NCBI GenBank assembly: GCA_963815115.1
Contig: CAWFFN010000007.1
Location: 704,001 to 768,000 of the forward strand
Direction of reading: 5' to 3'
DNA: 64,000 nt
Source: an uncultured delta proteobacterium
GTDB taxonomy: Bacteria; Desulfobacterota; Binatia; DP-6
Below the pieces are notes generated by a model. That model searched no databases. It saw only the letters and a list, made by a program, of their open reading frames with translations, and had not been told where the DNA came from. The first letter of the stretch is position 1; each line of letters starts with the position of its first letter. Both the position numbers and the translations under genes were made by a program. Below are positions 1 to 64,000 of this stretch, piece after piece.

Positions 1-129
1 TTCCCACCCAAGACCGCATCCACGCAACGCCATTTGACGGGGAACCAAGCTCGGGGCATTGAGGCGCCGGGGACGAGGATCGTCGTGGGTGGTCTGCCGA
101 CTTCGATGACCGATTCAAAGGAGGCGAGC

Positions 130-498
130 ATGGGACTCGAAAGGATGCTGACGACGTTCGGACTGGTTGCGGCTCTGTTCAGCGCGGCTCTGCCCACCCG
201 GTGCGTATGGGCCGAGATGGCGGGGCACGACATGGCCGACATGGTGAAGAACGCCAAGACGGCCGCGGATCACGAGGCACTTGCCGCCATGTACGACAAG
301 GAGGCGGCGGACGCCAAGGCGCGCGCCGCAGATCACCGGCAAATGGCGGAGAGTTACAAGTCCAACACGGGCAGGGGGACGGGAGCCAGTTCCATGCCCC
401 AGCACTGCGCGAGTCTCATCAAATCCTTCGAGCAGCAGGCCACCATGTACGAGAAGATGGCGGCAACCGAGCGCGCAGAAGCCAAGAGAGCAAAGTAG
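130..498 (+). CDS. Small exported helical His/Met-rich protein
   Basis: AAGGAGG RBS before ATG 130; signal-peptide-like N-terminus (LVAALFSAALPTRCVWA); mature part has spaced H/M residues (DHEALA, DHRQMA, MPQHC). Confidence 0.75.
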   Translation: MGLERMLTTFGLVAALFSAALPTRCVWAEMAGHDMADMVKNAKTAADHEALAAMYDKEAADAKARAADHRQMAESYKSNTGRGTGASSMPQHCASLIKSFEQQATMYEKMAATERAEAKRAK

Positions 499-563
499 TC
501 CGGTCGGTCTGGTCAGGCGGGTTGCCCCGGCAGACGGCAGGCGCTCCTCGCCCTTACCTAGGG

Positions 564-665
564 CGACCCGAGACTCCGTCTCGGGTCGAAAGCGGAGGGG
601 AGCGTGTGGCGTTCGGCGAATCGAGCGGACGCCGTGCCGCGGCCGGCAAAGCCGGCGCGGCAAAC
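564..665 (+). repeat. Two-hairpin intergenic repeat, copy 1
   Basis: CGACCCGAGAC-TCC-GTCTCGGGTCG (564-588) followed by GCGGACGCCGTGCCGCGGCCGGC-AAA-GCCGGCGCGGCAAAC (625-665); recurs at 19941 (+) and 20204 (-). Confidence 0.85.
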
Positions 666-837
666 CGCGGCATGCCCAAGGCTCCGTCCCACTCCGTCCT
701 GCGCCGAGTTGGGTGCCGGCTGAACGGGAGCTCTCGCCGACGAAGAAGCGGCACTGGGAGGCGTCACGGCGACGAGCGGACTACCCACAGTCTGACTCTG
801 CGCGGAAGCCGATCGCGCACCGAGTAGCGCGAGGAGT

Positions 838-1245
838 CTACTCCATGCCCCAGGAGAAGACGTTCGTCGGCGACACCTCCACGATGACGGATTCGCCCTC
901 CTCCAGGGCAGCCTTGTCGGGATACTGGGGATATTTCGAGTAGAGGAGCTTCCGGAACTTCTTGAACCGTGAACCCTTCTCGATGAAGGCGGCCGTTCCC
1001 TGGATCATGACACCCTTCAGCTGCGTCCAATCGTCGGAGTACAGGTCGATGGTCACGGCGACCTTGGGAGTCGCGCGCAGGTTCCGTACCTTGCGGGCGT
1101 TCTTCTGCGACGCGAAGTACAGCTTCCCGTCGGTGAGCAGGTGACAGACGGGAACCGTGTGGGGAGTGCGTCGCGCGTCCACGGTCGCAACGCGACAGAC
1201 ACGCTGCCACTCGACTAGCTGGGCGACGGACTTCTTGAGGCGCAT
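838..1245 (-). CDS. Pyridoxamine 5'-phosphate oxidase-like split-barrel protein (possibly F420-dependent)
   Basis: RVATV..PHTVPV..LYF..KVRNLRATPKVAVTID..W..LKGVMIQG pattern; GAGGAGG RBS. Confidence 0.85.
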   Translation of the reverse strand: MRLKKSVAQLVEWQRVCRVATVDARRTPHTVPVCHLLTDGKLYFASQKNARKVRNLRATPKVAVTIDLYSDDWTQLKGVMIQGTAAFIEKGSRFKKFRKLLYSKYPQYPDKAALEEGESVIVEVSPTNVFSWGME

Positions 1246-1304
1246 GCTGTTCCCTCCTCGGGCCGAGTCTACACGCGCGGCACCGTACGACTACCGGGAA
1301 TTCG

Positions 1305-1332
1305 TCTGCGCCGCTGACTCTGCGCCGCTGAC
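1305..1332 (+). repeat. Perfect 14-bp tandem duplication TCTGCGCCGCTGAC x2
   Basis: Read directly at 1305-1318 and 1319-1332, in a divergent intergenic region. Confidence 0.8.
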
Positions 1333-1420
1333 CATGTCCGCGCACCGAGGCGAGAGACTCCCTCCGTATCTTGCACTGACGCAGCCCGCATGGTGAGTGG
1401 AAGCGGGAAAGGAGGCGTAC

Positions 1421-2386
1421 ATGTCATTGACGCCATCCGAATCGCTGCAGCATCTGCGCCTCGCGCTCGAGCTGTCCGGGGTCGACGCGGAGGTGGTTCT
1501 TCCCGAGGCGCGGCACGTCGTCGTCCACGACACGCGCTTGCACTACCTCGACCGGGGAACCCCGGGCCGGCCACCGATCCTCTTCCTGCACGGCGGTGCC
1601 CTCACGGCGCATACCTGGGATGTCGTGTGCCTCGGACTGCGCGGTGACTACCATTGCGTTGCCCTCGATCAGCGCGGCCACGGCGACAGCGAGTGGTCGC
1701 CGATCGTGGACTACTTTCCCGACGCGCACGCGCGAGACATCCACGGGGTGCTCGATGCGCTGGGATTCACCTCCGTCGTGCTCGTGGGTCAGTCCATGGG
1801 AGGCATGAACGCCTTCGTCTACACGACCCAGCATCCCGAGCGCGTCGCCGGCCTGGTTCTGGTCGACGTGGGACCGGAGGTTCGCCTGGCGGGCGCGAAG
1901 CGCATCGGCGAGTTCGTCGCCAGCACCGCGGAGATCGACTCGATCGATGCCTTCGTCGAGCAGGCGATGACGTTCAACCCGATGCGCGATCGCCGCCTGC
2001 TGGCCGCGAGCGTACGCAACAACGTGCGACAGCTGCCGAATGGCCGCTGGACGCGCAAGAACGACACCCGCTTCTTCGGCCAGATCGGCGCGGAGGAGAT
2101 CGCGCGGCGCATCGAGCCCCATTGGAAGAACACGGCCAGGGTCACCTGCCCGGTGCTGGTGGTCCGCGGGGCCTTGAGCGACGTCCTGCTCGACGACGCC
2201 GCGGAGCGCTTCGCGCGGTCGCTCCCGTGCGGGCGCTGGACGAGGATCGAAGGCGCCGGGCACACCGTGCAGGGCGACAACCCCGTCGGCTTGATCACCG
2301 CGCTGCGCGAGTTCCTCGACGCCGTGGATTCCGGCGGTACCGCGCCCGGATGGTCTGCTGCCGGCGGCCCGCGGTCCAGCGGGTAG
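1421..2386 (+). CDS. Alpha/beta hydrolase
   Basis: LHGG, DQRGHGDS, nucleophile elbow GQSMGG, C-terminal GAGH; AAAGGAGG RBS before ATG 1421. Confidence 0.9.
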   Translation: MSLTPSESLQHLRLALELSGVDAEVVLPEARHVVVHDTRLHYLDRGTPGRPPILFLHGGALTAHTWDVVCLGLRGDYHCVALDQRGHGDSEWSPIVDYFPDAHARDIHGVLDALGFTSVVLVGQSMGGMNAFVYTTQHPERVAGLVLVDVGPEVRLAGAKRIGEFVASTAEIDSIDAFVEQAMTFNPMRDRRLLAASVRNNVRQLPNGRWTRKNDTRFFGQIGAEEIARRIEPHWKNTARVTCPVLVVRGALSDVLLDDAAERFARSLPCGRWTRIEGAGHTVQGDNPVGLITALREFLDAVDSGGTAPGWSAAGGPRSSG

Positions 2387-2417
2387 GTCTCCACGGGCGA
2401 GCGACCAGCGGTCATCC

Positions 2418-2435
2418 TGCAACCGGGGAGTTGCA
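2418..2435. promoter_or_regulatory. Palindromic operator-like site TGCAAC-N6-GTTGCA
   Basis: Perfect 6-bp inverted repeat directly upstream of an ArsR-like remnant. Confidence 0.5.
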
Positions 2436-2482
2436 TTGCATTTCCCCCGGCGGTCCGCTTTCCATCGTACGCCGGAGCGAAG

Positions 2483-2638
2483 GAGATCGACCGCCGCCGC
2501 CTCGAGGATGCGCGCCGGTTCCTCGACGGCGTCTCGCAGCAGTGGGACCAGGCGCTCGCTCGCCTCAGAGCACTGGTGGAAGCGCCGTCGCCGGCCGTCT
2601 CGCGTGGACGAGCCGGCCCCGGCCGGCGGCGCCGATGA
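2483..2638 (+). pseudogene. C-terminal remnant of an ArsR/SmtB-type regulator
   Basis: Frame reads EIDRRRLEDARRFLDGVSQQWDQALARLRALVE, resembling the C-terminal helix of ArsR-family proteins; no in-frame start or HTH after the stop at 2386. Confidence 0.55.
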
Positions 2639-2662
2639 CCTGCGCCGGAAGCCGACCCGCCC

Positions 2663-3373
2663 TCAGCGCGACCGCCCGGCCGGAAGGGCGCTGCGCCGCG
2701 CCTGACGCTCGCCCGCTGCCACCTGGTGGAGCACGCGATCGGGCAGCTCCAGAGCGGTCAGTGCGCCCCCGTAGACCAGACCGGTGTCGATGCCGATCTT
2801 GTACGGCAGATCGACCAGCACCTCCCGCCCGGGCGTGTGGCCGAAGACGATGGTCTCCGGCATGCCGTGGGGGCGCCTGAGGAACTCTTCGCGGATCCAG
2901 AACAGGTCCTCGTCGCTCTGCTGCTCCCAGGGAACATCCGGCCGGATGCCAGCGTGGACGAAGAGGTAACCGCCCCACCGGTAGGCGCGTTCGAGACCCT
3001 CGAGGAACGTGAGGTGCGCTTCGGGAATCGCGGCCTCCACCACCGCGGGCTCCGCGCGCGCGTCGACGCCGTAGCTCCGCACGGCGGCCGAGCCTCCGTT
3101 GGCCAGCCACGAATCGCCCCAGTTCCCCGCCCGTCCGAGGAACGACAGGCACATGTCCTCGTGGTTTCCTTTGAGGAACATCCAGTCGACATCGGTGCGC
3201 TTGCGCGCGTCGAGCAGCAGGTCGATGACGCCCTTCGAGTCCGGCCCGCGGTCGATGTAGTCGCCGACGAAGCAGACGGCGTCGCCGGCGGCCAGCGGGA
3301 GGCCGTCGAGGAGCGCGCCGAGCTCGGCGGGGTTGCCGTGCACGTCACCGATCGCGAACAGCCGCTTGCTCAT
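2663..3373 (-). CDS. Calcineurin-like metallophosphoesterase (PrpA/PphA-like Ser/Thr phosphatase)
   Basis: GDVHG, GDYIDRGPDS, GNHE, FVHAG, FGHTP, IDTG; ATG overlaps the meaB stop (ATGA). Confidence 0.92.
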   Translation of the reverse strand: MSKRLFAIGDVHGNPAELGALLDGLPLAAGDAVCFVGDYIDRGPDSKGVIDLLLDARKRTDVDWMFLKGNHEDMCLSFLGRAGNWGDSWLANGGSAAVRSYGVDARAEPAVVEAAIPEAHLTFLEGLERAYRWGGYLFVHAGIRPDVPWEQQSDEDLFWIREEFLRRPHGMPETIVFGHTPGREVLVDLPYKIGIDTGLVYGGALTALELPDRVLHQVAAGERQARRSALPAGRSR

Positions 3374-4356
3374 GACGGACGATCGCGGATCAGCGCGGCC
3401 AGCGCCGCGTCGTCGCCCAGGATGCGGAGCGCCGCGCTGTAGGGATCGACCGACCCGCGACGCACCGACTCGACCAGGGCGCCGAGGCCGTTGGGATCGG
3501 CGATCAGGCCCGCCTCGAGCCGGCGGCGCATCTCCTCGTCGAGGATGTCGATGACCTCGCCGGCACGCCGTGCGGCGGCACGTCCCGCCCGATCGGGGTC
3601 GTCGTTCGCGAACGTCCGGTGGCGGGCGAGGGCGTCGACGACCGCCTCCACGCCGGCGCCACGGGTCGCTTCCGTGGCCAGCACGGGGATGGACCATGGC
3701 GACGGCGGGCGCAGATGCAGCATCTGCTCGAGCTCCGCGATCATGCGCAGGGCGCCGTCGCGATCGGCCTTGTTGACCACGAAGACGTCGGCGATCTCGA
3801 GCAGTCCCGCCTTCATCACCTGCACTGCGTCCCCGGCCTCGGGCACCAGGACGACGACGATCGAGTCGGCCACGCGCATGACGTCGAGCTCGGTCTGCCC
3901 CACCCCGACGGTCTCGACCAGCACGACGTCGCAGCCGAAGGCGTCGAGGAGACGGACCACGTCGCGCGCTGCACGCGGCAGGCCGCCATGGCTGCCGCGC
4001 GTGGCGAGGCTGCGGATGAACACGCCCGGGTCCAGGAAGTGCGCCTGCATCCGGATGCGGTCGCCGAGCACGGCCCCGCCCGAGAACGGGCTCGACGGGT
4101 CGACGGCGACCACCCCGACCCGGCGGCCCTCGGCACGGACGCGCGCGATCAGGGCGTCGACCAGCGTCGACTTCCCGGCGCCTGGCGGCCCGGTCACCCC
4201 GATCACGTGTGCCCGCCCGGTGTGGGCATAGAGCCGGCTCATCGCTTCCGGTAGCTCCGGCGCGCGGTTCTCGACCAGGGTCATGAGACGCGCCAGCGCC
4301 AGCCGGTCGCCGGCGAGAACACGGTCGACCAGGCTCTCTGCTGCTTCTCCGGTCAC
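3370..4356 (-). CDS. meaB: Methylmalonyl-CoA mutase-associated GTPase MeaB/ArgK
   Basis: GPPGAGKST, VDPSSPFSGGAVLGDRIRM, ETVGVGQ, NKAD. Confidence 0.95.
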   Translation of the reverse strand: MTGEAAESLVDRVLAGDRLALARLMTLVENRAPELPEAMSRLYAHTGRAHVIGVTGPPGAGKSTLVDALIARVRAEGRRVGVVAVDPSSPFSGGAVLGDRIRMQAHFLDPGVFIRSLATRGSHGGLPRAARDVVRLLDAFGCDVVLVETVGVGQTELDVMRVADSIVVVLVPEAGDAVQVMKAGLLEIADVFVVNKADRDGALRMIAELEQMLHLRPPSPWSIPVLATEATRGAGVEAVVDALARHRTFANDDPDRAGRAAARRAGEVIDILDEEMRRRLEAGLIADPNGLGALVESVRRGSVDPYSAALRILGDDAALAALIRDRPS

Positions 4357-4444
4357 AGCTCAGCCGATAGAGAGCCTCCCCCTGTGCGTCAAGCCACGCA
4401 AGGCGTCGCTTGACGCCCCGGGAGGGACACGTCAGATCCGATCG

Positions 4445-4822
4445 ATGCCCTGGCGGGTGGAATCGTCGTTCCTGTACCAGGCGGCACGCAGCGGCTTCGT
4501 GGTCGCCGGCGTCCTGCTGTTCGCGGTCGGTGTCGGCGACATGCTGGCCGGCCGCTCGAAGATCCAGGAATACCGCAGCGTCGTCCGCGAGGTGCCGGCC
4601 CCCGAGCCGCACGATCCGACCGCGCTGTTCCCCAAAGCGAGCGAGGCGCAGGAGCGACACGCGCTTGCGGAGGCGAAGCTCGCCTTCTACCAGCTGCTCT
4701 TCCTCGTCGGGCAGCTCCTCGCGGCGGGTGGCGTGGTGCTGCTCGCGATCGGCGCGTTCCAGCTCAGGCAGCGTACCCTGCGCGTTCCATCCGCCGGCTC
4801 TCTCCCCGGCTCTTTCCATTGA
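4445..4822 (+). CDS. Small two-TM membrane protein
   Basis: Two hydrophobic stretches (FVVAGVLLFAVGVG; LLFLVGQLLAAGGVVLLAIGAF) around a ~45-aa loop. Confidence 0.7.
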   Translation: MPWRVESSFLYQAARSGFVVAGVLLFAVGVGDMLAGRSKIQEYRSVVREVPAPEPHDPTALFPKASEAQERHALAEAKLAFYQLLFLVGQLLAAGGVVLLAIGAFQLRQRTLRVPSAGSLPGSFH

Positions 4823-4847
4823 CTTCCACTCCTCGCGCGTCTACAAG
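4819..4847 (+). promoter_or_regulatory. Putative sigma70 promoter
   Basis: TTGACT-17 nt-TACAAG, 21 nt before ATG 4869. Confidence 0.45.
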
Positions 4848-4868
4848 CGAACAAATCTGCACGCCGGG

Positions 4869-6041
4869 ATGACGTTGTCGGACGTGCAGCGAGGATGGTG
4901 GCGGCGGTTGGGTGTGGCAGAGAGCGAGGCCACCGGCACGTGGCGTGCGGAGCGGCCGGGCGGCGCCGAGTCGACGACGGCCAGCGCGCTCCTCGAGCTG
5001 CTCGCCCGCGCGCTCGGGCTCGAGCGGGCTGCGCTGCTCCTCGAGCAGACCCGAGGCGGGCCCCAGGTTCCCGTCGCCATGTGGGGCGCGGTTCGCCCGA
5101 CGACCGTCGAGCCCGCCGACGACGCCTGGAGCATCGTCCTACCGATGGATGCGGGAGGACGCACCATCGGCCGCGCGCTGCTCGCCGCGCCTGGCGGCCG
5201 CCCGCTGACGGCGGCCGCGCGCGCCCTCGCCCGGCGGCTCGTCGACGGCGCGACGGCGTTGCTCGCGCACACCCAGCTCGAGCACGACCTGCTGCGCGCC
5301 CGCGAGCTGCTCGCTCGCGCCGATCGCCTCGCCGCTCTCGGTACGCTCGCGGCCGGCATCGCCCACGAGATCCGCAACCCGCTCGTGTCCGTCCGCACCT
5401 TCATCGAGCTTCTCCCCGAGCGCCTCCACGACGAGGAGTTTCGCACCGCCTTTCGCGATCTCACGCTGGCGGAGATCGAGCGCATCTGCGGCCTGCTGAA
5501 CGACCTGCTCGCCTTCACGCGCCCGGCGGCTGCCCAGCCCGAGCCGAGCGACCTGAACGCGCTCGTGCTCCAGACCGTGCGGCTGCTCGAGCCCGAGGGA
5601 CGCAAGTGCGGCGTCGCGGTGCGGACGCGCTGCACGGCCATGCCGCCGCTCGTGGCCGTCGACGAGGGCCGTCTCAAGCAGGTCCTGATGAACGTGATCC
5701 TGAATGCCATCCAGGCGTGCTCGGAACGCGGCACCGTCGACGTCAGCACCCACCGTACCCCGGGGACCGACGGGGCCTGGAGCATCGTGGAGGTCGCCGA
5801 CTCCGGGCCGGGCATCCCTCCGGAGGTGGCGCCGCACATCTTCGATCCTTTCGTCACCACCAAGGACACCGGGAGCGGTCTCGGCTTGCACGTCGCCCAT
5901 CGCATCACCAGCGACCACGGCGGAGCCATCCACGCCCGCCGCCGGCCAGGCGGCGGAACGATCTTCGCGATCCATCTCCCCACCGTCGCCCCCACCGTCG
6001 CGCCGAGTATCGCGAGGGAGCGCGATGTCGGCACCGGCTGA
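4869..6041 (+). CDS. Cytoplasmic sensor histidine kinase (GAF-like N-terminus, HisKA, HATPase)
   Basis: AHEIRNPL H-box, NVILNAIQA N-box, DSGPG G1, FDPFVTTK F-box, GSGLGL G2; no TM helix; start uncertain. Confidence 0.9.
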   Translation: MTLSDVQRGWWRRLGVAESEATGTWRAERPGGAESTTASALLELLARALGLERAALLLEQTRGGPQVPVAMWGAVRPTTVEPADDAWSIVLPMDAGGRTIGRALLAAPGGRPLTAAARALARRLVDGATALLAHTQLEHDLLRARELLARADRLAALGTLAAGIAHEIRNPLVSVRTFIELLPERLHDEEFRTAFRDLTLAEIERICGLLNDLLAFTRPAAAQPEPSDLNALVLQTVRLLEPEGRKCGVAVRTRCTAMPPLVAVDEGRLKQVLMNVILNAIQACSERGTVDVSTHRTPGTDGAWSIVEVADSGPGIPPEVAPHIFDPFVTTKDTGSGLGLHVAHRITSDHGGAIHARRRPGGGTIFAIHLPTVAPTVAPSIARERDVGTG

Positions 6042-7404
6042 ACCGCGCCGGCGCGGCGTCCTCCCCCCGCTCTCGCCGGAGGCGGCGCGCGCCGTCCTGG
6101 CCCGGCCACGCCTGCCCCCGGCTGCCGTGCAGGCAGCCGCCGTCGCACGCGAGGCGGCAGCGCTCGCCCTGCCGGTCCGTCTCGAGACCCCGACCGCCGC
6201 CGGGCGCACGCTCCTCGCTCGCGCGCTGCATGCGCTCGGCGGGCGCCCGGGGCCGCTCGTGGCGGCCGAGGGGCGTTGCCGCGCCCTGCACGACCTTCCG
6301 CCCGGCGCCTCCGTGCTCGTCGACCTGGAAACGGTCACGGTGCCGGCTGCGTCGATCCTCGAGGCGTTGCTCGACGACGGATCGGTCTGGCTGCTCGTCG
6401 GGACGGTTCCCGGGCACGCGGTGCCACCGGTGCTCGCCGCGCGCCTCGACGCCGTCGTCCTTCACGTCCCGCCCCTCGCTCAGCGCACCGGCGAGCTGCC
6501 GGCGATCGCGGCGCACGTCTCCGCCGCCCTCGGCGCGCGGCGGGGCAGCTCCCCTCCGCCGTTCTCGCACGATGCGCTCGCCTGGATCGCGGCGCAGCCG
6601 TGGCCCGGCGACCTTCCCGAGCTCGAGGCGGTCGTCGCGCGGGCGCTCCTGCGTGCCGGCGACGGGCCGATCACGGCCTCCCATCTGAGCGGCGAGGAGC
6701 CCGCCACCCGGGAACCCGCGGCGACCACCGGTGCCGGCGACCGCGCGCGCCTCGAGTACCTCGCCGCCGAGATGGCGCACGAGCTGAAGAACCCGCTCGT
6801 CACCATCAAGACCTTCGCCGACCATCTGCCCGCCCTGGTCGACGACGCCGAGCTGCGCGCGCGCTTCGGCGGGCTGGCCAACGAGTCGATCGCGCGCATG
6901 GACGAGCTGCTCGAGAACGTGCTCGCGTTCGCCCGCATGGGGGCGCCGCGGCCTGCGCCGGTGGAGATCGGCCCCCTCCTCGATGGTCTCGTGGCCGAGA
7001 TCGAGCCCGCGCTCGCGGGGCACGCCGTCAGGCTCGACTACGCTCGCGCGAACGGCGCCCGGTGCAGCACCGACGGCGATCAGCTCGCCTACGCGTTGCG
7101 CAACCTGCTGGTCGGGATGCTGCGCGAGCTGCCGCCCGGCGAGGTCCTGCGGGTCGACGGCAGCTCCGCCGGGGTGGTGCGCTTCGGCTTCACCGGTCGC
7201 AATGGAGCCGCGGTCCGCCTGCGTCGGCTGGTGGTGGCCGATGGCGCGCTCGATCCGCATGACCCGACGCTGCTCCCCCTGCCCTTCACCCTCGCGCGCA
7301 GCGTGCTCGAGCGCAACGGCGGCACGCTCGCCGTGCGGGCAGACGCGGACGGGACGACGACGCTCGAAGTGCACTTGCCAGGCGGTGGGACGAACGGAGG
7401 TTGA
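6025..7404 (+). CDS. Hybrid protein: degenerate sigma54-activator AAA+ domain, HisKA domain with intact His, degenerate HATPase
   Basis: PPLAQR and PWPGDLPELEAVVARA match activator C-terminal motifs, but Walker A reads TPTAAGRT and GAFTGA is absent; AHELKNPL retained; G1/G2 boxes lost. Confidence 0.8.
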   Translation: MSAPAEPRRRGVLPPLSPEAARAVLARPRLPPAAVQAAAVAREAAALALPVRLETPTAAGRTLLARALHALGGRPGPLVAAEGRCRALHDLPPGASVLVDLETVTVPAASILEALLDDGSVWLLVGTVPGHAVPPVLAARLDAVVLHVPPLAQRTGELPAIAAHVSAALGARRGSSPPPFSHDALAWIAAQPWPGDLPELEAVVARALLRAGDGPITASHLSGEEPATREPAATTGAGDRARLEYLAAEMAHELKNPLVTIKTFADHLPALVDDAELRARFGGLANESIARMDELLENVLAFARMGAPRPAPVEIGPLLDGLVAEIEPALAGHAVRLDYARANGARCSTDGDQLAYALRNLLVGMLRELPPGEVLRVDGSSAGVVRFGFTGRNGAAVRLRRLVVADGALDPHDPTLLPLPFTLARSVLERNGGTLAVRADADGTTTLEVHLPGGGTNGG

Positions 7405-7405
7405 C

Positions 7406-8839
7406 GTGGAGCTCGTACAGACACCCCAGCGGCGCGTACTGATCGTGGACGACGAAGCCGGAGTGCGCGAGTCGCTCCGCATGGTGCTGAAGAACGCCTA
7501 CGAGGCGGTGGCGGTCAGCTCGGCACCCGAGGCGCTCAGCCAGCTCGCGGCGGCATCGGTGGACGTCGTGCTGCTCGACATCGTCATGCCCGGCATCGAC
7601 GGCCTCGAGCTTCTGGAGGAGATCCGGGGCCGCCACCCCACCCTGCCGGTCGTGATGCTCACCGCCACCAGGACGGTGAAGACGGCGGTCACCGCCATGA
7701 AGCTCGGCGCGTTCGACTACCTCACCAAGCCTTTCGACGTCGACCAGCTGCGCGTCGTCCTCGACAAGGCGACCGAGAACGCCGCCCTCGTGCGCGAGGT
7801 GGAGGCGCTGCGCACCGAGGTCGGGCGGCGCTATCACATCGACAACATCGTCGGGCGCTCACCCGGCATGCAGGACGCCTTCAAGACCGTCCTGACGGTC
7901 GCTCCGCTGAAGACCACCGTCCTGATCACCGGAGAGAGCGGCACCGGCAAGGAGCTCATCGCCAAGGCCATCCACTACGGCAGCCCGCGGGCGCGCAAGC
8001 CGCTGGTCACGCTCAACTGCGCCGCGATCCCGGAGACGCTGCTCGAGAGCGAGCTCTTCGGGCACGAGCGCGGCTCCTTCACCGACGCCCACGCGAAGAA
8101 GCTCGGGCAGTTCGAGCTCGCCCACGAGAGCACCCTCTTCCTCGACGAGGTCGGCGAGATGGGTGCCGCGACCCAGGCGAAGCTGCTGCGCGTGCTCGAG
8201 CAGGGCGAGTTCCTGCGCGTGGGCGGCCAGCGGCCCGTGCGGGTCGACGTCCGCATCATCGCCGCCACCAACCGCGACCTGACGGTCGCGATGCGTGACG
8301 GCTGCTTCCGGCCGGACCTCTACTACCGCCTGAACGTCGTGTCGGTGCACCTGCCGCCGCTGCGCGAGCGGCGCGACGACCTCATCCCCCTCCTGCGGCA
8401 TTTCGTCGAGGGCAAGACCCGGGAGATGGGCATTCCCGAGAAGGTCATCCGTCCCGAGGCAGTCGACGCGCTCCTGCGCTACGCCTGGCCAGGCAACGTC
8501 CGCGAGCTCGAGAACCTGATCGAGCGCGTTCTCGTGCTGTCCGAGGGTCCCGCGGTGACGCTCGACGACCTGCCGGAGGCGCTGCGCGACGACGACGACC
8601 GCTCGCCCGCGGCGCTCCGGGACCAGGTGCTCGGGGGACGGAAGTCCCTCGGCGTCGCCGTCGACGAGTTCGAGCGCGACCTCATCCTCGAGACGCTCTA
8701 CCACACCGACTTCAACCAGACCCGGGCGGCGGCGAAGCTCGGCACCACCCGGCGCATCCTCAAGTACCGCATGGACCAGCTCGGCATCCACGCACCGGAG
8801 CGCGATGCCGCGCTACGTCCGGGGGCGCCCGCAGCTTGA
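7406..8839 (+). CDS. NtrC-family sigma54-dependent response regulator
   Basis: Receiver (IVDDE, LLDIVMP, TKP), [31 protein letters not shown], Fis-type HTH; GGAGG RBS before GTG 7406. Confidence 0.95.
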
Positions 8840-8878
8840 CAGGTCCGGACCCCTCCGATAGCTGCGAAACCGGTCCCC

Positions 8879-10096
8879 ATGCGGCGCTCCGTGACCGGCA
8901 GCCACGCGGCTGTGCGTCCCGCTCTCGTGGTCGCGCTCGCACGCGCGGCCGCCGGAGAGGCGCTCTCCCGCGACCAGGCGATCGCCCTGCTCGACGATCC
9001 GGCCTGCACCGACCCGCTGCTCGACGTCGCCGGCGCGCGGCGCGACGCGCAGTGGGGCAGCACGGTCACCTACTCCCCGAAGGTCTTCCTGCCCGTCACC
9101 AACCTCTGTCGCGACCGCTGCACCTACTGCACGTTCCGCAAGGACCCCGACGACCCCGACGCCTGGACCATGCTGCCGGCGGACATCGAGGCCTGGTCCG
9201 CGCGCGGCCGCACGCTCGGCTGCAAGGAGGCACTCCTCTGCCTCGGTGACAAGCCCGAGCTGGCCTTCCGGGGCTACCGGGCCACCCTCGCGACGCTCGG
9301 GCACCGCACCACCGCCGAGTACGTCGAGCGAGCCTCCGCCATCGCCCTCGCATGCGGGCTCCTGCCCCACACCAATGCCGGGCTCCTCACCCACGACGAG
9401 ATGGCCCGCCTGCGCGACGTCAACGTCAGCCTCGGGCTCATGCTCGAGAACGTGTCGCCGCGGCTCCGCGGGCGCGGTCAGGTGCACCAGTGGGCCCCGG
9501 ACAAGGAGCCCGCCCTTCGCCTTCGCATGCTGCGCGAGGCGGGCGAGCTGCGCATCCCGTTCACCACCGGGCTCCTGATCGGCATCGGCGAGACCACGGC
9601 GGAGCGCGTCGACACGCTGCTCGCCATTCGCGACCTGCAGCGGGCGCACGGGCACATCCAGGAGGTCATCGTCCAGAACTTCCGCGCCAAGCCCACCATC
9701 CCGCTGGCCGATGCGCCGGAGCCGAGCGCGGTGGATCTCGCCCGCACCATCGCCGTGGCGCGACTCCTCCTCGACCCGGAGGTGAGCGTGCAGGCGCCGC
9801 CCAACCTGTCGCCCGACGATCACGCGCTCCTGCTGCGCGCCGGCCTGAACGACTGGGGCGGCATCTCGCCGCTCACGCCCGACTACGTCAACCCCGAGGC
9901 GCCGTGGCCGCACGTCGCTGCGCTGGCCGCCACGTGCCGCAGCGCCGGCTACACGCTCGCCGAGCGACTCGCCATCTATCCCCGTTACATCGAGCAGCCG
10001 GGCTGGCTCGCGCCCGCGCTGCGACCGCACGTCGAGGCGCTGGCCGCCGAGGCGCGCCGCACCGCGCCGGTAGCGCTGGAGGCATCATCCGCATGA
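8879..10096 (+). CDS. cofG: FO synthase subunit CofG (radical SAM)
   Basis: TYSPKVFLPVTNLCRDRCTYCTF, LPHTNAG, IPFTTG, QAPPNL, NDWGGISP, VNPEAPWP; start may be GTG 8891. Confidence 0.93.
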   Translation: MRRSVTGSHAAVRPALVVALARAAAGEALSRDQAIALLDDPACTDPLLDVAGARRDAQWGSTVTYSPKVFLPVTNLCRDRCTYCTFRKDPDDPDAWTMLPADIEAWSARGRTLGCKEALLCLGDKPELAFRGYRATLATLGHRTTAEYVERASAIALACGLLPHTNAGLLTHDEMARLRDVNVSLGLMLENVSPRLRGRGQVHQWAPDKEPALRLRMLREAGELRIPFTTGLLIGIGETTAERVDTLLAIRDLQRAHGHIQEVIVQNFRAKPTIPLADAPEPSAVDLARTIAVARLLLDPEVSVQAPPNLSPDDHALLLRAGLNDWGGISPLTPDYVNPEAPWPHVAALAATCRSAGYTLAERLAIYPRYIEQPGWLAPALRPHVEALAAEARRTAPVALEASSA

Positions 10097-11349
10097 GCTG
10101 GTTCGACCCCTGGGACGCCATCGAGGCCGTTGCGCTGAACGACGACCCCGTCGAGCGGGCGATCGCCCGCGCCACCCCGGCCATCCGCCCGATCCTCGAC
10201 GGCGCGCTCACCCGCCGCGAGCCCAGCGTGGCCGACTGCGAGACGCTCCTCGGCGCCGAGGGCGACGACCTGGTCGCCCTGGTGCGCACGGCGGACACGA
10301 TCCGCGCCCAGGACGTCGGCGACGAGGTCACCTACGTCGTCAACCGCAACATCAACTTCACCAACGTCTGCTTCGTGAACTGTCAGTTCTGCGCCTTCAA
10401 GCGCCAGCGCTGGGAGTCGGACGCCTACACCCACGGCCTCGACGTCGTCCTCGGCAAGGTCGACGAGGCGATCGCGCGCGGGGCCACCGAGGTGTGCATG
10501 CAGGGTGGCATCAATCCCGACATGGAGGCGTTCACGTACCGGGACATCCTCGTCGCCATCAAGGCGCGCCACCCGCAGCTCCACGTCCACGCCTTCTCCC
10601 CGATGGAGATCATGTACGGGTCGCGACGGACGGGGCTCGCCTTCCCCGAGTACATCGCCATGCTGCGCGACGGCGGCCTCGGGTCGATTCCGGGCACGGC
10701 GGCCGAGATCCTCGACGACGAGGTGCGCGAGGTGCTGTCGCACAAGAAGGTGGACGTCCGCACCTGGGTCGAGATCATCACCACCGCGCACCGCCTCGGC
10801 GTGCCGACCACGTCGACGGTGATGTACGGCCACGTCGAGACCCCCGGCCACATCGCCCGGCACATCGACCTGCTCCGCTCGCTCCAGAAGGAGACCGGCG
10901 GCTTCACGGAGTTCGTTCCCCTCGGCTTCATCTGGGAGAACACCCAGCTCTACCGCGACGGCCGCGTCACGCCCCAGCCGAAGGGCCTGCGCGACCTTCG
11001 CATCTACGCGGCGAGCCGGCTGATGCTGCGGGGCTGGATCGACAACCTGCAGACGTCGTGGGTGAAGCTCGGCCACCGCCTGTCGCAGCTCACGCTCCGC
11101 GCGGGCTGCAACGACTTCGGCGGCACGTTGATGGAGGAGAGCATCTCGCGCGAGGCGGGTGCCGACGCGGGAGAGTACACCTCGGCGGAGGAGATCGAGG
11201 CGCTGGTGCGCGCCATGGGGCGCGCTCCCGTGCAGCGCACGACGCTCTACGGGCGGATCGGGGAGGACGGTGCCGCGCACGACCATCACGGTGCTGGCGG
11301 GTGGCGTGGGAGGAGCCCGCTTCCTGCGGGGCCTCTCGCGGCGCACTGA
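10093..11349 (+). CDS. cofH: FO synthase subunit CofH (radical SAM)
   Basis: VNRNINFTNVCFVNCQFCAF, PGTAAEIL, QTSWVKLG, NDFGGTLMEESISR; ATGA overlap with cofG. Confidence 0.92.
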   Translation: MSWFDPWDAIEAVALNDDPVERAIARATPAIRPILDGALTRREPSVADCETLLGAEGDDLVALVRTADTIRAQDVGDEVTYVVNRNINFTNVCFVNCQFCAFKRQRWESDAYTHGLDVVLGKVDEAIARGATEVCMQGGINPDMEAFTYRDILVAIKARHPQLHVHAFSPMEIMYGSRRTGLAFPEYIAMLRDGGLGSIPGTAAEILDDEVREVLSHKKVDVRTWVEIITTAHRLGVPTTSTVMYGHVETPGHIARHIDLLRSLQKETGGFTEFVPLGFIWENTQLYRDGRVTPQPKGLRDLRIYAASRLMLRGWIDNLQTSWVKLGHRLSQLTLRAGCNDFGGTLMEESISREAGADAGEYTSAEEIEALVRAMGRAPVQRTTLYGRIGEDGAAHDHHGAGGWRGRSPLPAGPLAAH

Positions 11350-12217
11350 TCCCCGGCGGCTCGCCATCATCGGCAACACCGGCGACGACGAGGAGTTCTT
11401 CGGGCTCCACGTCGCGCCCGACCTCGACACGGTGCTCTACACGCTCACCGGCCGGGCCGATCCGGATCGGGGCTGGGGCCTCGGCGGCGAGACCTTCGCG
11501 TGCCTGGGCGCCCTCGGCCGGCTCGGGGAGCCCACCTGGTTCCAGCTCGGCGACCGTGATCTGGCGACGCACCTGTGGCGGACCATGCACCTGCGGGCGG
11601 GGTGGCCGCTGTCCCGCGTCACCCGCGAGCTCGCGCGCCGCCACGGCTTGCGCGCCACGCTGCTCCCGATGAGCGACGATCGCGTGCGCACCTTCGTCCA
11701 CACCGAGTCGGGCCGCCTGCCCTTCCAGGCCTACCTGGTGCGCGGGCGTGGACGCGGCCGCGTGCGCCGCATCGAGATCGCCGGCGCGGCCCGCGCGCGT
11801 CCCGCCCCCGGGGTGCTCGCCGCGCTCGCTCACAGCCGAGCCATCCTGATCGCGCCCTCGAACCCGCTGGTCTCGGTCGGGCCGATCCTCGCCGTTCCGC
11901 CGATCCGTCGCGCCCTCACCCGCCGCCGCGCGCCGGCGGCGGCGATCTGCCCGCTGGTCGGTGGCCGACCCGTTCGCGGTCCGCTCCATCGGATGCTGCG
12001 CGGGCTCGGGATGGAGGTGTCCCCGCCGGGCATCGCTCGCCTCTATCGCGGGCTGATCGACTGCTTCGTGCTCGACGGGGCCGACGCACGCTGGACGACG
12101 GCGGTGCGCGCCCTCGGCATGCGGGTGCTGCTCACCGACACCCTGATGCACACGCCCGCCGACGCCGCCCGGCTTGCAGCCACCGTGCTGCGCGCGCTAG
12201 GCGTGGAGGCCACGTGA
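11270..12217 (+). CDS. cofD: 2-phospho-L-lactate/PEP transferase CofD/FbiA
   Basis: LAGGVGGARF, NTGDD, PDLDTVLYTL, WFQLGDRDLATH, PSNPLVSVGPIL; GGAGG before GTG 11270. Confidence 0.93.
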   Translation: MPRTTITVLAGGVGGARFLRGLSRRTDPRRLAIIGNTGDDEEFFGLHVAPDLDTVLYTLTGRADPDRGWGLGGETFACLGALGRLGEPTWFQLGDRDLATHLWRTMHLRAGWPLSRVTRELARRHGLRATLLPMSDDRVRTFVHTESGRLPFQAYLVRGRGRGRVRRIEIAGAARARPAPGVLAALAHSRAILIAPSNPLVSVGPILAVPPIRRALTRRRAPAAAICPLVGGRPVRGPLHRMLRGLGMEVSPPGIARLYRGLIDCFVLDGADARWTTAVRALGMRVLLTDTLMHTPADAARLAATVLRALGVEAT

Positions 12218-12257
12218 GTGGCCGACTTTCGATAGATTTGCGCGCCGGAGGCGCCGC

Positions 12258-13015
12258 GTGACAGTCGCCGTGATCCCGGTTCCGGGGCTGCCGATGATCC
12301 AGCCCGGCGACGATCTTGCCGCCCTCGTCGGCGACGCGATCGATGCGGCGCGCGTGGGGCTGAAGGCGCTCGACGTGGTCGTCGTGTGCCAGAAGGTCGT
12401 GTCCAAGGCCGAGGGGGCGATCGTCGACCTCGACGACGTCGAGCCCTCGGCCTTCGCGATCCATCTGACGTCGCGCACCGAGAGCGGGAAGGATCCCGTG
12501 CCTTCGAGGTCGTGCTGCGCGAGGCGGCGCGCATCGTCCGCATGGATCGCGGCCACGTGATCGTCGAGACCCGGCACGGCTGGGTGTGCGCCAACGCCGG
12601 GGTCGACGAGTCGAACGGGCTCGGGCCTGGCGTGCTCACCCTCCTGCCGCGCGATGCCGACGCGTCCGCGACGACGCTGCGCGAGCGCCTGGTGGAGCGC
12701 TTCGCGGTCGATCTCGCCGTCGTCGTCACCGACACGTTCGGGCGGCCGTGGCGCGAGGGCCTGGTCGAGGTGGCGCTCGGATGCGCCGGGATGGACCCGC
12801 TGCTCGACTTCCGCGGCCGCGGCGACCTGCACGGCAAGGAGCTCCATCACACCGTGGTGGCGCTGGCCGACGAGGTGGCCGCGGCCGCCGGGCTGGTGAT
12901 GGAGAAGGACAGCGGCGTCGCCGTGGCGATCGTGCGCGGGGTGCACTATTCACCGGGGCCGGGCGGGGCGGCGGCGCGGCTGGTGCGGAAAGCGGAGTTC
13001 GATCTGTTCCGCTAG
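12258..13015 (+). CDS. cofE: Coenzyme F420-0:L-glutamate ligase CofE, with an apparent frameshift at 12495-12497
   Basis: N-part PGDDL..KVVSKAEG and C-part CANAGVDESN..DTFGRPWR..ADE lie in different frames; one extra C in CCC restores GKDPRAFE. Confidence 0.88.
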
Positions 13016-13033
13016 TGGTCGCCGGGTGCGCTC

Positions 13034-13378
13034 CTACGCCACCATTCCTCGCGCACTCGGCACGTCGTGTGCGGCCAGGGGCATCGGCTCCTGGACCCGC
13101 TGCTTCCGGATCGCGCGCCGCAGCCGCCGAGGATCCAGATCGAGTCCCTCACACAGGTTCTCGAAGCTGAACGGCCACCGGCGATCCCTGCTGGCCACGT
13201 AGGCGACCGCAGCGCGGAGCTGGCGGGTCGTGGGCGACCCGTGGCCGGCGGCGCGCCGGTAGGCCGAGCCCCGAACGTCGTCCACCACCCCCTGCAACAC
13301 GGCCGCCATCAGCCGCCGCTCCGGCTCGGCCGTCAGGTCAGTCCTCGTCGCGTTTCGAGCAACGCTCTTCAGCTTCAC
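13034..13378 (-). CDS. Uncharacterised small helical protein (PERRLM...WPFSF.NLCE.L.LDP type), possibly DNA-binding
   Basis: Coherent motif PERRLMAAVL...WPFSFENLCEGLDLDPRRLR; start uncertain (GTG 13378). Confidence 0.7.
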   Translation of the reverse strand: MKLKSVARNATRTDLTAEPERRLMAAVLQGVVDDVRGSAYRRAAGHGSPTTRQLRAAVAYVASRDRRWPFSFENLCEGLDLDPRRLRRAIRKQRVQEPMPLAAHDVPSARGMVA

Positions 13379-13601
13379 GCCGGCCCTCACGCAACTCGGC
13401 CCAGAATCGGGCGCGCTTCTGCACGGAGTCTTCATGGGCGCGTGGGTCTGGCGTTCCGATCTCGGCACGACCGAGCCGCAGCGACCCGACCGTCCGCCGC
13501 AACGCCACTCTCTGCTCCGGGGCAGGCCCCGCGTTGCCAGCGCGTTGCCACACCCGCTCCCAGTGGCGCGCGGCCAGCGCACACCCAAGCCATATCCACA
13601 T
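13338..13601 (-). CDS. Hypothetical 87-aa protein
   Basis: Strong RBS GAGGAGGTG 7 nt before ATG; hydrophobic start MWIWLGCALAA and charged helix RARFWAELREGRREAE. Confidence 0.55.
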   Translation of the reverse strand: MWIWLGCALAARHWERVWQRAGNAGPAPEQRVALRRTVGSLRLGRAEIGTPDPRAHEDSVQKRARFWAELREGRREAEERCSKRDED

Positions 13602-13833
13602 CGGACGTCACCTCCTCGCAGCCTGGATCAGGCGCCGACGACGCGGAGGCCATTACCGCGGGGCGGTGGGATCATCTCTCGTACCCTGCCCGTGTTTCCG
13701 ACCAGGGCGAAGGTCACTGAGACGACTCGTTCATGACGCTACGCCCCGGCACCGCCGGCGTCAAACGACGCCGAAACGCCCGCGCCGCCGCGCCCGAACA
13801 AAACATGTGAGCACGCCCCGAGGCGATCGAGCA

Positions 13834-14460
13834 TCAGGAGGTGTGCGGTCCGGGCCACGCGCCGTTCGGATACCCGCCGGCGGCCGCGACCCGATGCCGC
13901 TCGGCCACGCGATCGGCGACGGACAGTACGGGCGTCGCCGTGGCTCCGCTGCCGTCCCGGATGCTGACCCGGATGCCCTGCCGGCCGAGGCGGGCAAACC
14001 GGTCCCGAACCCCGGCGAGGCCACCCGCGACGCTCCCCGCCACGGTGAGCTCCAGCCGCGATCCGCGGCCGGCGCGCACCGCGTCCTCCGTGATGGTCTC
14101 GGCAACGTACGGAGTGAGCCACGCCGTGCGCTCGACCGTGCCGCCCGGCCTGCCGACGCCGGGCACGATGCGGGCCCAGATGCGAGTCGGGGACTCGGCG
14201 CCGCGCGATTCCTCGCAGCGAGCTCCGATGAGGAGGTCGGTTGCACGGACGAGATCGCCAAAGCTGCGCACGCCGTCCAGGATGGGCTCCGGCACCTCGA
14301 TCGCGAACGCCGCCTCGAGCGCCATCGCCAGCTCGACGAGATCGAGCGAGTCGGCCGCCAGATCGTCACGCAGAGAAACCTCGGACGCCAGCTCATCCAC
14401 CCCGACGCCGAGATGGTCGGCGACCAGGCGACGCACGGTCAGTTCCATCGGCGCGCGCAT
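13834..14460 (-). CDS. Acyl carrier protein domain fused to an unknown C-terminal domain
   Basis: DDLAADSLDLVELAMALEAAFAIEVPE phosphopantetheine-site motif, followed by ~125 extra residues. Confidence 0.82.
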   Translation of the reverse strand: MRAPMELTVRRLVADHLGVGVDELASEVSLRDDLAADSLDLVELAMALEAAFAIEVPEPILDGVRSFGDLVRATDLLIGARCEESRGAESPTRIWARIVPGVGRPGGTVERTAWLTPYVAETITEDAVRAGRGSRLELTVAGSVAGGLAGVRDRFARLGRQGIRVSIRDGSGATATPVLSVADRVAERHRVAAAGGYPNGAWPGPHTS

Positions 14461-14856
14461 CTAGCGCTGGCCGAACCGGCGCCCCGTGTCTACCTGCTTT
14501 GCGCTCACCGCGACGGGGATGGCGTCGCCGAGGGAGCCGAGGCCGATCTTCGCTGCCGGGGCGACGCCGTTCGGACCACGGAGGCTCGCGACCGCCAGCC
14601 AGCCCTCAACGCCGCCGGACGTCGCGCGAACGCGGTAGCGGGCCCCCCGGAACCCGTTCGGCCGCCAGGCGATGATCTCCACCTCGGTGCCGTCGACGAG
14701 GTTCCCCAGCGCCTTGCTGCCGGCGTCGTCCGTCAGTGCCACGCGGGTCGGCTGGCCGCCCGAGCACGTCACAGAGACTCGCTGGCCGACTGCGAAGACG
14801 GGACCGCGGGGACGGACCGGAGCGGGTCCGCGGCGCGGGCCCCAGCTGAATGGCAT
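14461..14856 (-). CDS. SH3-like beta-barrel protein without signal peptide
   Basis: LVDGTEVEIIAW...YRVR...GVEGWLAVASL pattern; AAGGAG RBS; stop abuts the ACP-fusion start. Confidence 0.7.
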   Translation of the reverse strand: MPFSWGPRRGPAPVRPRGPVFAVGQRVSVTCSGGQPTRVALTDDAGSKALGNLVDGTEVEIIAWRPNGFRGARYRVRATSGGVEGWLAVASLRGPNGVAPAAKIGLGSLGDAIPVAVSAKQVDTGRRFGQR

Positions 14857-14934
14857 GGGTATCTCCTTGAGCGCGGCCTGAGTTGCATGCGAGCCGCGCG
14901 GAGGCCATCGGGCGCGGAGCGGGGCGAGGAGCCC

Positions 14935-14977
14935 AGGGTAGTCTCGTGCGTGCCGGCTGTCAACTTCGTCGACAGCC
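14935..14977 (-). promoter_or_regulatory. Sigma70 promoter with palindrome over the -35
   Basis: Minus strand TTGACA-17 nt-TACCCT (14963-14935); GGCTGTCAAC-TTC-GTCGACAGCC inverted repeat at 14955-14977. Confidence 0.65.
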
Positions 14978-15220
14978 AGCGGCTCAGTTTGCCTCTCGTA
15001 CTGCTTGATTTCTGGCAGGCAGCTCGCGGGCGCCGGCCTCGAGCGCCGCCGCCAGTGGCCGGCGAGGGACGACGCGGGGCGGTTGCCACCGTGCCCCGGC
15101 GACATCCGCCGGTGCGACATGCGCGTCACCGGGGGGCACGCGCCGCATCGGGTGCACCGCGGCGCCGCAGACCCTCCGCTTTCGCCCCATCCTGGCCTCG
15201 CGTAGAGTCTACAGGCCTGG

Positions 15221-16795
15221 ATGTACGAGGCCTTCTACGGATTCCGGGAGTCCCCGTTCCGGATCACCCCGGACCCGCGGTTCCTCTATCGCAATGGCGC
15301 GATCGACGAGGCGGTCGCCGCCCTCACCTATGGCGTCGAGCAACGCAAGGGCTTCCTGAGCCTCGTCGGCGAGGTGGGCACCGGGAAGACCACGCTCCTG
15401 CGCCACCTCCTCGACTCGGTCGCGCCGAGCACCCGCACCGTCCTCCTGCTCTACCCGACCGTCCAGTTCGAGGAGATGCTGGAGTACATCCTCCACGAGC
15501 TCGGCATCCCCACCGAGGGAGCCGGCAAGCTCGTGATGCTCCAGCGCCTGCACGAGTTCCTCCTCGAGCACACCGCGGCGGGTGGCAACGCCGCGCTGCT
15601 GATCGACGAGGCGCAGGACCTCGATGCCCGCGTCCTCGAGGAGCTCCGCCTGCTGTCCAATCTCGAGACCGGGACACAGAAGATCCTCCAGATCGTGCTC
15701 GCCGGCCAGCCGGAGCTCGAACGCAAGCTCGCCCAGCCCGACCTGCGACAGCTCCGCCAGCGCATCACGCTCCACGTGCGGCTGCGAACCTTCTCGCCGC
15801 GCGAGGTGGCCGCGTACGTCCGCGCCCGGCTGGAGCTGGCCGGCGCCAGCGACCTCTCCATCTTCGCACCCGACGCGCTGGAGCGGGTCGCGGAGGTGAC
15901 CCAGGGCATTCCCCGGCTCGTGAACGTGCTGTGCGACGCGTGTCTGGTGACCGGCTTTGCGACCGGCAGCCGCAGCATCACCCGCGCGCTGGTCGACGAG
16001 ACCTGGGCCGACTACGCAGCCCTCTCGGCACCTGCCGAGTCCGAGGCCGCATCGGCGCCCGCCTTTCCCGCCCCACCCGTGCCGCCCGAGCCCGCCGCCG
16101 CCGTGGTCCGCGACGACGCTGCACCGCTGGCACGCATCCCCCAGCCCGAGCCAGCTCGGAGTGCGGACGCCGTCCCACCGGCGGGCGCCGCCTCGGCACC
16201 CGAGCGGGCGCCGGCGCCGGCGGAGCCCGTCGACGCGGAGCCCGCTCCTTCGGGTCGGCCCCGCCGGCGGAGTCGCGGGCGGCGGGTCGCGATCTGGCTG
16301 GTGGCGATCGCGGCCTCGAGTGCCGCGCTCGCACTGTGGGCGATCCGCTCGGAGCGCTTGCCGCCGCTGTCCGCGCTCGCCGCGGCGCTGGCGCCGGCGA
16401 GGGCGCCGAGCCCCGAGGAGACGCGCACCGTGATCGAGGGCTTCCGTCAGGCCCACGAGCAGCGCGACGCGGCCCGCCTGGCGGCCCTCTTCGCGGCCGA
16501 TGCCACCAGCAACGGCCGGCAAGGCGCCGACGCGATCGCCGCCTCCTACCGCGCGCTGTTCGCCCGCCTGAGCCAGATATCGTACGCCCTCCCGGACGTC
16601 ACCGTCACGCCGGACGGCACCCGTACGATCGCGTCGGGTCCGTTCCGCATGAACTTCCACAGCGCCGACGGTGACGGCGACCTGCATGGCACCGTGCTCT
16701 GGACGCTCGAGCGTCGCCGTGGCGTGCCGCGCATCGTCTCCATGCGCTACACGTTCGACCCGGACAGCGGCGGCGATACCACCGCCGCCCGATAG
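15221..16795 (+). CDS. ExeA/GspA-like AAA ATPase with Pro-rich linker, TM helix and C-terminal SnoaL/NTF2-like domain
   Basis: YEAFYGFRESPFRITPDPRFLY, GEVGTGKT, IDEAQ, LEELRLLSNLET, GQPEL, GIPRLVN. Confidence 0.88.
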   Translation: MYEAFYGFRESPFRITPDPRFLYRNGAIDEAVAALTYGVEQRKGFLSLVGEVGTGKTTLLRHLLDSVAPSTRTVLLLYPTVQFEEMLEYILHELGIPTEGAGKLVMLQRLHEFLLEHTAAGGNAALLIDEAQDLDARVLEELRLLSNLETGTQKILQIVLAGQPELERKLAQPDLRQLRQRITLHVRLRTFSPREVAAYVRARLELAGASDLSIFAPDALERVAEVTQGIPRLVNVLCDACLVTGFATGSRSITRALVDETWADYAALSAPAESEAASAPAFPAPPVPPEPAAAVVRDDAAPLARIPQPEPARSADAVPPAGAASAPERAPAPAEPVDAEPAPSGRPRRRSRGRRVAIWLVAIAASSAALALWAIRSERLPPLSALAAALAPARAPSPEETRTVIEGFRQAHEQRDAARLAALFAADATSNGRQGADAIAASYRALFARLSQISYALPDVTVTPDGTRTIASGPFRMNFHSADGDGDLHGTVLWTLERRRGVPRIVSMRYTFDPDSGGDTTAAR

Positions 16796-16894
16796 GATCC
16801 GCCTCGCCGGCGCGATGCGCGCCGCCACGGCCGCACGCCGCGGAGGGCGCTCGCGGTTGAACTGCAAGGACAAACGTGGTCGATTTGTCGGTGC

Positions 16895-18064
16895 ATGTCG
16901 GCGCACCCCGCTCCGTCCGAGCAGTCCGCGCTCACCGATCAGCTCGTCGAGACCGTGCGGCGCTTCGTCGAGCGCGAGGTGATGCCCGTCGCGAGCAAGC
17001 TCGAGCACGCCAACGAGTATCCGCACGCCCTGGTCGAGCGCATGAAGGAGCTCGGTCTCTTCGGCGCCACCATCGCTCCCGAGTGGGGCGGCCTCGGACT
17101 CGACTTCTCGACCTATGCCCGCATCGTCGAAGAGGTCTGCCGCGGCTGGATGAGCCTCTCCGGGGTGCTCAACACCCACCTCATGTTCGCCTACGTGCTG
17201 CAGCGCTTCGGCACCCCGGCCCAGCAGGAGCGCTGGCTCCCGGCCATGGCGCGCGGCGAGCACCGGGCGGCGCTCTGCCTCACCGAGCCGCACGCCGGCA
17301 GCGACACGCAGCAGATCAGGACCACCGCGCGGCGCGACGGCGATGACTACGTGGTGAACGGCTCCAAGATGTTCATCACCAACGCGCGCACCGCGACCAT
17401 CTACTCGCTGCTCACCAAGACCGATCCCAGGGCCGACCCGCCCCACAAGGGGATGACCCTGTTCGCCGCCGAGCGCGGTCCCGGCCTCACCGTCGGCCGC
17501 GACATCGAGAAGATCGGCTACAAGGGCATCGAGACCTGCGAGGTCAGCTTCGAGGACTACCGCGTGCCCGCCGGCAACCTGATCGGCGGCGAGGAGGGTC
17601 GCGGGCTCCAGCAGGTGCTCTCCGGCCTGGAGGTCGGCCGCATCAACATCGCCGCGCGCGCGGTGGGCGTCGCGCAGGCGGCGTTCGAGTCCGCGATCCG
17701 CTACGCCCAGCAGCGCTCGACGTTCGGCAAGCCGATCTGCGAGCACCAGGCGATCCAGCTGAAGCTCGCCGACATGGCGACCAAGATCGAGGCGGCCCGG
17801 CTGCTCGTGCGCCAGGCAGCGGCCAAGAAGGACCGCGGCGAGCGCTGCGACCTCGAGGCCGGCATGGCGAAGCTGTTCGCGTCCGAGACCTGCCAGGAGG
17901 TCTCGCTCGAGGCGATGCGCATGCTCGGCGGATACGGCTACACGAAGGAGTTCCCCGTCGAGCGCTACTACCGCGACGCCCCGCTGATGATCATCGGCGA
18001 GGGCACGAACGAGATCCAGCGGCTGGTGATCGCCCGGGGGCTGGTGCAGCGCTACAAGATCTGA
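16895..18064 (+). CDS. Acyl-CoA dehydrogenase
   Basis: LTEPHAGSD, GSKMFITN, GGYGY, YYRDA, IGEGTNEIQR. Confidence 0.95.
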   Translation: MSAHPAPSEQSALTDQLVETVRRFVEREVMPVASKLEHANEYPHALVERMKELGLFGATIAPEWGGLGLDFSTYARIVEEVCRGWMSLSGVLNTHLMFAYVLQRFGTPAQQERWLPAMARGEHRAALCLTEPHAGSDTQQIRTTARRDGDDYVVNGSKMFITNARTATIYSLLTKTDPRADPPHKGMTLFAAERGPGLTVGRDIEKIGYKGIETCEVSFEDYRVPAGNLIGGEEGRGLQQVLSGLEVGRINIAARAVGVAQAAFESAIRYAQQRSTFGKPICEHQAIQLKLADMATKIEAARLLVRQAAAKKDRGERCDLEAGMAKLFASETCQEVSLEAMRMLGGYGYTKEFPVERYYRDAPLMIIGEGTNEIQRLVIARGLVQRYKI

Positions 18065-18117
18065 ATCCGAGCAGTTCACACGACCGCGGCGCGCGACACA
18101 GGGGGGAAGCGGTGAGG

Positions 18118-19062
18118 ATGATTGCGGGCGCGTTGCTCGCGGCTGCGGCCGCGTGCGCCGCCCCGGGTGCGCACGCTGCGGAGCCGGAGGCCGCGGTCCA
18201 GCCGCTGCACCTGCCGGAGCGCCCGCGGGTCATCGTCTTCGCACCCCACCCGGACGACGAGACCATCGCGGCCGGAGGCCTGATCCACCAGCTCACGCAC
18301 GCCCGGGCCGACGTGCACGTGGTCTTCATCACCAACGGCGACGGCTATCCCGATGCCGTCCGCAAGGAGCTCCGCATTCCGAGCCCCACGGGGGCCGACT
18401 ACGTCGCCTTCGGGCGGCGGCGGCAGCACGAGGCGCTGGAGGCCACCCACCGCCTCGGAGTGCATCGCAGCGCCGTCCATTTCCTCGGCTTCCCCGACGG
18501 CGGCCTCGACCAGCTCTGGCAGGCGCACTGGTCGCGCGCCAGCCCCTACATCTCGCCCTACACGGACGAGGACAGCCCGCCCTACTCGGACGCGTTCGAC
18601 CCCGATCTCGACTACGACGGCCAGGATCTCACGGCCGCCATCATGCGCCTGCTGCGCGACGTGCGACCGACCGTGATCATCATGCCGCATCCCGAGGACG
18701 TGCATCACGACCACGCGGCGACCGCGTACTTCGTCACGGAGGCGGCCGACCGCCTCCGCACCCACAACGTCATCCCGCACGACGTCGAGATCCTGGCGTA
18801 TCTGGTCCACGATCCGCTCTGGCCGCCGACCAGGGCGGAGACGCCGACGCTGCCGCCGCCGGCGGCGAACCGGTTCACCGACACCCGCTGGTTCGAGCTG
18901 CCCCTCACGACCGAGCAGCAGGGAGTGAAGGCCGCGGCGCTGCGCGCGTACACGAGCCAGCTCGACATCATGCCCGACCTGCTGATGCGCTTCCTGCGCC
19001 CGAACGAGCTCTTCGGGCAGGTCGAGCCGGCCGTCCTGGCGCGGATCGCGTCGCGGCACTGA
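18118..19062 (+). CDS. PIG-L family deacetylase with probable signal peptide
   Basis: APHPDDE, TNGDG, LGFPDG, HHDH, YTSQL; Ala-rich N-terminus ending AHA. Confidence 0.88.
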   Translation: MIAGALLAAAAACAAPGAHAAEPEAAVQPLHLPERPRVIVFAPHPDDETIAAGGLIHQLTHARADVHVVFITNGDGYPDAVRKELRIPSPTGADYVAFGRRRQHEALEATHRLGVHRSAVHFLGFPDGGLDQLWQAHWSRASPYISPYTDEDSPPYSDAFDPDLDYDGQDLTAAIMRLLRDVRPTVIIMPHPEDVHHDHAATAYFVTEAADRLRTHNVIPHDVEILAYLVHDPLWPPTRAETPTLPPPAANRFTDTRWFELPLTTEQQGVKAAALRAYTSQLDIMPDLLMRFLRPNELFGQVEPAVLARIASRH

Positions 19063-19066
19063 GGCC

Positions 19067-19936
19067 ATGATCTCGGTCGTCGTCCCGAGCTTCAACGCCG
19101 GACCCTGGATCGCCGCCAGCCTGGACAGCATCCTCGGCCAGACCCTGCCGCCCGGCGAGGTGGTGGTGGTCGACGACGGCTCGACCGACGACACCCCCCG
19201 CATCCTGGCGGCTTACGGCGATCGCATCCGCATGGTGCGCGCGGCCCATGGCGGCCTCGCGGCGGCACGCAACCTCGGCCTCGCGGTCGCCACCGGCGAC
19301 TGGATCGCCTTCCAGGACGCGGACGACGTCGCGCGGCCCGACCGCCTCGCCCTCCTGCAGGAATATCTGGACGGGACTCCCGCGAGCGACGGCGTGTTCG
19401 CCGATGGCGCACGCCTCGACGATGGCGAGCACCTCGTCCCCCGCGCGCGCGCGGCCGGCATCGCCGGGCGGCACCTGACCGCCGCCGATCTCTTCGCCGG
19501 GTTTCCCGCCTACTACCAGTCGGCGCTGGTCGCGCGCGACGCGCTCGCCGCCGCCGGACCGTTCGACCCGAGCTACCGCATCCACCCCGACCACGATCAC
19601 GCCTTCCGGCTCTTCGCCCGGGCGCGGGTCGGCTACCTCGATCGTGTCGTCTTCGGCTACCGCCGTCACGGCGACAGCATCACGGCCGATCACCTCGGCG
19701 CGCGCCGCGAGCTGGTGCACACGCTCGAGCGCCTGCTGCGCGAAGACACCGCCGCCGTCGAGACCATCGGCCGGCGCCGGCTGGAGGGCGCCCTCGCCCG
19801 CCACCACGCCCGCATCGGCCGCACGTTGCTACGGCGGGGCGAGCCCGACGGCGCCCGCGAGGCCCTGGATCGGGCGCTGTGCCTTCGCCCGCTCCACCCG
19901 GGCCACCGCTGGCGGCGCTGGCGAGCCGGGCACTAG
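19067..19936 (+). CDS. Glycosyltransferase family 2
   Basis: ISVVVPSFN, VDDGSTD, ARNLG, FQDADD. Confidence 0.9.
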   Translation: MISVVVPSFNAGPWIAASLDSILGQTLPPGEVVVVDDGSTDDTPRILAAYGDRIRMVRAAHGGLAAARNLGLAVATGDWIAFQDADDVARPDRLALLQEYLDGTPASDGVFADGARLDDGEHLVPRARAAGIAGRHLTAADLFAGFPAYYQSALVARDALAAAGPFDPSYRIHPDHDHAFRLFARARVGYLDRVVFGYRRHGDSITADHLGARRELVHTLERLLREDTAAVETIGRRRLEGALARHHARIGRTLLRRGEPDGAREALDRALCLRPLHPGHRWRRWRAGH

Positions 19937-19940
19937 AGAG

Positions 19941-20041
19941 CGACCCGAGACTCCGTCTCGGGTCGGGACGGAAGCCGAGCGTGGGGCTCGACGAGATGTG
20001 CCGAACGTCCTGCCGCGGGCGGCCCAGCCGCCGCGGCAAAC
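19941..20041 (+). repeat. Two-hairpin repeat, copy 2
   Basis: Hairpin 1 identical to copy 1 (19941-19965); hairpin 2 TGCCGCGGGCGGC-CCA-GCCGCCGCGGCAAAC. Confidence 0.8.
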
Positions 20042-20104
20042 ATGCCGGAGAACAGACCCTACGGGCTGCGCCAGGCGGGGTCAGCAGGACGCGGGGCGTG
20101 TCAA

Positions 20105-20204
20105 GTTTGCCGCGCCGGCTCTGCCGGCCGCGGCACGGCGTCCGCCGTCACCACCGGCCGCCCACACTAGGTCCCCTCTCGGCCCGAGACGAAGTCTCGG
20201 GTCG
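20105..20204 (-). repeat. Two-hairpin repeat, copy 3 (inverted relative to copy 2)
   Basis: Reverse complement reads CGACCCGAGAC-TTC-GTCTCGGGCCG ... GCGGACGCCGTGCCGCGGCCGGC-AGA-GCCGGCGCGGCAAAC. Confidence 0.85.
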
Positions 20205-20970
20205 ACGCCAGGAACTCGTCGAGCAGCCGATTGAAGGTCGCCGCGCGCTCGAAGTAGACCGAGTGGCCCGCCGCCGGAACCCGTGCCAGGCGCGCCCCGG
20301 GAATCCGGGACGCGAGCACGGCGACGGACCCCGGAGGGATGACCGCGTCCTCGTCGCCGACCACGCACAGGACCGGCATCGCGAGAGCGGCGAGCGCCGA
20401 CGGCGCAGCCGTGCGCAGGGCGATGAGCTGGCTCAGCAGGATCGCCCGGTCGAGGTCGCCGTTCAGAGCGCCGATGTGGTGGTAGAGGTAGCGCAGCGCC
20501 GGCTGCTCCCGCTCCATGCGGGAGCCGACCGCCGGATCGAGGCCGGCCGCGATCAGATCGGCCACCCGGTGGCCGACCAGGAGCGCGTCGATCTCGGGGT
20601 CGGCCAGCGAGCCGAAGGTCGACGCCATGACGAGCGCCCGGACCCGTGACGGCGCTTGCAGCGCGTAGCCGAGACAGGTCCAGCCGCCCATCGACTGTGC
20701 CACGAGGCACACCTCGCCGAGCCCGAGGTGGTCGATGAGGGCCGCCAGATCCTCGACGAAGGCCGCCGCTCCCGGGCCTGCGCGCTCGTCGCGCGACTGT
20801 CCGAAGCCCCGGTGCGAGAAGGTGACGCAGGTGTAGCACGGCGCGAAGTGGGGCACCTGCTGCCACCATGAGAGGTAGTTGCCTCCCATGCCGTGGGCGA
20901 AGACGAGCGCGGGGCCCGCGCCGGTCACCTCGTAGTGCAGGTCGCAGCCAGGTCGTCGGAGGAAGGGCAT
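20167..20970 (-). CDS. Alpha/beta hydrolase
   Basis: HGMGG, HRGFGQS, AQSMGG, GDED, AGHS; start MPFLRR. Confidence 0.9.
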   Translation of the reverse strand: MPFLRRPGCDLHYEVTGAGPALVFAHGMGGNYLSWWQQVPHFAPCYTCVTFSHRGFGQSRDERAGPGAAAFVEDLAALIDHLGLGEVCLVAQSMGGWTCLGYALQAPSRVRALVMASTFGSLADPEIDALLVGHRVADLIAAGLDPAVGSRMEREQPALRYLYHHIGALNGDLDRAILLSQLIALRTAAPSALAALAMPVLCVVGDEDAVIPPGSVAVLASRIPGARLARVPAAGHSVYFERAATFNRLLDEFLASTRDFVSGREGT

Positions 20971-21202
20971 GGCGCGCCATACCACGGCCGACTCCGGCGG
21001 TCGCGTCGATGTCGCAAAGCGCAAGTCGTCCGGGACGCCACCCAATTTTCCTGGGCATGCTGTGATGAAAGGAATACGATCCGCTCCGTCGTCGGCTCCG
21101 TCGACGGCATACGCGAGCGCTCCGGCAGATCGTGAGCACGCAAGCGGTCCCGCAGATCGAGCGGTGAGGTCACTCAACGTTCAACCGCTGGAGGGTATCG
21201 CG

Positions 21203-22465
21203 ATGCGTACGACGATCGTGAGGAGGATGGTGGCGCTCGGCGCCACCGGTCTGCTGTCCTCGGCGCTCTTGCCCGGGCAAGCGCGCGCCGTGGACACCTG
21301 CAACGGCTTCATCAACATCGACTACGTCGGCAATCCGCCGGTGACCAACATCGGCGAGACGGTCGATCTGAACGTCAGCTTCGGCACGGGCAGCATCACG
21401 GGCGGCACCAAGCTCACCATCAACAGCTTCCAGGCCGACCTCGACTGCAACTCCAACTTCCCCCTGACGCCGCCATGCACCGACGAGGGAGCGATCGTCG
21501 AGTACGAGGGAGACGGCTTCCTCTCGACCACCTGTCCCGTGACCTTCACCAGCAACGTCCCCGGCGGCGGCGCCGCGATGAACCAGGTCATCTTCACCGC
21601 CAGCCCGGACCTCGACATCCCCGCCATGGTCCCCACCCTGCCCGGCTTCTGCTCGGTCCGGTTCCGGGTGAAGGTGCTGGGATCGAGCATCGACAGTACG
21701 CCCGACAAGATCGAGCAGCTGGTCGGCTACAACATCGCCACGTGCGACAACGGCGTCCTCCTGTCGGGCGGATTCCAGACGTCCGCCATCAGCACGCCGC
21801 CACCGTTGCACTTCAACTGCTACGAGATCGCGCGCGGCAAGCTGGCGCCGGTCACCGGCGTCACGGTCGAGGACCGCTTCGGCTCCGCCACCGTCACGGT
21901 GACCGAGGCCAAGCGCCTGTGTGCGCCGACCGACAAGAACGGCGAGAGCCCGGGGGCCGACCAGGCGCCCGACCACATCGTCTCCTACGCCATCACCTCG
22001 ACGTCGGGCCCCAAGAAGACCAGGGCGAACGTCACGACCCAGTTCGGGACGCTCAGCGCCGACGTCGGGGCGCCCGTCTTCCTCTTCGTGCCGTCCTCCA
22101 AGAGCCTGACGCCGCAGCCGCTGCCGCCCCTGATGGGCTCTCTCGTGCCGCACTTCCAGTGCTACAAGCTGAGCAACGTGAGCGGCGAGAAGCCATCGGT
22201 CGCCGTGAGCCTCCTCGATCAGTTCGGCAGCCTGAACCCGAGCCTCGACAAGCGCGGGCCGTTCCGCCTGTGCGTGCCGGTGAACAAGAAGGGCGAGGAC
22301 CCGGCGGCGCCGGCGAGTCCCAACGTGCTCCTCTGCTACACGACGAGGAACGACCGGCTGCCGTTCGCCGACAAGACCGTCGTCGTCAACAACCAGTTCG
22401 GGCCCATGTCCGTGAAGCTCACGCAGTACGACGAGTTCTGCGTGCCGGGCACGATCGCGCCCTGA
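21203..22465 (+). CDS. Secreted Cys-rich protein with tandem HFxCY...QFG...LCxP repeats
   Basis: Signal peptide ending ARA; two C-terminal repeat units; GGAGG RBS. Confidence 0.85.
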   Translation: MRTTIVRRMVALGATGLLSSALLPGQARAVDTCNGFINIDYVGNPPVTNIGETVDLNVSFGTGSITGGTKLTINSFQADLDCNSNFPLTPPCTDEGAIVEYEGDGFLSTTCPVTFTSNVPGGGAAMNQVIFTASPDLDIPAMVPTLPGFCSVRFRVKVLGSSIDSTPDKIEQLVGYNIATCDNGVLLSGGFQTSAISTPPPLHFNCYEIARGKLAPVTGVTVEDRFGSATVTVTEAKRLCAPTDKNGESPGADQAPDHIVSYAITSTSGPKKTRANVTTQFGTLSADVGAPVFLFVPSSKSLTPQPLPPLMGSLVPHFQCYKLSNVSGEKPSVAVSLLDQFGSLNPSLDKRGPFRLCVPVNKKGEDPAAPASPNVLLCYTTRNDRLPFADKTVVVNNQFGPMSVKLTQYDEFCVPGTIAP

Positions 22466-22472
22466 CCTGGCG

Positions 22473-22503
22473 GCGGGCGGCGGAGCCGGACTCCGCCGCC
22501 CGC
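22473..22503. terminator. 13-bp GC hairpin between convergent genes (no U-tract)
   Basis: GCGGGCGGCGGAG-CCGGA-CTCCGCCGCCCGC. Confidence 0.5.
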
Positions 22504-23663
22504 TACAATCCGGCTGCCGCGAGGAGTGCTGCCAGCACCCGGTCCGCGGCGAAGTACTCCCGCGCCACGGCGGTTGCGTGGGCGCTCGCCCGGCCGTAGT
22601 CCGACTCGATCGCCCGGATCGCGGCCGCCGCCTCCTCCACGGTGCGGAAGGCATGCAGCCCGGGGCCGAGCGGCAGGACGTCGCCGAAGCCGGTGTCCTG
22701 CTCGACCACGGGGCGACCCGCGGCGAGGTAGCAGGCCGCGCGGTCGCTGAACCAGCCGCTGCGCAGGCGCACGTTCATGTCCTTGGCCACCGTGAACTCC
22801 CCGCGCGAGGCGCGCAGGTACTCCCGGTAGCGGAACGGGTCGGCCGAGACGGCGCGCGGGTCGGTGACCGCCCAGCCGTGCGCCGCGAGCACCGCCACGT
22901 CGCCGGGCACGCTCTCGACGTCCATCGCGACCTCGAACGCCTGGCCCGTACGCGCCGGCAGGTCGAGGCAGCGCAGCCACTCGGTACGCTTGCGCCAGCG
23001 GTAGGTCTCGCCCTGGTAGGTGAGGTCCCGCGTGCCTTCGTTCCAGCGCCCGACCGTGGTGTACGCCCGCCCCGGCCCGGCGGCGCCCGCCCAGTGCTCG
23101 ATCGCCACCGGCGCACGCGTCGCGTGCCAGGCGTAGCCCCCGGTCGGGATCGGTGACCGCGCCGTCCCGATGTTCTCGCCGACGGTGCAGTGGGTGTCGT
23201 GCTCGTCGAGGATGGCACGCAGGAGGACGTCGCCGGCGGCGGCCTTCACCTGCGTGAACGCCGGGTCGATGTCGACGAACACGGCTGGCCGGCCGCCGCG
23301 GCGCTCCGGCGGGATGCGGTTGATCCCCGCCACGTTCACCAGGAGATCGGCCTCGCGCAGCAGCGCCGCCGCGCGTCCCGCCCCGGGTCCGTGCTCCACG
23401 CCACGCTCGACATCGGCGAACACCCAGCGCTCGCCCAGACCGAGATGGCCGAGAAACGCGCCGGCCGCCCGGACGCCGTGGGCGTAGTCGGGCCCGAACG
23501 TGTTGGCGACGGGGTCGTACGCCAGGGCGTAGTGCCCGCTGTCCTCGTAGAACCACGCTTCGTGCCCGAGCGCGCGCAGCCCGGCGAGGTAGTGCGCCAC
23601 CTGCCAGGCGTAGCCGCCGAGCGGGTTGCGGATCAGGTATCCTGCGACGACGACGCGGGCCAC
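22503..23663 (-). CDS. GT-B-like putative glycosyltransferase, paralog 3
   Basis: PLGGYAW..YEDSG..YDP; SRGEFTVAK..RSGWFSDR..CYLAAGRPVV.QDTGF. Confidence 0.8.
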   Translation of the reverse strand: MARVVVAGYLIRNPLGGYAWQVAHYLAGLRALGHEAWFYEDSGHYALAYDPVANTFGPDYAHGVRAAGAFLGHLGLGERWVFADVERGVEHGPGAGRAAALLREADLLVNVAGINRIPPERRGGRPAVFVDIDPAFTQVKAAAGDVLLRAILDEHDTHCTVGENIGTARSPIPTGGYAWHATRAPVAIEHWAGAAGPGRAYTTVGRWNEGTRDLTYQGETYRWRKRTEWLRCLDLPARTGQAFEVAMDVESVPGDVAVLAAHGWAVTDPRAVSADPFRYREYLRASRGEFTVAKDMNVRLRSGWFSDRAACYLAAGRPVVEQDTGFGDVLPLGPGLHAFRTVEEAAAAIRAIESDYGRASAHATAVAREYFAADRVLAALLAAAGL

Positions 23664-23664
23664 G

Positions 23665-24831
23665 TCACACCCTGGCGTCGGCGAGCAGGCGCGCGCACAC
23701 ATCCTCGGCGCGGAAGCACCGCTCGGCGACCTCGCGCGCGTGCACGCAGGCGCCGGCGTAGTCCGCCCGCACCGCCGCCAGCGCGGCCACCGCCTCCTCG
23801 CCGGTGGTGAACGCGTGCAATCCCGGCCCCGCCGGGAGGTGGGCGGAGAAGCCGGTGTCCTGGAGCACCGCCGGCCGCCCGCACGCCAGGTACATGGCGC
23901 TGCGCGTGCTGAACCAGCCGCTGCGCGTGGCGACGTAGGCGTTCTTCGCCACCGACAGCTCGCCGCGGGATCCCTGCAGGTAGCGCCGGTAGTCGTCCAG
24001 GGTCGCCGAGACGAGGCGCGCGTCGACGATCTCCCAGCCCGCGGCGGCGAGCCGCTCGCGGGGGGCCGCGCCGGAGATCGCCGCCTCGAGGCGCTCCGGC
24101 GTGCGGCGCGGCAGATCGAGGAAGCGCTCGAACTCGACGTCCTTGCCGCCGTAGATCTGTCCTCCGACGTCCGGGGGGGTCGGGTTGATGCTCCAGGAGA
24201 GCACGGTCGTGAAACGCTCCGCGGGTCCGGCAATGACCGGCCAGTTGGCCAGAACCACGGGCTGTCGGGTCGGGAGCCAGCTGAGTCCGGCGGTCGGCAC
24301 CAGGCAGTCCGGCTGGCCGACGTGCTCGCCGAGCGTGAAGAAGATGTCGTGCCGGCGGATCAGCGCGGCCGATTCGCGCACCGACTCGTCCGCCACGCCA
24401 CCATCGGCGGCGGTGAGCTTCGCCTGGCTGTAGCAGGGATCCGTGTCGACGTAGGCGGCGACCCGGGCCCGACGATAGGCGTCGCGCAGCCAGCACGAGC
24501 CGGAGACGTTCAGGAAGAGGTCCGCCCCGGCGCAGGCGGCGTGGACCGCGTCCTCGTCCATGCCGAGGAACCTGCCGTCGGGCGCGCGCACCGCCCAGCG
24601 CTGCCCGGCGCCGGGCATGAGCCGGGCAAGCGCTCCGGCAACGTACGCGGCGCCCGTACGCGGGTCGGGCGTGAACGTCGCGCCGGCGGGATCGTAGAAC
24701 CACTGGCCGGTGTCCTCGAGATAGAGGACGTCGCAGCCGAGCGCAGCGAAGCCCTGGACGTACTGCAGGTAGTCCCACGCCACCCCCCCGACGGGATAGG
24801 TCGCGGCCAGCCCGGTGACGACGACCCGCAC
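23665..24831 (-). CDS. GT-B-like putative glycosyltransferase, paralog 2
   Basis: YPVGGVAW..YLEDTG; SRGELSVAK..RSGWFSTRS..YLACGRP..QDTGF. Confidence 0.8.
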   Translation of the reverse strand: MRVVVTGLAATYPVGGVAWDYLQYVQGFAALGCDVLYLEDTGQWFYDPAGATFTPDPRTGAAYVAGALARLMPGAGQRWAVRAPDGRFLGMDEDAVHAACAGADLFLNVSGSCWLRDAYRRARVAAYVDTDPCYSQAKLTAADGGVADESVRESAALIRRHDIFFTLGEHVGQPDCLVPTAGLSWLPTRQPVVLANWPVIAGPAERFTTVLSWSINPTPPDVGGQIYGGKDVEFERFLDLPRRTPERLEAAISGAAPRERLAAAGWEIVDARLVSATLDDYRRYLQGSRGELSVAKNAYVATRSGWFSTRSAMYLACGRPAVLQDTGFSAHLPAGPGLHAFTTGEEAVAALAAVRADYAGACVHAREVAERCFRAEDVCARLLADARV

Positions 24832-24839
24832 GGGTCCCG

Positions 24840-26009
24840 TCAGGCGAGGCCGGCGTCGGCGAGGAAGCGGCGCAGGACCGGGCCGGCGCCGAACGCCTCG
24901 GCCGCGATGCGACGCGCGGCCGCGCTGTGCGTCGCGTAGTCGGCGTTGATGCGAGCGAGGGCGTCGACCGCCTCGTCCATGGTGGAGAAGGCGAAGAGCC
25001 CCTCGCCGGTCGGGACGAACTTGTCGAACGCGGTGTCCTGCGTGACCACCGGCCTGCCGGCCGCGAGGTAGCAGACGCTGCGGTCGCTGAACCAGCCGCT
25101 CCGCGGCCGTACGTAGATGTCCTTGGCCACCGTGAACTCGCCGCGCGACTGCTGGATGAACGTCCGGTAGCCGTCGAGGTCGCGCGACGTCGGTCCGGGG
25201 TCGACGAGCTGCCAGCCGGCCGCGAGCACGCGCGCCTCGGTCTCGGCGCTCTCCGGCTTCATGGCCAGCCGGAAGGGCTGCGGCGTGTGGCGCGGCAGGT
25301 CCAGGAAGCGGAGGAAGTTGGTGTGCTTGGACCACTGATAGGTCTCGCCCTGCCAGGTGATGTCCTTCCCCTTGTTGGAGAACGAGGCCACGGTGGTGAA
25401 GAACTGCGCCGCAGCGCCCCCCTCGGGCTTCCAGCACTCCACCACCACGGGCGGTCTCGTCTTCTTCCAGTCGTAGCTCCCGAGCGGCACCGGACAGTCG
25501 GGGTTGCCGATGTTCTCGCCATAGGTGAAGAGCACGTCGTGGGCGGCGAGGAAGCCGAGCGACGATCGCTCGCCCAGCGCGATGCGGAGCTGCTCGTAGA
25601 CCGGATCGGTCTCGACGTAGATCAGGCGCGCGCCCTGCCGGTGCTCGTCGCGCGGCGCCGTCGCGCCGCACAGGTTCACGATCGCGGCCGCGTCGCCGTA
25701 GAGCTCGTCGAGCCGGGCCCGCGTGAGGCCGTGGGTCTCGTTCCGCATCATGTCGAGATAGACCCAGCGGTCGCCGAGCCCTACCCGCTGCATGACGGCG
25801 GACACGTACGACACCGCGTAGCCGCACTCGCCGGTCACGCCGCCGGCCCGCGGATCGTAGGGCGGCGCTCCCGAATCCTCGACGTAGAAGACGTCCCACC
25901 CGAGCGCCTTGAAGCCGAGGAGATAGTGCACCGCCTGCCACGCCACCCCGGCCATCGGATACTGCCCGACGATGCCGAGCACCAGGAGCACGTCACGACG
26001 AGGCGGCAC
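24840..26009 (-). CDS. GT-B-like putative glycosyltransferase, paralog 1
   Basis: YPMAGVAW..YVEDSG; SRGEFTVAK..RSGWFSDRSVCYLAAGRP..QDT. Confidence 0.8.
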   Translation of the reverse strand: MPPRRDVLLVLGIVGQYPMAGVAWQAVHYLLGFKALGWDVFYVEDSGAPPYDPRAGGVTGECGYAVSYVSAVMQRVGLGDRWVYLDMMRNETHGLTRARLDELYGDAAAIVNLCGATAPRDEHRQGARLIYVETDPVYEQLRIALGERSSLGFLAAHDVLFTYGENIGNPDCPVPLGSYDWKKTRPPVVVECWKPEGGAAAQFFTTVASFSNKGKDITWQGETYQWSKHTNFLRFLDLPRHTPQPFRLAMKPESAETEARVLAAGWQLVDPGPTSRDLDGYRTFIQQSRGEFTVAKDIYVRPRSGWFSDRSVCYLAAGRPVVTQDTAFDKFVPTGEGLFAFSTMDEAVDALARINADYATHSAAARRIAAEAFGAGPVLRRFLADAGLA

Positions 26010-27783
26010 GGTCGCCCTCCAATCCGAACTGGCTCCGGTGCAGCCGGGCGAACAGCCCGCCGCGCGCGACCAGCTCGCGGAACGCCCCCTGCTCGGCGAT
26101 GCGGCCGTTCTCGAGCACGAGGATGACGTCCGCGCGCCGCACCGTCGAGAGCCGGTGCGCGATGACGAACGTGGTCCGGCCCTCCATCAGGCGCTCGAGA
26201 CCCTGCATGACGCGCGCCTCGGTCTCGGCGTCGAGGGCCGCGGTCGGCTCGTCCAGGATGAGCAGCGGCGCGTCGCGCAGGATCGCGCGCGCGATCGTGA
26301 TGCGGAGCTGCTCCCCGCCCGACAGCGTCGCCCCCGACTCGCCGACGATGGTGTCCAGACCCGCGGGCAGGCGGGAAAGGAAGTCGTCGAGCTGCGCCAG
26401 CCGCACGGCGTCGGCGATCTGCGCCGCCGTCGCGTCGGGCCTGCCGTAGGCGACGTTCTCGCGCACGCTGGTCGGAAAGACCAGGGGCTGCTGCAGCACC
26501 ATCGCCACCTGCTGCCGGAGCCCGCGGAGCTGGAAGTCCCGCACGTCGATGCCGTCCAGGAGCACGCGCCCGGCCGTCGGATCGTAGAAGCGCGGGATCA
26601 GGCTCACCAGCGTCGTCTTGCCGGCCCCCGTGGCGCCGACGAGGGCGATCAGGTCGCCGGCCCGGGCGTGGAAGCTCACTCCCTTCAGCACCCTGCGGCT
26701 CTCGTCGTAGCCGAAGTGTACGTCCTCGAAGGTGACGGCGCCGTGCACCTCCCCGCGCGCGAGCGAGCGAGGGCCGTCCGGGAGGTCGGGTTGCGTCTCG
26801 AGGATCTCGAATACCCGCTCCGCGCCGACCTTCGCCCCCTGGATGAGCCCCCAGGTCTGCGTCAAGCTGTTGATCGGCGCGTAGAGCGACGCCAGGTAGG
26901 TGGTGAAGACGAGCACGTCGCCCACGGTGAGCGTGCCGTCGAGCACGTGGCTCGCACCCAGCCAGAGCACCACCGCCGTGCCGACCGCGATCAGCACGTT
27001 GACGAAAGCGGAGTACACCGACTGAAAGGTGTAGAGCCGGAGGTTCGCCGCCAGGCTCGCGCTGCTCCGCTCGACGAAGCGGCCATGCTCCTCCTCCTCG
27101 GTGGTGAACGCCTGGATCACCCGGATGGCGCCCATCGTGCGCTGCGCCATCGACCAGAACGCGCTCTCCTTCATCCGGGCGTCGGTCGAGAGCGCGGTGA
27201 TGCGCGAGGAGAGCCGGGTGATGGCGAGAAAGAGGAACGGCACCTCGACCAGCGCCGCAAGGGTGAGCAGCGGGTCGATCCGGACCATCACCACCACCAT
27301 GCCACCGAGCAGCACCATCGACGTGAGGATGGGAAAGAACCCGTTCATGGTGAGGGTCTGGATGGCGAAGGTGTCGGAGGTGAGGCGATAGAGCAGATCG
27401 CCGACCTCCCGGCGGCTGTGGAAGGCGAGCGACAGCCGGGCGAGATGCGCGTACAGCTCGCTGCGGAAGTCGTTGACCATCCGCTGCCCGACGCTGATGC
27501 TGGCGTAGTTGCTGCTCACGCTGAGGGCGCCGAGCAGCGCATAGACGCCGACCAGCGCTCCGCAGGCGACGAGGAGAAGCTCGCGCGGTGACAGGCTCCC
27601 CAGCGCGGGCACCCCGATGGGGCGATGGCCGAGCACGTTGTCGACGACGACCTTGAGCGGCCAGGGCTTGGCGAGCTCGAGCACGCCGATGAGGAGCACC
27701 TGCAGCACGGCGACCGTGAACGCGAGGCGGTACGGTTGCAGGCGGCGCAGGACCTTCCCGACCACGCGGAACGTGCTGCTCAA
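25993..27783 (-). CDS. ABC exporter, fused permease/ATPase (MsbA-like)
   Basis: Hydrophobic N-half, [26 protein letters not shown]; probable TTG start. Confidence 0.93.
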
Positions 27784-27793
27784 GCCCGTTCCC

Positions 27794-30400
27794 TCACGCA
27801 GCCCGCGCCGGCGCCTTGGCGCCACCGCCGTTCACGGCACGCAGCCCGAGCCCGGCGGCGACGATGTCGTAGGTGTCGTTCAGGATGCGTCCCAGCCGCA
27901 CGGTCTCCGAGACGATCACGCCGAGGTTGACGAGGCCGAGGGCCGTGCCGACGCCCGTGACCTCGGGAATTCCGAAGATCAGTCCGAGGCTGACGAAGAT
28001 CGCGAAGAAGCCGAGCGAGAGCTGCGACACCCGTGTCAGGCGCAGCTCGGAGCGGACGTTGAGGAGCCGCTTGCTACCGCCGTGATTCTCGGTGGCGACG
28101 GCGACGCGCGCCTTCGCCCAGACGCCGCGGAAGATCTCCAGATCCCAGCGATTCCATCCCGGGTCGACCGTGATCAGGTACTTGCGCGGGATCAGGAACT
28201 CCATCACGCCCCCGAGCAGCGCTTCCTTCTCGTGGCTCTCCTCGCTCCAGTAGCGCAGCACGAACGCGCGCTCGAGCAGATCCAGCTCGGGCGGCTGCCG
28301 CGGTCCGTCGGACGGCACCTGCTCCTCCAGCACCGCGAAGCCCCGCAGCCGCCAGAGGTAGCGCTGGATCCCCCGCATGAGCGGCCCCAGGTAGGTGAGG
28401 AGCGCGATCAGGGCGCGGGCGCGCACGCCGCGGAAACGCGGATCGATGCGCGCGCTCCACGCCGTCCCGATCGACCACGCAATCGAGATGGCGAGCGGGA
28501 TGACGGCGACCGGCAGCAGGCGCGGCGACACGAGGCCGGCGAGCAGGAGCAGGATACCGATGGCATTCCACTCCAGCGTGAACGGCAGGTAGCTCAGCAG
28601 CGAGGACGGCGCTTCGTAGAGCGACTGGAAGAGCCCCCGCCCGAATGCGCCGAAGTAGATCACCGGCCGGCGGGACAGCACGGCGCTGGTCAGCTCGCCG
28701 TAGATCCGCCCCAGCCAGCGCGACTGGCCGAGGAGATTGAAGCGATAGGGATGCTTGAAGTACAGCAGCGCCTCCGCCTTCCCGTAGCCCATCTGCTGCT
28801 TCAAGTAGGCCTTCACGGTGTTGCGGCGATAGTGCCAGACGGTGGCAGCGGCGCTGAACCCGATCGGATGACCGCGGTTCTGCAGGCGCCAGCAGAAGTC
28901 GACGTCGTCGCCCGCGGCCGAGAAGATCGGCTCGAAGCCGTGGATCTCGAGCAGGGCCTCCTTGGTGAAGGCCATGTTGCAGCCCGGGATGTGCTCGGCC
29001 ACCTCGTCGTTCAGCAGCACGTGCATCGGGCCACCGGGCGCCACCGCCACGGCCGCCGGCACCAGGCTCGGCTCGGGCGGCGGGAAGTTCGGCCCGCCGA
29101 CGGCGACGAATCCGCTGCGCACGAACGGATAGATCAGGAAGGCGAGCCAGTCGGGATCGGGCACGCAGTCCGAGTCGGTGTAGGCGATGATCTCGCCGGT
29201 CCCGGCCTCCGCTCCGACGTTGCGCGCCACGCTGAGGCCCTTGTTCGGCTGGTCGACGAGGAGAAAGCGCGGTGCCTGCGGGTCCGCCTCGTAGCGCTTC
29301 TGGTGCTCCTGGCTGATCGCGAGCGTGCCGTCGGTCGAGCCGTCGTTCACCACGACCACCTCGTAGTTCGGGTAGTTGAGGGTACGCATCGACTCGAGGC
29401 ACGCGTCCATCGTGCGCTCGGCGTTGTAGGCGCACACGACCACCGACACGCGCGGCGGATGCTCCAGGCGCGGCGGCAGAGGTGCGGTGTACTGCGTCCG
29501 CACGGCACGGTAGGCCGGCTTCACCCCGCGCTGCGCGTCGACCACGCCGAACGCCCAGTCGGCGATCTGCGAGCCGCCGGTGAACCAGTCGTCGGTCCAG
29601 GAGAAGACGAAGCACCCGGCGGCGCCCGATTCGAAGCCGGCACGGACCATCATCGCCAGCAACTCCCCCTGGTGCTCCTCGCCCTCCCGGATCGAGTCGA
29701 CGCCGAACTCGGTCAGCACGAGCGGCTTGTCCTCCGCGATGTTCTGCAGGCGGCTCAGGTAGCGTCGCAGCGCCTCCTCGCGGTGCAGGTAGACGTTGAA
29801 GGAGACGAAGTCGAGGAACTCCGTCAGGTCGAGATACTCGGTGGAAGGAAAGTTGGCGTAGCTCACCAGCGTGCCGGGCGCCTGCTGCTTGATCTCGTCG
29901 ACCAGCGTGCGCAGGAACTCCTTCACCCGCTCGGGTCCGTACCAGCGGACGATGTCGGGCGGGATCTCGTTGCCCACGAGCAAGCCGAGGAGCGCCGGGT
30001 GCCCCCCCAGGTTTGCCGCGGCGGCGCGGACGGTGCCGCGGATCTCCGCGACCAGATCCTTGCGGTCGAGGAAGCAGACGTGCTCGGCCCAGGGGATGGT
30101 GACGAGCACGCGGAGCCCGTGCTGCGCGGCGCGATCCAGGAGCCAGCGTGGAGGGACCGTGAAGGTCCGCAGCGTGTTGGCCCCCAGCCCGACCATCAGA
30201 CCGAAGTCCGTCTCGAGCAGGTCCTCCCTGGGGAACGGGAACCCATGATCCGAGGGCCCGAACGGACCGTAGGAAACCCCGCGCACGTAGATCTTGTGAT
30301 CGCCGACGAAGAAGAACTTGCCGCCGACGGCGACCGGCACGCTGTCGAGCGCCGGAGCGGGAGCCCGCTCCGGCAGCGGGCGCAGCATCGCCTGAGTCAT
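27794..30400 (-). CDS. Clan GH-A (GH2/GH5-like) TIM barrel fused to GT2 and a C-terminal membrane region
   Basis: GNEIP and LTEFG candidate catalytic Glu motifs; VVVCAYN, NDGSTD, YTDSD, AGDDVD, QQMGYG; several C-terminal TM segments. Confidence 0.88.
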   Translation of the reverse strand: MTQAMLRPLPERAPAPALDSVPVAVGGKFFFVGDHKIYVRGVSYGPFGPSDHGFPFPREDLLETDFGLMVGLGANTLRTFTVPPRWLLDRAAQHGLRVLVTIPWAEHVCFLDRKDLVAEIRGTVRAAAANLGGHPALLGLLVGNEIPPDIVRWYGPERVKEFLRTLVDEIKQQAPGTLVSYANFPSTEYLDLTEFLDFVSFNVYLHREEALRRYLSRLQNIAEDKPLVLTEFGVDSIREGEEHQGELLAMMVRAGFESGAAGCFVFSWTDDWFTGGSQIADWAFGVVDAQRGVKPAYRAVRTQYTAPLPPRLEHPPRVSVVVCAYNAERTMDACLESMRTLNYPNYEVVVVNDGSTDGTLAISQEHQKRYEADPQAPRFLLVDQPNKGLSVARNVGAEAGTGEIIAYTDSDCVPDPDWLAFLIYPFVRSGFVAVGGPNFPPPEPSLVPAAVAVAPGGPMHVLLNDEVAEHIPGCNMAFTKEALLEIHGFEPIFSAAGDDVDFCWRLQNRGHPIGFSAAATVWHYRRNTVKAYLKQQMGYGKAEALLYFKHPYRFNLLGQSRWLGRIYGELTSAVLSRRPVIYFGAFGRGLFQSLYEAPSSLLSYLPFTLEWNAIGILLLLAGLVSPRLLPVAVIPLAISIAWSIGTAWSARIDPRFRGVRARALIALLTYLGPLMRGIQRYLWRLRGFAVLEEQVPSDGPRQPPELDLLERAFVLRYWSEESHEKEALLGGVMEFLIPRKYLITVDPGWNRWDLEIFRGVWAKARVAVATENHGGSKRLLNVRSELRLTRVSQLSLGFFAIFVSLGLIFGIPEVTGVGTALGLVNLGVIVSETVRLGRILNDTYDIVAAGLGLRAVNGGGAKAPARAA

Positions 30401-30618
30401 GGGGGAGGACGCGATGCCGGAAGATAGACGACTGCCGGGAGGGCAACAACCAAGTATCGGCGCGATGGTTCGCCGGGACCTGCGTCCGCCCGGACCGTCG
30501 TGGTCGCGCTCCGCACGGGTCGGAGCGATCATGCGTTCCGTCGCTCCGCTTCGGGGATTGCACGGTCCGCCCGCAGCGGTATCCTCCCGTGCGACCGACC
30601 GCCACCGAGCGAGGGCAC

Positions 30619-30846
30619 ATGGAGCTCGACGAAATCATCGCGGGTATCGGCAAGCTCGAGACCGAGCGCGAGGCGATCTACCTGGACGAGCGCGTCGACG
30701 ACACGGAGCGTCCCCGGCTCCGGGAGATCGAGGCCGAGCTCGACCGGCTCTGGGATCTCCGGCGCCGGCTGGAAGCCGCCAGGAGCGCCGGGCTCGACCA
30801 CATCCCGGTGCCCCCGCCGCCCGACCCGAGCAAGCTGACTGGCTGA
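30619..30846 (+). CDS. Small DUF2630-like coiled-coil protein
   Basis: RLREIEAELDRLWDLRRR..AR.AG.D; GAGG RBS; TTGCAC-16-TATCCT upstream. Confidence 0.7.
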   Translation: MELDEIIAGIGKLETEREAIYLDERVDDTERPRLREIEAELDRLWDLRRRLEAARSAGLDHIPVPPPPDPSKLTG

Positions 30847-31077
30847 GACGGCGCACGGATCGGTCCGGCCGGCGAGCGCCGCCGCGTCTCCGCTCGACAG
30901 GCCGCTCGTCGAACGGAGCGACCGTGATCGATCAGAGAGAAGCCGCTGGCGTCCACGCGACGGCAGGTGTACGACATAGTTCGTCTCCCGGTACGCCCGC
31001 GCACGGCTCTCACGAGCGTGCCCCGGAACGGCGCACACCACGCCCTCGAAGCAATCGCGAGCCCCTGAGGCCCCCAC

Positions 31078-31572
31078 ATGGTTCTCCGCAAGCGGATCGT
31101 CGCGCGGCTCGGCACACGCCGCCCGCTTGCCAAACCGCTCGTCGCACGCGCCACCTGCCACGGGTCTCGCGCGGCCGGCGCGTGCCTGCTGGCTGTTCTC
31201 CTGCTGTCTCCGGGGAGGAGCATCAGCGATCCCGGCGCCGCTCCGGCCGCCCGCGGCCCGGGCCCCTCGGCCGCCGCGCTCGCCGTCTCGGTGAGCGAGA
31301 CCCCGGACGTGGTGCGCCTGCGCATCCAGGCTTCGGGAGAGATCGAGCCCGGGTCCGTCGAGGTCCGGTTCGCGGGCCGCAAGGCGGTCGTGATGGGGCG
31401 CGACGCGAAGGGCCGGGCAATCCGTTCGCACCCTGTCCGTCTCCCTGCCGCCGTGGTCGAGGAGGGGGCGAGCGCCGACTACGACACCGCGGACGCGCTG
31501 GTGCTGACGCTCCCCAAGCAGGCCGCCCAGGCTACGGCGCCTCCGGGCGACCCGGAAGCGGCGGCGCGCTGA
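31078..31572 (+). CDS. Hsp20/alpha-crystallin-like domain with N-terminal hydrophobic segment
   Basis: VSETPD..V.V.F..VRLPAAV..A.Y..LVLTLPK; start uncertain. Confidence 0.6.
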   Translation: MVLRKRIVARLGTRRPLAKPLVARATCHGSRAAGACLLAVLLLSPGRSISDPGAAPAARGPGPSAAALAVSVSETPDVVRLRIQASGEIEPGSVEVRFAGRKAVVMGRDAKGRAIRSHPVRLPAAVVEEGASADYDTADALVLTLPKQAAQATAPPGDPEAAAR

Positions 31573-31869
31573 CGGCGTCGCGTCCAGGTCTGCCGCGAGG
31601 TCGTTCGCCAGCAACCCGGCGCACTGCGCTCCGGGGAATCGTCCGGCAGCGCACTCAGGAGCGTGGAACCTCGCAGGCTTGCATCTCCCGGGGTGGTAGC
31701 GGCGCGAGCCGTCGACGACGAGGACGTCACCAATCGCCCGCCAGGACCATGCCGCGGAGCAACTACGTACGTAGTTGGGCGCGCGTAGTACCTCCAGCTT
31801 TCTCGGCTTCCTGCGAAGCGGCTATAAGGGTTCGAGGCGGCCAGGTGGCGACCTGCGCCGGCAGACGTC

Positions 31870-32070
31870 ATGGGAGCTCATCGAGCGGCGATCTTTCGAA
31901 GTGTCGACGTCATCCGCGATTCCGGCACCGCCCTTCTCTGCTTGGTCAGGAGCAAGGAGGTATGGGTCCCGCTCACCGAGATCCGCCACGGCACCGACCT
32001 GGCCAAGGCCGGTGATCGGGGCACGCTCATCATCTCGGGGTCGCTCGCGCGGTCGCTCGGCCTACGCTGA
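31870..32070 (+). CDS. Hypothetical 66-aa protein
   Basis: Compact globular-looking sequence (ALLC..KEVWVP..I..GDRGTLII..LA..LGL). Confidence 0.55.
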   Translation: MGAHRAAIFRSVDVIRDSGTALLCLVRSKEVWVPLTEIRHGTDLAKAGDRGTLIISGSLARSLGLR

Positions 32071-32367
32071 CTCGTCGCGCTCCGGACCTGGTTCATCGGG
32101 GCCAGATAGGCCTGGAAGCGGCGCTCGGCGTCGCCGACCTGCGCACCGGCGCGAAGCTGACACCGCGCCGTCGCCGGAGGGCGACGCGACATGGAGAGGG
32201 GAAAGCGCTGCGGCGCCGCCCCACCCGGTCGCAAGGCATGTCCCCGGGACCCATGCGTAGGTTCCCGTGCGTAGTAGTGCCGGCCCGGCCATCAGACAGT
32301 TACGGTCGCCGTACCGGGGAATGACCGCTATCCCGTCCTGGCGATCAACTTGCCGCTCGCGGCGCAA

Positions 32368-32508
32368 GTGCAGACGGAAAACAGCAATGGAAGTGACTTT
32401 GACAAAGCGGAACCGCAGTTGATGCAGCTTCAATCACTCCACGATCGCGGTCTGATCTCCGACCAAGAGTACAAGCGGATGCGCAGCCGGCTGATCGAGC
32501 GACTCTGA
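32368..32508 (+). CDS. SHOCT-like micro-ORF or gene remnant (not in ORF track)
   Basis: LMQLQSLHDRGLISDQEYKRMRSRLIERL*; the frame is open only from 32278. Confidence 0.55.
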   Translation: MQTENSNGSDFDKAEPQLMQLQSLHDRGLISDQEYKRMRSRLIERL

Positions 32509-32923
32509 CCCGAGTTGCGGTCATGGGGTGATTCCGCCGGTCGTGGTGACCTCCAACGAAGGCCGCGCCCACCCCGACGTGCGGCGCCGTCCTCGCACTC
32601 GTTGACCGGCTCCCCGAGGACGTGGAGTCCCACGCGGCGCTCGTCGCCCAGGTGCTTGACCCTCTCCGAGAATGAGACCGTGCGACGAGCTCGCATGGGC
32701 GCGCGTTCCTCGGAAACTCGCCGAGACGGGGGTGGTGTGATGACGGGCGATCGCGCCGTCAGGGTGCCAGGGGTTCGTCGAGGGGCGGCAGCGGAGCGCG
32801 TCATCTTCGATGATCTCGCCGCGCGGGACGCACGACCGGACGCCGACTGAACACGGACAATCGGGGCGGTCCGCCAGTTGCGCCGGCCGCGCAGGCCGCC
32901 GTAAGTTCCTGAACTTCCCTTGC

Positions 32924-33007
32924 GCCGGGATGGCGGAACTGGCAGACGCGGCGGACTTAAAATCCGCTGGCCGCAAGGCCGTGGGAGTTCGAGCCTCCCT
33001 CCCGGCA
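32924..33007 (+). tRNA. tRNA-Leu(UAA)
   Basis: GCCGGGA/TCCCGGC acceptor stem, GCGGA-CTTAAAA-TCCGC anticodon arm, long variable arm, GTTCGAG; CCA not encoded. Confidence 0.96.
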
Positions 33008-33133
33008 TCAACGCCTCACGGCGGCGGCCGAGTCGCGAATCAGGTGGCGTGTACCCGAACGTGTACCGACCCGAAGGGGACCGACACGGCGCACTCGCGG
33101 CCCGCGAAAAACGGGGGGCGCGGCCGGGCGCTC

Positions 33134-33418
33134 TCAGTACTCGTCGAGATGCTCGCGGACGATCACCTTGAGCATCGTCTGGTAGCCGAGCCCGCGCTTC
33201 GCGCCCTTGCGCCGGAGCGCATCGATCAGGGCGGGCTCCAGGACGATCGAGGTCGCCCGCGCCCGGGGACGGACCAAGACCCCCGTGCCCGCGGCCCGCA
33301 TGTCGTCACCGAGATCACGCCGCTCGAACTCCTTGAGCTGCGCGTCGACGGGCCGGCGCCGCCGCGCCGGCGCGGTCCTACGTGCCCTCTTGGCCTTCTT
33401 CGCTGCGCCGCTCTTCAT
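33134..33418 (-). CDS. BrnA/CopG-like antitoxin
   Basis: C-terminal RHH-like TSIVL..LIDALRRKG..RGLGYQTMLKVIV; overlaps the toxin 3' end. Confidence 0.8.
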   Translation of the reverse strand: MKSGAAKKAKRARRTAPARRRRPVDAQLKEFERRDLGDDMRAAGTGVLVRPRARATSIVLEPALIDALRRKGAKRGLGYQTMLKVIVREHLDEY

Positions 33419-33722
33419 GGAGCCTCCGTTCCTTGCGCCGCATCGCGCGGCAGCTGATTGGCCGTAGCGCGGCGCCGCGGCGGGTGAAGATGACCGTCAC
33501 TGGGCGGCCGGTCCCGGTCGTCCCGAGCGCGACCCAGCGCGCTTCCGTATGGACGGGCTCGACGACCCGCCCGAGCAGGTAGAGGAGGTCCCGGAAGACC
33601 GTCTCGATGTCGGCCGGCGTCAGCCCGTGCTTGGTGAGCTTCTCGGTGTTTGCGATATCCCATTCGACCTCCGGCGCGGTGGCGAGCCACGCTGCCGTCT
33701 CCGCATCCGCCACCCACCGCAT
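33378..33722 (-). CDS. BrnT-family toxin
   Basis: EWD..N..K..KHG, EARW..LG.T..GR...VIFT.R...RPISCR. Confidence 0.85.
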   Translation of the reverse strand: MRWVADAETAAWLATAPEVEWDIANTEKLTKHGLTPADIETVFRDLLYLLGRVVEPVHTEARWVALGTTGTGRPVTVIFTRRGAALRPISCRAMRRKERRLHEERRSEEGQEGT

Positions 33723-33739
33723 ACCTATCGTATAGGTAT
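33721..33739. promoter_or_regulatory. Perfect palindrome over the toxin start codon, putative TA operator
   Basis: ATACCTAT-CGT-ATAGGTAT; contains a -10-like TACGAT on the minus strand. Confidence 0.65.
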
Positions 33740-33960
33740 CGCGCAAGCGAGCTGCAAGCCTGCCGGGACCCCGCCACGCCACTGGACAGCGCGCCTTCGC
33801 CGCAATGTACTCGGCGTCGTCGGGATCGGCGTACCGTTGACCGCCGCGCAGCAGCTGGGCATGCTCCCTGGCCCATGAAGGTGCGGGTCGGGGACCGATA
33901 CGGATCACCTGACGTCCTGGTCCGCAGCAAGGTCGTCCTCACGGCCGAGCCGGTCGCACC

Positions 33961-34659
33961 ATGAGGATCTTCGTTGCCGGCGCGGCCGGAGCGATCGGCC
34001 GCCAGCTCATCCCGATCCTCGTCGACGCCGGCCACGACGTCGCCGGCACGACGCGATCTACCGAACGCGCGAAGTGGCTCGCATCGGCCGGGGCTCGCCC
34101 GGTCATCGTCGATGCCTACGACCGCGATGCGCTGCATGCGGCGCTGGCCGAGGCCCGGCCCGACGTCGTGGTCCATCAGCTGACCGATCTCGCCGGCGGC
34201 TTCGGCGCCGGGAACCTCGCGAGCAGCAGGCGACTGCGGGAGGTGGGCAGCCGGAACCTCGTCGATGCCGCCGTCGCTGCTGGAGCCGGTCGCCTGGTGG
34301 CCCAGAGCGGCGCCTGGCTCTATGCCGACGGCCCGCTGCCGCACGACGAATCGCATCCGCTTCGCACGCCGACGGACGATCCCCCGGATGTTTCACTGCC
34401 AGGGATCCTCGAGCTCGAGCGCGTCGTGATGGGCACGCCGGGGATCGATGGGATCGTGCTGCGCTACGGCTTCTTCTACGGACCGCACACGGCATGGAGA
34501 GCCGAGAACGCACCGGAGCCGCACGTCAGCGTCGAGGCAGCGGCCCGTGCCACTGCCGCGGCCGTCGAGCGGGGTCCGGCCGGGATCTACAACATCGTCG
34601 ACGACTCCGGCGCCATCAGCAACACCCGCGCCCGCGAATTGCTGGGCTGGCAGCCGTAG
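33961..34659 (+). CDS. NAD(P)-dependent epimerase/dehydratase-like oxidoreductase
   Basis: GAAGAIG Rossmann motif, VHQLTDL, LRYGFFYGP. Confidence 0.9.
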   Translation: MRIFVAGAAGAIGRQLIPILVDAGHDVAGTTRSTERAKWLASAGARPVIVDAYDRDALHAALAEARPDVVVHQLTDLAGGFGAGNLASSRRLREVGSRNLVDAAVAAGAGRLVAQSGAWLYADGPLPHDESHPLRTPTDDPPDVSLPGILELERVVMGTPGIDGIVLRYGFFYGPHTAWRAENAPEPHVSVEAAARATAAAVERGPAGIYNIVDDSGAISNTRARELLGWQP

Positions 34660-34809
34660 CGACCCAGCAGCACGTCAGGAAGCCGCCCTCCGGAAGGCCC
34701 GGACCGTTCCTCGAGCCCATCTCGATCGGGCTGCGGCAATACTTCGCGGGCCGCCCCGTTGGGCTCGCTCCCATGCGTACACCGGCCCGTCGAGCCGGCG
34801 GGCTTCGCC

Positions 34810-36207
34810 TCAGCCTCGGAGCAGGTCGAGCCCGAGCGCGCCGAGCAGCCGAGATCCGAGCATCGCCCCGACCGCCGCCGTGACCAGCCCGAAGGAGACC
34901 CACAGGACGACGTTCTGGGTCCAGGTGTTCCGGAGATGCGCCATGAGCTCGGCGTCGTTGGCGAGCCGGATCACGAAGAAGAGCACGATCGGCAGGAGCA
35001 GCCCGTTCAGCACCTGCACGCCGACCAGCCAGCGGATGACCGGCAAGCCAGGCAGGAGGGCGCCACCGGCGCCGATGATGACGAGCGCACTGAAGAGACC
35101 GAAGAAGGCCCCGGCACGCCGGAAATCCAGGTTCACGCTCTTGCGAAATCCGAACGCTTCCCCCAGCGCGTACGCGGTGGCGAGCGGCAGTACCGCCGCT
35201 GCGAGCAGGGAGGCGCCGAGCAGTCCCACCGCGAAGAGCCAACCCGCGGCACGGCCCGCCACGGGTTCGAGTGCCCTGGCGGCATCTGCAGCGGTCTCGA
35301 TGTGCAGGTGGCCCGTCCGGTGCAGGGTCGCCGCCGTGGCCATGATCATGAAGATCGACATCAGGTTCGAGAACCCGACGCCGAGGTACGCATCCACGCG
35401 CTCCGGACCGTAGTGCCGGCGAGCGGCGCCGCGCTCCACGATCGAGCTCTGCTGATACACCTGCATGTACGGAGTGATGGTGGTGCCGATCAGCCCGACC
35501 AGCAGGAAGACGTATTCCGGATCGTGATGCAGCGTGGGCACGAATGCGCCCCGTGCGACCGCAGCCCAGTCCGGACCGCTCACCAGGGCAGCCGCGGGGT
35601 ACGCGAAGAAGACGAGCGTCATGACGATGAAGATCTTCTCCACGCTGCTGTAGCTGCCGAACACCACCAGATACCAGAGCGCAAGAGCCGCGATCGGAAT
35701 CGCGATCACGCGATTCAGGCCGAGCAGCTCCGCGGCCGCCCCGATCCCCACGAACTCGCTGCACACCAGCCCCGTGTTGGCGATCACGAGCACGGTCACG
35801 GCGCACAGGGACCACCCGAGCCCCAGTCGCTCGCGGATCAGATCGAGCAAGCCGCGCCCGGTGGCCGCGCCGAGGCGCGCACAGGTCTCCTGGACCGCCC
35901 CCAGCGAGATGGTCATCACGAGCATCACCCAGATCAGCCGGTAGCCGTAGCGTGCGCCGACGGCGCTGTAGGTCGCGATACCGCCGGCGTCGTTGCCCGC
36001 GGCGCTGGCGATGAGTCCGGGACCGAGGATCAGGAACCAGCGCAGCGCCCCTGCCGGCGGGGTCCCGAGTCGTTGCAGGGAGATGCTCCGGCCCCTCAGG
36101 TGCAATCGGATACCCGCATCGCATGGTCGCGGAACGGCGGGGAGCCGACGCTCGGGCACCTCCGCGATCGGCTCCAGGCCCTGCCGGGGCGCGCTGGATG
36201 CGCTCAC
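34810..36207 (-). CDS. NRAMP-related divalent metal transporter
   Basis: GPGLI..AGNDAGGIATYS, GTTITPYM, many TM segments; start uncertain (GTGA overlap with upstream stop). Confidence 0.88.
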   Translation of the reverse strand: MSASSAPRQGLEPIAEVPERRLPAVPRPCDAGIRLHLRGRSISLQRLGTPPAGALRWFLILGPGLIASAAGNDAGGIATYSAVGARYGYRLIWVMLVMTISLGAVQETCARLGAATGRGLLDLIRERLGLGWSLCAVTVLVIANTGLVCSEFVGIGAAAELLGLNRVIAIPIAALALWYLVVFGSYSSVEKIFIVMTLVFFAYPAAALVSGPDWAAVARGAFVPTLHHDPEYVFLLVGLIGTTITPYMQVYQQSSIVERGAARRHYGPERVDAYLGVGFSNLMSIFMIMATAATLHRTGHLHIETAADAARALEPVAGRAAGWLFAVGLLGASLLAAAVLPLATAYALGEAFGFRKSVNLDFRRAGAFFGLFSALVIIGAGGALLPGLPVIRWLVGVQVLNGLLLPIVLFFVIRLANDAELMAHLRNTWTQNVVLWVSFGLVTAAVGAMLGSRLLGALGLDLLRG

Positions 36208-37478
36208 GAGAAGACGTTGCGGGTGCGTGCCCGCCAGCTCGCAGGTGCGATCCGCGCGAGCGCGGCATCGGCCGTGACGGCACCGAGGATGCGTCCGGCC
36301 TCGCCAACGACTGGCAGCGCCTGCACGCGGTGGTCGATCACCTCGTTGCACGCCGGCGTCGCCGGATCGAGGGGCGCGAGAGCGGTCACGTACGGGTTCA
36401 TCACGCCGTGCAGAGAGGCGTCGGCATCAGCGGTCAGCAGGCCTCGCAGCGTGACCATGCCGCGGAGGTGGCGCGACTCGAGATCGTCCACGACGTAGGC
36501 GTAGTAGACGAACGCCGGCGTCACCAGAGACTCGTGCAGGCGGCGCGACGCCTCCGCGACCGTCGCATGCTCCGGGAGCAGGACGACGTCGTTGGTCATG
36601 ATGCCCCCCACCGTGTCCTCGGGGTACTGCAGGAGCTCCAGCACGAGGGTGCGCCGGGACGCGGGCAGGCGATCGAGCTGGCGTCCCGCGAGGCCAGGCT
36701 CCAGCCGCGCCAGGAGATCGGTCGCGGCGTCCGGGGCAAGCCACGCGAGCAGATCGGACGCGTGCTCTTCGTCCAGCTCCTCGAATATCTGGATCTGGCG
36801 CTCGGGTGCGAGCACCGCGAACACCTCGGCAGCCAGAGGACCCGGCAAGAGGCCAATCAGCTCCGCCCCGTGGAGATACGGCAGCGCGTTGCTGAGCCGC
36901 GCGATCTCACCCGGCGGCAGACGGGCAATGCGACCACAGGTCGCCTCGTCGGCCCGACGGTCGGAGGTGCCGCGCAGGAATACCACGTATCTCCAGTCGC
37001 TGACTTCGGCCTCGGACACCGAGGGCCACCGGCCCCGGGTCAGCCGGCGAACGATCGCCCGCGCACTCGTGTCGGCGGCCCGCAGGCGCAGGCCGCCGTC
37101 GTGGTACGCGAGGAGGAGGTCGTTCACCCTGGCCGCTCCGCGGCGCTGCAGGTCAATGACGAGGCTGTCGAGCAGGTCGTGGATCAGCAGGGCCCCGTGA
37201 GGTCCGTCCGCGGCCGCCGCGGGCGGCGGCGCCGCGAGGTCGTCGATCCGGAGGTCGCATCCCGACTCCGACAGCCGGACCTCCGGCGCGGCCAGCTCGC
37301 GAGGCGCGTTCCGGCGACCGACCAGCAACCGCCCCACCTTCGGGTAGTCGCCCTCTCGCAGGTCGACCGCCAGGTCGAGCAGAGGCGCCGACCGGCCGCG
37401 CGCATCGACGACCTCGCCATGCCTCAGGTGCGCAAGTGAGACCAGCGATCGCTGGCCCGGGGAGTCGTGATCCGTCAT
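36204..37478 (-). CDS. MgtE-type cytosolic protein (N-domain plus CBS pair, no TM domain)
   Basis: LL.YPEDTVGGIMT, YVVDD..LRGMVTLR.LL, LPVV..GRILG.VT.D; ends without membrane helices. Confidence 0.85.
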   Translation of the reverse strand: MTDHDSPGQRSLVSLAHLRHGEVVDARGRSAPLLDLAVDLREGDYPKVGRLLVGRRNAPRELAAPEVRLSESGCDLRIDDLAAPPPAAAADGPHGALLIHDLLDSLVIDLQRRGAARVNDLLLAYHDGGLRLRAADTSARAIVRRLTRGRWPSVSEAEVSDWRYVVFLRGTSDRRADEATCGRIARLPPGEIARLSNALPYLHGAELIGLLPGPLAAEVFAVLAPERQIQIFEELDEEHASDLLAWLAPDAATDLLARLEPGLAGRQLDRLPASRRTLVLELLQYPEDTVGGIMTNDVVLLPEHATVAEASRRLHESLVTPAFVYYAYVVDDLESRHLRGMVTLRGLLTADADASLHGVMNPYVTALAPLDPATPACNEVIDHRVQALPVVGEAGRILGAVTADAALARIAPASWRARTRNVFS

Positions 37479-37750
37479 GGCGGCGAAGCGTGGGCGGGGG
37501 ATCCTGCGCGTCCCTCGATCAGCGATCCGATGCGGTCAGCAAGGCGCCGCAGCTTCTCAGGGCGAGGCACCGTGCCACTGGTCCTGCATCTCGTTCGGTC
37601 GGAGTGACAATGACACGCCGGCTACGATGAGGGGAGACCGAATCTGCCGTCTCCGCCGGGATCGCGGTCCGCGGCCGCTCATGTCCTTGTCAGCTTGCTC
37701 CTCGCGACGACGCCATGCCCTCGCCGTCCTGGCGCAGCGATCGGCACCGC

Positions 37751-38191
37751 TCAGGACTGCCCGCTCGTCTCGCGTACCTTGGCATGGGAGCCGGGCCAGG
37801 TCTCGTGCTGCGGCAACCCGTCGGTGATCGTGAACCAGGGGGCCTTCGAGCCGACGAAGAAGTGCCCTTCCGGCGCATTGCTCGGAGCCTGCTCCAGGCC
37901 GCCAAGAGGAACGCCGATCTTCGCGGGATCGTCGTCGTACGTGCTGATGAGATTCGAACCGCATATGGAGCAGAAGTGCTTCACGACGCACTCGGAGGAA
38001 TGGTAGCGACCCAGCAGGTCCTCGCCCCTGGTCCATGTGAACTGTGACGCATTGATCGTGGCGCGGGTCCGGAACGCCGCGCCGTGCCAGCGTCGGCACT
38101 TGGAGCAGTGACAGTGAAAGATCGGGCCGAGCTCGCCCCGAATCTCGTACGCGATGCCCTCGCACAAGCAGCGACCGGTGAGGAGTTGCAT
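37751..38191 (-). CDS. GFA/CENP-V family protein
   Basis: GRCLC, CHCSKCRR, FCSICGS. Confidence 0.92.
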   Translation of the reverse strand: MQLLTGRCLCEGIAYEIRGELGPIFHCHCSKCRRWHGAAFRTRATINASQFTWTRGEDLLGRYHSSECVVKHFCSICGSNLISTYDDDPAKIGVPLGGLEQAPSNAPEGHFFVGSKAPWFTITDGLPQHETWPGSHAKVRETSGQS

Positions 38192-38264
38192 GGATTCCTC
38201 ATTAGCCCGATCGCCTCCTCACCGCGACACCGCAGCGCCCAGGCACGCATCGCATGGAGCTGCG

Positions 38265-38909
38265 CTAGTTGTTGTGACCCTTCTTGTTGGGATGCGACTG
38301 GTTGGGATGCGGCTGGGCATTCTGGTGCTGAGCGCCCTGCACCCGAGCGGGTTGAGGATGACCGGGCATTGCCGGAGGCTGGCTTTCGAACCTCGCGCCG
38401 TCATGCCTCCCGTTGGGACCACCCGGTCCTCCTTGACCGCCCTGACCGCCTTGGTTCCCTGGCTGCTGGTGAGCGTGGACCCTCTGACCTCCCGTATGAA
38501 CGTCGCCCTGGACGTGGACGCGCTGGTAGTTCCAGGGACGCCCGTTCCACGTGTGATGGGCGTAGTTGTACCTCCAGTTCCGCGGCACCCCACGGTAGAA
38601 CGCCGGGACGCCTCCATACGGAACCCAACCTCGATCGTAGTACGCGGAGCGGTACCAGCCTGCTCCATAGGGACGCCACCAGTAGCCGCTGGCGAAGAAG
38701 AGATCCGTCGCGAGGTCCGGCACAACGTACACGTTGGTGCCGGGAAGCACGACCGTCTCGGGCTGTCCCTCATAGGCGACCGGTGGAGGTTCATCCCCGA
38801 CCTGTTGCACCACGGGAGCAACTCGAGGCTGGACGTAGCCGGGTTGAACGTAGCACCCAGCTGCCAGAATGCTCGCCAACGAAAGCATCGTACGCGACAA
38901 GTGTTTCAT
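38265..38909 (-). CDS. Putative lipoprotein with Trp/Tyr-rich core and Gly/Gln tail
   Basis: Lipobox-like LAAGC; GYWW..GWYRS..Y..GW; GGAG RBS. Confidence 0.75.
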   Translation of the reverse strand: MKHLSRTMLSLASILAAGCYVQPGYVQPRVAPVVQQVGDEPPPVAYEGQPETVVLPGTNVYVVPDLATDLFFASGYWWRPYGAGWYRSAYYDRGWVPYGGVPAFYRGVPRNWRYNYAHHTWNGRPWNYQRVHVQGDVHTGGQRVHAHQQPGNQGGQGGQGGPGGPNGRHDGARFESQPPAMPGHPQPARVQGAQHQNAQPHPNQSHPNKKGHNN

Positions 38910-39374
38910 TGGTCTCCAGTTCCGTGCGTCACTCGACTTGCTCACCCGAGGACCGATTTCCTGGTGGACGCGACCTTGGCTCCGTTCTCTGAGCTCACTA
39001 CAGTAGCTAGAGAACCCGTGCTAGCCTAGTCCTCCTCCCTAGTCTGTCATCTCTCAGCATCGGCTAGACTCCTCTCATACGGCCGGACCTCCAGTCAAGC
39101 AAAGATGACGAGAGGGCTGAGACCAGCCAGACGAGGCGGATCGCATGGCGAGTGCCTGGTCGCCTCGGGCCGCGGCTCCCGGCCGCGCGGGGACGAGGTT
39201 CGTGCCCTCACCCCCCCTGGACAGGGGCGCACTGATCGACCGGCTCCTGGGGCGCTCGCCCCGGGCGCGGCCCCCCGACTCTTTTGTAGGAACCGACCGG
39301 TAGCTCTTACGGCCCCGCGCCAGCTCGGGCCCCGCTCCCTACCTTCCTCCGGCCCACGATCCGCCAGGCGACCC

Positions 39375-39390
39375 TGGCAACCGATTTGCT
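39375..39390 (+). promoter_or_regulatory. Sigma54 -24/-12 promoter
   Basis: TGGCAACCGATTTGCT (GG-N10-GC), 59 nt before ATG 39449. Confidence 0.7.
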
Positions 39391-39448
39391 GGCAATCCCC
39401 AGGAGCCGCCATGAGCGGCGCAACGCCTTTTACCCTCGGGAGGGCCGG

Positions 39449-39910
39449 ATGAACGCCATTCAGTTTCTGAAGAAGCAGCACGCGGAGGCCAAGGCGGGCT
39501 TCGAGAAGATCGAGAAGGGACACGGGAAGGACCGTGGCCTGCTCTGGAAGCACCTGAGCCCGGAGCTCGAGCTCCACGAGCAGATGGAGGAGAAGCACCT
39601 CTACGGTCCCGTCTCCCAGGAGACGACGGAGCCGGCGCTCGCCTCCTGGCCGGACCGGCATGCCCGCGAGGTCCACGAAGCGGAGCAGCTGATCGCGACC
39701 ATCGACCGCGGGTCGCCGGAAGATCGCGAGTGGCTGGACGCGGTGAAGCGCCTGCACGCCGCGCTCGAGAAGCACATCCACGAGGAGGAGCGCGAGATCT
39801 GGCCCAGGATCGAACGGGTGTGGGACAGGGCACAGCTCGAGCAGGCGGGAGAGCGGATGGCGGCGATGAAGGAGGAAGGGGGCCGCGAGCAGGCGAGGAA
39901 GCACGCGTAG
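39449..39910 (+). CDS. Hemerythrin-like (HHE) domain protein
   Basis: QH, LHEQMEE, KHIHEEE; GGAGG RBS. Confidence 0.85.
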   Translation: MNAIQFLKKQHAEAKAGFEKIEKGHGKDRGLLWKHLSPELELHEQMEEKHLYGPVSQETTEPALASWPDRHAREVHEAEQLIATIDRGSPEDREWLDAVKRLHAALEKHIHEEEREIWPRIERVWDRAQLEQAGERMAAMKEEGGREQARKHA

Positions 39911-39962
39911 CACTCTCCGCTCGGCAACCTCTGTTGACTCATCCGCCGGGGACCGCTCAGAC

Positions 39963-41138
39963 ATGGGCGCCATGTCCCGGTCCTTCGGCCTCGGCGTTCT
40001 CGTCGCGGGAGCAATCCTGGCCCTCGCGACGGGAGCGGACGCGGTGGCGCCACTCGCGCGGCGCGCCGACAGGGCGCTCAACGGGGCGCTCGGCAATCTG
40101 GTCACGATGCGGGACGGGCCGCCCGGTGTCATCGCCGTCGTGCAGCGGGGTGCGCGTCTCGACGTCCACGTCGCGGGGACCGGCAACATCGTCACGCGGC
40201 AGCCTTCACTCACCACCGACCACATGCGGATCGCGAGCGTCGCCAAGGCCTTCAGCGGGGCCGTCGCCCTGTCGCTCGTCAACGACGGCGTGCTCTCGCT
40301 CGACGACACCATCGGGGTGCGGCTGCCGGACCTCCCTGCCGCATGGCACGGCGTCACCCTGCGACAGCTCCTCAATCACACGGGGGGAGTGCCCGACTTC
40401 CTCGCGAGCCAGGCGGCCCAGCAGGCGATCTTCGCGTCGCTCCTCGATCCGCCACCGCCCCGGCAGCTCCTCGATTTCGTGAAGAACGAGCCCCTCGGCC
40501 CGGGCGCCGGTCGCCGCTATCACTACTCGAACTCCGACAACATCATCGTCGGGCTGATGGTGGAGGCCGCGACGCACGACACCTACGAGCACCAGCTCGC
40601 GCAGCGGGTCACGGGCCCCCTGGGACTTCCCGAGACGACGCTGCCGCGCGGTGCCGAGATGCCCGCCCCTTTCATCCACGGCTACGACCTCGGCGACGAC
40701 GCGATCTTCGAGGACGTCAGCGAGATCTTCGCCGCGGGCTGGGCCTGGGCGTCCGGTGGCATCGTCTCGACACCCCAGGACCTCAATCGCTTCATCCGCG
40801 GCTACGTCGGCGGCGCCCTGTTCCGGGCCGACGTGCAGGCGGAGCAGCGCCGCTTCATCCGCGGCGGCGGCTCGGAGCCGCGCGGGCCCGGAATGAACGC
40901 TTCCGGACTGGCTCTGTTCCGTTACACGACCCGTTGCGGCACGGTCTACGGCCACACCGGCAACACGTTCGGATACACCCAGTTCGCGGCCGCGAGCAGC
41001 GATGGCAGCCGGTCCGTGACCGTCGCGATCAATCTCCAGCGCACGCAGGAGACCAAAGGAAGGCAGGCGCGCGCCGTCTTCCGCGCGCTCCGCCAGACCG
41101 AGCTCCTCGCCGTGTGCGCGGCGCTCGCCCGCGGCTGA
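39963..41138 (+). CDS. Secreted serine hydrolase (beta-lactamase/D-peptidase family)
   Basis: SVAK, LLNHTGG, YSN, GHTG; signal peptide. Confidence 0.92.
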   Translation: MGAMSRSFGLGVLVAGAILALATGADAVAPLARRADRALNGALGNLVTMRDGPPGVIAVVQRGARLDVHVAGTGNIVTRQPSLTTDHMRIASVAKAFSGAVALSLVNDGVLSLDDTIGVRLPDLPAAWHGVTLRQLLNHTGGVPDFLASQAAQQAIFASLLDPPPPRQLLDFVKNEPLGPGAGRRYHYSNSDNIIVGLMVEAATHDTYEHQLAQRVTGPLGLPETTLPRGAEMPAPFIHGYDLGDDAIFEDVSEIFAAGWAWASGGIVSTPQDLNRFIRGYVGGALFRADVQAEQRRFIRGGGSEPRGPGMNASGLALFRYTTRCGTVYGHTGNTFGYTQFAAASSDGSRSVTVAINLQRTQETKGRQARAVFRALRQTELLAVCAALARG

Positions 41139-41149
41139 CGGGCTTCCCG

Positions 41150-43174
41150 CTACGGGACCGGCGTCCCGCCGGCGGCCGCGGTCAGGGCCATCGCATCCTC
41201 GGGAAGCAGGAGGCGCTGGTGCACGAGACGCGTCGCCGCCCGCGCGAACCGTTTCACGTACCGCGCGTGGGTACGGTATCGCTCCGCGAGCGAGCGGCGC
41301 GGGTCGCCCGCCGCCACCCGCTCCGTCCGCGTGCGCACAAACGGGATCTGCTGGCCCGCCGCATCGCACAGATCGTCACCGGCGAACGCCGCAGCGCGCA
41401 GCGCCCAGCCGGTGTAGGTCGCGGTCGGAACGGCCACCGCCGGCAGCCGGATGCCCGCGACGTCGTTGCCGTCGGCATCGGTCCTCGGCACGAGCACGGG
41501 GTACGGCGTGCCCAGCATCGCCGGCGGCAGCACGCCCAAGATCCCCTGCTCCAGCGACGGTCCGAAGTCGAACCAGTCGCCCGTCCGCAGCAGCCCGTTG
41601 TGGGTGACGCCCGCGACGTCCGGAAATCGGACCCTGGTGCGGGGAAGCGACGGCACGAGCGTGCCGTTCGAGCGGCGGGGAACGCGGCTCGGCGGTGGCC
41701 GGCGACCCGCCGACACCCAGGCATCGAGGGCGACCAGAAGGGCCCGGAGCGCGGGATTGGGAGCAAGCCCGTTCTGCTCCTGCTGGCAGATGCGCGACCC
41801 GACACCCGCCAGGTGCGGCAGGCTCGACAGCAGGTAGGTCCGCACGTTGGGAGGATCGCGCAGGTCCTTGCCGTCGGCGTCGGTGTGCAGCAGCGACGCC
41901 GACTTGTTCCAGTACTCGTTCGACGAGTTCACGTCGAAGATCCTGGGGCACGTCGCGCTGGCGAGGCAGCGGCGCAGGCGCCCGTCGGTCCGCTTCGTCA
42001 CCGGGTCGGTCGTGACCCTCCAGGCGAACGGGAACCGGATCTCCGGGTACAGGCGATCGCGATGCTGGCGGATCGTCCGGCCCGGCTGGGCGAAGCGGTG
42101 GTTGAACGATCCCCCGCCCGGCCCGCCCAGGTAGTCGAGCAGCCCGTCGAAGACGATGCGGCCGCTCTCATCCTCGTTGAAGCCGAGATGGACGAAGTCC
42201 CGCAGGAAGCGAGCCGGCTGCGAGAGGCCGAAGCCGTGCACGAAGCCGAGCCGGCCGGCGACCGGGTTCGGCGTGCCCGAGTCGTCGGCGGTCGCGCGAC
42301 GCAGGAAGGCGAGGAAGTCGCGCGTCGCCGCGAACGCGATCCCGGCGACCAGCGGGTCGCGGGCGGGATAGACCAGGTCGTACAGCCTACCCTGCTGGAA
42401 CGACGTCCCCGCCGGCAGGAGGCGAACGGTGCGATCGTCCACGTAGCTCCAGCCGCTCGGCGGGATCGCGACCGGCGGATCCGTCGCGTGCACCCTGACG
42501 CCGAGGGTCGCCGCCGAGGTGTCCGTGCTCGCGGCGGCATACGACAGGCGGTTCGTCGGTGCGGCGGCGTCGACGACGAATTCCTCGAGCGATGGGCCGA
42601 CGATCGGCGAGCCGTCGGGCTTCGTCGCCACGGGGACCGCGATCGACAACGCCGACGGACCGCCCGACGGGATCGTCACGTCCCATCCGCTCCAGGCGAT
42701 GACGTAGCCGCGACGCATGAGGAACCCGTCGCCGGCATCGGCAGGGGCCGTCGGGTCGTTGCTCAGGAAGACACCGTCCACCGTGTTGATGACGCCGGTC
42801 GCCAGCTTCAGGCCGCGGTTGTTGCCCTCGTAGAAAAGCTTGCCGCTCGCCCGCGCCATGTCGACCGGCTTCAGCAGGTAGACGTCCATGGAGTACTCGA
42901 CCTCGCCGGCCGCGTTCCGGGGCGCGGCGGCCAGATCCGTGATCACGGTGTTGTGCGGGTCGTTCGGATCGAGCTCGCCGGAGGCGCGTCCGAGGAGCTT
43001 CTCGTACGGCCCGACCTCGCCGAAGGATACCCCCCCGAAGGTCGGCGACTGCACGGTCCCGAGCACCAGCTTGGTGATCCGGCCCTCGGCCGGTCCACCG
43101 GCGAGCATGCAGGCCCCCACCAGGGCGGTGACGGCGGCCAGGCACGCCCTTCTTCGAGGCTCGGGGGTCCGCAT
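41150..43174 (-). CDS. Secreted large alpha/beta-hydrolase-domain protein
   Basis: NNRG, WSGW, GLSQPARFLR, NEYW, DADGN..AGIRLP; signal peptide. Confidence 0.85.
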   Translation of the reverse strand: MRTPEPRRRACLAAVTALVGACMLAGGPAEGRITKLVLGTVQSPTFGGVSFGEVGPYEKLLGRASGELDPNDPHNTVITDLAAAPRNAAGEVEYSMDVYLLKPVDMARASGKLFYEGNNRGLKLATGVINTVDGVFLSNDPTAPADAGDGFLMRRGYVIAWSGWDVTIPSGGPSALSIAVPVATKPDGSPIVGPSLEEFVVDAAAPTNRLSYAAASTDTSAATLGVRVHATDPPVAIPPSGWSYVDDRTVRLLPAGTSFQQGRLYDLVYPARDPLVAGIAFAATRDFLAFLRRATADDSGTPNPVAGRLGFVHGFGLSQPARFLRDFVHLGFNEDESGRIVFDGLLDYLGGPGGGSFNHRFAQPGRTIRQHRDRLYPEIRFPFAWRVTTDPVTKRTDGRLRRCLASATCPRIFDVNSSNEYWNKSASLLHTDADGKDLRDPPNVRTYLLSSLPHLAGVGSRICQQEQNGLAPNPALRALLVALDAWVSAGRRPPPSRVPRRSNGTLVPSLPRTRVRFPDVAGVTHNGLLRTGDWFDFGPSLEQGILGVLPPAMLGTPYPVLVPRTDADGNDVAGIRLPAVAVPTATYTGWALRAAAFAGDDLCDAAGQQIPFVRTRTERVAAGDPRRSLAERYRTHARYVKRFARAATRLVHQRLLLPEDAMALTAAAGGTPVP

Positions 43175-43532
43175 CGCGAGCCGCCGGCTACCGCGCAGCA
43201 GCGTTTCGAGTCAACGCCGCGGGGCATCCTGCCGCGGCGGGGCATCGTGCGACGGCGCGGCGGCCGTCGACACGCACGGAATCCGTGTCCGTCGCGTGGT
43301 CCGCCACTTGCTGTGCCCAGCAGACGAGCGGGATCTCACCCGCCAGCGCCGCGGCGCCGGCTTCGTTCACGTCGGAACGCTTTGCGAGCTGGCTAGACAA
43401 TGACGTTGGTGACCTTTCACATCGGCGCAATCGCGCTCGGCATGGTCCGCCCGTGCGGATGGGCGACCATCGCTCGCCTGTGCTTGCCGTTCGGGTCCTG
43501 GAGCCGCTCCTGACCTCCCGTCCCCCCTGCGC

Positions 43533-45095
43533 ATGAAATCCCGCGCCCTGCTCCTCCTCGCCACGCTCGTGGCGTCCGGCGTCCACGGCGCCGCCCACGC
43601 GGCCGACAGACCGAACATCGTCTTCGTCCTCGCGGACGATCTCGGCTACGGCGACGTCAAGGCTCTCAATCCCGACGGCAAGATCGCGACGCCGAACATG
43701 GATCAGCTCGCCGCCGGCGGCATGGCCTTCACCGACGCCCACGGCAGCGCGTCGGTCTGCAGTCCGGCGCGCTACAGCATCCTGACCGGGCGCTACAACT
43801 GGCGCTCGCGGCTCCAGAGCGGCGTGCTCGGCGGCGTCAGCCCCCATCTCATCGACCCCGCCCGCCTCACCGTCCCCGGGTTGCTGAAGCAGCACGGATA
43901 CACGACCGCCTGCATCGGCAAGTGGCACCTCGGCATGGACTGGACCCCGAAGGACGTCACGGCCCCGCCCTTCGGCGACAGCGCACGCACCGCCGACCCG
44001 TGGAGCGTCGACTACACGAAGCCGATCGCCAACGGCCCGAACGCCCTCGGCTTCGACTACTTCTTCGGGATCGCCGGGTCGCTCGACATGCCGCCCTACA
44101 CGTTCATCGAGAACGCCCACGTCACCGAGGTGCCGACGGTGGAGAAGCAATGGGGGCATCGCAAGGGACCCGCGGCGCCCGACTTCGAGGCGGTCGACGT
44201 CGTCCCCGCCCTCGTGCGCCGCGCGGTCGACTACCTCGACGCCCACGCACAAGCCGGCGAGCCGTTCTTTCTCTACCTGCCGCTGACCTCACCCCACACG
44301 CCGCTGGTCCCGTCACCGGAATGGAAGGGAAAGAGCGGCATCAACGCCTACGCCGACTTCGTCATGGAGACCGACTGGGCGCTCGGCGAGGTGCTGCGCG
44401 CGCTGGATCACGACGGTCTCGCGCAGAGCACCCTCGTCATCTTCGCGAGCGACAACGGAGCCTCACCCGCGGCCGACTTCAAGGAGCTCGCGGCGCACGG
44501 CCACAACCCGAGCGACGTCTTTCGGGGCCGCAAGTCGGACATCTGGGACGGCGGCCATCGCATTCCGTTCGTCGTCCGCTGGCCGGGGAAGGTGCCACCC
44601 GGATCCATCAGCCGCGAGGTCGTCGGCCTCGGCGATCTGCTGGCCACCTGTGCCGACATCGTCGGGGCCGCGCTCCCCGACGATGCCGGCGAGGACAGCG
44701 TGAGCATCCTGCCAGCGCTGCTCGGTCGATCGTCCGGGCCGTTGCACGAGGCGATCGTGCACCACTCGGTCGAGGGACAGTTCTCGATCCGGGAGGGCGA
44801 CTGGAAGCTCGAGATGTGCCCCGGCTCGGGCGGCAACAGCAAGCCGACGGACCCGGCGGCCGCCCGGAAAGGCCTGCCTGCTCTGCAGCTCTACGACATG
44901 GCCACCGACGTCGCCGAGACCCGTAACGTCGAGTCCGAGCAGCCCGCCGTGGTCGAGCGGCTGACGGCGCTCGTCGAGCACTACGTCGAGGCCGGCCGCA
45001 GCACCCCGGGGATGCCGCAGCGCAACGACGTGGCGGTGCACATCTACAAGCCGGACGCCGACCAGACCGAGGGCGGTGACACCGGAGCGGACTGA
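43533..45095 (+). CDS. Secreted arylsulfatase family protein
   Basis: PNIVFVLADDLGYGD, CSPAR (formylglycine motif), GKWHLG, SDNG. Confidence 0.95.
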   Translation: MKSRALLLLATLVASGVHGAAHAADRPNIVFVLADDLGYGDVKALNPDGKIATPNMDQLAAGGMAFTDAHGSASVCSPARYSILTGRYNWRSRLQSGVLGGVSPHLIDPARLTVPGLLKQHGYTTACIGKWHLGMDWTPKDVTAPPFGDSARTADPWSVDYTKPIANGPNALGFDYFFGIAGSLDMPPYTFIENAHVTEVPTVEKQWGHRKGPAAPDFEAVDVVPALVRRAVDYLDAHAQAGEPFFLYLPLTSPHTPLVPSPEWKGKSGINAYADFVMETDWALGEVLRALDHDGLAQSTLVIFASDNGASPAADFKELAAHGHNPSDVFRGRKSDIWDGGHRIPFVVRWPGKVPPGSISREVVGLGDLLATCADIVGAALPDDAGEDSVSILPALLGRSSGPLHEAIVHHSVEGQFSIREGDWKLEMCPGSGGNSKPTDPAAARKGLPALQLYDMATDVAETRNVESEQPAVVERLTALVEHYVEAGRSTPGMPQRNDVAVHIYKPDADQTEGGDTGAD

Positions 45096-45172
45096 AACGC
45101 GCCAAACCCTGTATCTTCCCCCTGCCGGGCGCGCTACACATGACCTCGCGGGACCGACCGCAGAGAGACGAC

Positions 45173-46003
45173 ATGCGCTGGACGCCAGGCCGCCGGAGCG
45201 ACAACCTCGAGGACCGTCGCGGGATGGGCATGCGCGCGGGCATCCCGATCAGCATCGGAGGCCTGCTGGTGCTCGGCCTGCTCAGCCTGGTCACCGGTCG
45301 CAACTTCCTCTCGCTGATCGCGGACCAGGGCGGCACCCCCACCACGTCCGAGGGTCCCGTGCAGTCGTCGCCCGAGGAAGATCGCCTGGTCCAGTTCGTC
45401 TCGTTCGTCCTGGACGATGCCCAGAACACCTGGCGGCAGCTCCTCCCCGGCCGCTACCAGGACGCCAAGCTGGTGCTGTTCCGCGACCAGGTGCAGTCGG
45501 CCTGCGGCTACGGGCGCGCGACCTCCGGACCGTTCTACTGTCCCGGTGATCAGAAGGTCTACATCGACCTCGGCTTCTACGACGAGCTGCGCCGCCGCTT
45601 CGGCGCCCCGGGCGAGTTCGCCCAGGCCTACGTGCTGGCACACGAGATCGGCCACCACGTGCAGAACATCACGGGCATCGAGCCGCAGGTGCGGCGCGCG
45701 ATGCAGTCACGGCCGGACCTGCAGAACGAGCTCTCCGTTCGACTCGAGCTCCAGGCCGATTGCTTCGCGGGGGTGTGGGGGCACTCGACCGCGCGGCGTC
45801 AGATCCTCGAGGAGGGCGACGCCGAGCAGGCGCTCAACGCCGCCGCCGCCATCGGCGACGATCGTATCCAGCGCATGAGCGAGGGATGGGTCCAGCCCGA
45901 GACGTTCACCCACGGGTCGTCGGCGCAGCGCGTCCAGTGGTTCAAGCGGGGGCTCCAGAGCGGCGACATGAGAGACTGCGACACCTTCAATGGCAGGATC
46001 TGA
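45173..46003 (+). CDS. YpfJ-like neutral zinc metallopeptidase
   Basis: MRW...SDNLEDRRG, GPFYCPGD, HEIGHHVQ, ELQADC, FTHG. Confidence 0.92.
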   Translation: MRWTPGRRSDNLEDRRGMGMRAGIPISIGGLLVLGLLSLVTGRNFLSLIADQGGTPTTSEGPVQSSPEEDRLVQFVSFVLDDAQNTWRQLLPGRYQDAKLVLFRDQVQSACGYGRATSGPFYCPGDQKVYIDLGFYDELRRRFGAPGEFAQAYVLAHEIGHHVQNITGIEPQVRRAMQSRPDLQNELSVRLELQADCFAGVWGHSTARRQILEEGDAEQALNAAAAIGDDRIQRMSEGWVQPETFTHGSSAQRVQWFKRGLQSGDMRDCDTFNGRI

Positions 46004-46006
46004 TCG

Positions 46007-46336
46007 ATGGACCTTCGCGCGAAACGCTGCGTGCCGTGCGAGGGCGGCGTCCCCGCGCTCGAAGCGGCGCAGGTCGCCGCCCTGCTGCGCGAGATTCCCG
46101 GCTGGGAGGCCCGTGACGGCCGGCTCCAGCGCATCTTCACCTTCCGTGACTTCGTCACCGCCATGCGATTCGTGAACCGGATGGCCGACGTGGCCGAGGC
46201 GGAGGGGCACCATCCCGACTTCACCGTCCACTACCGGCGCGTCGACGTGGCGGTGTGGACCCACGCCATCGACGGGCTCTCCGAGAACGACTTCATCCTC
46301 GCCGCCAAGATCGGCCCCCTCGCCGACGGACTCTGA
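46007..46336 (+). CDS. Pterin-4-alpha-carbinolamine dehydratase
   Basis: CVPCEGG, AEAEGHHPD, WTHAIDGLSENDFILAAKI. Confidence 0.93.
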   Translation: MDLRAKRCVPCEGGVPALEAAQVAALLREIPGWEARDGRLQRIFTFRDFVTAMRFVNRMADVAEAEGHHPDFTVHYRRVDVAVWTHAIDGLSENDFILAAKIGPLADGL

Positions 46337-46337
46337 G

Positions 46338-46985
46338 ATGCTCCGGGAGATCGTGCCAGGCATGCTCACGTGGTCGTGGTTCTCCGCGCGTCACGGCTAC
46401 GACTTCCACGGCCTGCTCGTACGGCATGAGGACGGCAACCTCTGCATCGATCCCGTCGAACCCGGCGAGGCCACGCTCGCCGCCATCGCACACGAAGGCG
46501 TCGCCCGCGTGCTGCTCACCAATCGCAATCACGTCCGGGCGGCGGAGCAGGTACGGCAGCGCACCGGCGCTCCGATCGCCATCCATCCCGCCGACGCAGA
46601 CTACGCTCGCGGGCAGGGCGCCACGGTCTCCGAGGAGCTACGCGCCGGCGAGCGCCGCGGTCCCTTCGTCGTGCTGCCGGTCCCGGGCAAGTCGCCCGGC
46701 GAGGTGGCGCTCCACTGGCCGGAGCGCCGGCTCCTCGTCGTCGGCGACGCCCTCATCGGGAATCCGCCCGGACGACTGGGACTCCTCCCCGACCGCGTGA
46801 TGGACGATCCGGAACGGCTCCGCGAGAGCATCCGCACGCTCACCTCGCTGGACCTCGACGCCATCGTCGTGGGTGACGGCGTGGCGATCCTCGAAGACGC
46901 GGGAGCGCGGCTACGCGAGCTGGTCGCGAGCTTCCCGGCGGAGGATCGCCCTGGAACCCGCTCGCGCGGGCGGCCGGAGAGTTGA
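46338..46985 (+). CDS. MBL-fold protein with degenerate metal motif
   Basis: IDP, LTNRNHVR in place of HxHxDH, GKSPGE, VGDAL, VGDG. Confidence 0.8.
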   Translation: MLREIVPGMLTWSWFSARHGYDFHGLLVRHEDGNLCIDPVEPGEATLAAIAHEGVARVLLTNRNHVRAAEQVRQRTGAPIAIHPADADYARGQGATVSEELRAGERRGPFVVLPVPGKSPGEVALHWPERRLLVVGDALIGNPPGRLGLLPDRVMDDPERLRESIRTLTSLDLDAIVVGDGVAILEDAGARLRELVASFPAEDRPGTRSRGRPES

Positions 46986-46986
46986 G

Positions 46987-47059
46987 AGGCGGCGACCGGA
47001 TTCGAACCGGTGAATGGAGGTTTTGCAGACCTCTCCCTTAACCACTTGGGTACGCCGCC
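46987..47059 (-). tRNA. tRNA-Cys(GCA)
   Basis: GGCGGCG/CGCCGCC stem, GAGGT-CTGCAAA-ACCTC anticodon arm, GGTTCGAATCC, U discriminator. Confidence 0.96.
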
Positions 47060-47124
47060 AGTGCTGCTGGCCAGTGCTACTGGCTGGTATGAGGCCGAGC
47101 ATTGCGCGCCCGCCACCTCGGTGT

Positions 47125-47289
47125 CTAGCGAGGGGCACCCCCAGGGGGCGTGACCTGACCGGCCGGCTCGACGGCCTTGTCCTCGCGACGCTTCTCTTCC
47201 TTCTTCTGGCGCTTCTCGAGCGCCTTCATGCGGCGCTCCGCTTCGCGCCGCTCACGGACGTTGCTCTTGAAGGCCCGTCCACCTGCCAT
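47125..47289 (-). CDS. 54-aa basic, charged-helix protein (below ORF-track cutoff)
   Basis: GGAGGTG RBS; MAGGRAFKSNVRERREAERRMKALEKRQKKEEKRREDKAVEPAGQVTPPGGAPR*. Confidence 0.7.
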   Translation of the reverse strand: MAGGRAFKSNVRERREAERRMKALEKRQKKEEKRREDKAVEPAGQVTPPGGAPR

Positions 47290-47293
47290 GACG

Positions 47294-47530
47294 TCACCTC
47301 CGGCGATGAAGACCGCCGAACCTAGCCGGGGGTGTCGTGGACGTCAAGGCGCGGCAGGCCGCGTGGCTCACGCCAGCATCGTCCTCCTCCTCCTCGTCGC
47401 TCGGCACGAAGGCGAACCAGCCCGTGAAGCGGTTCACGATGAAGTCGTGGCCGGGAGCATAGATGCCGCCGTGCACGAGCGCCGCGAGCACGAGGAACAG
47501 TCCGAGAACCAAGGCCGCCCGGGCGCTCAT
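47294..47530 (-). CDS. Small membrane-anchored hypothetical protein
   Basis: N-terminal TM helix, VNRFTGW, acidic run; ATGA overlap with the upstream GFA gene; AAGGAG RBS. Confidence 0.65.
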   Translation of the reverse strand: MSARAALVLGLFLVLAALVHGGIYAPGHDFIVNRFTGWFAFVPSDEEEEDDAGVSHAACRALTSTTPPARFGGLHRRR

Positions 47531-47925
47531 CGCGACGGTTCTCCTTCCTGCTGCCGGCGCCGGAACTCCTCCACGCTCGCCTCCCAGTTCCGGCCATCGA
47601 ACGATCGCCTCGAGAGCGCCGTCATATCCACGTCGTCGAGGCAGCGCACGTTGACGTCGATGCAGTCCGGGTTCGAGCGCGGCACGTAGAAGCTCGCCAC
47701 GCCGCAGTGCCGGCAGAACTGGTGCTGCGCGACGCCGGTGTTGAAGCGGTAGGTGGTGAGATCACCCTCGTCCGCGAGGAGTCGGAAGGCGCCGCGCGGC
47801 ACGATCCAGTGCAGGTAGCCCTTGCGGGTGCAGATCGAGCAGTTGCACTCGCTCACCTCGCCCGGTGTGCCCTGAACCTCGAAGCGCACGCGCCCGCAGT
47901 GACAGCCGCCCGTACAGATCGCCAT
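47527..47925 (-). CDS. GFA/CENP-V family protein
   Basis: GGCHCG, CNCSIC, FCRHCG, RSNP, FDGRNW. Confidence 0.92.
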   Translation of the reverse strand: MAICTGGCHCGRVRFEVQGTPGEVSECNCSICTRKGYLHWIVPRGAFRLLADEGDLTTYRFNTGVAQHQFCRHCGVASFYVPRSNPDCIDVNVRCLDDVDMTALSRRSFDGRNWEASVEEFRRRQQEGEPSR

Positions 47926-47931
47926 CGCGGC

Positions 47932-47960
47932 ATGCTAAAGACGGCTACCGGCGGCGTCAA
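47932..47960 (-). promoter_or_regulatory. Sigma70 promoter positioned for a leaderless transcript
   Basis: TTGACG-17-TAGCAT, 6 nt before ATG 47925. Confidence 0.55.
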
Positions 47961-47979
47961 CGCGTGCTACAACCACCTC

Positions 47980-49248
47980 GTGGCGCTGACGCCATCTCCA
48001 CGGATCGTCGTCCTCGGGGCCGGCTTCGCCGGGCTGCGTGCGGTTCGCGTCCTCTCACATGCCGGGCAGCGGGTGCTCTGGGTCGACGGGCGCAACTACC
48101 ACACGTTCCTGCCCCTGCTCTACCAGGTGGCGACCGCCGGGCTGGAGCCCCAGGCGATCGTCTATCCCACCCGCAGCTTCCTGCGGCGGTTTCCGGGCCT
48201 CGATTTCCGCCTCGCGCGCGTGGTGGGCGGCGATCCCGCGACGCGCACCCTGCGTACCGGGGACGGGGAGCAGATCGGCTACGACTACCTTCTGGTCGCC
48301 ACCGGCGGCGCTGCGGCCGACTTCGGCGTCGCCGGCGTGCGCACCAACGCCTTCCACCTCTACGACGTCGAGGACGCGCGCGCCCTGCGCAACCACGCCC
48401 TCGAGCTGCTGGAGCGCGCCGCCGCCATGCCGGATTCCGCCGCGCGCAGCGCGCTGCTCACGTTCGTCGTCGTCGGCGGGGGACCGACCGGTGTGGAGAC
48501 GGCGGGCGCGCTGGCCGAGTTCCGGCGCCACGTGGTACCGCGCGACTATCCCAGCATCCCGCCCGAGCAGCTGCGCATCGTGCTCATCGAGACTCGCGAC
48601 GCCGTTCTCGGCACCTTCGCCGCCTCCCTGCAGAGGAGAGCGCGGCGCGATCTCGAGGCGTTCGGGGTCGAGGTCCGGCTCGGCACCTCGGTCGCACGCG
48701 TGACCCCCGAAGGCGTCGATCTGACCGGCGGCGAGCATCTGCCGGCCGCCACCGTGGTGTGGGCCGCGGGCATCCGTGCGGCCGACGTCGCGGCACATCT
48801 CGGCCTGCCCACCGGCCCCGCCGGCCGCATCCGCGTGACGCCCACGCTGGAGGTCCCCGGGCATCCGGGCATCTTCGCGGCCGGCGACGTCGCCCTGGTC
48901 GAGGGCGCCGAGCGCATGCCGCAGGTGGCGCAGGTGGCGATGCAGGGTGGCGCGCAGGCCGCCAAGAACATCCTGCACGCGATCGCGGGCGAGCCGCTCG
49001 AGCCGTTCCGCTACCGCGACAAGGGTGCGATGGCCACGATCGGCCGCAGCCGGGCGATCGCGGAGATCGGGCGGCTCCGGCTGGCGGGCCCGCTCGCCTG
49101 GTGGGCCTGGCTGCTGCTCCACATCGTCATGCTGATCGGGTTCCGCAACCGGCTCGTCGTGCTGGTCGACTGGGCCTGGAACTACGTGACGTACGACCGC
49201 GGCCTGCGCGCCATCATCGGCCGCGATCGGCCGCTGCCGCTTGCCTGA
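47980..49248 (+). CDS. ndh: Type II NADH:quinone oxidoreductase (NDH-2)
   Basis: GAGFAG, PLLYQVAT, GGGPTGVE.AG, WAAG, AQVAMQ, YRDKG.MATIGR. Confidence 0.92.
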   Translation: MALTPSPRIVVLGAGFAGLRAVRVLSHAGQRVLWVDGRNYHTFLPLLYQVATAGLEPQAIVYPTRSFLRRFPGLDFRLARVVGGDPATRTLRTGDGEQIGYDYLLVATGGAAADFGVAGVRTNAFHLYDVEDARALRNHALELLERAAAMPDSAARSALLTFVVVGGGPTGVETAGALAEFRRHVVPRDYPSIPPEQLRIVLIETRDAVLGTFAASLQRRARRDLEAFGVEVRLGTSVARVTPEGVDLTGGEHLPAATVVWAAGIRAADVAAHLGLPTGPAGRIRVTPTLEVPGHPGIFAAGDVALVEGAERMPQVAQVAMQGGAQAAKNILHAIAGEPLEPFRYRDKGAMATIGRSRAIAEIGRLRLAGPLAWWAWLLLHIVMLIGFRNRLVVLVDWAWNYVTYDRGLRAIIGRDRPLPLA

Positions 49249-49261
49249 GCAAGCGCCATCA

Positions 49262-49335
49262 TTGCGGGGGGTGGATTTGAACCACCGACCTCGAGGTTAT
49301 GAGCCTCGCGAGCTGCCAGACTGCTCCACCCCGCG
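49262..49335 (-). tRNA. Initiator tRNA-fMet(CAU)
   Basis: C1:A72 mismatch, A11-U24, CTCATAA loop, GGTTCAAATCC. Confidence 0.95.
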
Positions 49336-49341
49336 CCGAGC

Positions 49342-49370
49342 GTGCTATCGGGCACCCGATCGGTTGTCAA
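49342..49370 (-). promoter_or_regulatory. Sigma70 promoter for tRNA-fMet
   Basis: TTGACA-17-TAGCAC immediately upstream of the tRNA. Confidence 0.6.
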
Positions 49371-49396
49371 GCAACACGACGGCTTGCGTGGGCCAC

Positions 49397-49537
49397 TGTG
49401 CCACCGCTGGCACAGGTCGTGCGCCTCGTGTGCCACTCGCGGCCGCCGCGCTGACACAGGTGCGCGGCGCGCGCTCGAAATCGTGCCCAAACGGCACGCT
49501 TCGGGCACATCGGCGTGGGCTTGGAACGTGGGTTGCT
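49397..49537 (+). promoter_or_regulatory. Sigma54 promoter with upstream enhancer-like repeats
   Basis: TGGAACGTGGGTTGCT (49522-49537); TGTGCCA-N4-TGGCACA at 49397-49414; further half-sites at 49429 and 49452. Confidence 0.7.
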
Positions 49538-49574
49538 TCGCGGCGGCGCCACGCCGCCAGAAGGAGAACCCACC

Positions 49575-50462
49575 ATGCAGAGAGCATCCACCGCGATCGC
49601 CGTGCTCGCGGCCTGCTTGACCGTGACGCTTCCCTCCACCGGCTGGGCGGGCTGTGGCTGCGACAAGCCCGCGCCGCCTCGAGCCAGCATCCGGCCGTTC
49701 GTGGCTGCGCCGACGCAGACCGTGACCCTCTTCAACTCCGCGCTCGCCGACGGCGTCACCTACGACGTCGCCTTCGAGCCGCAGGGCAGCCCGCTGCAAT
49801 GGACGCGCGCGCAGGCGCAGCGTCGCAAGGACATCGCCGACGGCGAGATGCGCGAGCACCTGGCGGTGACACTGCCCGACCTCGCGCTGGGTCCGTGCCG
49901 GGTGAGCGTGTGGCGCGACGGGGCTCCCGTCTTCGACATCGCGGCGGAGGACTTCACGGTGGCGGCGCTGCCGATCGCCCTGCGCGACGTGCCGGAGACC
50001 ACCAGCAACGACTACCGCGCCGCAGTCGGCGCCGACGGCACCGTGTACATCCCGGTCGACGTGACCAGCGTGTCGGGCGCGACGCGCTTCTCCGGGACCG
50101 CGCTCGGCCTGCCTCTCGAGTATCAGGCGCAGAACGTCGCCATGTACAACGACCAAGGCTACCTGATGCAGCTCCTCGATGCGGCCTCGCCGCGCCTCTT
50201 CGACCTGAAGGGCGGTGACCTCGACCACAGCACGACGCTGTCGTACTGGCGGCACGAGTTCGCGACCTACAAGGAGCAGGAGGCTGGTGAGGCGCACCAG
50301 CACGACGCCGCCGGCGAGTGGCATGCCGACGGCACGCGACACGTCGACCACGACCACATCGTCGTGGCGCTGCGCGGCGCCTTCGCTGACGGCACCACGC
50401 CGCATCCGGGCGCCACCGAGCCCTTCAAGCTCGTGATCACCTCGGAGCCCGAGCAGCACTGA
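49575..50462 (+). CDS. Exported hypothetical protein with N-terminal CGC motif and His-rich C-terminus
   Basis: AAGGAG RBS; signal peptide ending GWA-GCGCDKP; HQH..WH..RHVDHDH. Confidence 0.8.
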   Translation: MQRASTAIAVLAACLTVTLPSTGWAGCGCDKPAPPRASIRPFVAAPTQTVTLFNSALADGVTYDVAFEPQGSPLQWTRAQAQRRKDIADGEMREHLAVTLPDLALGPCRVSVWRDGAPVFDIAAEDFTVAALPIALRDVPETTSNDYRAAVGADGTVYIPVDVTSVSGATRFSGTALGLPLEYQAQNVAMYNDQGYLMQLLDAASPRLFDLKGGDLDHSTTLSYWRHEFATYKEQEAGEAHQHDAAGEWHADGTRHVDHDHIVVALRGAFADGTTPHPGATEPFKLVITSEPEQH

Positions 50463-50470
50463 GCGGGCGA

Positions 50471-52003
50471 ATGCTCCTTCCCATCCTGGCGATCGCCGGC
50501 GGCGCCGGGCTGTACGCCCTGGCGCTGCCGCGCTTCGACCTCTGGCCGTGCGCCTGGCTCGCCCTCGTCCCGCTGATCCTGGTGGTGCGGGGACGAGCCG
50601 CCGGCGGGGCGGCCGCTTACGGCGCCCTCGCCGGCTACGTCTCCGCATGGGCGGCAACCTGGTGGCTGGCGAAGGCGGTGGCCGGGTACTTCCAGGCCGG
50701 CATCGTCGTCGGGGCGCTCGCCATGAGCGCCGCCTATGCGGTCGCCGTCTCCAGCGCCTTCGTCCTGTTCGCCCTCGGCGCCCGCGTGCTCGCCGACCGC
50801 GGCGGCCCGTTCGCGCTCGCGGCCCTGTGGACGGCGTGCGAGCTGGTCCGCGCACGCGTCTTCGGGCAACCCTGGGGTCTCCTCGGCTACACCCAGCACG
50901 GTGAGCCGGCGCTGATCCAGGTCGCGGCCCTGGCCGGCGTCTATGGAGTGTCCTTCGTGGTCGCGCTCGGGAACGCGGCGATCGCCGAGGCGCTGTGGCG
51001 CTGGCGTAGCGGTACACCGCCGAGCCGCGCCGCCGCCGCACTCGTCGCGCCGGGGGCAGCGATCGCGGCGGTGTGGCTCGGCGGTGCGCTCGTGCTCCCT
51101 CCCGCCGGCGCCGCCGGCCCGGACCTCCCGCGCGTGGCCGTCGTGCAGAGCAACGTCCAGCCCGCCTTCCACTGGACGCGAGGTCACGCCGAGCAGCAGC
51201 TCCTCGCCAACCTCCGCCTCACCGAGCGGCTCGCGGACGAGCATCCGAGCCTGGTGGTCTGGCCCGAGAACGCCGTGACGGTCTACCTCGAGCAGGAGCC
51301 GTACATCGCCGATCAGCTCCGCCGGGTCGCTGCCCGCCTGGGCTTCGACCTCCTGGTCGGTGGCCCGCGTTTCGCGGATGGCCACACCTACAACAGCGCC
51401 CGGCTGATCCATGCCGACGGCAGCCCCGGCGAGGCCTACGACAAGCAGCGCCTGGTCACCTTCGCGGAGGCCCCGCCCTTCGAGCAGTCGGCGGACACCG
51501 AACGGAGCGAGAGCCCGCGCGCGTTCAGTGCCGGGACGCTGCCGGGCGTGCTCCGCAGCTTCGCACCGCTCGCCGTGTCGATCTGCCACGAGCTGCTCTA
51601 CCCCGACGTCATCAACCCCGCCGTGGTCGAGGGCGGCGCGCTGCTGGTGAACCTCGCCAACGACGGCTGGCTGGACGGTGGCTTCGGCGTCGGTGGCAGC
51701 CAGCACTTCGCGATGGGCGTGCTGCGCGCCGTCGAGACGCGCCGCTACCTCGTGCGCGCATCGACCACCGGAGTGTCCGCGGTCGTCGACGCCTGGGGAC
51801 GGCTGCTCGCCAGCCAGCCACCGGGCGGCGTCGGGGTGGCGGTCGCGGGCGTCGCGCCGCGACACGACCTCACGCCCTACGTCCGGTTCGGTGACGTCTT
51901 CGCCGTCGCCTGCGCCCTGGCCGTCCTGGTCGCCCTCGGCCGCGAGCGCGTGCCGGCACCGCGCCGGCGCCGCCTCGCCCTGGCCGCGGCGGCAGACGCC
52001 TGA
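50471..52003 (+). CDS. lnt: Apolipoprotein N-acyltransferase
   Basis: PWGLLGYTQ, VQSN, WPE, YDKQRLV.F.E, ICHE, NDGW, RAVE.RR. Confidence 0.92.
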   Translation: MLLPILAIAGGAGLYALALPRFDLWPCAWLALVPLILVVRGRAAGGAAAYGALAGYVSAWAATWWLAKAVAGYFQAGIVVGALAMSAAYAVAVSSAFVLFALGARVLADRGGPFALAALWTACELVRARVFGQPWGLLGYTQHGEPALIQVAALAGVYGVSFVVALGNAAIAEALWRWRSGTPPSRAAAALVAPGAAIAAVWLGGALVLPPAGAAGPDLPRVAVVQSNVQPAFHWTRGHAEQQLLANLRLTERLADEHPSLVVWPENAVTVYLEQEPYIADQLRRVAARLGFDLLVGGPRFADGHTYNSARLIHADGSPGEAYDKQRLVTFAEAPPFEQSADTERSESPRAFSAGTLPGVLRSFAPLAVSICHELLYPDVINPAVVEGGALLVNLANDGWLDGGFGVGGSQHFAMGVLRAVETRRYLVRASTTGVSAVVDAWGRLLASQPPGGVGVAVAGVAPRHDLTPYVRFGDVFAVACALAVLVALGRERVPAPRRRRLALAAAADA

Positions 52004-52060
52004 CCCGCACGCCGCGCGCCTTGCGCCCACGCCGGGCTTCGCGTATCGACCGCCGCGGCG

Positions 52061-53707
52061 ATGACAGCGGAGGCGGGAGGCCGCGCGCAGCTCGCGCGGC
52101 GCGCCGGGGTGGTGAGCGCGGCGGTGCTGGCGAGCCGCGTCCTCGGGCTGGTGCGCGAGCAGGTGTTCGCGACCTTCTTCGGGGCCGGGAAGGAACTCGA
52201 CGCCTTCATCACCGCCTTTCGCATTCCCAATCTGCTGCGCGATCTCTTCGCCGAAGGTGCGCTGTCCGCTGCCTTCGTCACCACCTTCACCCTCGAGCTC
52301 GAGCGCAAGGGCGAGGCCGCCGCCTGGCGGCTCGCAAGCCTCGTCGTCAACGCCCTGGCGGTCGTCGTCGGCGGGCTCTGCATCCTCGGCATCTATTTCG
52401 CGCCGGCGATCACGCGGGCCATCGCGCCCGGCTTCGCGGACATTCCCGGGAAGATCGACCTCACGGTGCACCTGACCCGCATCATGTTTCCCTTCCTGTT
52501 GCTCGTGGCGCTGGCGGCCGTCGCCATGGGCGTGCTCAACACGCGCAACCGCTTCGGGGTACCCGCCGCCGCCTCGGCCTTCTTCAACCTCGGCTCGGTG
52601 ATCGGCGGGCTCGCCTGCGTCGCGTGGCTCGTCCCCGGCTATCTCGGCGGCATCGTGGCGAGCATGCGCGGCGTCGCCGTCCCGCCTCCGGACCCGACGC
52701 TCACCGCGCGCGCCATCGGGGGCATGGCCATCGGCACGCTCGTCGGGGGCCTCCTGCAGCTCCTCGTGCAGGTGCCCTCGCTGTGGCGCGTCGGCTACCG
52801 CTACCAGCCGGTGCTGGCGCCGCGGGATCCGGCGCTACGCCAGGTCCTGCGCCTCATGGCACCGGCCACGATCGGCGCCGCCGCGGTGCAGGTGAACGTG
52901 TTCGTCAACAACAACTTCGCCTCCTTCCTCGGGAACGGACCGGTCTCGTGGCTCAACGTCGCCTTTCGTCTGATGCAGCTGCCGATCGGGCTCTTCGGGG
53001 TGGCCATCGGCACCGTCACCCTGCCCCTGGTCTCGCGCCATGCCGCTCGCGGCGACGCGGAGGCGATGCGCAGCGCGCTGCGCCAGGCGCTCGAGATGGT
53101 GGCGCTGCTCTGCATCCCCGCCGCCGCCGGCCTCGCCTGGTTCGGCGTGCCGGTGATCGGTCTCATCTACGAGCACGGCCGCTTCACCGCCGCCGACACG
53201 GTTGCGGCAGCGCACGCGCTCGCCGGGTATGCCATCGGGCTGGCCGGCTATGCCGGCATCAAGGTCGTCGCGCCCGCTTTCTACGCCCTCGACGATGTCC
53301 GCACGCCGATGCGCGTCAGCCTGCTCTCGATCGTCGTCAACTTCGCCCTCAACTGGCTCTTCGTGCGCGTGCTGGGCTTCGGGGCGCTCGGCCTCGCCCT
53401 CTCGACCTCCGCCGTCGCGCTCGCCAACTGCGCCATCCTGCTGATCATGCTGCGGCGCCGCCTCGGCCCGCTCGGCGGCGGGCTCGGTGGTGCGATCGTG
53501 CGCATCGGGATCGCCACCGTGCTCATGCTGGCCGCGGCGACCGCCGTGGACGCGACGCTCGCGGGCTGGCTCCCGCCGCGCCCGTTTTTCCACCACGGGC
53601 TCCGGGTCGCGATCGTACTCCCCGTGGCCGTGGTGGCGTTCTGGGCGGCGTGCCACGCGCTCGGGATCGCGGTGCCGACGCTCCGCCGGCGGCGCCGGGC
53701 GGGGTGA
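52061..53707 (+). CDS. murJ: Lipid II flippase MurJ
   Basis: SRVLGLVRE, AFRIPNLLRDLFAEGALS.AF, RLMQLPIGLFG. Confidence 0.95.
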   Translation: MTAEAGGRAQLARRAGVVSAAVLASRVLGLVREQVFATFFGAGKELDAFITAFRIPNLLRDLFAEGALSAAFVTTFTLELERKGEAAAWRLASLVVNALAVVVGGLCILGIYFAPAITRAIAPGFADIPGKIDLTVHLTRIMFPFLLLVALAAVAMGVLNTRNRFGVPAAASAFFNLGSVIGGLACVAWLVPGYLGGIVASMRGVAVPPPDPTLTARAIGGMAIGTLVGGLLQLLVQVPSLWRVGYRYQPVLAPRDPALRQVLRLMAPATIGAAAVQVNVFVNNNFASFLGNGPVSWLNVAFRLMQLPIGLFGVAIGTVTLPLVSRHAARGDAEAMRSALRQALEMVALLCIPAAAGLAWFGVPVIGLIYEHGRFTAADTVAAAHALAGYAIGLAGYAGIKVVAPAFYALDDVRTPMRVSLLSIVVNFALNWLFVRVLGFGALGLALSTSAVALANCAILLIMLRRRLGPLGGGLGGAIVRIGIATVLMLAAATAVDATLAGWLPPRPFFHHGLRVAIVLPVAVVAFWAACHALGIAVPTLRRRRRAG

Positions 53708-54425
53708 ATCCGGCGGCCCGATGGAGGGCACGCAGCTCGGCGGGCGTCACGTCGCGCCACGCCCCGATTTCGAGATCGCCCAGGGCGACCGGCCCGAGCC
53801 GCACCCGCACCAGCTTGTCGACCGGCAGCCCCAGCGCGGCGCACAGACGGCGCACGACGTGCTTGCGACCCTCCCGTAGCCCGATCTCCAGCCAGGTCTT
53901 GTGGGGCAGCTTGCGCAGCCGGCGCACCCGGCTCGGGATCACCACGCCTTCCTCGAGCCGGACGCCGCGCCGCAGGCGCCCGAGCACCCGCCCGTCCGGC
54001 GTGCCGTGGACCTTCACCTGGTAGACCCGCTCCACGCCGCGACGCGGATGCATCAGCCCGTGTGCGAGCGCACCGTCGTTGGTGAGCAGCAGCAGGCCGC
54101 TGCTCTGGAGATCCAGCCGACCGACCGGATACAGCCGCTCGCCCAGCGTCGCGAGAAGCTCGCGCACCGTCTCGCGGCCCTCCGGATCCGCGAGCGTGCT
54201 CACCACGCCGCGCGGCTTGTGGAGCACGATGGTCCGGCGCGCCGAGGGCCGCGCCAGCTCCTCGCCGTCGACGGCGATCGCATCGCGCTCGCGGTCGGCG
54301 CGCGTACCCAGCGCGCGCACCACCGTGCCGTTCACGCTGACGCGGCCAGCGAGAATCAGCGACTCGGCCTGGCGGCGCGAGGCCACGCCGAGGGCGCTCA
54401 GGATCTTCTGCAGGCGCTCGCTCAG
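53523..54425 (-). CDS. rluB: rRNA pseudouridine synthase (RluB/RsuA family), probable CTG start
   Basis: [18 protein letters not shown]4 start, HKPRG, PVGRLD, EGRKH.VRR; follows scpB. Confidence 0.88.
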
Positions 54426-55143
54426 CCGCCGCTTCCGTCGTCGCAGGCGGACGGCGCCGGGGTGCCGTCACCGGGCTCGGTCGCGGCATCGGCGCGGGCC
54501 GCCAGCGCGTCCGCGCCCTCACCGACCTCCGCCAGGGGAGGAAGCGCCTGCAGGTCCGGAAGCCCGAAGACCTCGAGGAAGTCCTTGGTGGTGGCATAGA
54601 GCAGCGGGCGTCCCGGCGCGTCCTTCCGGCCGAGGATGCGGACCAGACGGCGCTCGAGCAGGGTGGAGAGGACGGCGTCGGCATCGACGCCCCGGATGGC
54701 TTCGATCTCGGGCCGGGTGCAGGGCTGCCGATAGGCCACGATGGCGAGCGTCTCGAGCATAGGCCGCGAGAGCCGCGGCGGCCGCCCCCGAGGAGCCGCC
54801 GCACCCAGTGCCCGTGCTCCGGAGCCGAGCGCAGCTGGTAGCCGCCGGCGACGTAGACCAGGCGCAGCCCCCGTCCCTCACGCTCGTAGGATTCGCCCAG
54901 TGCGCGCAGCGCCGCCGTCACCTCGCGCCGCTCGGGGCCATCGAGGGCCTCCACGAGGCGGACCAGGGGAACCGGAGCCCCGGAAGCGAGCAGCATGCTC
55001 TCGACGATGGCTGCCAGCCTGCCCACCGTTTCGGGCTCGGAGCCGGGGGACTCCGGCTCGGGCGCGGACTCGTCGATCAGGGCCCCGCGCCGCCCGTTTC
55101 CGTTCACGTGCTCCTCAAGATTGATCGCCAGGTCTGCTTCCAT
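54422..55143 (-). CDS. scpB: SMC-Scp subunit ScpB, apparent frameshift at 54785-54789
   Basis: VAGGYQLRS in one frame; [36 protein letters not shown] in the next. Confidence 0.9.
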
Positions 55144-55938
55144 CCGACTCCTCCTCACCTCTTCCCGCGCCGACCTGCCCCATCTCGCGCGCCCGGGCCT
55201 GCGCCTCCGCCAGATCGGCGACGGCCAGGTGGAGCTGGATGGGTCCGAACCGCTCGTGCTGCACGGCCCGTATCACCTTAAGCCGGATCAGCTCGAGGAG
55301 CGCAAGGAAGGTCACGATGACCTCCCCGCGGCCGCTCTCCGGCGAGAACACGTCTGCGAACTCGACCCCGGACCCGAGGGCAAAGCGCGCCAGGATGCGC
55401 TCGATGCACTCGGCCACCGACAGGCCGGGCGCCAGGATGGCGTGGGCCGGCGGCGGGCGCAGGCGGGACAGCACATCTCGCAGCGCGTCGAGCAGATCGG
55501 CCAGGCTGGCGTCGCGCACCCGGGGGCCCGGGTCGCCTGCGTCCCCGCCCGGCTCGGGCTCGCCCTGCGCCGCGAACACGTCGCGATCGAGCAGGCGGCG
55601 CGACCCCAGGTCGGCCGCCGCCTCACGGTAGCGCTGGTACTCGAGGAGCTGCTGGACCAGCTCCGCACGCGGATCTCCTCGCCCTCACCCTCCTCGTCCG
55701 GATCCGGCGGCAGGAGCATCCGGCTCTTGATGTAGGTGAGCGTCGCCGCCATCACGAGGTACTCGCCCGCCCCGTCCAGGTTGAGCTCGGGCAGGTCCTC
55801 CAGCACCGCCAGGTACTGGTCGGTGATGGTGGCGATCGGGATGTCGGTGATCTGCACCTCGTTCTTCTTGATGAGGTGCAGGAGGAGATCGAGCGGACCC
55901 TCGAAGACCTCGAGCTTGACGGTGCAGGGGACGCTCAT
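55115..55938 (-). CDS. scpA: Segregation/condensation protein ScpA, apparent frameshift near 55675
   Basis: [19 protein letters not shown]; then [11 protein letters not shown]...FGPI in another frame; one extra G restores EEDPRAEL. Confidence 0.9.
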
Positions 55939-56918
55939 GGCAGGCCCAGGACGTCGCGCACCGCCGCCATCGTCTCGGACGCCACGGCCCGCGCGCGGGC
56001 GTTGCCGGCGTCGAGCGCGGCCCGCGCATCCGCCGCCGTGAGCCCGGCGCGGCGCTCGCGGATCGGCGCGAGCTCGGCGAGCACGTGCGCGATGGTGACC
56101 TTCTTGCACTCGAGGCAGCCGATGCCGGCGGTCCGACAGCCCTCCTCCTGCCAGCGCAGCTCCTCCGGCGTGCAGTAGGTGCGATGGAACGAGAGATAGG
56201 CCGGACAGTCCTCCGGCACCCCGGGATCGCTGCGCCGGGCGCGGCGCGGATCCGTCACCATGCGCGACAGCTTGCGGTCGACGTCTTCCGGCGGGTCGCT
56301 CAGGTAGATGGCGTTGTCGTAGCTCTTGCTCATCTTGCGGCCGTCGGTGCCGACGATCTTGGGCGTCTCGGTGAGCAGGGTCTGCGGCTCGGGGAACAGC
56401 GGGCGATAGGTCGAGTTGAAGCGGCGGGCGATCTCGCGCGCCAGCTCGATGTGTGGCGCCTGGTCGACGCCCACCGGCACCGCCGTCGCCTTGTACATGA
56501 GGACGTCGGCCGCCTGCAGGACGGGGTAGGCGAGGAAGCCGAGGGTGGACAGATCGCGATCGGTGAGCTCGGCGCGTTGCTCCTTGTAGGTCGGATTGCG
56601 CTCGAGCCATGGCACCGGGGTGACCATGCCGAGGATCAGGAACAGCTCGGCATGCTCCTTCACGGCCGACTGCTGGAAGATCGTGCAGCGCGCCGGGTCG
56701 AGCCCGATGGCGAGCCAGTCGAGCACCATCTCGAGGCTCGCCTCGTCGATGCCCTGGGGGTCCTCCCACGAGGTGGTGAGGGCGTGCCAGTCGGCGACGA
56801 AGAAGAAGCACTCGTGCTCCTGCTGCAGCCGCACCCAGTTCTTGAACGCGCCGTGCCAGTTGCCGAGATGCAGCCGCCCGGTCGGCCGCGCTCCGCTGAC
56901 GATGACCTGGCGCGCCAC
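55935..56918 (-). CDS. trpS: Tryptophan--tRNA ligase
   Basis: [32 protein letters not shown]. Confidence 0.96.
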
Positions 56919-56926
56919 CCGGCTCC

Positions 56927-57595
56927 CTACCCCGCCACCTGGCGCGCGAGCCGCTCGCACACCGCGATGACGGGGCTCACGAGGGTCGACAGGATGCCCG
57001 TGTTCATCACCACGAGGACCACGACGAGCAGGCCCACCCGCTCGACCTGGTGCAGCAGCCGGACGCCCTCGGCGGGAAGCAGGGCGGCCAGCACGCGACC
57101 GCCATCGAGGGGCGGCACCGGCAGCAGGTTGAAGACCGCGAGCACGCAGTTGATGACCACGGACTGGGCGGCGAGCGCTCGCAGGAACGCGTGCATCGCC
57201 CCGCCGTCTCCCGCACGCGCCAGCCAGCCGTAGGCCACGGCGCTGAGGGTCGCCAGCACGAGGTTCGTCCCCGGGCCGGCCAGCGCGACCAGCATCCAGT
57301 CCAGCCGCCGGCGCCGGAACCAGCGCGGGTCGATGGGCACCGGCTTGGCCCAGCCGAAGAAGAAGGGGCGCGTGCCGAGCGCCAGGGACGTGATCAGCAG
57401 GAAGCCGGGCAGGAGCACCGTCCCCACCGGATCGACGTGACGCAGCGGGTTGAGCGTGAGCCGTCCCGCGCGCGCGGCGGTCGGGTCGCCGCACGCATAC
57501 GCCACCACTCCATGTGCCACCTCGTGGAACACCACCGCCACCAGGAGCGGAACCGCCACGACCGCAACCCGGGCGAGCATGGCGCTCGGCTCCAT
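56927..57595 (-). CDS. Site-2 (M50) intramembrane metalloprotease
   Basis: [27 protein letters not shown]. Confidence 0.93.
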
Positions 57596-57645
57596 CCGGG
57601 CGGCAGTCTATCCGGCGGGCCCCGGGCGGCGCAAGGAAGCCGGCA

Positions 57646-58563
57646 TCAGGCTCGGGGATGATGGCGGCGGTGGACGGCGCGCAGCCGTTCCGGTGCGACG
57701 TGGGTGTAGATCTGGGTCGTGCCGATGTCGGCGTGGCCGAGGAGCGCCTGCACCACGCGCAGGTCGGCCCCGCCGCCGAGCAGGTGGGTGGCGAAGGTGT
57801 GCCGCAGGGTGTGCGGGGACACGCCGCTCGCCACCGCCGCCGCACGCGCCCGCGTGCGCACCAGCTTCCAGAGCGCCTGCCGGGACAGGGATCGGCCCCC
57901 GGCACGCACGAAGAGGTGCGGTGCGCTTCGACCCCGCAGCAATCGCGGCCTCTCGCCGGTCATGTACTCGAGAATGGCCTCCCGGGCGTGCTGGCCGAGG
58001 GGGACCACCCGCTCCTTGTTCCCCTTGCCCAGGACCGTCACGAAGCCGGCCTCGAGGTTGAGGGCGTGCACCGGCAGCGCCGCCACCTCGGACACCCGCA
58101 GGCCGCAGGCGTAGAACAGCTCGAGCAGCGCGCGATCACGCTGCGGCCGCCGGCCGCCCGGGACGGTCACGGTGACGAGGCGCGCGACCTCGCCATGAGC
58201 GAGGGAGCGCGGCAGCCGGCCGGGAGGGCGGCGCAGGTGGACGTGCGCCGTGGGATCCTCGGCGAGGCGATGCTCGCGCGCCACCCAGCGGAGATAGCTC
58301 CGCACCGCCGCCAGGGCGCGGGCCTGGCTGCGCGGCGCGAGGCCAGCGCCCGCGAGGACGACCAGGTGGGCGCGCACGTCCTCGCCGCGGATCGCCGTCG
58401 GGCTGCGCACGCGGCGGGCGGCGAGGCCGCGGGCGAACGTGCCGAGGTCGCGGCCGTAGGCCTCGACCGAACGCCTGGCCAGGCCGCGCTCGGTGGCGAG
58501 ATGATCGAGGTAGCTGTCGATGCTCCGATCGATCGCGCTCGAGCCGTCCCGCCGCCCCGCCAC
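57646..58563 (-). CDS. xerD: Tyrosine recombinase XerD
   Basis: GLRVSE, GKGNKER.VP, SPHTLRHTFATHLL.GGADLR.VQ.LLGH..I.TTQIYTHV; housekeeping context. Confidence 0.9.
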   Translation of the reverse strand: MAGRRDGSSAIDRSIDSYLDHLATERGLARRSVEAYGRDLGTFARGLAARRVRSPTAIRGEDVRAHLVVLAGAGLAPRSQARALAAVRSYLRWVAREHRLAEDPTAHVHLRRPPGRLPRSLAHGEVARLVTVTVPGGRRPQRDRALLELFYACGLRVSEVAALPVHALNLEAGFVTVLGKGNKERVVPLGQHAREAILEYMTGERPRLLRGRSAPHLFVRAGGRSLSRQALWKLVRTRARAAAVASGVSPHTLRHTFATHLLGGGADLRVVQALLGHADIGTTQIYTHVAPERLRAVHRRHHPRA

Positions 58564-58589
58564 TGCGCTTGCGCCCCCGCGCGCCGGCG

Positions 58590-61334
58590 CTAGGCGCCGC
58601 TCGCGGCCCGGGCGGGCTCGCCCGCTGCCGCCGCCCGCTGCGGCGCGAGCTCCCGCACCAGCGCCTCGCGGATCGACGCGATCCGCTCCGGCTCGGTCAC
58701 CTTCCGGCCCTCGGGATCCGTCACGTAGAACACGTCCAGGACCTCGTTCACCATGGTGGTGATCTTGGCCAGGTGGATCTGGAGCCAGAGATGGTAGAGG
58801 CAGTTGGTGATGGTGAAGAGCAGGCCGACGCGGTCGGCGGCGTAGACGTCGAGCACCGTGTAGTCGGCGGACACGTCGTTGTACACCTCGACCCGTGTCG
58901 GGACGGGTCGGCGGCGCTTGCTGAGCAGCGACGGCCGGGCGCTGCGACGCACCAGCTCCTCGACGTCGAGCGTTCCCGCGAGGACACCGCGCAGCGTCCG
59001 CTCGACCCGCTCCCAGCGCTCCCGGTCGATGCTCTCGTCGGCCCCCTCGTGCGAGACCCGGAAGGCGTCCAGTGCCACGCCGTCGCGACTGGTGTTGATG
59101 CGCGCCGCCAGGATGTTCATGCCATTTGCGGCGAGCACGCCCGACAGCATGGCGAACAGCCCGGGCCGGTCGCGCGTACACACCGCGAACTCCGTGAAGT
59201 CGCGCTCCGGAAACGCCGTCACCTTCGTCGCCACCGCGGGATGCTCCGCCAGCACCTCGGCCTGCGCGAAGCGCCGCCGCAGCTCGCCGTGGCCCGGCAT
59301 CATCTCCTCGGGCGTGGAGAGGAAGTAGCTGTCGGGCATCTGGCCGACGAGCACCTGCATGGCATCCTGCTGCGCCGTCGGTGCCGCGGCCAGCACGCGC
59401 CGGCGCACCCGCCCGGCGCGCGCGGCCCGATCCTCGGGCTCGAACACGCCCTTCTCGAAGAACTCGAAGGCCCGCCGGTAGAGCTCGGTGACCAGCGTCC
59501 CGCGCCAGTTGTTCCACACGCCGGGCGCCACGGCGCGCATGTCCGCGTAGGTGAGGACGTAGAGCCGCTGCAGGTTCTCGACGCTGCCCACCGTGCGGCA
59601 GAACTCGACCACGAGCTGGTCGTCGCCGATGTCGCGCTGCTGCGCCAGGTGGGACAGCAGCAGGTGGTGCTGGACGAGGAACACGCAGGCCGCGCGCTCG
59701 TCCTCGTTCAGACCGAGCCGCTGGGCGATCTCGAGCATCATCCGGGCGCCGCGGCCGGAGTGGTCGTGGCCGTGCCCTTTGCCGACGTCGTGGAACATCA
59801 TGCCGAGGAACAGCAGCTCGGGCTGGGGCAGCTCGCGCACGACGTCCGTCAGCTGCGGCACCGTGTCGGCGAACTCCCCTTCGCGCAGCAGCTCGAGCTC
59901 GTGCACGCCGACCAGCGAGTGGTGGTCCACGGTGTAGATGTGGAACGGGTCGTGCGCGATGAGGCACTCGAGATGCGCGAACTCCGGGAAGAGCGTGGTG
60001 AGCACGCCGAGCTTGTGCATCTCCTGCAGCGTCTCGGCGATGTGGCCGCGCGCCCGCAGGATGCGCAGGAAGGCCCCCGCCACGGCCGGCGTGGCCCGCG
60101 CCGCCGCCAGGAGCTCGAGGCTGGTGCGCAGCAGTTCGCGGGTGGCGGGTGACAGGCTGGTCCCGTGGCGCTGGGCCTCGGCGAAGACCTCCAGCATCGC
60201 CGCCGGCTCGCGCTCGAAGACCTCGCGCCCGGTCACCGACAGCACCGTGCCCTGGATGCGCATGCCGTCACGGATCGCGCGCACGGGAGGCGCCGTGTAG
60301 CGGACGGGCTCCGTCACCTGCACGCAGCGCGCGATGATCGTCTCGCCCTGGCGCTGCACCGTGGTCGCATCGGTGTAGTAACGGCGCATGAAGCGCTCGA
60401 CGCCCCTGCGTCCCGCGCCGAAGCCGAGCTCGGGAGCGAGCCGGTCCTGGAGCTCGAAGGTCAGGTGGTCCTGGTGCCCCCCGGTGGCGAGATGCATCGC
60501 GTTGCGCACGCGCCAGAGAAAGTCGAGGGCCTGATCGAGCGCCGCGACGTCGGCGTCGCCGAGCACGCCGAGCGCCACCAGGTCACGCAGCGCGTTCACC
60601 TTGAACTTCACCTTCGCCATCCAGAGCGCGGTGTGCAGGTCGCGCAGGCCCCCCATGCCTTCCTTCAGATGGGGCTGGAGCAGGTACACGCTGTCGCCCA
60701 TCCGGCTGTGCCGTTCCTCGCTCTCCTTGAGCTTCTCGCGGAAGAAGGCCGTCTGGTTGGGGGACCACACCTCCTCGACCACCCGCGCCTCGAAATCCTC
60801 GTACGGCGAGCGGTCGCCGCACAGGTAGCGCCCATCGAGGAGCGCCGTCTTGACCTTCAGGTCGCGCGCGGCGAGCCGGCAGCACTCGCGCACGTTGCGC
60901 ATCGCGGCTCCCACCTGCAGCCCCGCATCCCAGAGCGCCGGCACGACGATCTCGGCCACGGTCTCGACGTAGGGGTTGGCCTTCCAGGGGTAGAGGAAGA
61001 GGAGGTCGATGTCGGAGTGGATGTTGAGCTCACCGCGGCCGTACCCGCCCTGGGCAACCACCGTGCAGCGCTGGTTCAGGCGCGGGTTCTTCGACTGGTA
61101 GTGCAGGGTCGCGTCGGTGAAGAGTCGCTCGACCAGCCGGTCGATCGCCTCGGTATAGGCGGCGACGATCGCGCGTCCTCCGGCCCCGCCCTCGTGCCGC
61201 GCGCGCACCTCGTCGCGCACCCGGGCGAGAAACTCGCGCGCGCGGCTCCCCGCCCGTGCCGCGTTCCCGCTCACCGGGGGCAGGACGTCGAGACTCTGCA
61301 GCGGCTCGAAGCTCGGGGGCGTCGCGAGGAGCAT
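58590..61334 (-). CDS. glnD: [Protein-PII] uridylyltransferase GlnD
   Basis: GGYGRGEL..SDIDL, KEG.GGLRD, YTVDHH, HDVGKG, two ACT domains (DRPGL, DRVGLL). Confidence 0.95.
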   Translation of the reverse strand: MLLATPPSFEPLQSLDVLPPVSGNAARAGSRAREFLARVRDEVRARHEGGAGGRAIVAAYTEAIDRLVERLFTDATLHYQSKNPRLNQRCTVVAQGGYGRGELNIHSDIDLLFLYPWKANPYVETVAEIVVPALWDAGLQVGAAMRNVRECCRLAARDLKVKTALLDGRYLCGDRSPYEDFEARVVEEVWSPNQTAFFREKLKESEERHSRMGDSVYLLQPHLKEGMGGLRDLHTALWMAKVKFKVNALRDLVALGVLGDADVAALDQALDFLWRVRNAMHLATGGHQDHLTFELQDRLAPELGFGAGRRGVERFMRRYYTDATTVQRQGETIIARCVQVTEPVRYTAPPVRAIRDGMRIQGTVLSVTGREVFEREPAAMLEVFAEAQRHGTSLSPATRELLRTSLELLAAARATPAVAGAFLRILRARGHIAETLQEMHKLGVLTTLFPEFAHLECLIAHDPFHIYTVDHHSLVGVHELELLREGEFADTVPQLTDVVRELPQPELLFLGMMFHDVGKGHGHDHSGRGARMMLEIAQRLGLNEDERAACVFLVQHHLLLSHLAQQRDIGDDQLVVEFCRTVGSVENLQRLYVLTYADMRAVAPGVWNNWRGTLVTELYRRAFEFFEKGVFEPEDRAARAGRVRRRVLAAAPTAQQDAMQVLVGQMPDSYFLSTPEEMMPGHGELRRRFAQAEVLAEHPAVATKVTAFPERDFTEFAVCTRDRPGLFAMLSGVLAANGMNILAARINTSRDGVALDAFRVSHEGADESIDRERWERVERTLRGVLAGTLDVEELVRRSARPSLLSKRRRPVPTRVEVYNDVSADYTVLDVYAADRVGLLFTITNCLYHLWLQIHLAKITTMVNEVLDVFYVTDPEGRKVTEPERIASIREALVRELAPQRAAAAGEPARAASGA

Positions 61335-61372
61335 GGACCGACGGGCAGCTATAGGAGACGGCCCGGCCGCAA

Positions 61373-63901
61373 TCAAACACCGCGACGTGCCGTCTCGACG
61401 AGGCGAGCGAGGATCGCGAGCGCGTCGAGCGGGGTGAGGCGGTCGGGATCGAGGGCGGCGAGCTCGTGTCGGAGCTGTGCGTCGGGCGCACCGAACAGCG
61501 AGAGCTGGGCCTGTGTCGCATCGGGTGCCGCGCGCGGGCCGGACGGACCGCCCGCCGTCTCACCCGTCTCCAGGCGTGCGAGGAGCTCGCGCGCGCGCGC
61601 CACCACCGGCGCCGGCACGCCCGCGAGCGCAGCCACCTCGAGCCCGTAGCTGCGTGGCGCCGGCCCGGGCACGATCTGGCGCAGGAAGACGATCGCCCCC
61701 TTCCACTCCGCGACCGCCACCGAGAGGTTCCGCACGCGGGCATGCTCGGCGGCCAGCGCGGTCAGCTCGTGGTAGTGGGTCGCGAACAGCGTGCGCGGCC
61801 GCTCCGGGGCGTCGTGCAGATGCTCGGCCACCGCCCAGGCGATGGAGATGCCGTCGAAGGTGCTGGTGCCGCGCCCGATCTCGTCGAGGATCACCAGGCT
61901 GCGCGGCGTCAAGTTGGCGAGGATGGCCGCCGTCTCCCGCATCTCCACCATGAAGGTCGAATCCCCGCCGACGAGGTTGTCGCTCGCTCCGACCCGGGTG
62001 AAGATGCGGTCGACGAGCCCGACGTCGGCCTCGGTGGCGGGCACGAAGCTCCCCAGCTGCGCGAGGAGCGTGATGAGCGCGACCTGGCGCAGGTAGGTGG
62101 ACTTCCCTCCCATGTTGGGACCCGTGAGGATGATCAGCTGTGCGCCGTCGCCGTCGAGCGTGGTGTCGTTGGGAACGAACGCCTCCGGGCCGACGGCCTC
62201 GACCACGGGATGCCGTCCGGCCCGGACGCGCAGCGCCGGCTCGCGCGTCAGGCGCGGGCGGACCCAGCCGCGCCGGTGTGCCACCTCCGCCAGCGACGCC
62301 AGCGCATCGAGGGTGGCGAGCGCGTCCGCGGTGCGCGCGAGGGACGGATGCCGGGCCGCGACCGAGTCGACGAGCCCGGCGAACAGGTGCTGCTCGAGCG
62401 CCCGCAGCCGCTCCTCCGCGCCGAGCACGCGCGCCTCGTGCTCCTTCAGCGCCGACGTGACGAAGCGCTCCGCGCCCACCAGCGTCTGCTTGCGCTCGTA
62501 GTCGGCGGGAACCTGCGGCAGGTTGGGCTTGGTCACCTCGACGTAGTAGCCGAAGACCTTGTTGTAGCGGACCTTGAGGGACGTGATGCCCGTGCGGCGC
62601 CGCTCCTCGGTCTCGAAGCGCGCCAGCCACCCCTTCCCGTCACGCGCGCTGTCGCGCAGCGCATCCACCTCGGGGTGGCATCCCTGCCGGATGAACCCGG
62701 GGAGGCGCGTGTGCGGCGGCGGCGCTTCCACCAGCGTCGCGGTGATCTCGCCCGACACCTCGGGCAGCGGGTCGAGCGCCTGGACCAGCCGGCGCAGCAG
62801 CGGACCGGGCAGCCGTGCCGCCGCGCCGCGCGCGGCCTCGACGCGCAGGAGCGCCGCGGCCAGGGTGGTCAGGTCACGCGGGCCCGCGACCCGTGCGCCG
62901 ACCCGCCCCGAGAGCCGCTCGAGGTCCCCCATGCCGGCGAGCGCCTCGCGCATCGCCGCCCGTTCCGCGACGTGCTCCACCAGTGCCTCCACGGCGTCGA
63001 GCCGCTCGCCGATGCGCGCCGGGTCGAGGAGCGGGGCGAGGAGCCAGTCACGCAACCGGCGGGCGCCCATGGCCGTGCCGGTCTCGTCGAGCACCCAGAG
63101 GAGCGACCCGCGCCGCTCGCCTCCGAGCGTCTGCAGGAGCTCCAGATTCCGCCGCGTGGCCGCGTCGAGCACCAGCAGCCCGGAGAGGGTGTACTCCTCG
63201 GGCGGCCGGAGGTGCGCGGGGCGACGGCGATACACGCCGTCCACGTAGGCGAGCGCGCCACCCGCCGCCCGGGCGGCGAGTGGGGGCAGCGTCCCCTCGA
63301 TCGCGACCGGCTCCGGCAACGCCGCCCGCGCCCACGGCCGCGCCGGCCCGAGCGCGGCGGCGATCTCGCCCGGCAGATCCGCCGGCAGGAGCAGCTCGCG
63401 GGGTGCGAGCCGCTCCAGCTCCTCGCGCGCGATCGCCCAGCCGGCGATCTCGCTGGCGCGGAACGCCCCGCTGGCGAAGTCGATCGCCGCGATGCCGAAG
63501 CGCGTGCCGTCCTCGTGCGCGAGCGCGACCAGCAGGCTCGGGGCGCCCGGCTCGAGGCATTCCTCCTCGAGGATGGTGCCCGGCGTCACCACCCGCACCA
63601 CCTCGCGCTCGAGGATCTTCTTGCCGGGTCCCGGCTCGCCCTGCTCGCAGATGGCCACCGCGTGGCCGGCCGCCAGCAGCCGGGTGACGTACGGCTGCGC
63701 GGCGTGGGCGGGGAAGCCGCACAGCGGGACCTCGTCCGGGTCGCCGCGGTTCCGGGCCGTCAGCGTCAGGTCGAGGACGGCGGCGCCGGTGCGCGCGTCC
63801 TCGAAGAACATCTCGTAGAAGTCGCCGAGCCGGAAGAGCAGGATGGCGTCGCGGTGCTGCGCCTTGACGCGCAGGTACTGTGCGAGGAGCGCGCCCCTCA
63901 C
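61373..63901 (-). CDS. mutS: DNA mismatch repair protein MutS
   Basis: FRLGDFYEMF, TPGT, GPNMGGKST, STFMVEM, DEIGRGTST, ATHYHEL. Confidence 0.96.
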   Translation of the reverse strand: MRGALLAQYLRVKAQHRDAILLFRLGDFYEMFFEDARTGAAVLDLTLTARNRGDPDEVPLCGFPAHAAQPYVTRLLAAGHAVAICEQGEPGPGKKILEREVVRVVTPGTILEEECLEPGAPSLLVALAHEDGTRFGIAAIDFASGAFRASEIAGWAIAREELERLAPRELLLPADLPGEIAAALGPARPWARAALPEPVAIEGTLPPLAARAAGGALAYVDGVYRRRPAHLRPPEEYTLSGLLVLDAATRRNLELLQTLGGERRGSLLWVLDETGTAMGARRLRDWLLAPLLDPARIGERLDAVEALVEHVAERAAMREALAGMGDLERLSGRVGARVAGPRDLTTLAAALLRVEAARGAAARLPGPLLRRLVQALDPLPEVSGEITATLVEAPPPHTRLPGFIRQGCHPEVDALRDSARDGKGWLARFETEERRRTGITSLKVRYNKVFGYYVEVTKPNLPQVPADYERKQTLVGAERFVTSALKEHEARVLGAEERLRALEQHLFAGLVDSVAARHPSLARTADALATLDALASLAEVAHRRGWVRPRLTREPALRVRAGRHPVVEAVGPEAFVPNDTTLDGDGAQLIILTGPNMGGKSTYLRQVALITLLAQLGSFVPATEADVGLVDRIFTRVGASDNLVGGDSTFMVEMRETAAILANLTPRSLVILDEIGRGTSTFDGISIAWAVAEHLHDAPERPRTLFATHYHELTALAAEHARVRNLSVAVAEWKGAIVFLRQIVPGPAPRSYGLEVAALAGVPAPVVARARELLARLETGETAGGPSGPRAAPDATQAQLSLFGAPDAQLRHELAALDPDRLTPLDALAILARLVETARRGV

Positions 63902-64000
63902 ACCCGCTTGCGCTTCTTCGTCAGGTAGTCGACCAGGAGATACTGCCCCAGTCGATCCGGCCGCGTGTAGAGCGCGCGGCCCTTGTTGATGCGGGTCATG
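63898..64000 (-). CDS. 3' end of a gene continuing beyond the window (possibly a VWA-domain protein)
   Basis: ...MTRINKGRALYTRPDRLGQYLLVDYLTKKRKRV*; stop overlaps the mutS GTG. Confidence 0.55.
   Translation of the reverse strand, partial: MTRINKGRALYTRPDRLGQYLLVDYLTKKRKRV

Follow-up and report, generated by a model that had tools for sequence, protein, structure and literature searches.

A sigma54-activator-like AAA+ module fused to a kinase-like transmitter, a conserved neighbour of NtrC-type activators in an uncultured bacterial class

Between the genes of a histidine kinase and an NtrC-type sigma54 activator we find a reading frame whose product is a look-alike of both partners, with nearly all of their catalytic residues gone and the phospho-His site untouched. 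The ORF at 6025-7404 is a real, constrained gene, and the fusion is a conserved family under purifying selection, not a case of local decay. It is inherited together with a single, specific clade of NtrC-type activators that are themselves canonical. Because the fusion protein is conserved, keeps a phosphorylatable His and sits before a working activator, it is probably a third player in the two-component signalling switch. Both two-component systems and sigma54 activators count among the textbook modules of signalling, and each accessory protein that modifies them (NifL, RedE, ChpT, RetS) has brought a new principle of control to light.

The fusion gene and its two halves

The window analyzed here is a stretch of 64,000 nucleotides from a genome of the class Binatia (contig CAWFFN010000007.1), and all positions refer to it (Table 1). 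The ATG of the fusion gene at 6025, preceded by GAGGGAG, overlaps the end of the upstream kinase gene (stop codon 6039-6041) by 17 nt, and its TGA ends at 7404, followed by the GTG of the activator gene at 7406, which is preceded by GGAGG. These junctions confirm the intact ORF of the initial annotation, overlapping the kinase stop and ending 1 nt before the activator start, and the gene is translationally coupled to both neighbours. Its GC3 is 0.90, equal in both halves, and it is a single-copy gene in its own genome.

Table 1. Coordinates of the kinase, fusion and activator genes and of the parts of the fusion protein
Feature	Position	Strand	Evidence
Cytoplasmic histidine kinase, 390 aa	4869..6041	+	HisKA E 1.7e-11, HATPase_c E 6.1e-26 (Pfam)
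Pseudo-AAA+ (sigma54-activator type) + DHp with His + pseudo-CA fusion, 459 aa	6025..7404	+	
AAA+ fold of enhancer-binding-protein type, alpha/beta subdomain and lid, residues 20-224	6082..6696	+	
Variable low-confidence linker, residues 225-240	6697..6744	+	mean pairwise identity 0.18
DHp (HisKA) helical hairpin, residues 241-310, H-box AHELKNP	6745..6954	+	Pfam HisKA
CA-like (Bergerat-fold) domain, residues 311-456	6955..7392	+	hhalign and fold matches
NtrC-type sigma54 activator, 477 aa	7406..8839	+	Sigma54_activat E 5.4e-68, Response_reg E 7e-31, HTH_8 (Pfam)

Pfam matches AAA_lid_14 at residues 153-224 of the fusion protein (33.7 bits, cut-off 27) and HisKA (PF00512) at residues 244-307 (38.7 bits, cut-off 26.9); no match to Sigma54_activat (PF00158), HATPase_c (PF02518), HTH/HTH_8 or PAS is found in the 459 residues. 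The AlphaFold2 model has a mean pLDDT of 89.6, with values below 50 at residues 229-235 of the linker, whose identity of 0.18 compares with 0.46-0.68 in the other scored regions.

The likeness of the N-terminal half to the downstream activator, noticed initially by eye, is upheld statistically. BLASTP of the fusion protein against the activator gave 30% identity over 81 aa (E 9e-8), in the lid only, and profile-profile comparison (hhalign) of the short-form family with the partner activators gave a probability of 98.8 (E 8.9e-17, 185 columns). The profile alignment spans the whole AAA+ module (44-228 against 158-389) and pairs PVRLETPTAAGRTLLARALH with a 21-letter activator segment, and its gaps coincide exactly with the GAFTGA/L1 segment, deleted in the short form as a 25-column gap, and with the pre-sensor-I hairpin. 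In the fold comparison (VIA) residues 20-224 matched the AAA+ domain of FleQ (7ejw_D; Z 16.9, rmsd 3.2, 199 aa), and residues ~20-224 matched NtrC1 (1ny5_A; Z 16.3) and PspF (Z 15.6). The Walker A position of the window protein reads PTAAGRT, and the Walker B Glu, the L1/GAFTGA loop, the pre-sensor-I hairpin and the sensor II Arg are absent; this reading and the profile gaps bear out the initially described lack of a Walker A Lys, a GAFTGA loop and an intact Walker B. Among the kept features are ARALH (65-69), WPGD (193-196) and R140, which occupies the position of the trans Arg finger; in NtrC1 the residue described as acting in trans is R299 (PMC7175178). The place of the HTH domain is taken by the HisKA transmitter.

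In the C-terminal half, the DHp is an ordinary HisKA domain of the NtrB/AtoS/ZraS type and the most conserved region of the fusion protein (identity 0.68), with His252 encoded at nt 6778-6780. The upstream kinase is matched by BLASTP with 34% identity over 136 aa (E 9e-16), and 24 transmitters of upstream kinases are matched by hhalign with a probability of 99.8 (E 2.2e-29) over 215 columns, the whole CA domain included, so the resemblance first seen for the DHp extends across the transmitter. The alpha-1 helices of the two DHp domains read NPLVTIKTF and NPLVSVRTF, and in four genomes (G000, G039, G173, G567) no kinase matches the C-terminal half better than the adjacent one, if any other matches at all. 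The DHp specificity residues are too conserved in both proteins for covariation to be informative. Residues 232-453 matched the DHp-CA of DivL (Z 16.9, 209 aa; VIA). The CA-like domain lacks the N-box Mg/ATP Asn and the G1 DxGxG, and LLPLPF stands in place of the G2 GxGxG; in the profile alignment GSGLGL of the kinases opposes LLPLPF, and the second N-box Asn opposes Gly. The loss of the ATP-binding boxes, noted initially for G1 and G2, is thus seen in the profile alignment and, as described below, in the residue tallies.

Family, selection and gene neighbourhood

The fusion family is present in 150 of the 401 genomes of the class, nearly always in one copy. A sample of 201 genomes from the whole phylum has it in 9, mostly with a single match per genome; the members found all belong to uncultured lineages. 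Among the best 120 database matches, 117 combine AAA_lid_14 with HisKA, and neither Sigma54_activat nor HATPase_c is listed for any of these 120. The database names of the family members are generic. Screening contigs with a generic H-box pattern led to loci with separate kinase and activator frames and no fused gene, and these loci were set aside.

Besides short forms such as the window protein, the family includes long relatives of about 600 aa that add a pseudo-receiver before the AAA+ module and match PF00158 (E 1e-17 to 1e-19). The acceptor Asp column of this receiver look-alike holds G, E, N or S, for which reason a His-Asp-His-Asp relay within the long forms was rejected. Residues were tallied in 95 members (45 short forms, 50 long forms). 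One of the 45 short forms keeps the Walker A Lys and none the Walker B Glu; among the 50 long forms these residues are found in 33 and 4, respectively, and the sensor II Arg in 4. The Arg-finger column is retained by 39 of the short and 33 of the long forms, and the pre-sensor-I hairpin is lost in the short forms. None of the 49 members aligned shows a GAFTGA-like motif; at that place their sequence is variable and shortened. Missing family-wide are therefore the L1 segment and, nearly always, the Walker B Glu and the sensor II Arg. The term 'dead AAA+' of the initial annotation holds for the short-form clade and not for the whole family, because 33 of the 50 long relatives keep the Walker A Lys. 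As the P-loop is lost in the short forms and the Lys has been lost repeatedly in the long ones (17/50), the AAA+ part may be a structural scaffold only.

The pattern in the transmitter is different at the phosphorylation site and in the ATP boxes. The His is present in 95/95 members, the Glu at H+1 (Glu253) in 93/95 and the Asn at H+4 (Asn256) in 95/95. The second N-box Asn is found in 0/45 short and 2/50 long forms, the G1 Asp in 9/95 and the middle G2 Gly in 0/95. In HisKA kinases, a Thr/Asn is described as required for phosphatase activity and an acidic residue for kinase activity (PMC3510030). Loss of the His among relatives, and intact motifs in orthologues of a locally decayed gene, had been named beforehand as grounds for abandoning the proposal; the His is invariant, and GAFTGA and the kinase G-boxes are absent from all relatives, as they are from the window protein, whereas the ground of intact Walker motifs holds in part, for the 33 long forms with a Walker A Lys.

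Selection was assessed on the four closest same-genus pairs (one member, L124, is partial, 332 aa), since dS saturates near 0.5 at a GC3 of 0.9. The dN/dS, a check put forward initially, was 0.09-0.25 overall, 0.14-0.31 for the pseudo-AAA+ module and 0.03-0.41 for the CA-like domain.

The activator downstream is complete, with REC Asp58, an AAA+ domain carrying GESGTGK and DE, a lid and HTH_8, and its L1 loop reads GSFTDA. Among 47 loci inspected, 46 (in 46 genomes) have a canonical NtrC-type activator on the same strand after the fusion gene, with an L1 loop of the type G[AS]FTDA and a fixed spacing of 1117-1184 nt, and the sole exception ends at a contig edge. The catalytic residues of the partner are invariant in the 46 orthologues. 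In a maximum-likelihood tree of 41 REC-AAA+-lid sequences the partner activators form one clade (support 95/95). The fusion N-parts are weakly grouped (76/0) on long branches (1.0-2.5 versus 0.13-0.56), and the tree, which gives them no firmly placed sister, does not show their origin by duplication of the partner activator. In one genome (G036) a solitary relative lies next to mreB and has no activator. Sigma54 promoters do not exceed chance in the window, which holds 23 matches (<=2 mismatches) versus 16.5 +/- 3.9 expected, none of them beside the operon.

The operon begins with the upstream kinase gene, which follows an intergenic stretch of lower GC containing a TTGACT-like box. The kinase has an N-terminal region of ~150 aa without a Pfam match, followed by HisKA and an intact HATPase_c, and is AtoS/ZraS-like by NCBIfam with scores below the cut-offs. 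The kinase-adaptor-activator trio proposed initially is not conserved as a unit: the activator is found in 46 of the 47 loci but the upstream kinase in only 26. The loci of whole families (f92, f89, f90, f97, f85, f3 and f87) lack it, with the activator always present, and in many kinase-less loci the sole nearby kinase is a REC-HisKA-HATPase_c hybrid. The hybrid kinase of G567 is not matched by the long-form query at E <= 1e-8, the C-part matching the upstream kinase only. Given its presence in 26 of 47 loci, DHp pairing with the upstream kinase would be at most facultative.

Proposed role and alternatives

The adjacency to the activator shows a functional link and says nothing of mechanism. 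We consider it an even call that the fusion protein, which does not look like an enzyme, serves as an accessory regulator and controls the activator encoded next to it by His-centred phosphoryl exchange with the receiver or as a phosphatase on it, with the AAA+-like part docking. The protein would dimerise via its own DHp, and this DHp, which in its face closely resembles the cognate-looking kinase and so suggests docking on the activator receiver, would swap phosphoryl groups with that domain. It could serve as an Asn-dependent phosphatase, or its His as a phospho-sink or phospho-carrier; autophosphorylation is not expected, which would leave the receiver, or the CA domain of a true kinase acting in trans, as the source of any His~P. 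Since the trans Arg-finger position and the lid are kept, the AAA+-like module might be a targeting or regulatory part touching the activator AAA+ domain, a contact that would couple the assembly state of the activator to dephosphorylation, or cap the ring. In the long forms the retained P-loop may supply a nucleotide input. Against this role, a pure phosphatase would not need the invariant His or the kinase-specific H+1 Glu, and for a pure ChpT-type carrier the donor would normally be a receiver, the internal receiver of the long forms lacking the Asp. Complex prediction of the activator AAA+ domain (140-400, 46-row alignment) with the N-terminal half (1-232, 94 rows), run without controls, gave an ipSAE of 0.00 in both runs, a value that speaks neither way on binding.

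The fusion protein might instead form mixed DHp dimers with the true kinase, as a RetS-type modulator blocking the kinase or as a trans-phosphorylated partner relaying the phosphate of His252, which is the relay proposed initially. RetS reportedly disrupts the DHp dimer interface of GacS, which provides a precedent, and the similarity of the C-terminal half to the adjacent kinase in four genomes and over the transmitter (hhalign 99.8), the 17-nt overlap of the two genes and the retention of the kinase-specific H+1 Glu in 93/95 members despite the lost ATP site would all suit it; with the kinase upstream in only 26/47 loci, whole families without one and the unmatched hybrid of G567, we nevertheless find it rather improbable. 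Little credence is likewise given to an anti-activator of the NifL type, binding the activator AAA+ domain stoichiometrically and blocking ring formation without phosphoryl chemistry. A kinase-like protein without ATP boxes that is nearly always encoded beside the activator would fit, translational coupling would favour stoichiometric synthesis, and NifL, described as a kinase homologue without kinase activity, binds the NifA AAA+ domain through its DH and GHKL domains as NifL2:NifA2 and so blocks NifA oligomerisation (PMC12998190). However, a steric inhibitor would not need the (near-)invariant His, H+1 Glu and H+4 Asn, NifL requires ADP in a GHKL domain whose nucleotide boxes are gone in the fusion protein, and neither PAS nor another sensor domain is present in the latter.

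An unlikely variant in our estimate makes the fusion protein a third subunit inserted into or capping the activator ring or dimer, where it would deliver a dimer with His/Asn phosphatase or phospho-sink function to the receivers of assembled activators. If the ring-subunit reading were true, ring assembly would be tied to ending the signal, or to recycling phosphoryl groups with the true kinase, a three-component logic of kinase, pseudo-subunit and activator that would be new for sigma54 systems, and the P-loop of the long forms would make the ring step nucleotide-dependent. That the gene is a decaying remnant or a mis-called ORF after a gene fusion, with no role, is scarcely credible: the window copy has indeed lost all ATP-dependent catalytic motifs of both parent families, but the spread over 150/401 genomes, the dN/dS of 0.09-0.25 in close pairs, the much better conservation of the domains than of the linker, the pLDDT of 89.6 and the GC3 of 0.90 all argue against it.

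Relation to known systems

In line with the initial annotation, which knew of no described system with this architecture, our literature search found no published description of it (architecture censuses in supplementary files could list one), and the NCBIfam matches, obtained for the window protein as well as for two of the long forms, are all below the family cut-offs. The fusion gene accompanies a single activator clade, in one copy, in many families of an uncultured class and offers a clean natural case of pseudo-enzymes evolved from both members of a cognate pair. If phosphate exchange and AAA+ docking hold true for the accessory regulator, activator assembly would be linked to the phosphorylation state in a new manner.

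The best fold matches of the C-terminal half include DivL and RetS (Z 16.9 and 15.5; VIA), a level of similarity common to all HisKA kinases; in them a DHp-CA fold serves protein-protein regulation instead of autophosphorylation, as would be the case in the fusion protein. DivL has a Tyr in place of the His, and RetS is not known to need its own His, whereas the His is invariant in the fusion family. With ChpT and Spo0B the fusion protein shares a DHp of the four-helix-bundle type with a His, followed by a kinase-like alpha/beta domain, which in the fusion protein lacks the ATP boxes and so would be unable to use ATP; ChpT is described as a kinase fold that binds no ATP (PMC3433190). The likeness seen here is one of architecture, and ChpT and Spo0B have no AAA+ module and shuttle phosphate between relay receivers, whereas no phosphorylatable intermediate receiver is evident in the fusion family.

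NifL likewise is a kinase-derived protein without kinase activity whose gene lies beside that of a sigma54 activator, and it acts by direct contact. Its PAS sensors, ADP in an intact GHKL domain and unused His are the reverse of the pattern seen here, and NifL has no counterpart to the activator-like AAA+ module of the fusion protein. The Myxococcus RedCDEF system includes RedE, described as kinase-like but without autophosphorylation, which takes up a phosphoryl group from another source and removes phosphate from the response regulator RedF (PMC2755868); judged by this description only, RedE apparently differs in having no AAA+ module and a single-domain target. NmpRSTU of Myxococcus was rejected as a match, NmpS being described as an active REC-kinase hybrid (PMC6211767).

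On the activator side, sigma54 activators without GAFTGA, or with a variant of it, likewise belong to the enhancer-binding clade of AAA+ proteins, and some are unable to contact sigma54. Mixed activator rings are also known, FleQ and FleT reportedly forming a hetero-oligomer. HrpR and HrpS are described as paralogous activator subunits that co-operate (PMC3105312). All these proteins keep the ATPase motifs and mostly the DNA-binding domain, whereas in the fusion protein a kinase transmitter replaces the HTH domain and the short form has lost both sigma54-contact loops.

Anatomy and spread of the middle protein

The locus (window G+C approximately 72%) holds three genes head to tail on the forward strand: a kinase, the middle ORF and an NtrC-type sigma54 activator, hereafter the partner activator. 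The middle ORF starts at an ATG after GAGGGAG, 17 nt ahead of the kinase stop, and the activator at a GTG after GGAGG, one base past the middle ORF end. Third-position G+C of the middle ORF is 0.90 in each half, like that of the neighbouring genes. No sigma54 promoter stood out in a scan of the window, and rpoN is present in the source genome.

Coordinates of the genes in the window and at loci (L) of other genomes
Feature	Sequence	Positions	Strand	Remarks
Calcineurin-like phosphoesterase ORF	window	2663-4819	-	718 aa; domain at C-terminus
Cytoplasmic histidine kinase	window	4869-6041	+	Pfam HisKA, intact HATPase_c
Middle ORF	window	6025-7404	+	459 aa; Pfam AAA_lid_14, HisKA
NtrC-type activator	window	7406-8839	+	Pfam REC, Sigma54_activat, AAA_lid_14, HTH_8
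Two radical-SAM genes and cofD	window	8879-12217		directly 3' of activator
Split upstream kinase	L153	4344-5560		221 aa and 191 aa
Hybrid kinase	L135	8862-10037
Hybrid kinase	L136	3070-4221	-
Hybrid kinase	L142	2949-4058	-
Hybrid kinase	L143	8928-10037
Hybrid kinase	L145	9084-10214
Hybrid kinase	L150	3019-4164	-
Hybrid kinase	L153	9160-10311
Hybrid kinase	L138	9326-10435
Hybrid kinase	L097	about 5496-6599	-
Beta-ketoacyl-synthase gene	L099	4033-5364
Beta-ketoacyl-synthase gene	L100	2416-3663
Beta-ketoacyl-synthase gene	L102	12638-13927	-
Beta-ketoacyl-synthase gene	L145	2129-3520
Distant relative	L104	8190-9521		443 aa

In the middle protein, Pfam places AAA_lid_14 at residues 153-224 and HisKA at 244-307, each above cut-off, and finds no Sigma54_activat, HATPase_c or HTH. 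By BLASTP, the similarity to the activator covers only the lid (81 aa, 30% identity, E 9e-8), and that to the kinase the DHp up to the N-box (136 aa, 34% identity, E 9e-16). A profile of the short forms (relatives of the window copy's length) aligns with the partner-activator profile over the whole AAA+ module (185 columns, probability 98.8, E 8.9e-17), the gaps being exactly the GAFTGA/L1 segment and the pre-sensor-I hairpin. The C-half profile aligns with 24 upstream-kinase transmitters over DHp and CA (215 columns, probability 99.8, E 2.2e-29), with LLPLPF opposite GSGLGL and a Gly opposite the second N-box Asn. The AlphaFold2 model, built on a 95-sequence alignment, has a mean pLDDT of 89.6, with values below 50 confined to both ends and residues 229-235. 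Its residues 20-224 superpose on enhancer-binding AAA+ domains (Z 16.9 for FleQ, 16.3 for NtrC1, 15.6 for PspF), and residues 232-456 on DHp-CA cores (DivL, Z 16.9; HK853; CusS; SrrB; RetS, Z 15.5). Pfam, profiles and folds thus agree with the initial annotation, which had described an activator-like half joined to a kinase-like half; its by-eye Walker A pairing with the activator was recovered in the profile-profile alignment.

A word-indexed search with the middle protein returned 231 proteins. Among the best 120 of these (46-90% identity, approximately 450-475 aa), 117 carry AAA_lid_14 and HisKA, the remaining three being fragments with HisKA only, and Sigma54_activat or HATPase_c is listed for none. 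An exhaustive search of representatives gave 91 clusters at E <= 1e-30, including a longer form of approximately 560-650 aa. The gene is single copy in the source genome and occurs in 9 of 201 genomes of a phylum-wide sample and 150 of 401 of the class, the class tallies taking in four unpublished genomes (G378, G535, G587, G545). By family within the class, it is present in f1 (23/24), f86 (50/64), f89 (18/19), f90 (14/18), f92 (22/26), f97 (5/5), f3 (3/3) and f85 (6/8), and was not found in f4 (0/55), f5 (0/94), f93 (0/27) and f2 (0/13). Two ESM Atlas clusters share the architecture, mostly labelled Candidatus Binatota and Myxococcota; every member found is from a metagenome or a MAG.

Across 33 short forms, mean pairwise identity stands at 0.50 in the pseudo-AAA+ part, 0.50 in the lid, 0.68 in the DHp, 0.55 in the CA-like part and 0.18 in the linker. 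Nei-Gojobori dN/dS, limited to the four closest same-genus pairs as more distant pairs are saturated, is 0.09-0.25 for the whole protein, with 0.14-0.31 in the AAA+-like part and 0.03-0.41 in the CA-like part. Local decay, which the initial annotation had named as a possible objection, is contradicted by this widespread, constrained family.

The conserved unit and its neighbours

A motif scan recognised the middle gene in 47 loci of 46 genomes. In 46 of these loci, a same-strand activator with intact Walker A follows 1117-1184 nt past the H-box, and the sole exception runs off a contig end. Only 26 of the 47 have the upstream kinase: all short-form f1 loci (cytoplasmic kinases), four genomes from other parts of the phylum and three from f86, where Pfam shows a 7TM-GAF kinase. 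A further locus carries it divided between two frames. The kinase is absent in f92, f89, f90, f97, f85, f3 and f87 despite room to see one. The trio was therefore not upheld as a conserved unit; the unit is the middle protein with its activator.

The 46 partner activators are 47-83% identical to the window activator, with invariant acceptor Asp, Walker A, Walker B and Arg fingers, and form one clade (support 95/95). Their L1 loop reads G[AS]FTDA in 42 loci, GAFTNA in three and GAFTGA in one, and the G[AS]FTDA loop is the mark of a distinct and well-conserved clade of activators. In Desulfovibrio vulgaris, GAFTDA is among the variants listed as permitting sigma54 activation (PMC4641369). A distant relative in genome G036 (Sigma54_activ_2, lid, HisKA) stands by itself, flanked by mreB and an amidohydrolase gene, and neither a kinase nor an activator adjoins it.

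Both halves of the middle protein resemble its neighbours. Within genomes G000, G039, G173 and G567, the best or only kinase match of the C-half is the adjoining upstream kinase, and below the His the alpha-1 helices show only conservative differences (NPLVTIKTF in the middle protein, NPLVSVRTF in the kinase). The N-part matches the adjoining activator best in G173 and G567 and third best in G039. The tree resolved no sister relationship for the middle proteins, because their branches are 5-10 times longer.

In 12 of the 23 loci whose downstream sequence is long enough, a REC-HisKA-HATPase_c hybrid of approximately 370-390 aa lies directly 3' of the activator; Pfam also finds it in G143, G203 and G418. 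At six hybrid loci an approximately 230-aa ORF without Pfam hit comes next. The module may thus comprise four or five genes. In the window neither follows the activator, and the hybrid has no clear orthologue in the source genome; the G143 hybrid receiver is 41% identical to the window activator receiver.

Residues kept and lost

Residue tallies cover an alignment of 95 members: 45 short forms and 50 long ones (approximately 600 aa, with an added pseudo-receiver). In the DHp, the His (95/95), H+1 Glu (93/95) and H+4 Asn (95/95) are kept, whereas in the CA-like part the second N-box Asn is found in 0/45 short and 2/50 long forms and the middle G2 Gly in 0/95. In the AAA+-like part, the Walker B Glu and the sensor II Arg are each present in 0/45 short and 4/50 long forms, and a GAFTGA-like loop in 0 of 49 aligned members. 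The trans Arg-finger position is occupied by Arg in 39/45 short and 33/50 long forms; this column is that of the activator's YRL Arg, with NtrC1 R299 and PspF R168 equated by motif position.

The Walker A Lys splits the forms (1/45 short versus 33/50 long), so that the initial annotation's "dead AAA+" holds for the window's clade but not for the family as a whole. Long forms keep the P-loop glycine frame (49-50 of 50), the Lys being repeatedly replaced by Q, A, R or others. Gln with a complete frame (GE.GCGQ or GEVGSGQ) is seen in several long-form lineages (loci L144-L146 of f86 and L153; proteins P0189, P0192, P0221, P0224, P0226 and P0231). As Lys-to-Gln recurs within a lineage, the sequences suggest an altered, not abandoned, nucleotide or phosphate site. 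The N-terminal receiver look-alike of the long forms scores E 3e-7 to 6.5e-6 with Pfam Response_reg, under the family cut-off, and at the acceptor position carries G, E, N or S, never Asp. A more apt description of the family as a whole is a full activator look-alike (receiver, AAA+, lid) in which a kinase transmitter look-alike has taken the place of the DNA-binding domain.

Proposed role and alternatives

The middle protein is probably an accessory regulator of the adjoining activator. A specific mechanism, His/Asn chemistry on the receiver combined with AAA+ docking, is put forward tentatively, its chances being at best even. Because the N, G1 and G2 boxes are absent, the CA-like domain should bind no ATP and the middle protein should not autophosphorylate, as is likewise described for ChpT (PMC3433190). 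In HisKA kinases, the H+4 Asn is reported to be required for phosphatase activity and the H+1 acidic residue for kinase activity (PMC3510030); the joint retention of His, Glu and Asn argues for live phosphoryl chemistry at His252, as opposed to a merely steric role. The likeliest substrate would be the receiver of the adjoining activator, since the DHp face resembles that of the cognate-looking kinase. The middle protein might then act as phosphatase and/or His phospho-sink or carrier, for which the behaviour described for RedE offers a model (PMC2755868). In the AAA+-like module the cis nucleotide residues are lost, and the lid, the ARALH helix after Walker A and the trans Arg-finger position remain; NtrC1 R299 is reported to work in trans (PMC7175178). 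This pattern would be expected of a subunit still packing against the activator AAA+ domain, and suggests that the module may be a targeting or regulatory part.

NifL offers a steric alternative, as its DH and GHKL domains are reported to bind the NifA AAA+ domain (PMC12998190), but we regard a NifL-like anti-activator as unlikely. Similarly improbable is a partnership with the true kinase, RetS-like or by trans-phosphorylation, which corresponds to the relay of the initial annotation: similarity of the DHp and retention of the H+1 Glu would favour it, yet 21 of 47 loci lack the kinase. Decay of the middle ORF, contradicted by the conservation data, is scarcely credible.

The accessory-regulator reading would place the middle protein among the accessory regulators that derive from kinases and serve two-component and sigma54 systems; in that group its composition, built from look-alikes of both partners, is unusual. 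The initial annotation knew of no described system of this architecture, and our search found none in literature on enhancer-binding proteins, GAFTDA/GSFTDA variants, pseudokinases, sigma-54/NtrC, sigma-54/HisKA/HATPase_c domain architectures, ChpT/Spo0B and NifL/NifA, although census supplements might list it. NCBIfam scans of the middle protein and two long forms gave no family at cut-off, and database names are generic ("signal transduction histidine kinase", "sigma 54-interacting transcriptional regulator", "response regulator AtoC").

Among minor observations, the 7TM-GAF kinase matches the PrsK model (TIGR02916) over the full length, at 172.7 bits, under the 300-bit cut-off. A beta-ketoacyl-synthase gene lies 5' of this kinase, as the adjoining called gene in G173, G142 and G567 and two genes further up in G039. 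In G173, G037 and G142, the activator is followed by DUF1848, a DinG-like helicase and Lon. At L153 (G413) two overlapping ORFs make up the upstream kinase, one with GAF and H-box (221 aa) and one with HATPase_c (191 aa), which may reflect a frameshift or assembly error. Together with cofD, the window radical-SAM genes, of which one carries a CofH/MqnC C-terminal region, resemble F420 biosynthesis genes. CofD and a radical-SAM gene are likewise found close to the module in G143, as is a radical-SAM gene in G076 and G236; they may be targets of the module or simply syntenic. The divergently transcribed neighbour in the window is the phosphoesterase ORF, and a Metallophos gene is also found near the module in G143.
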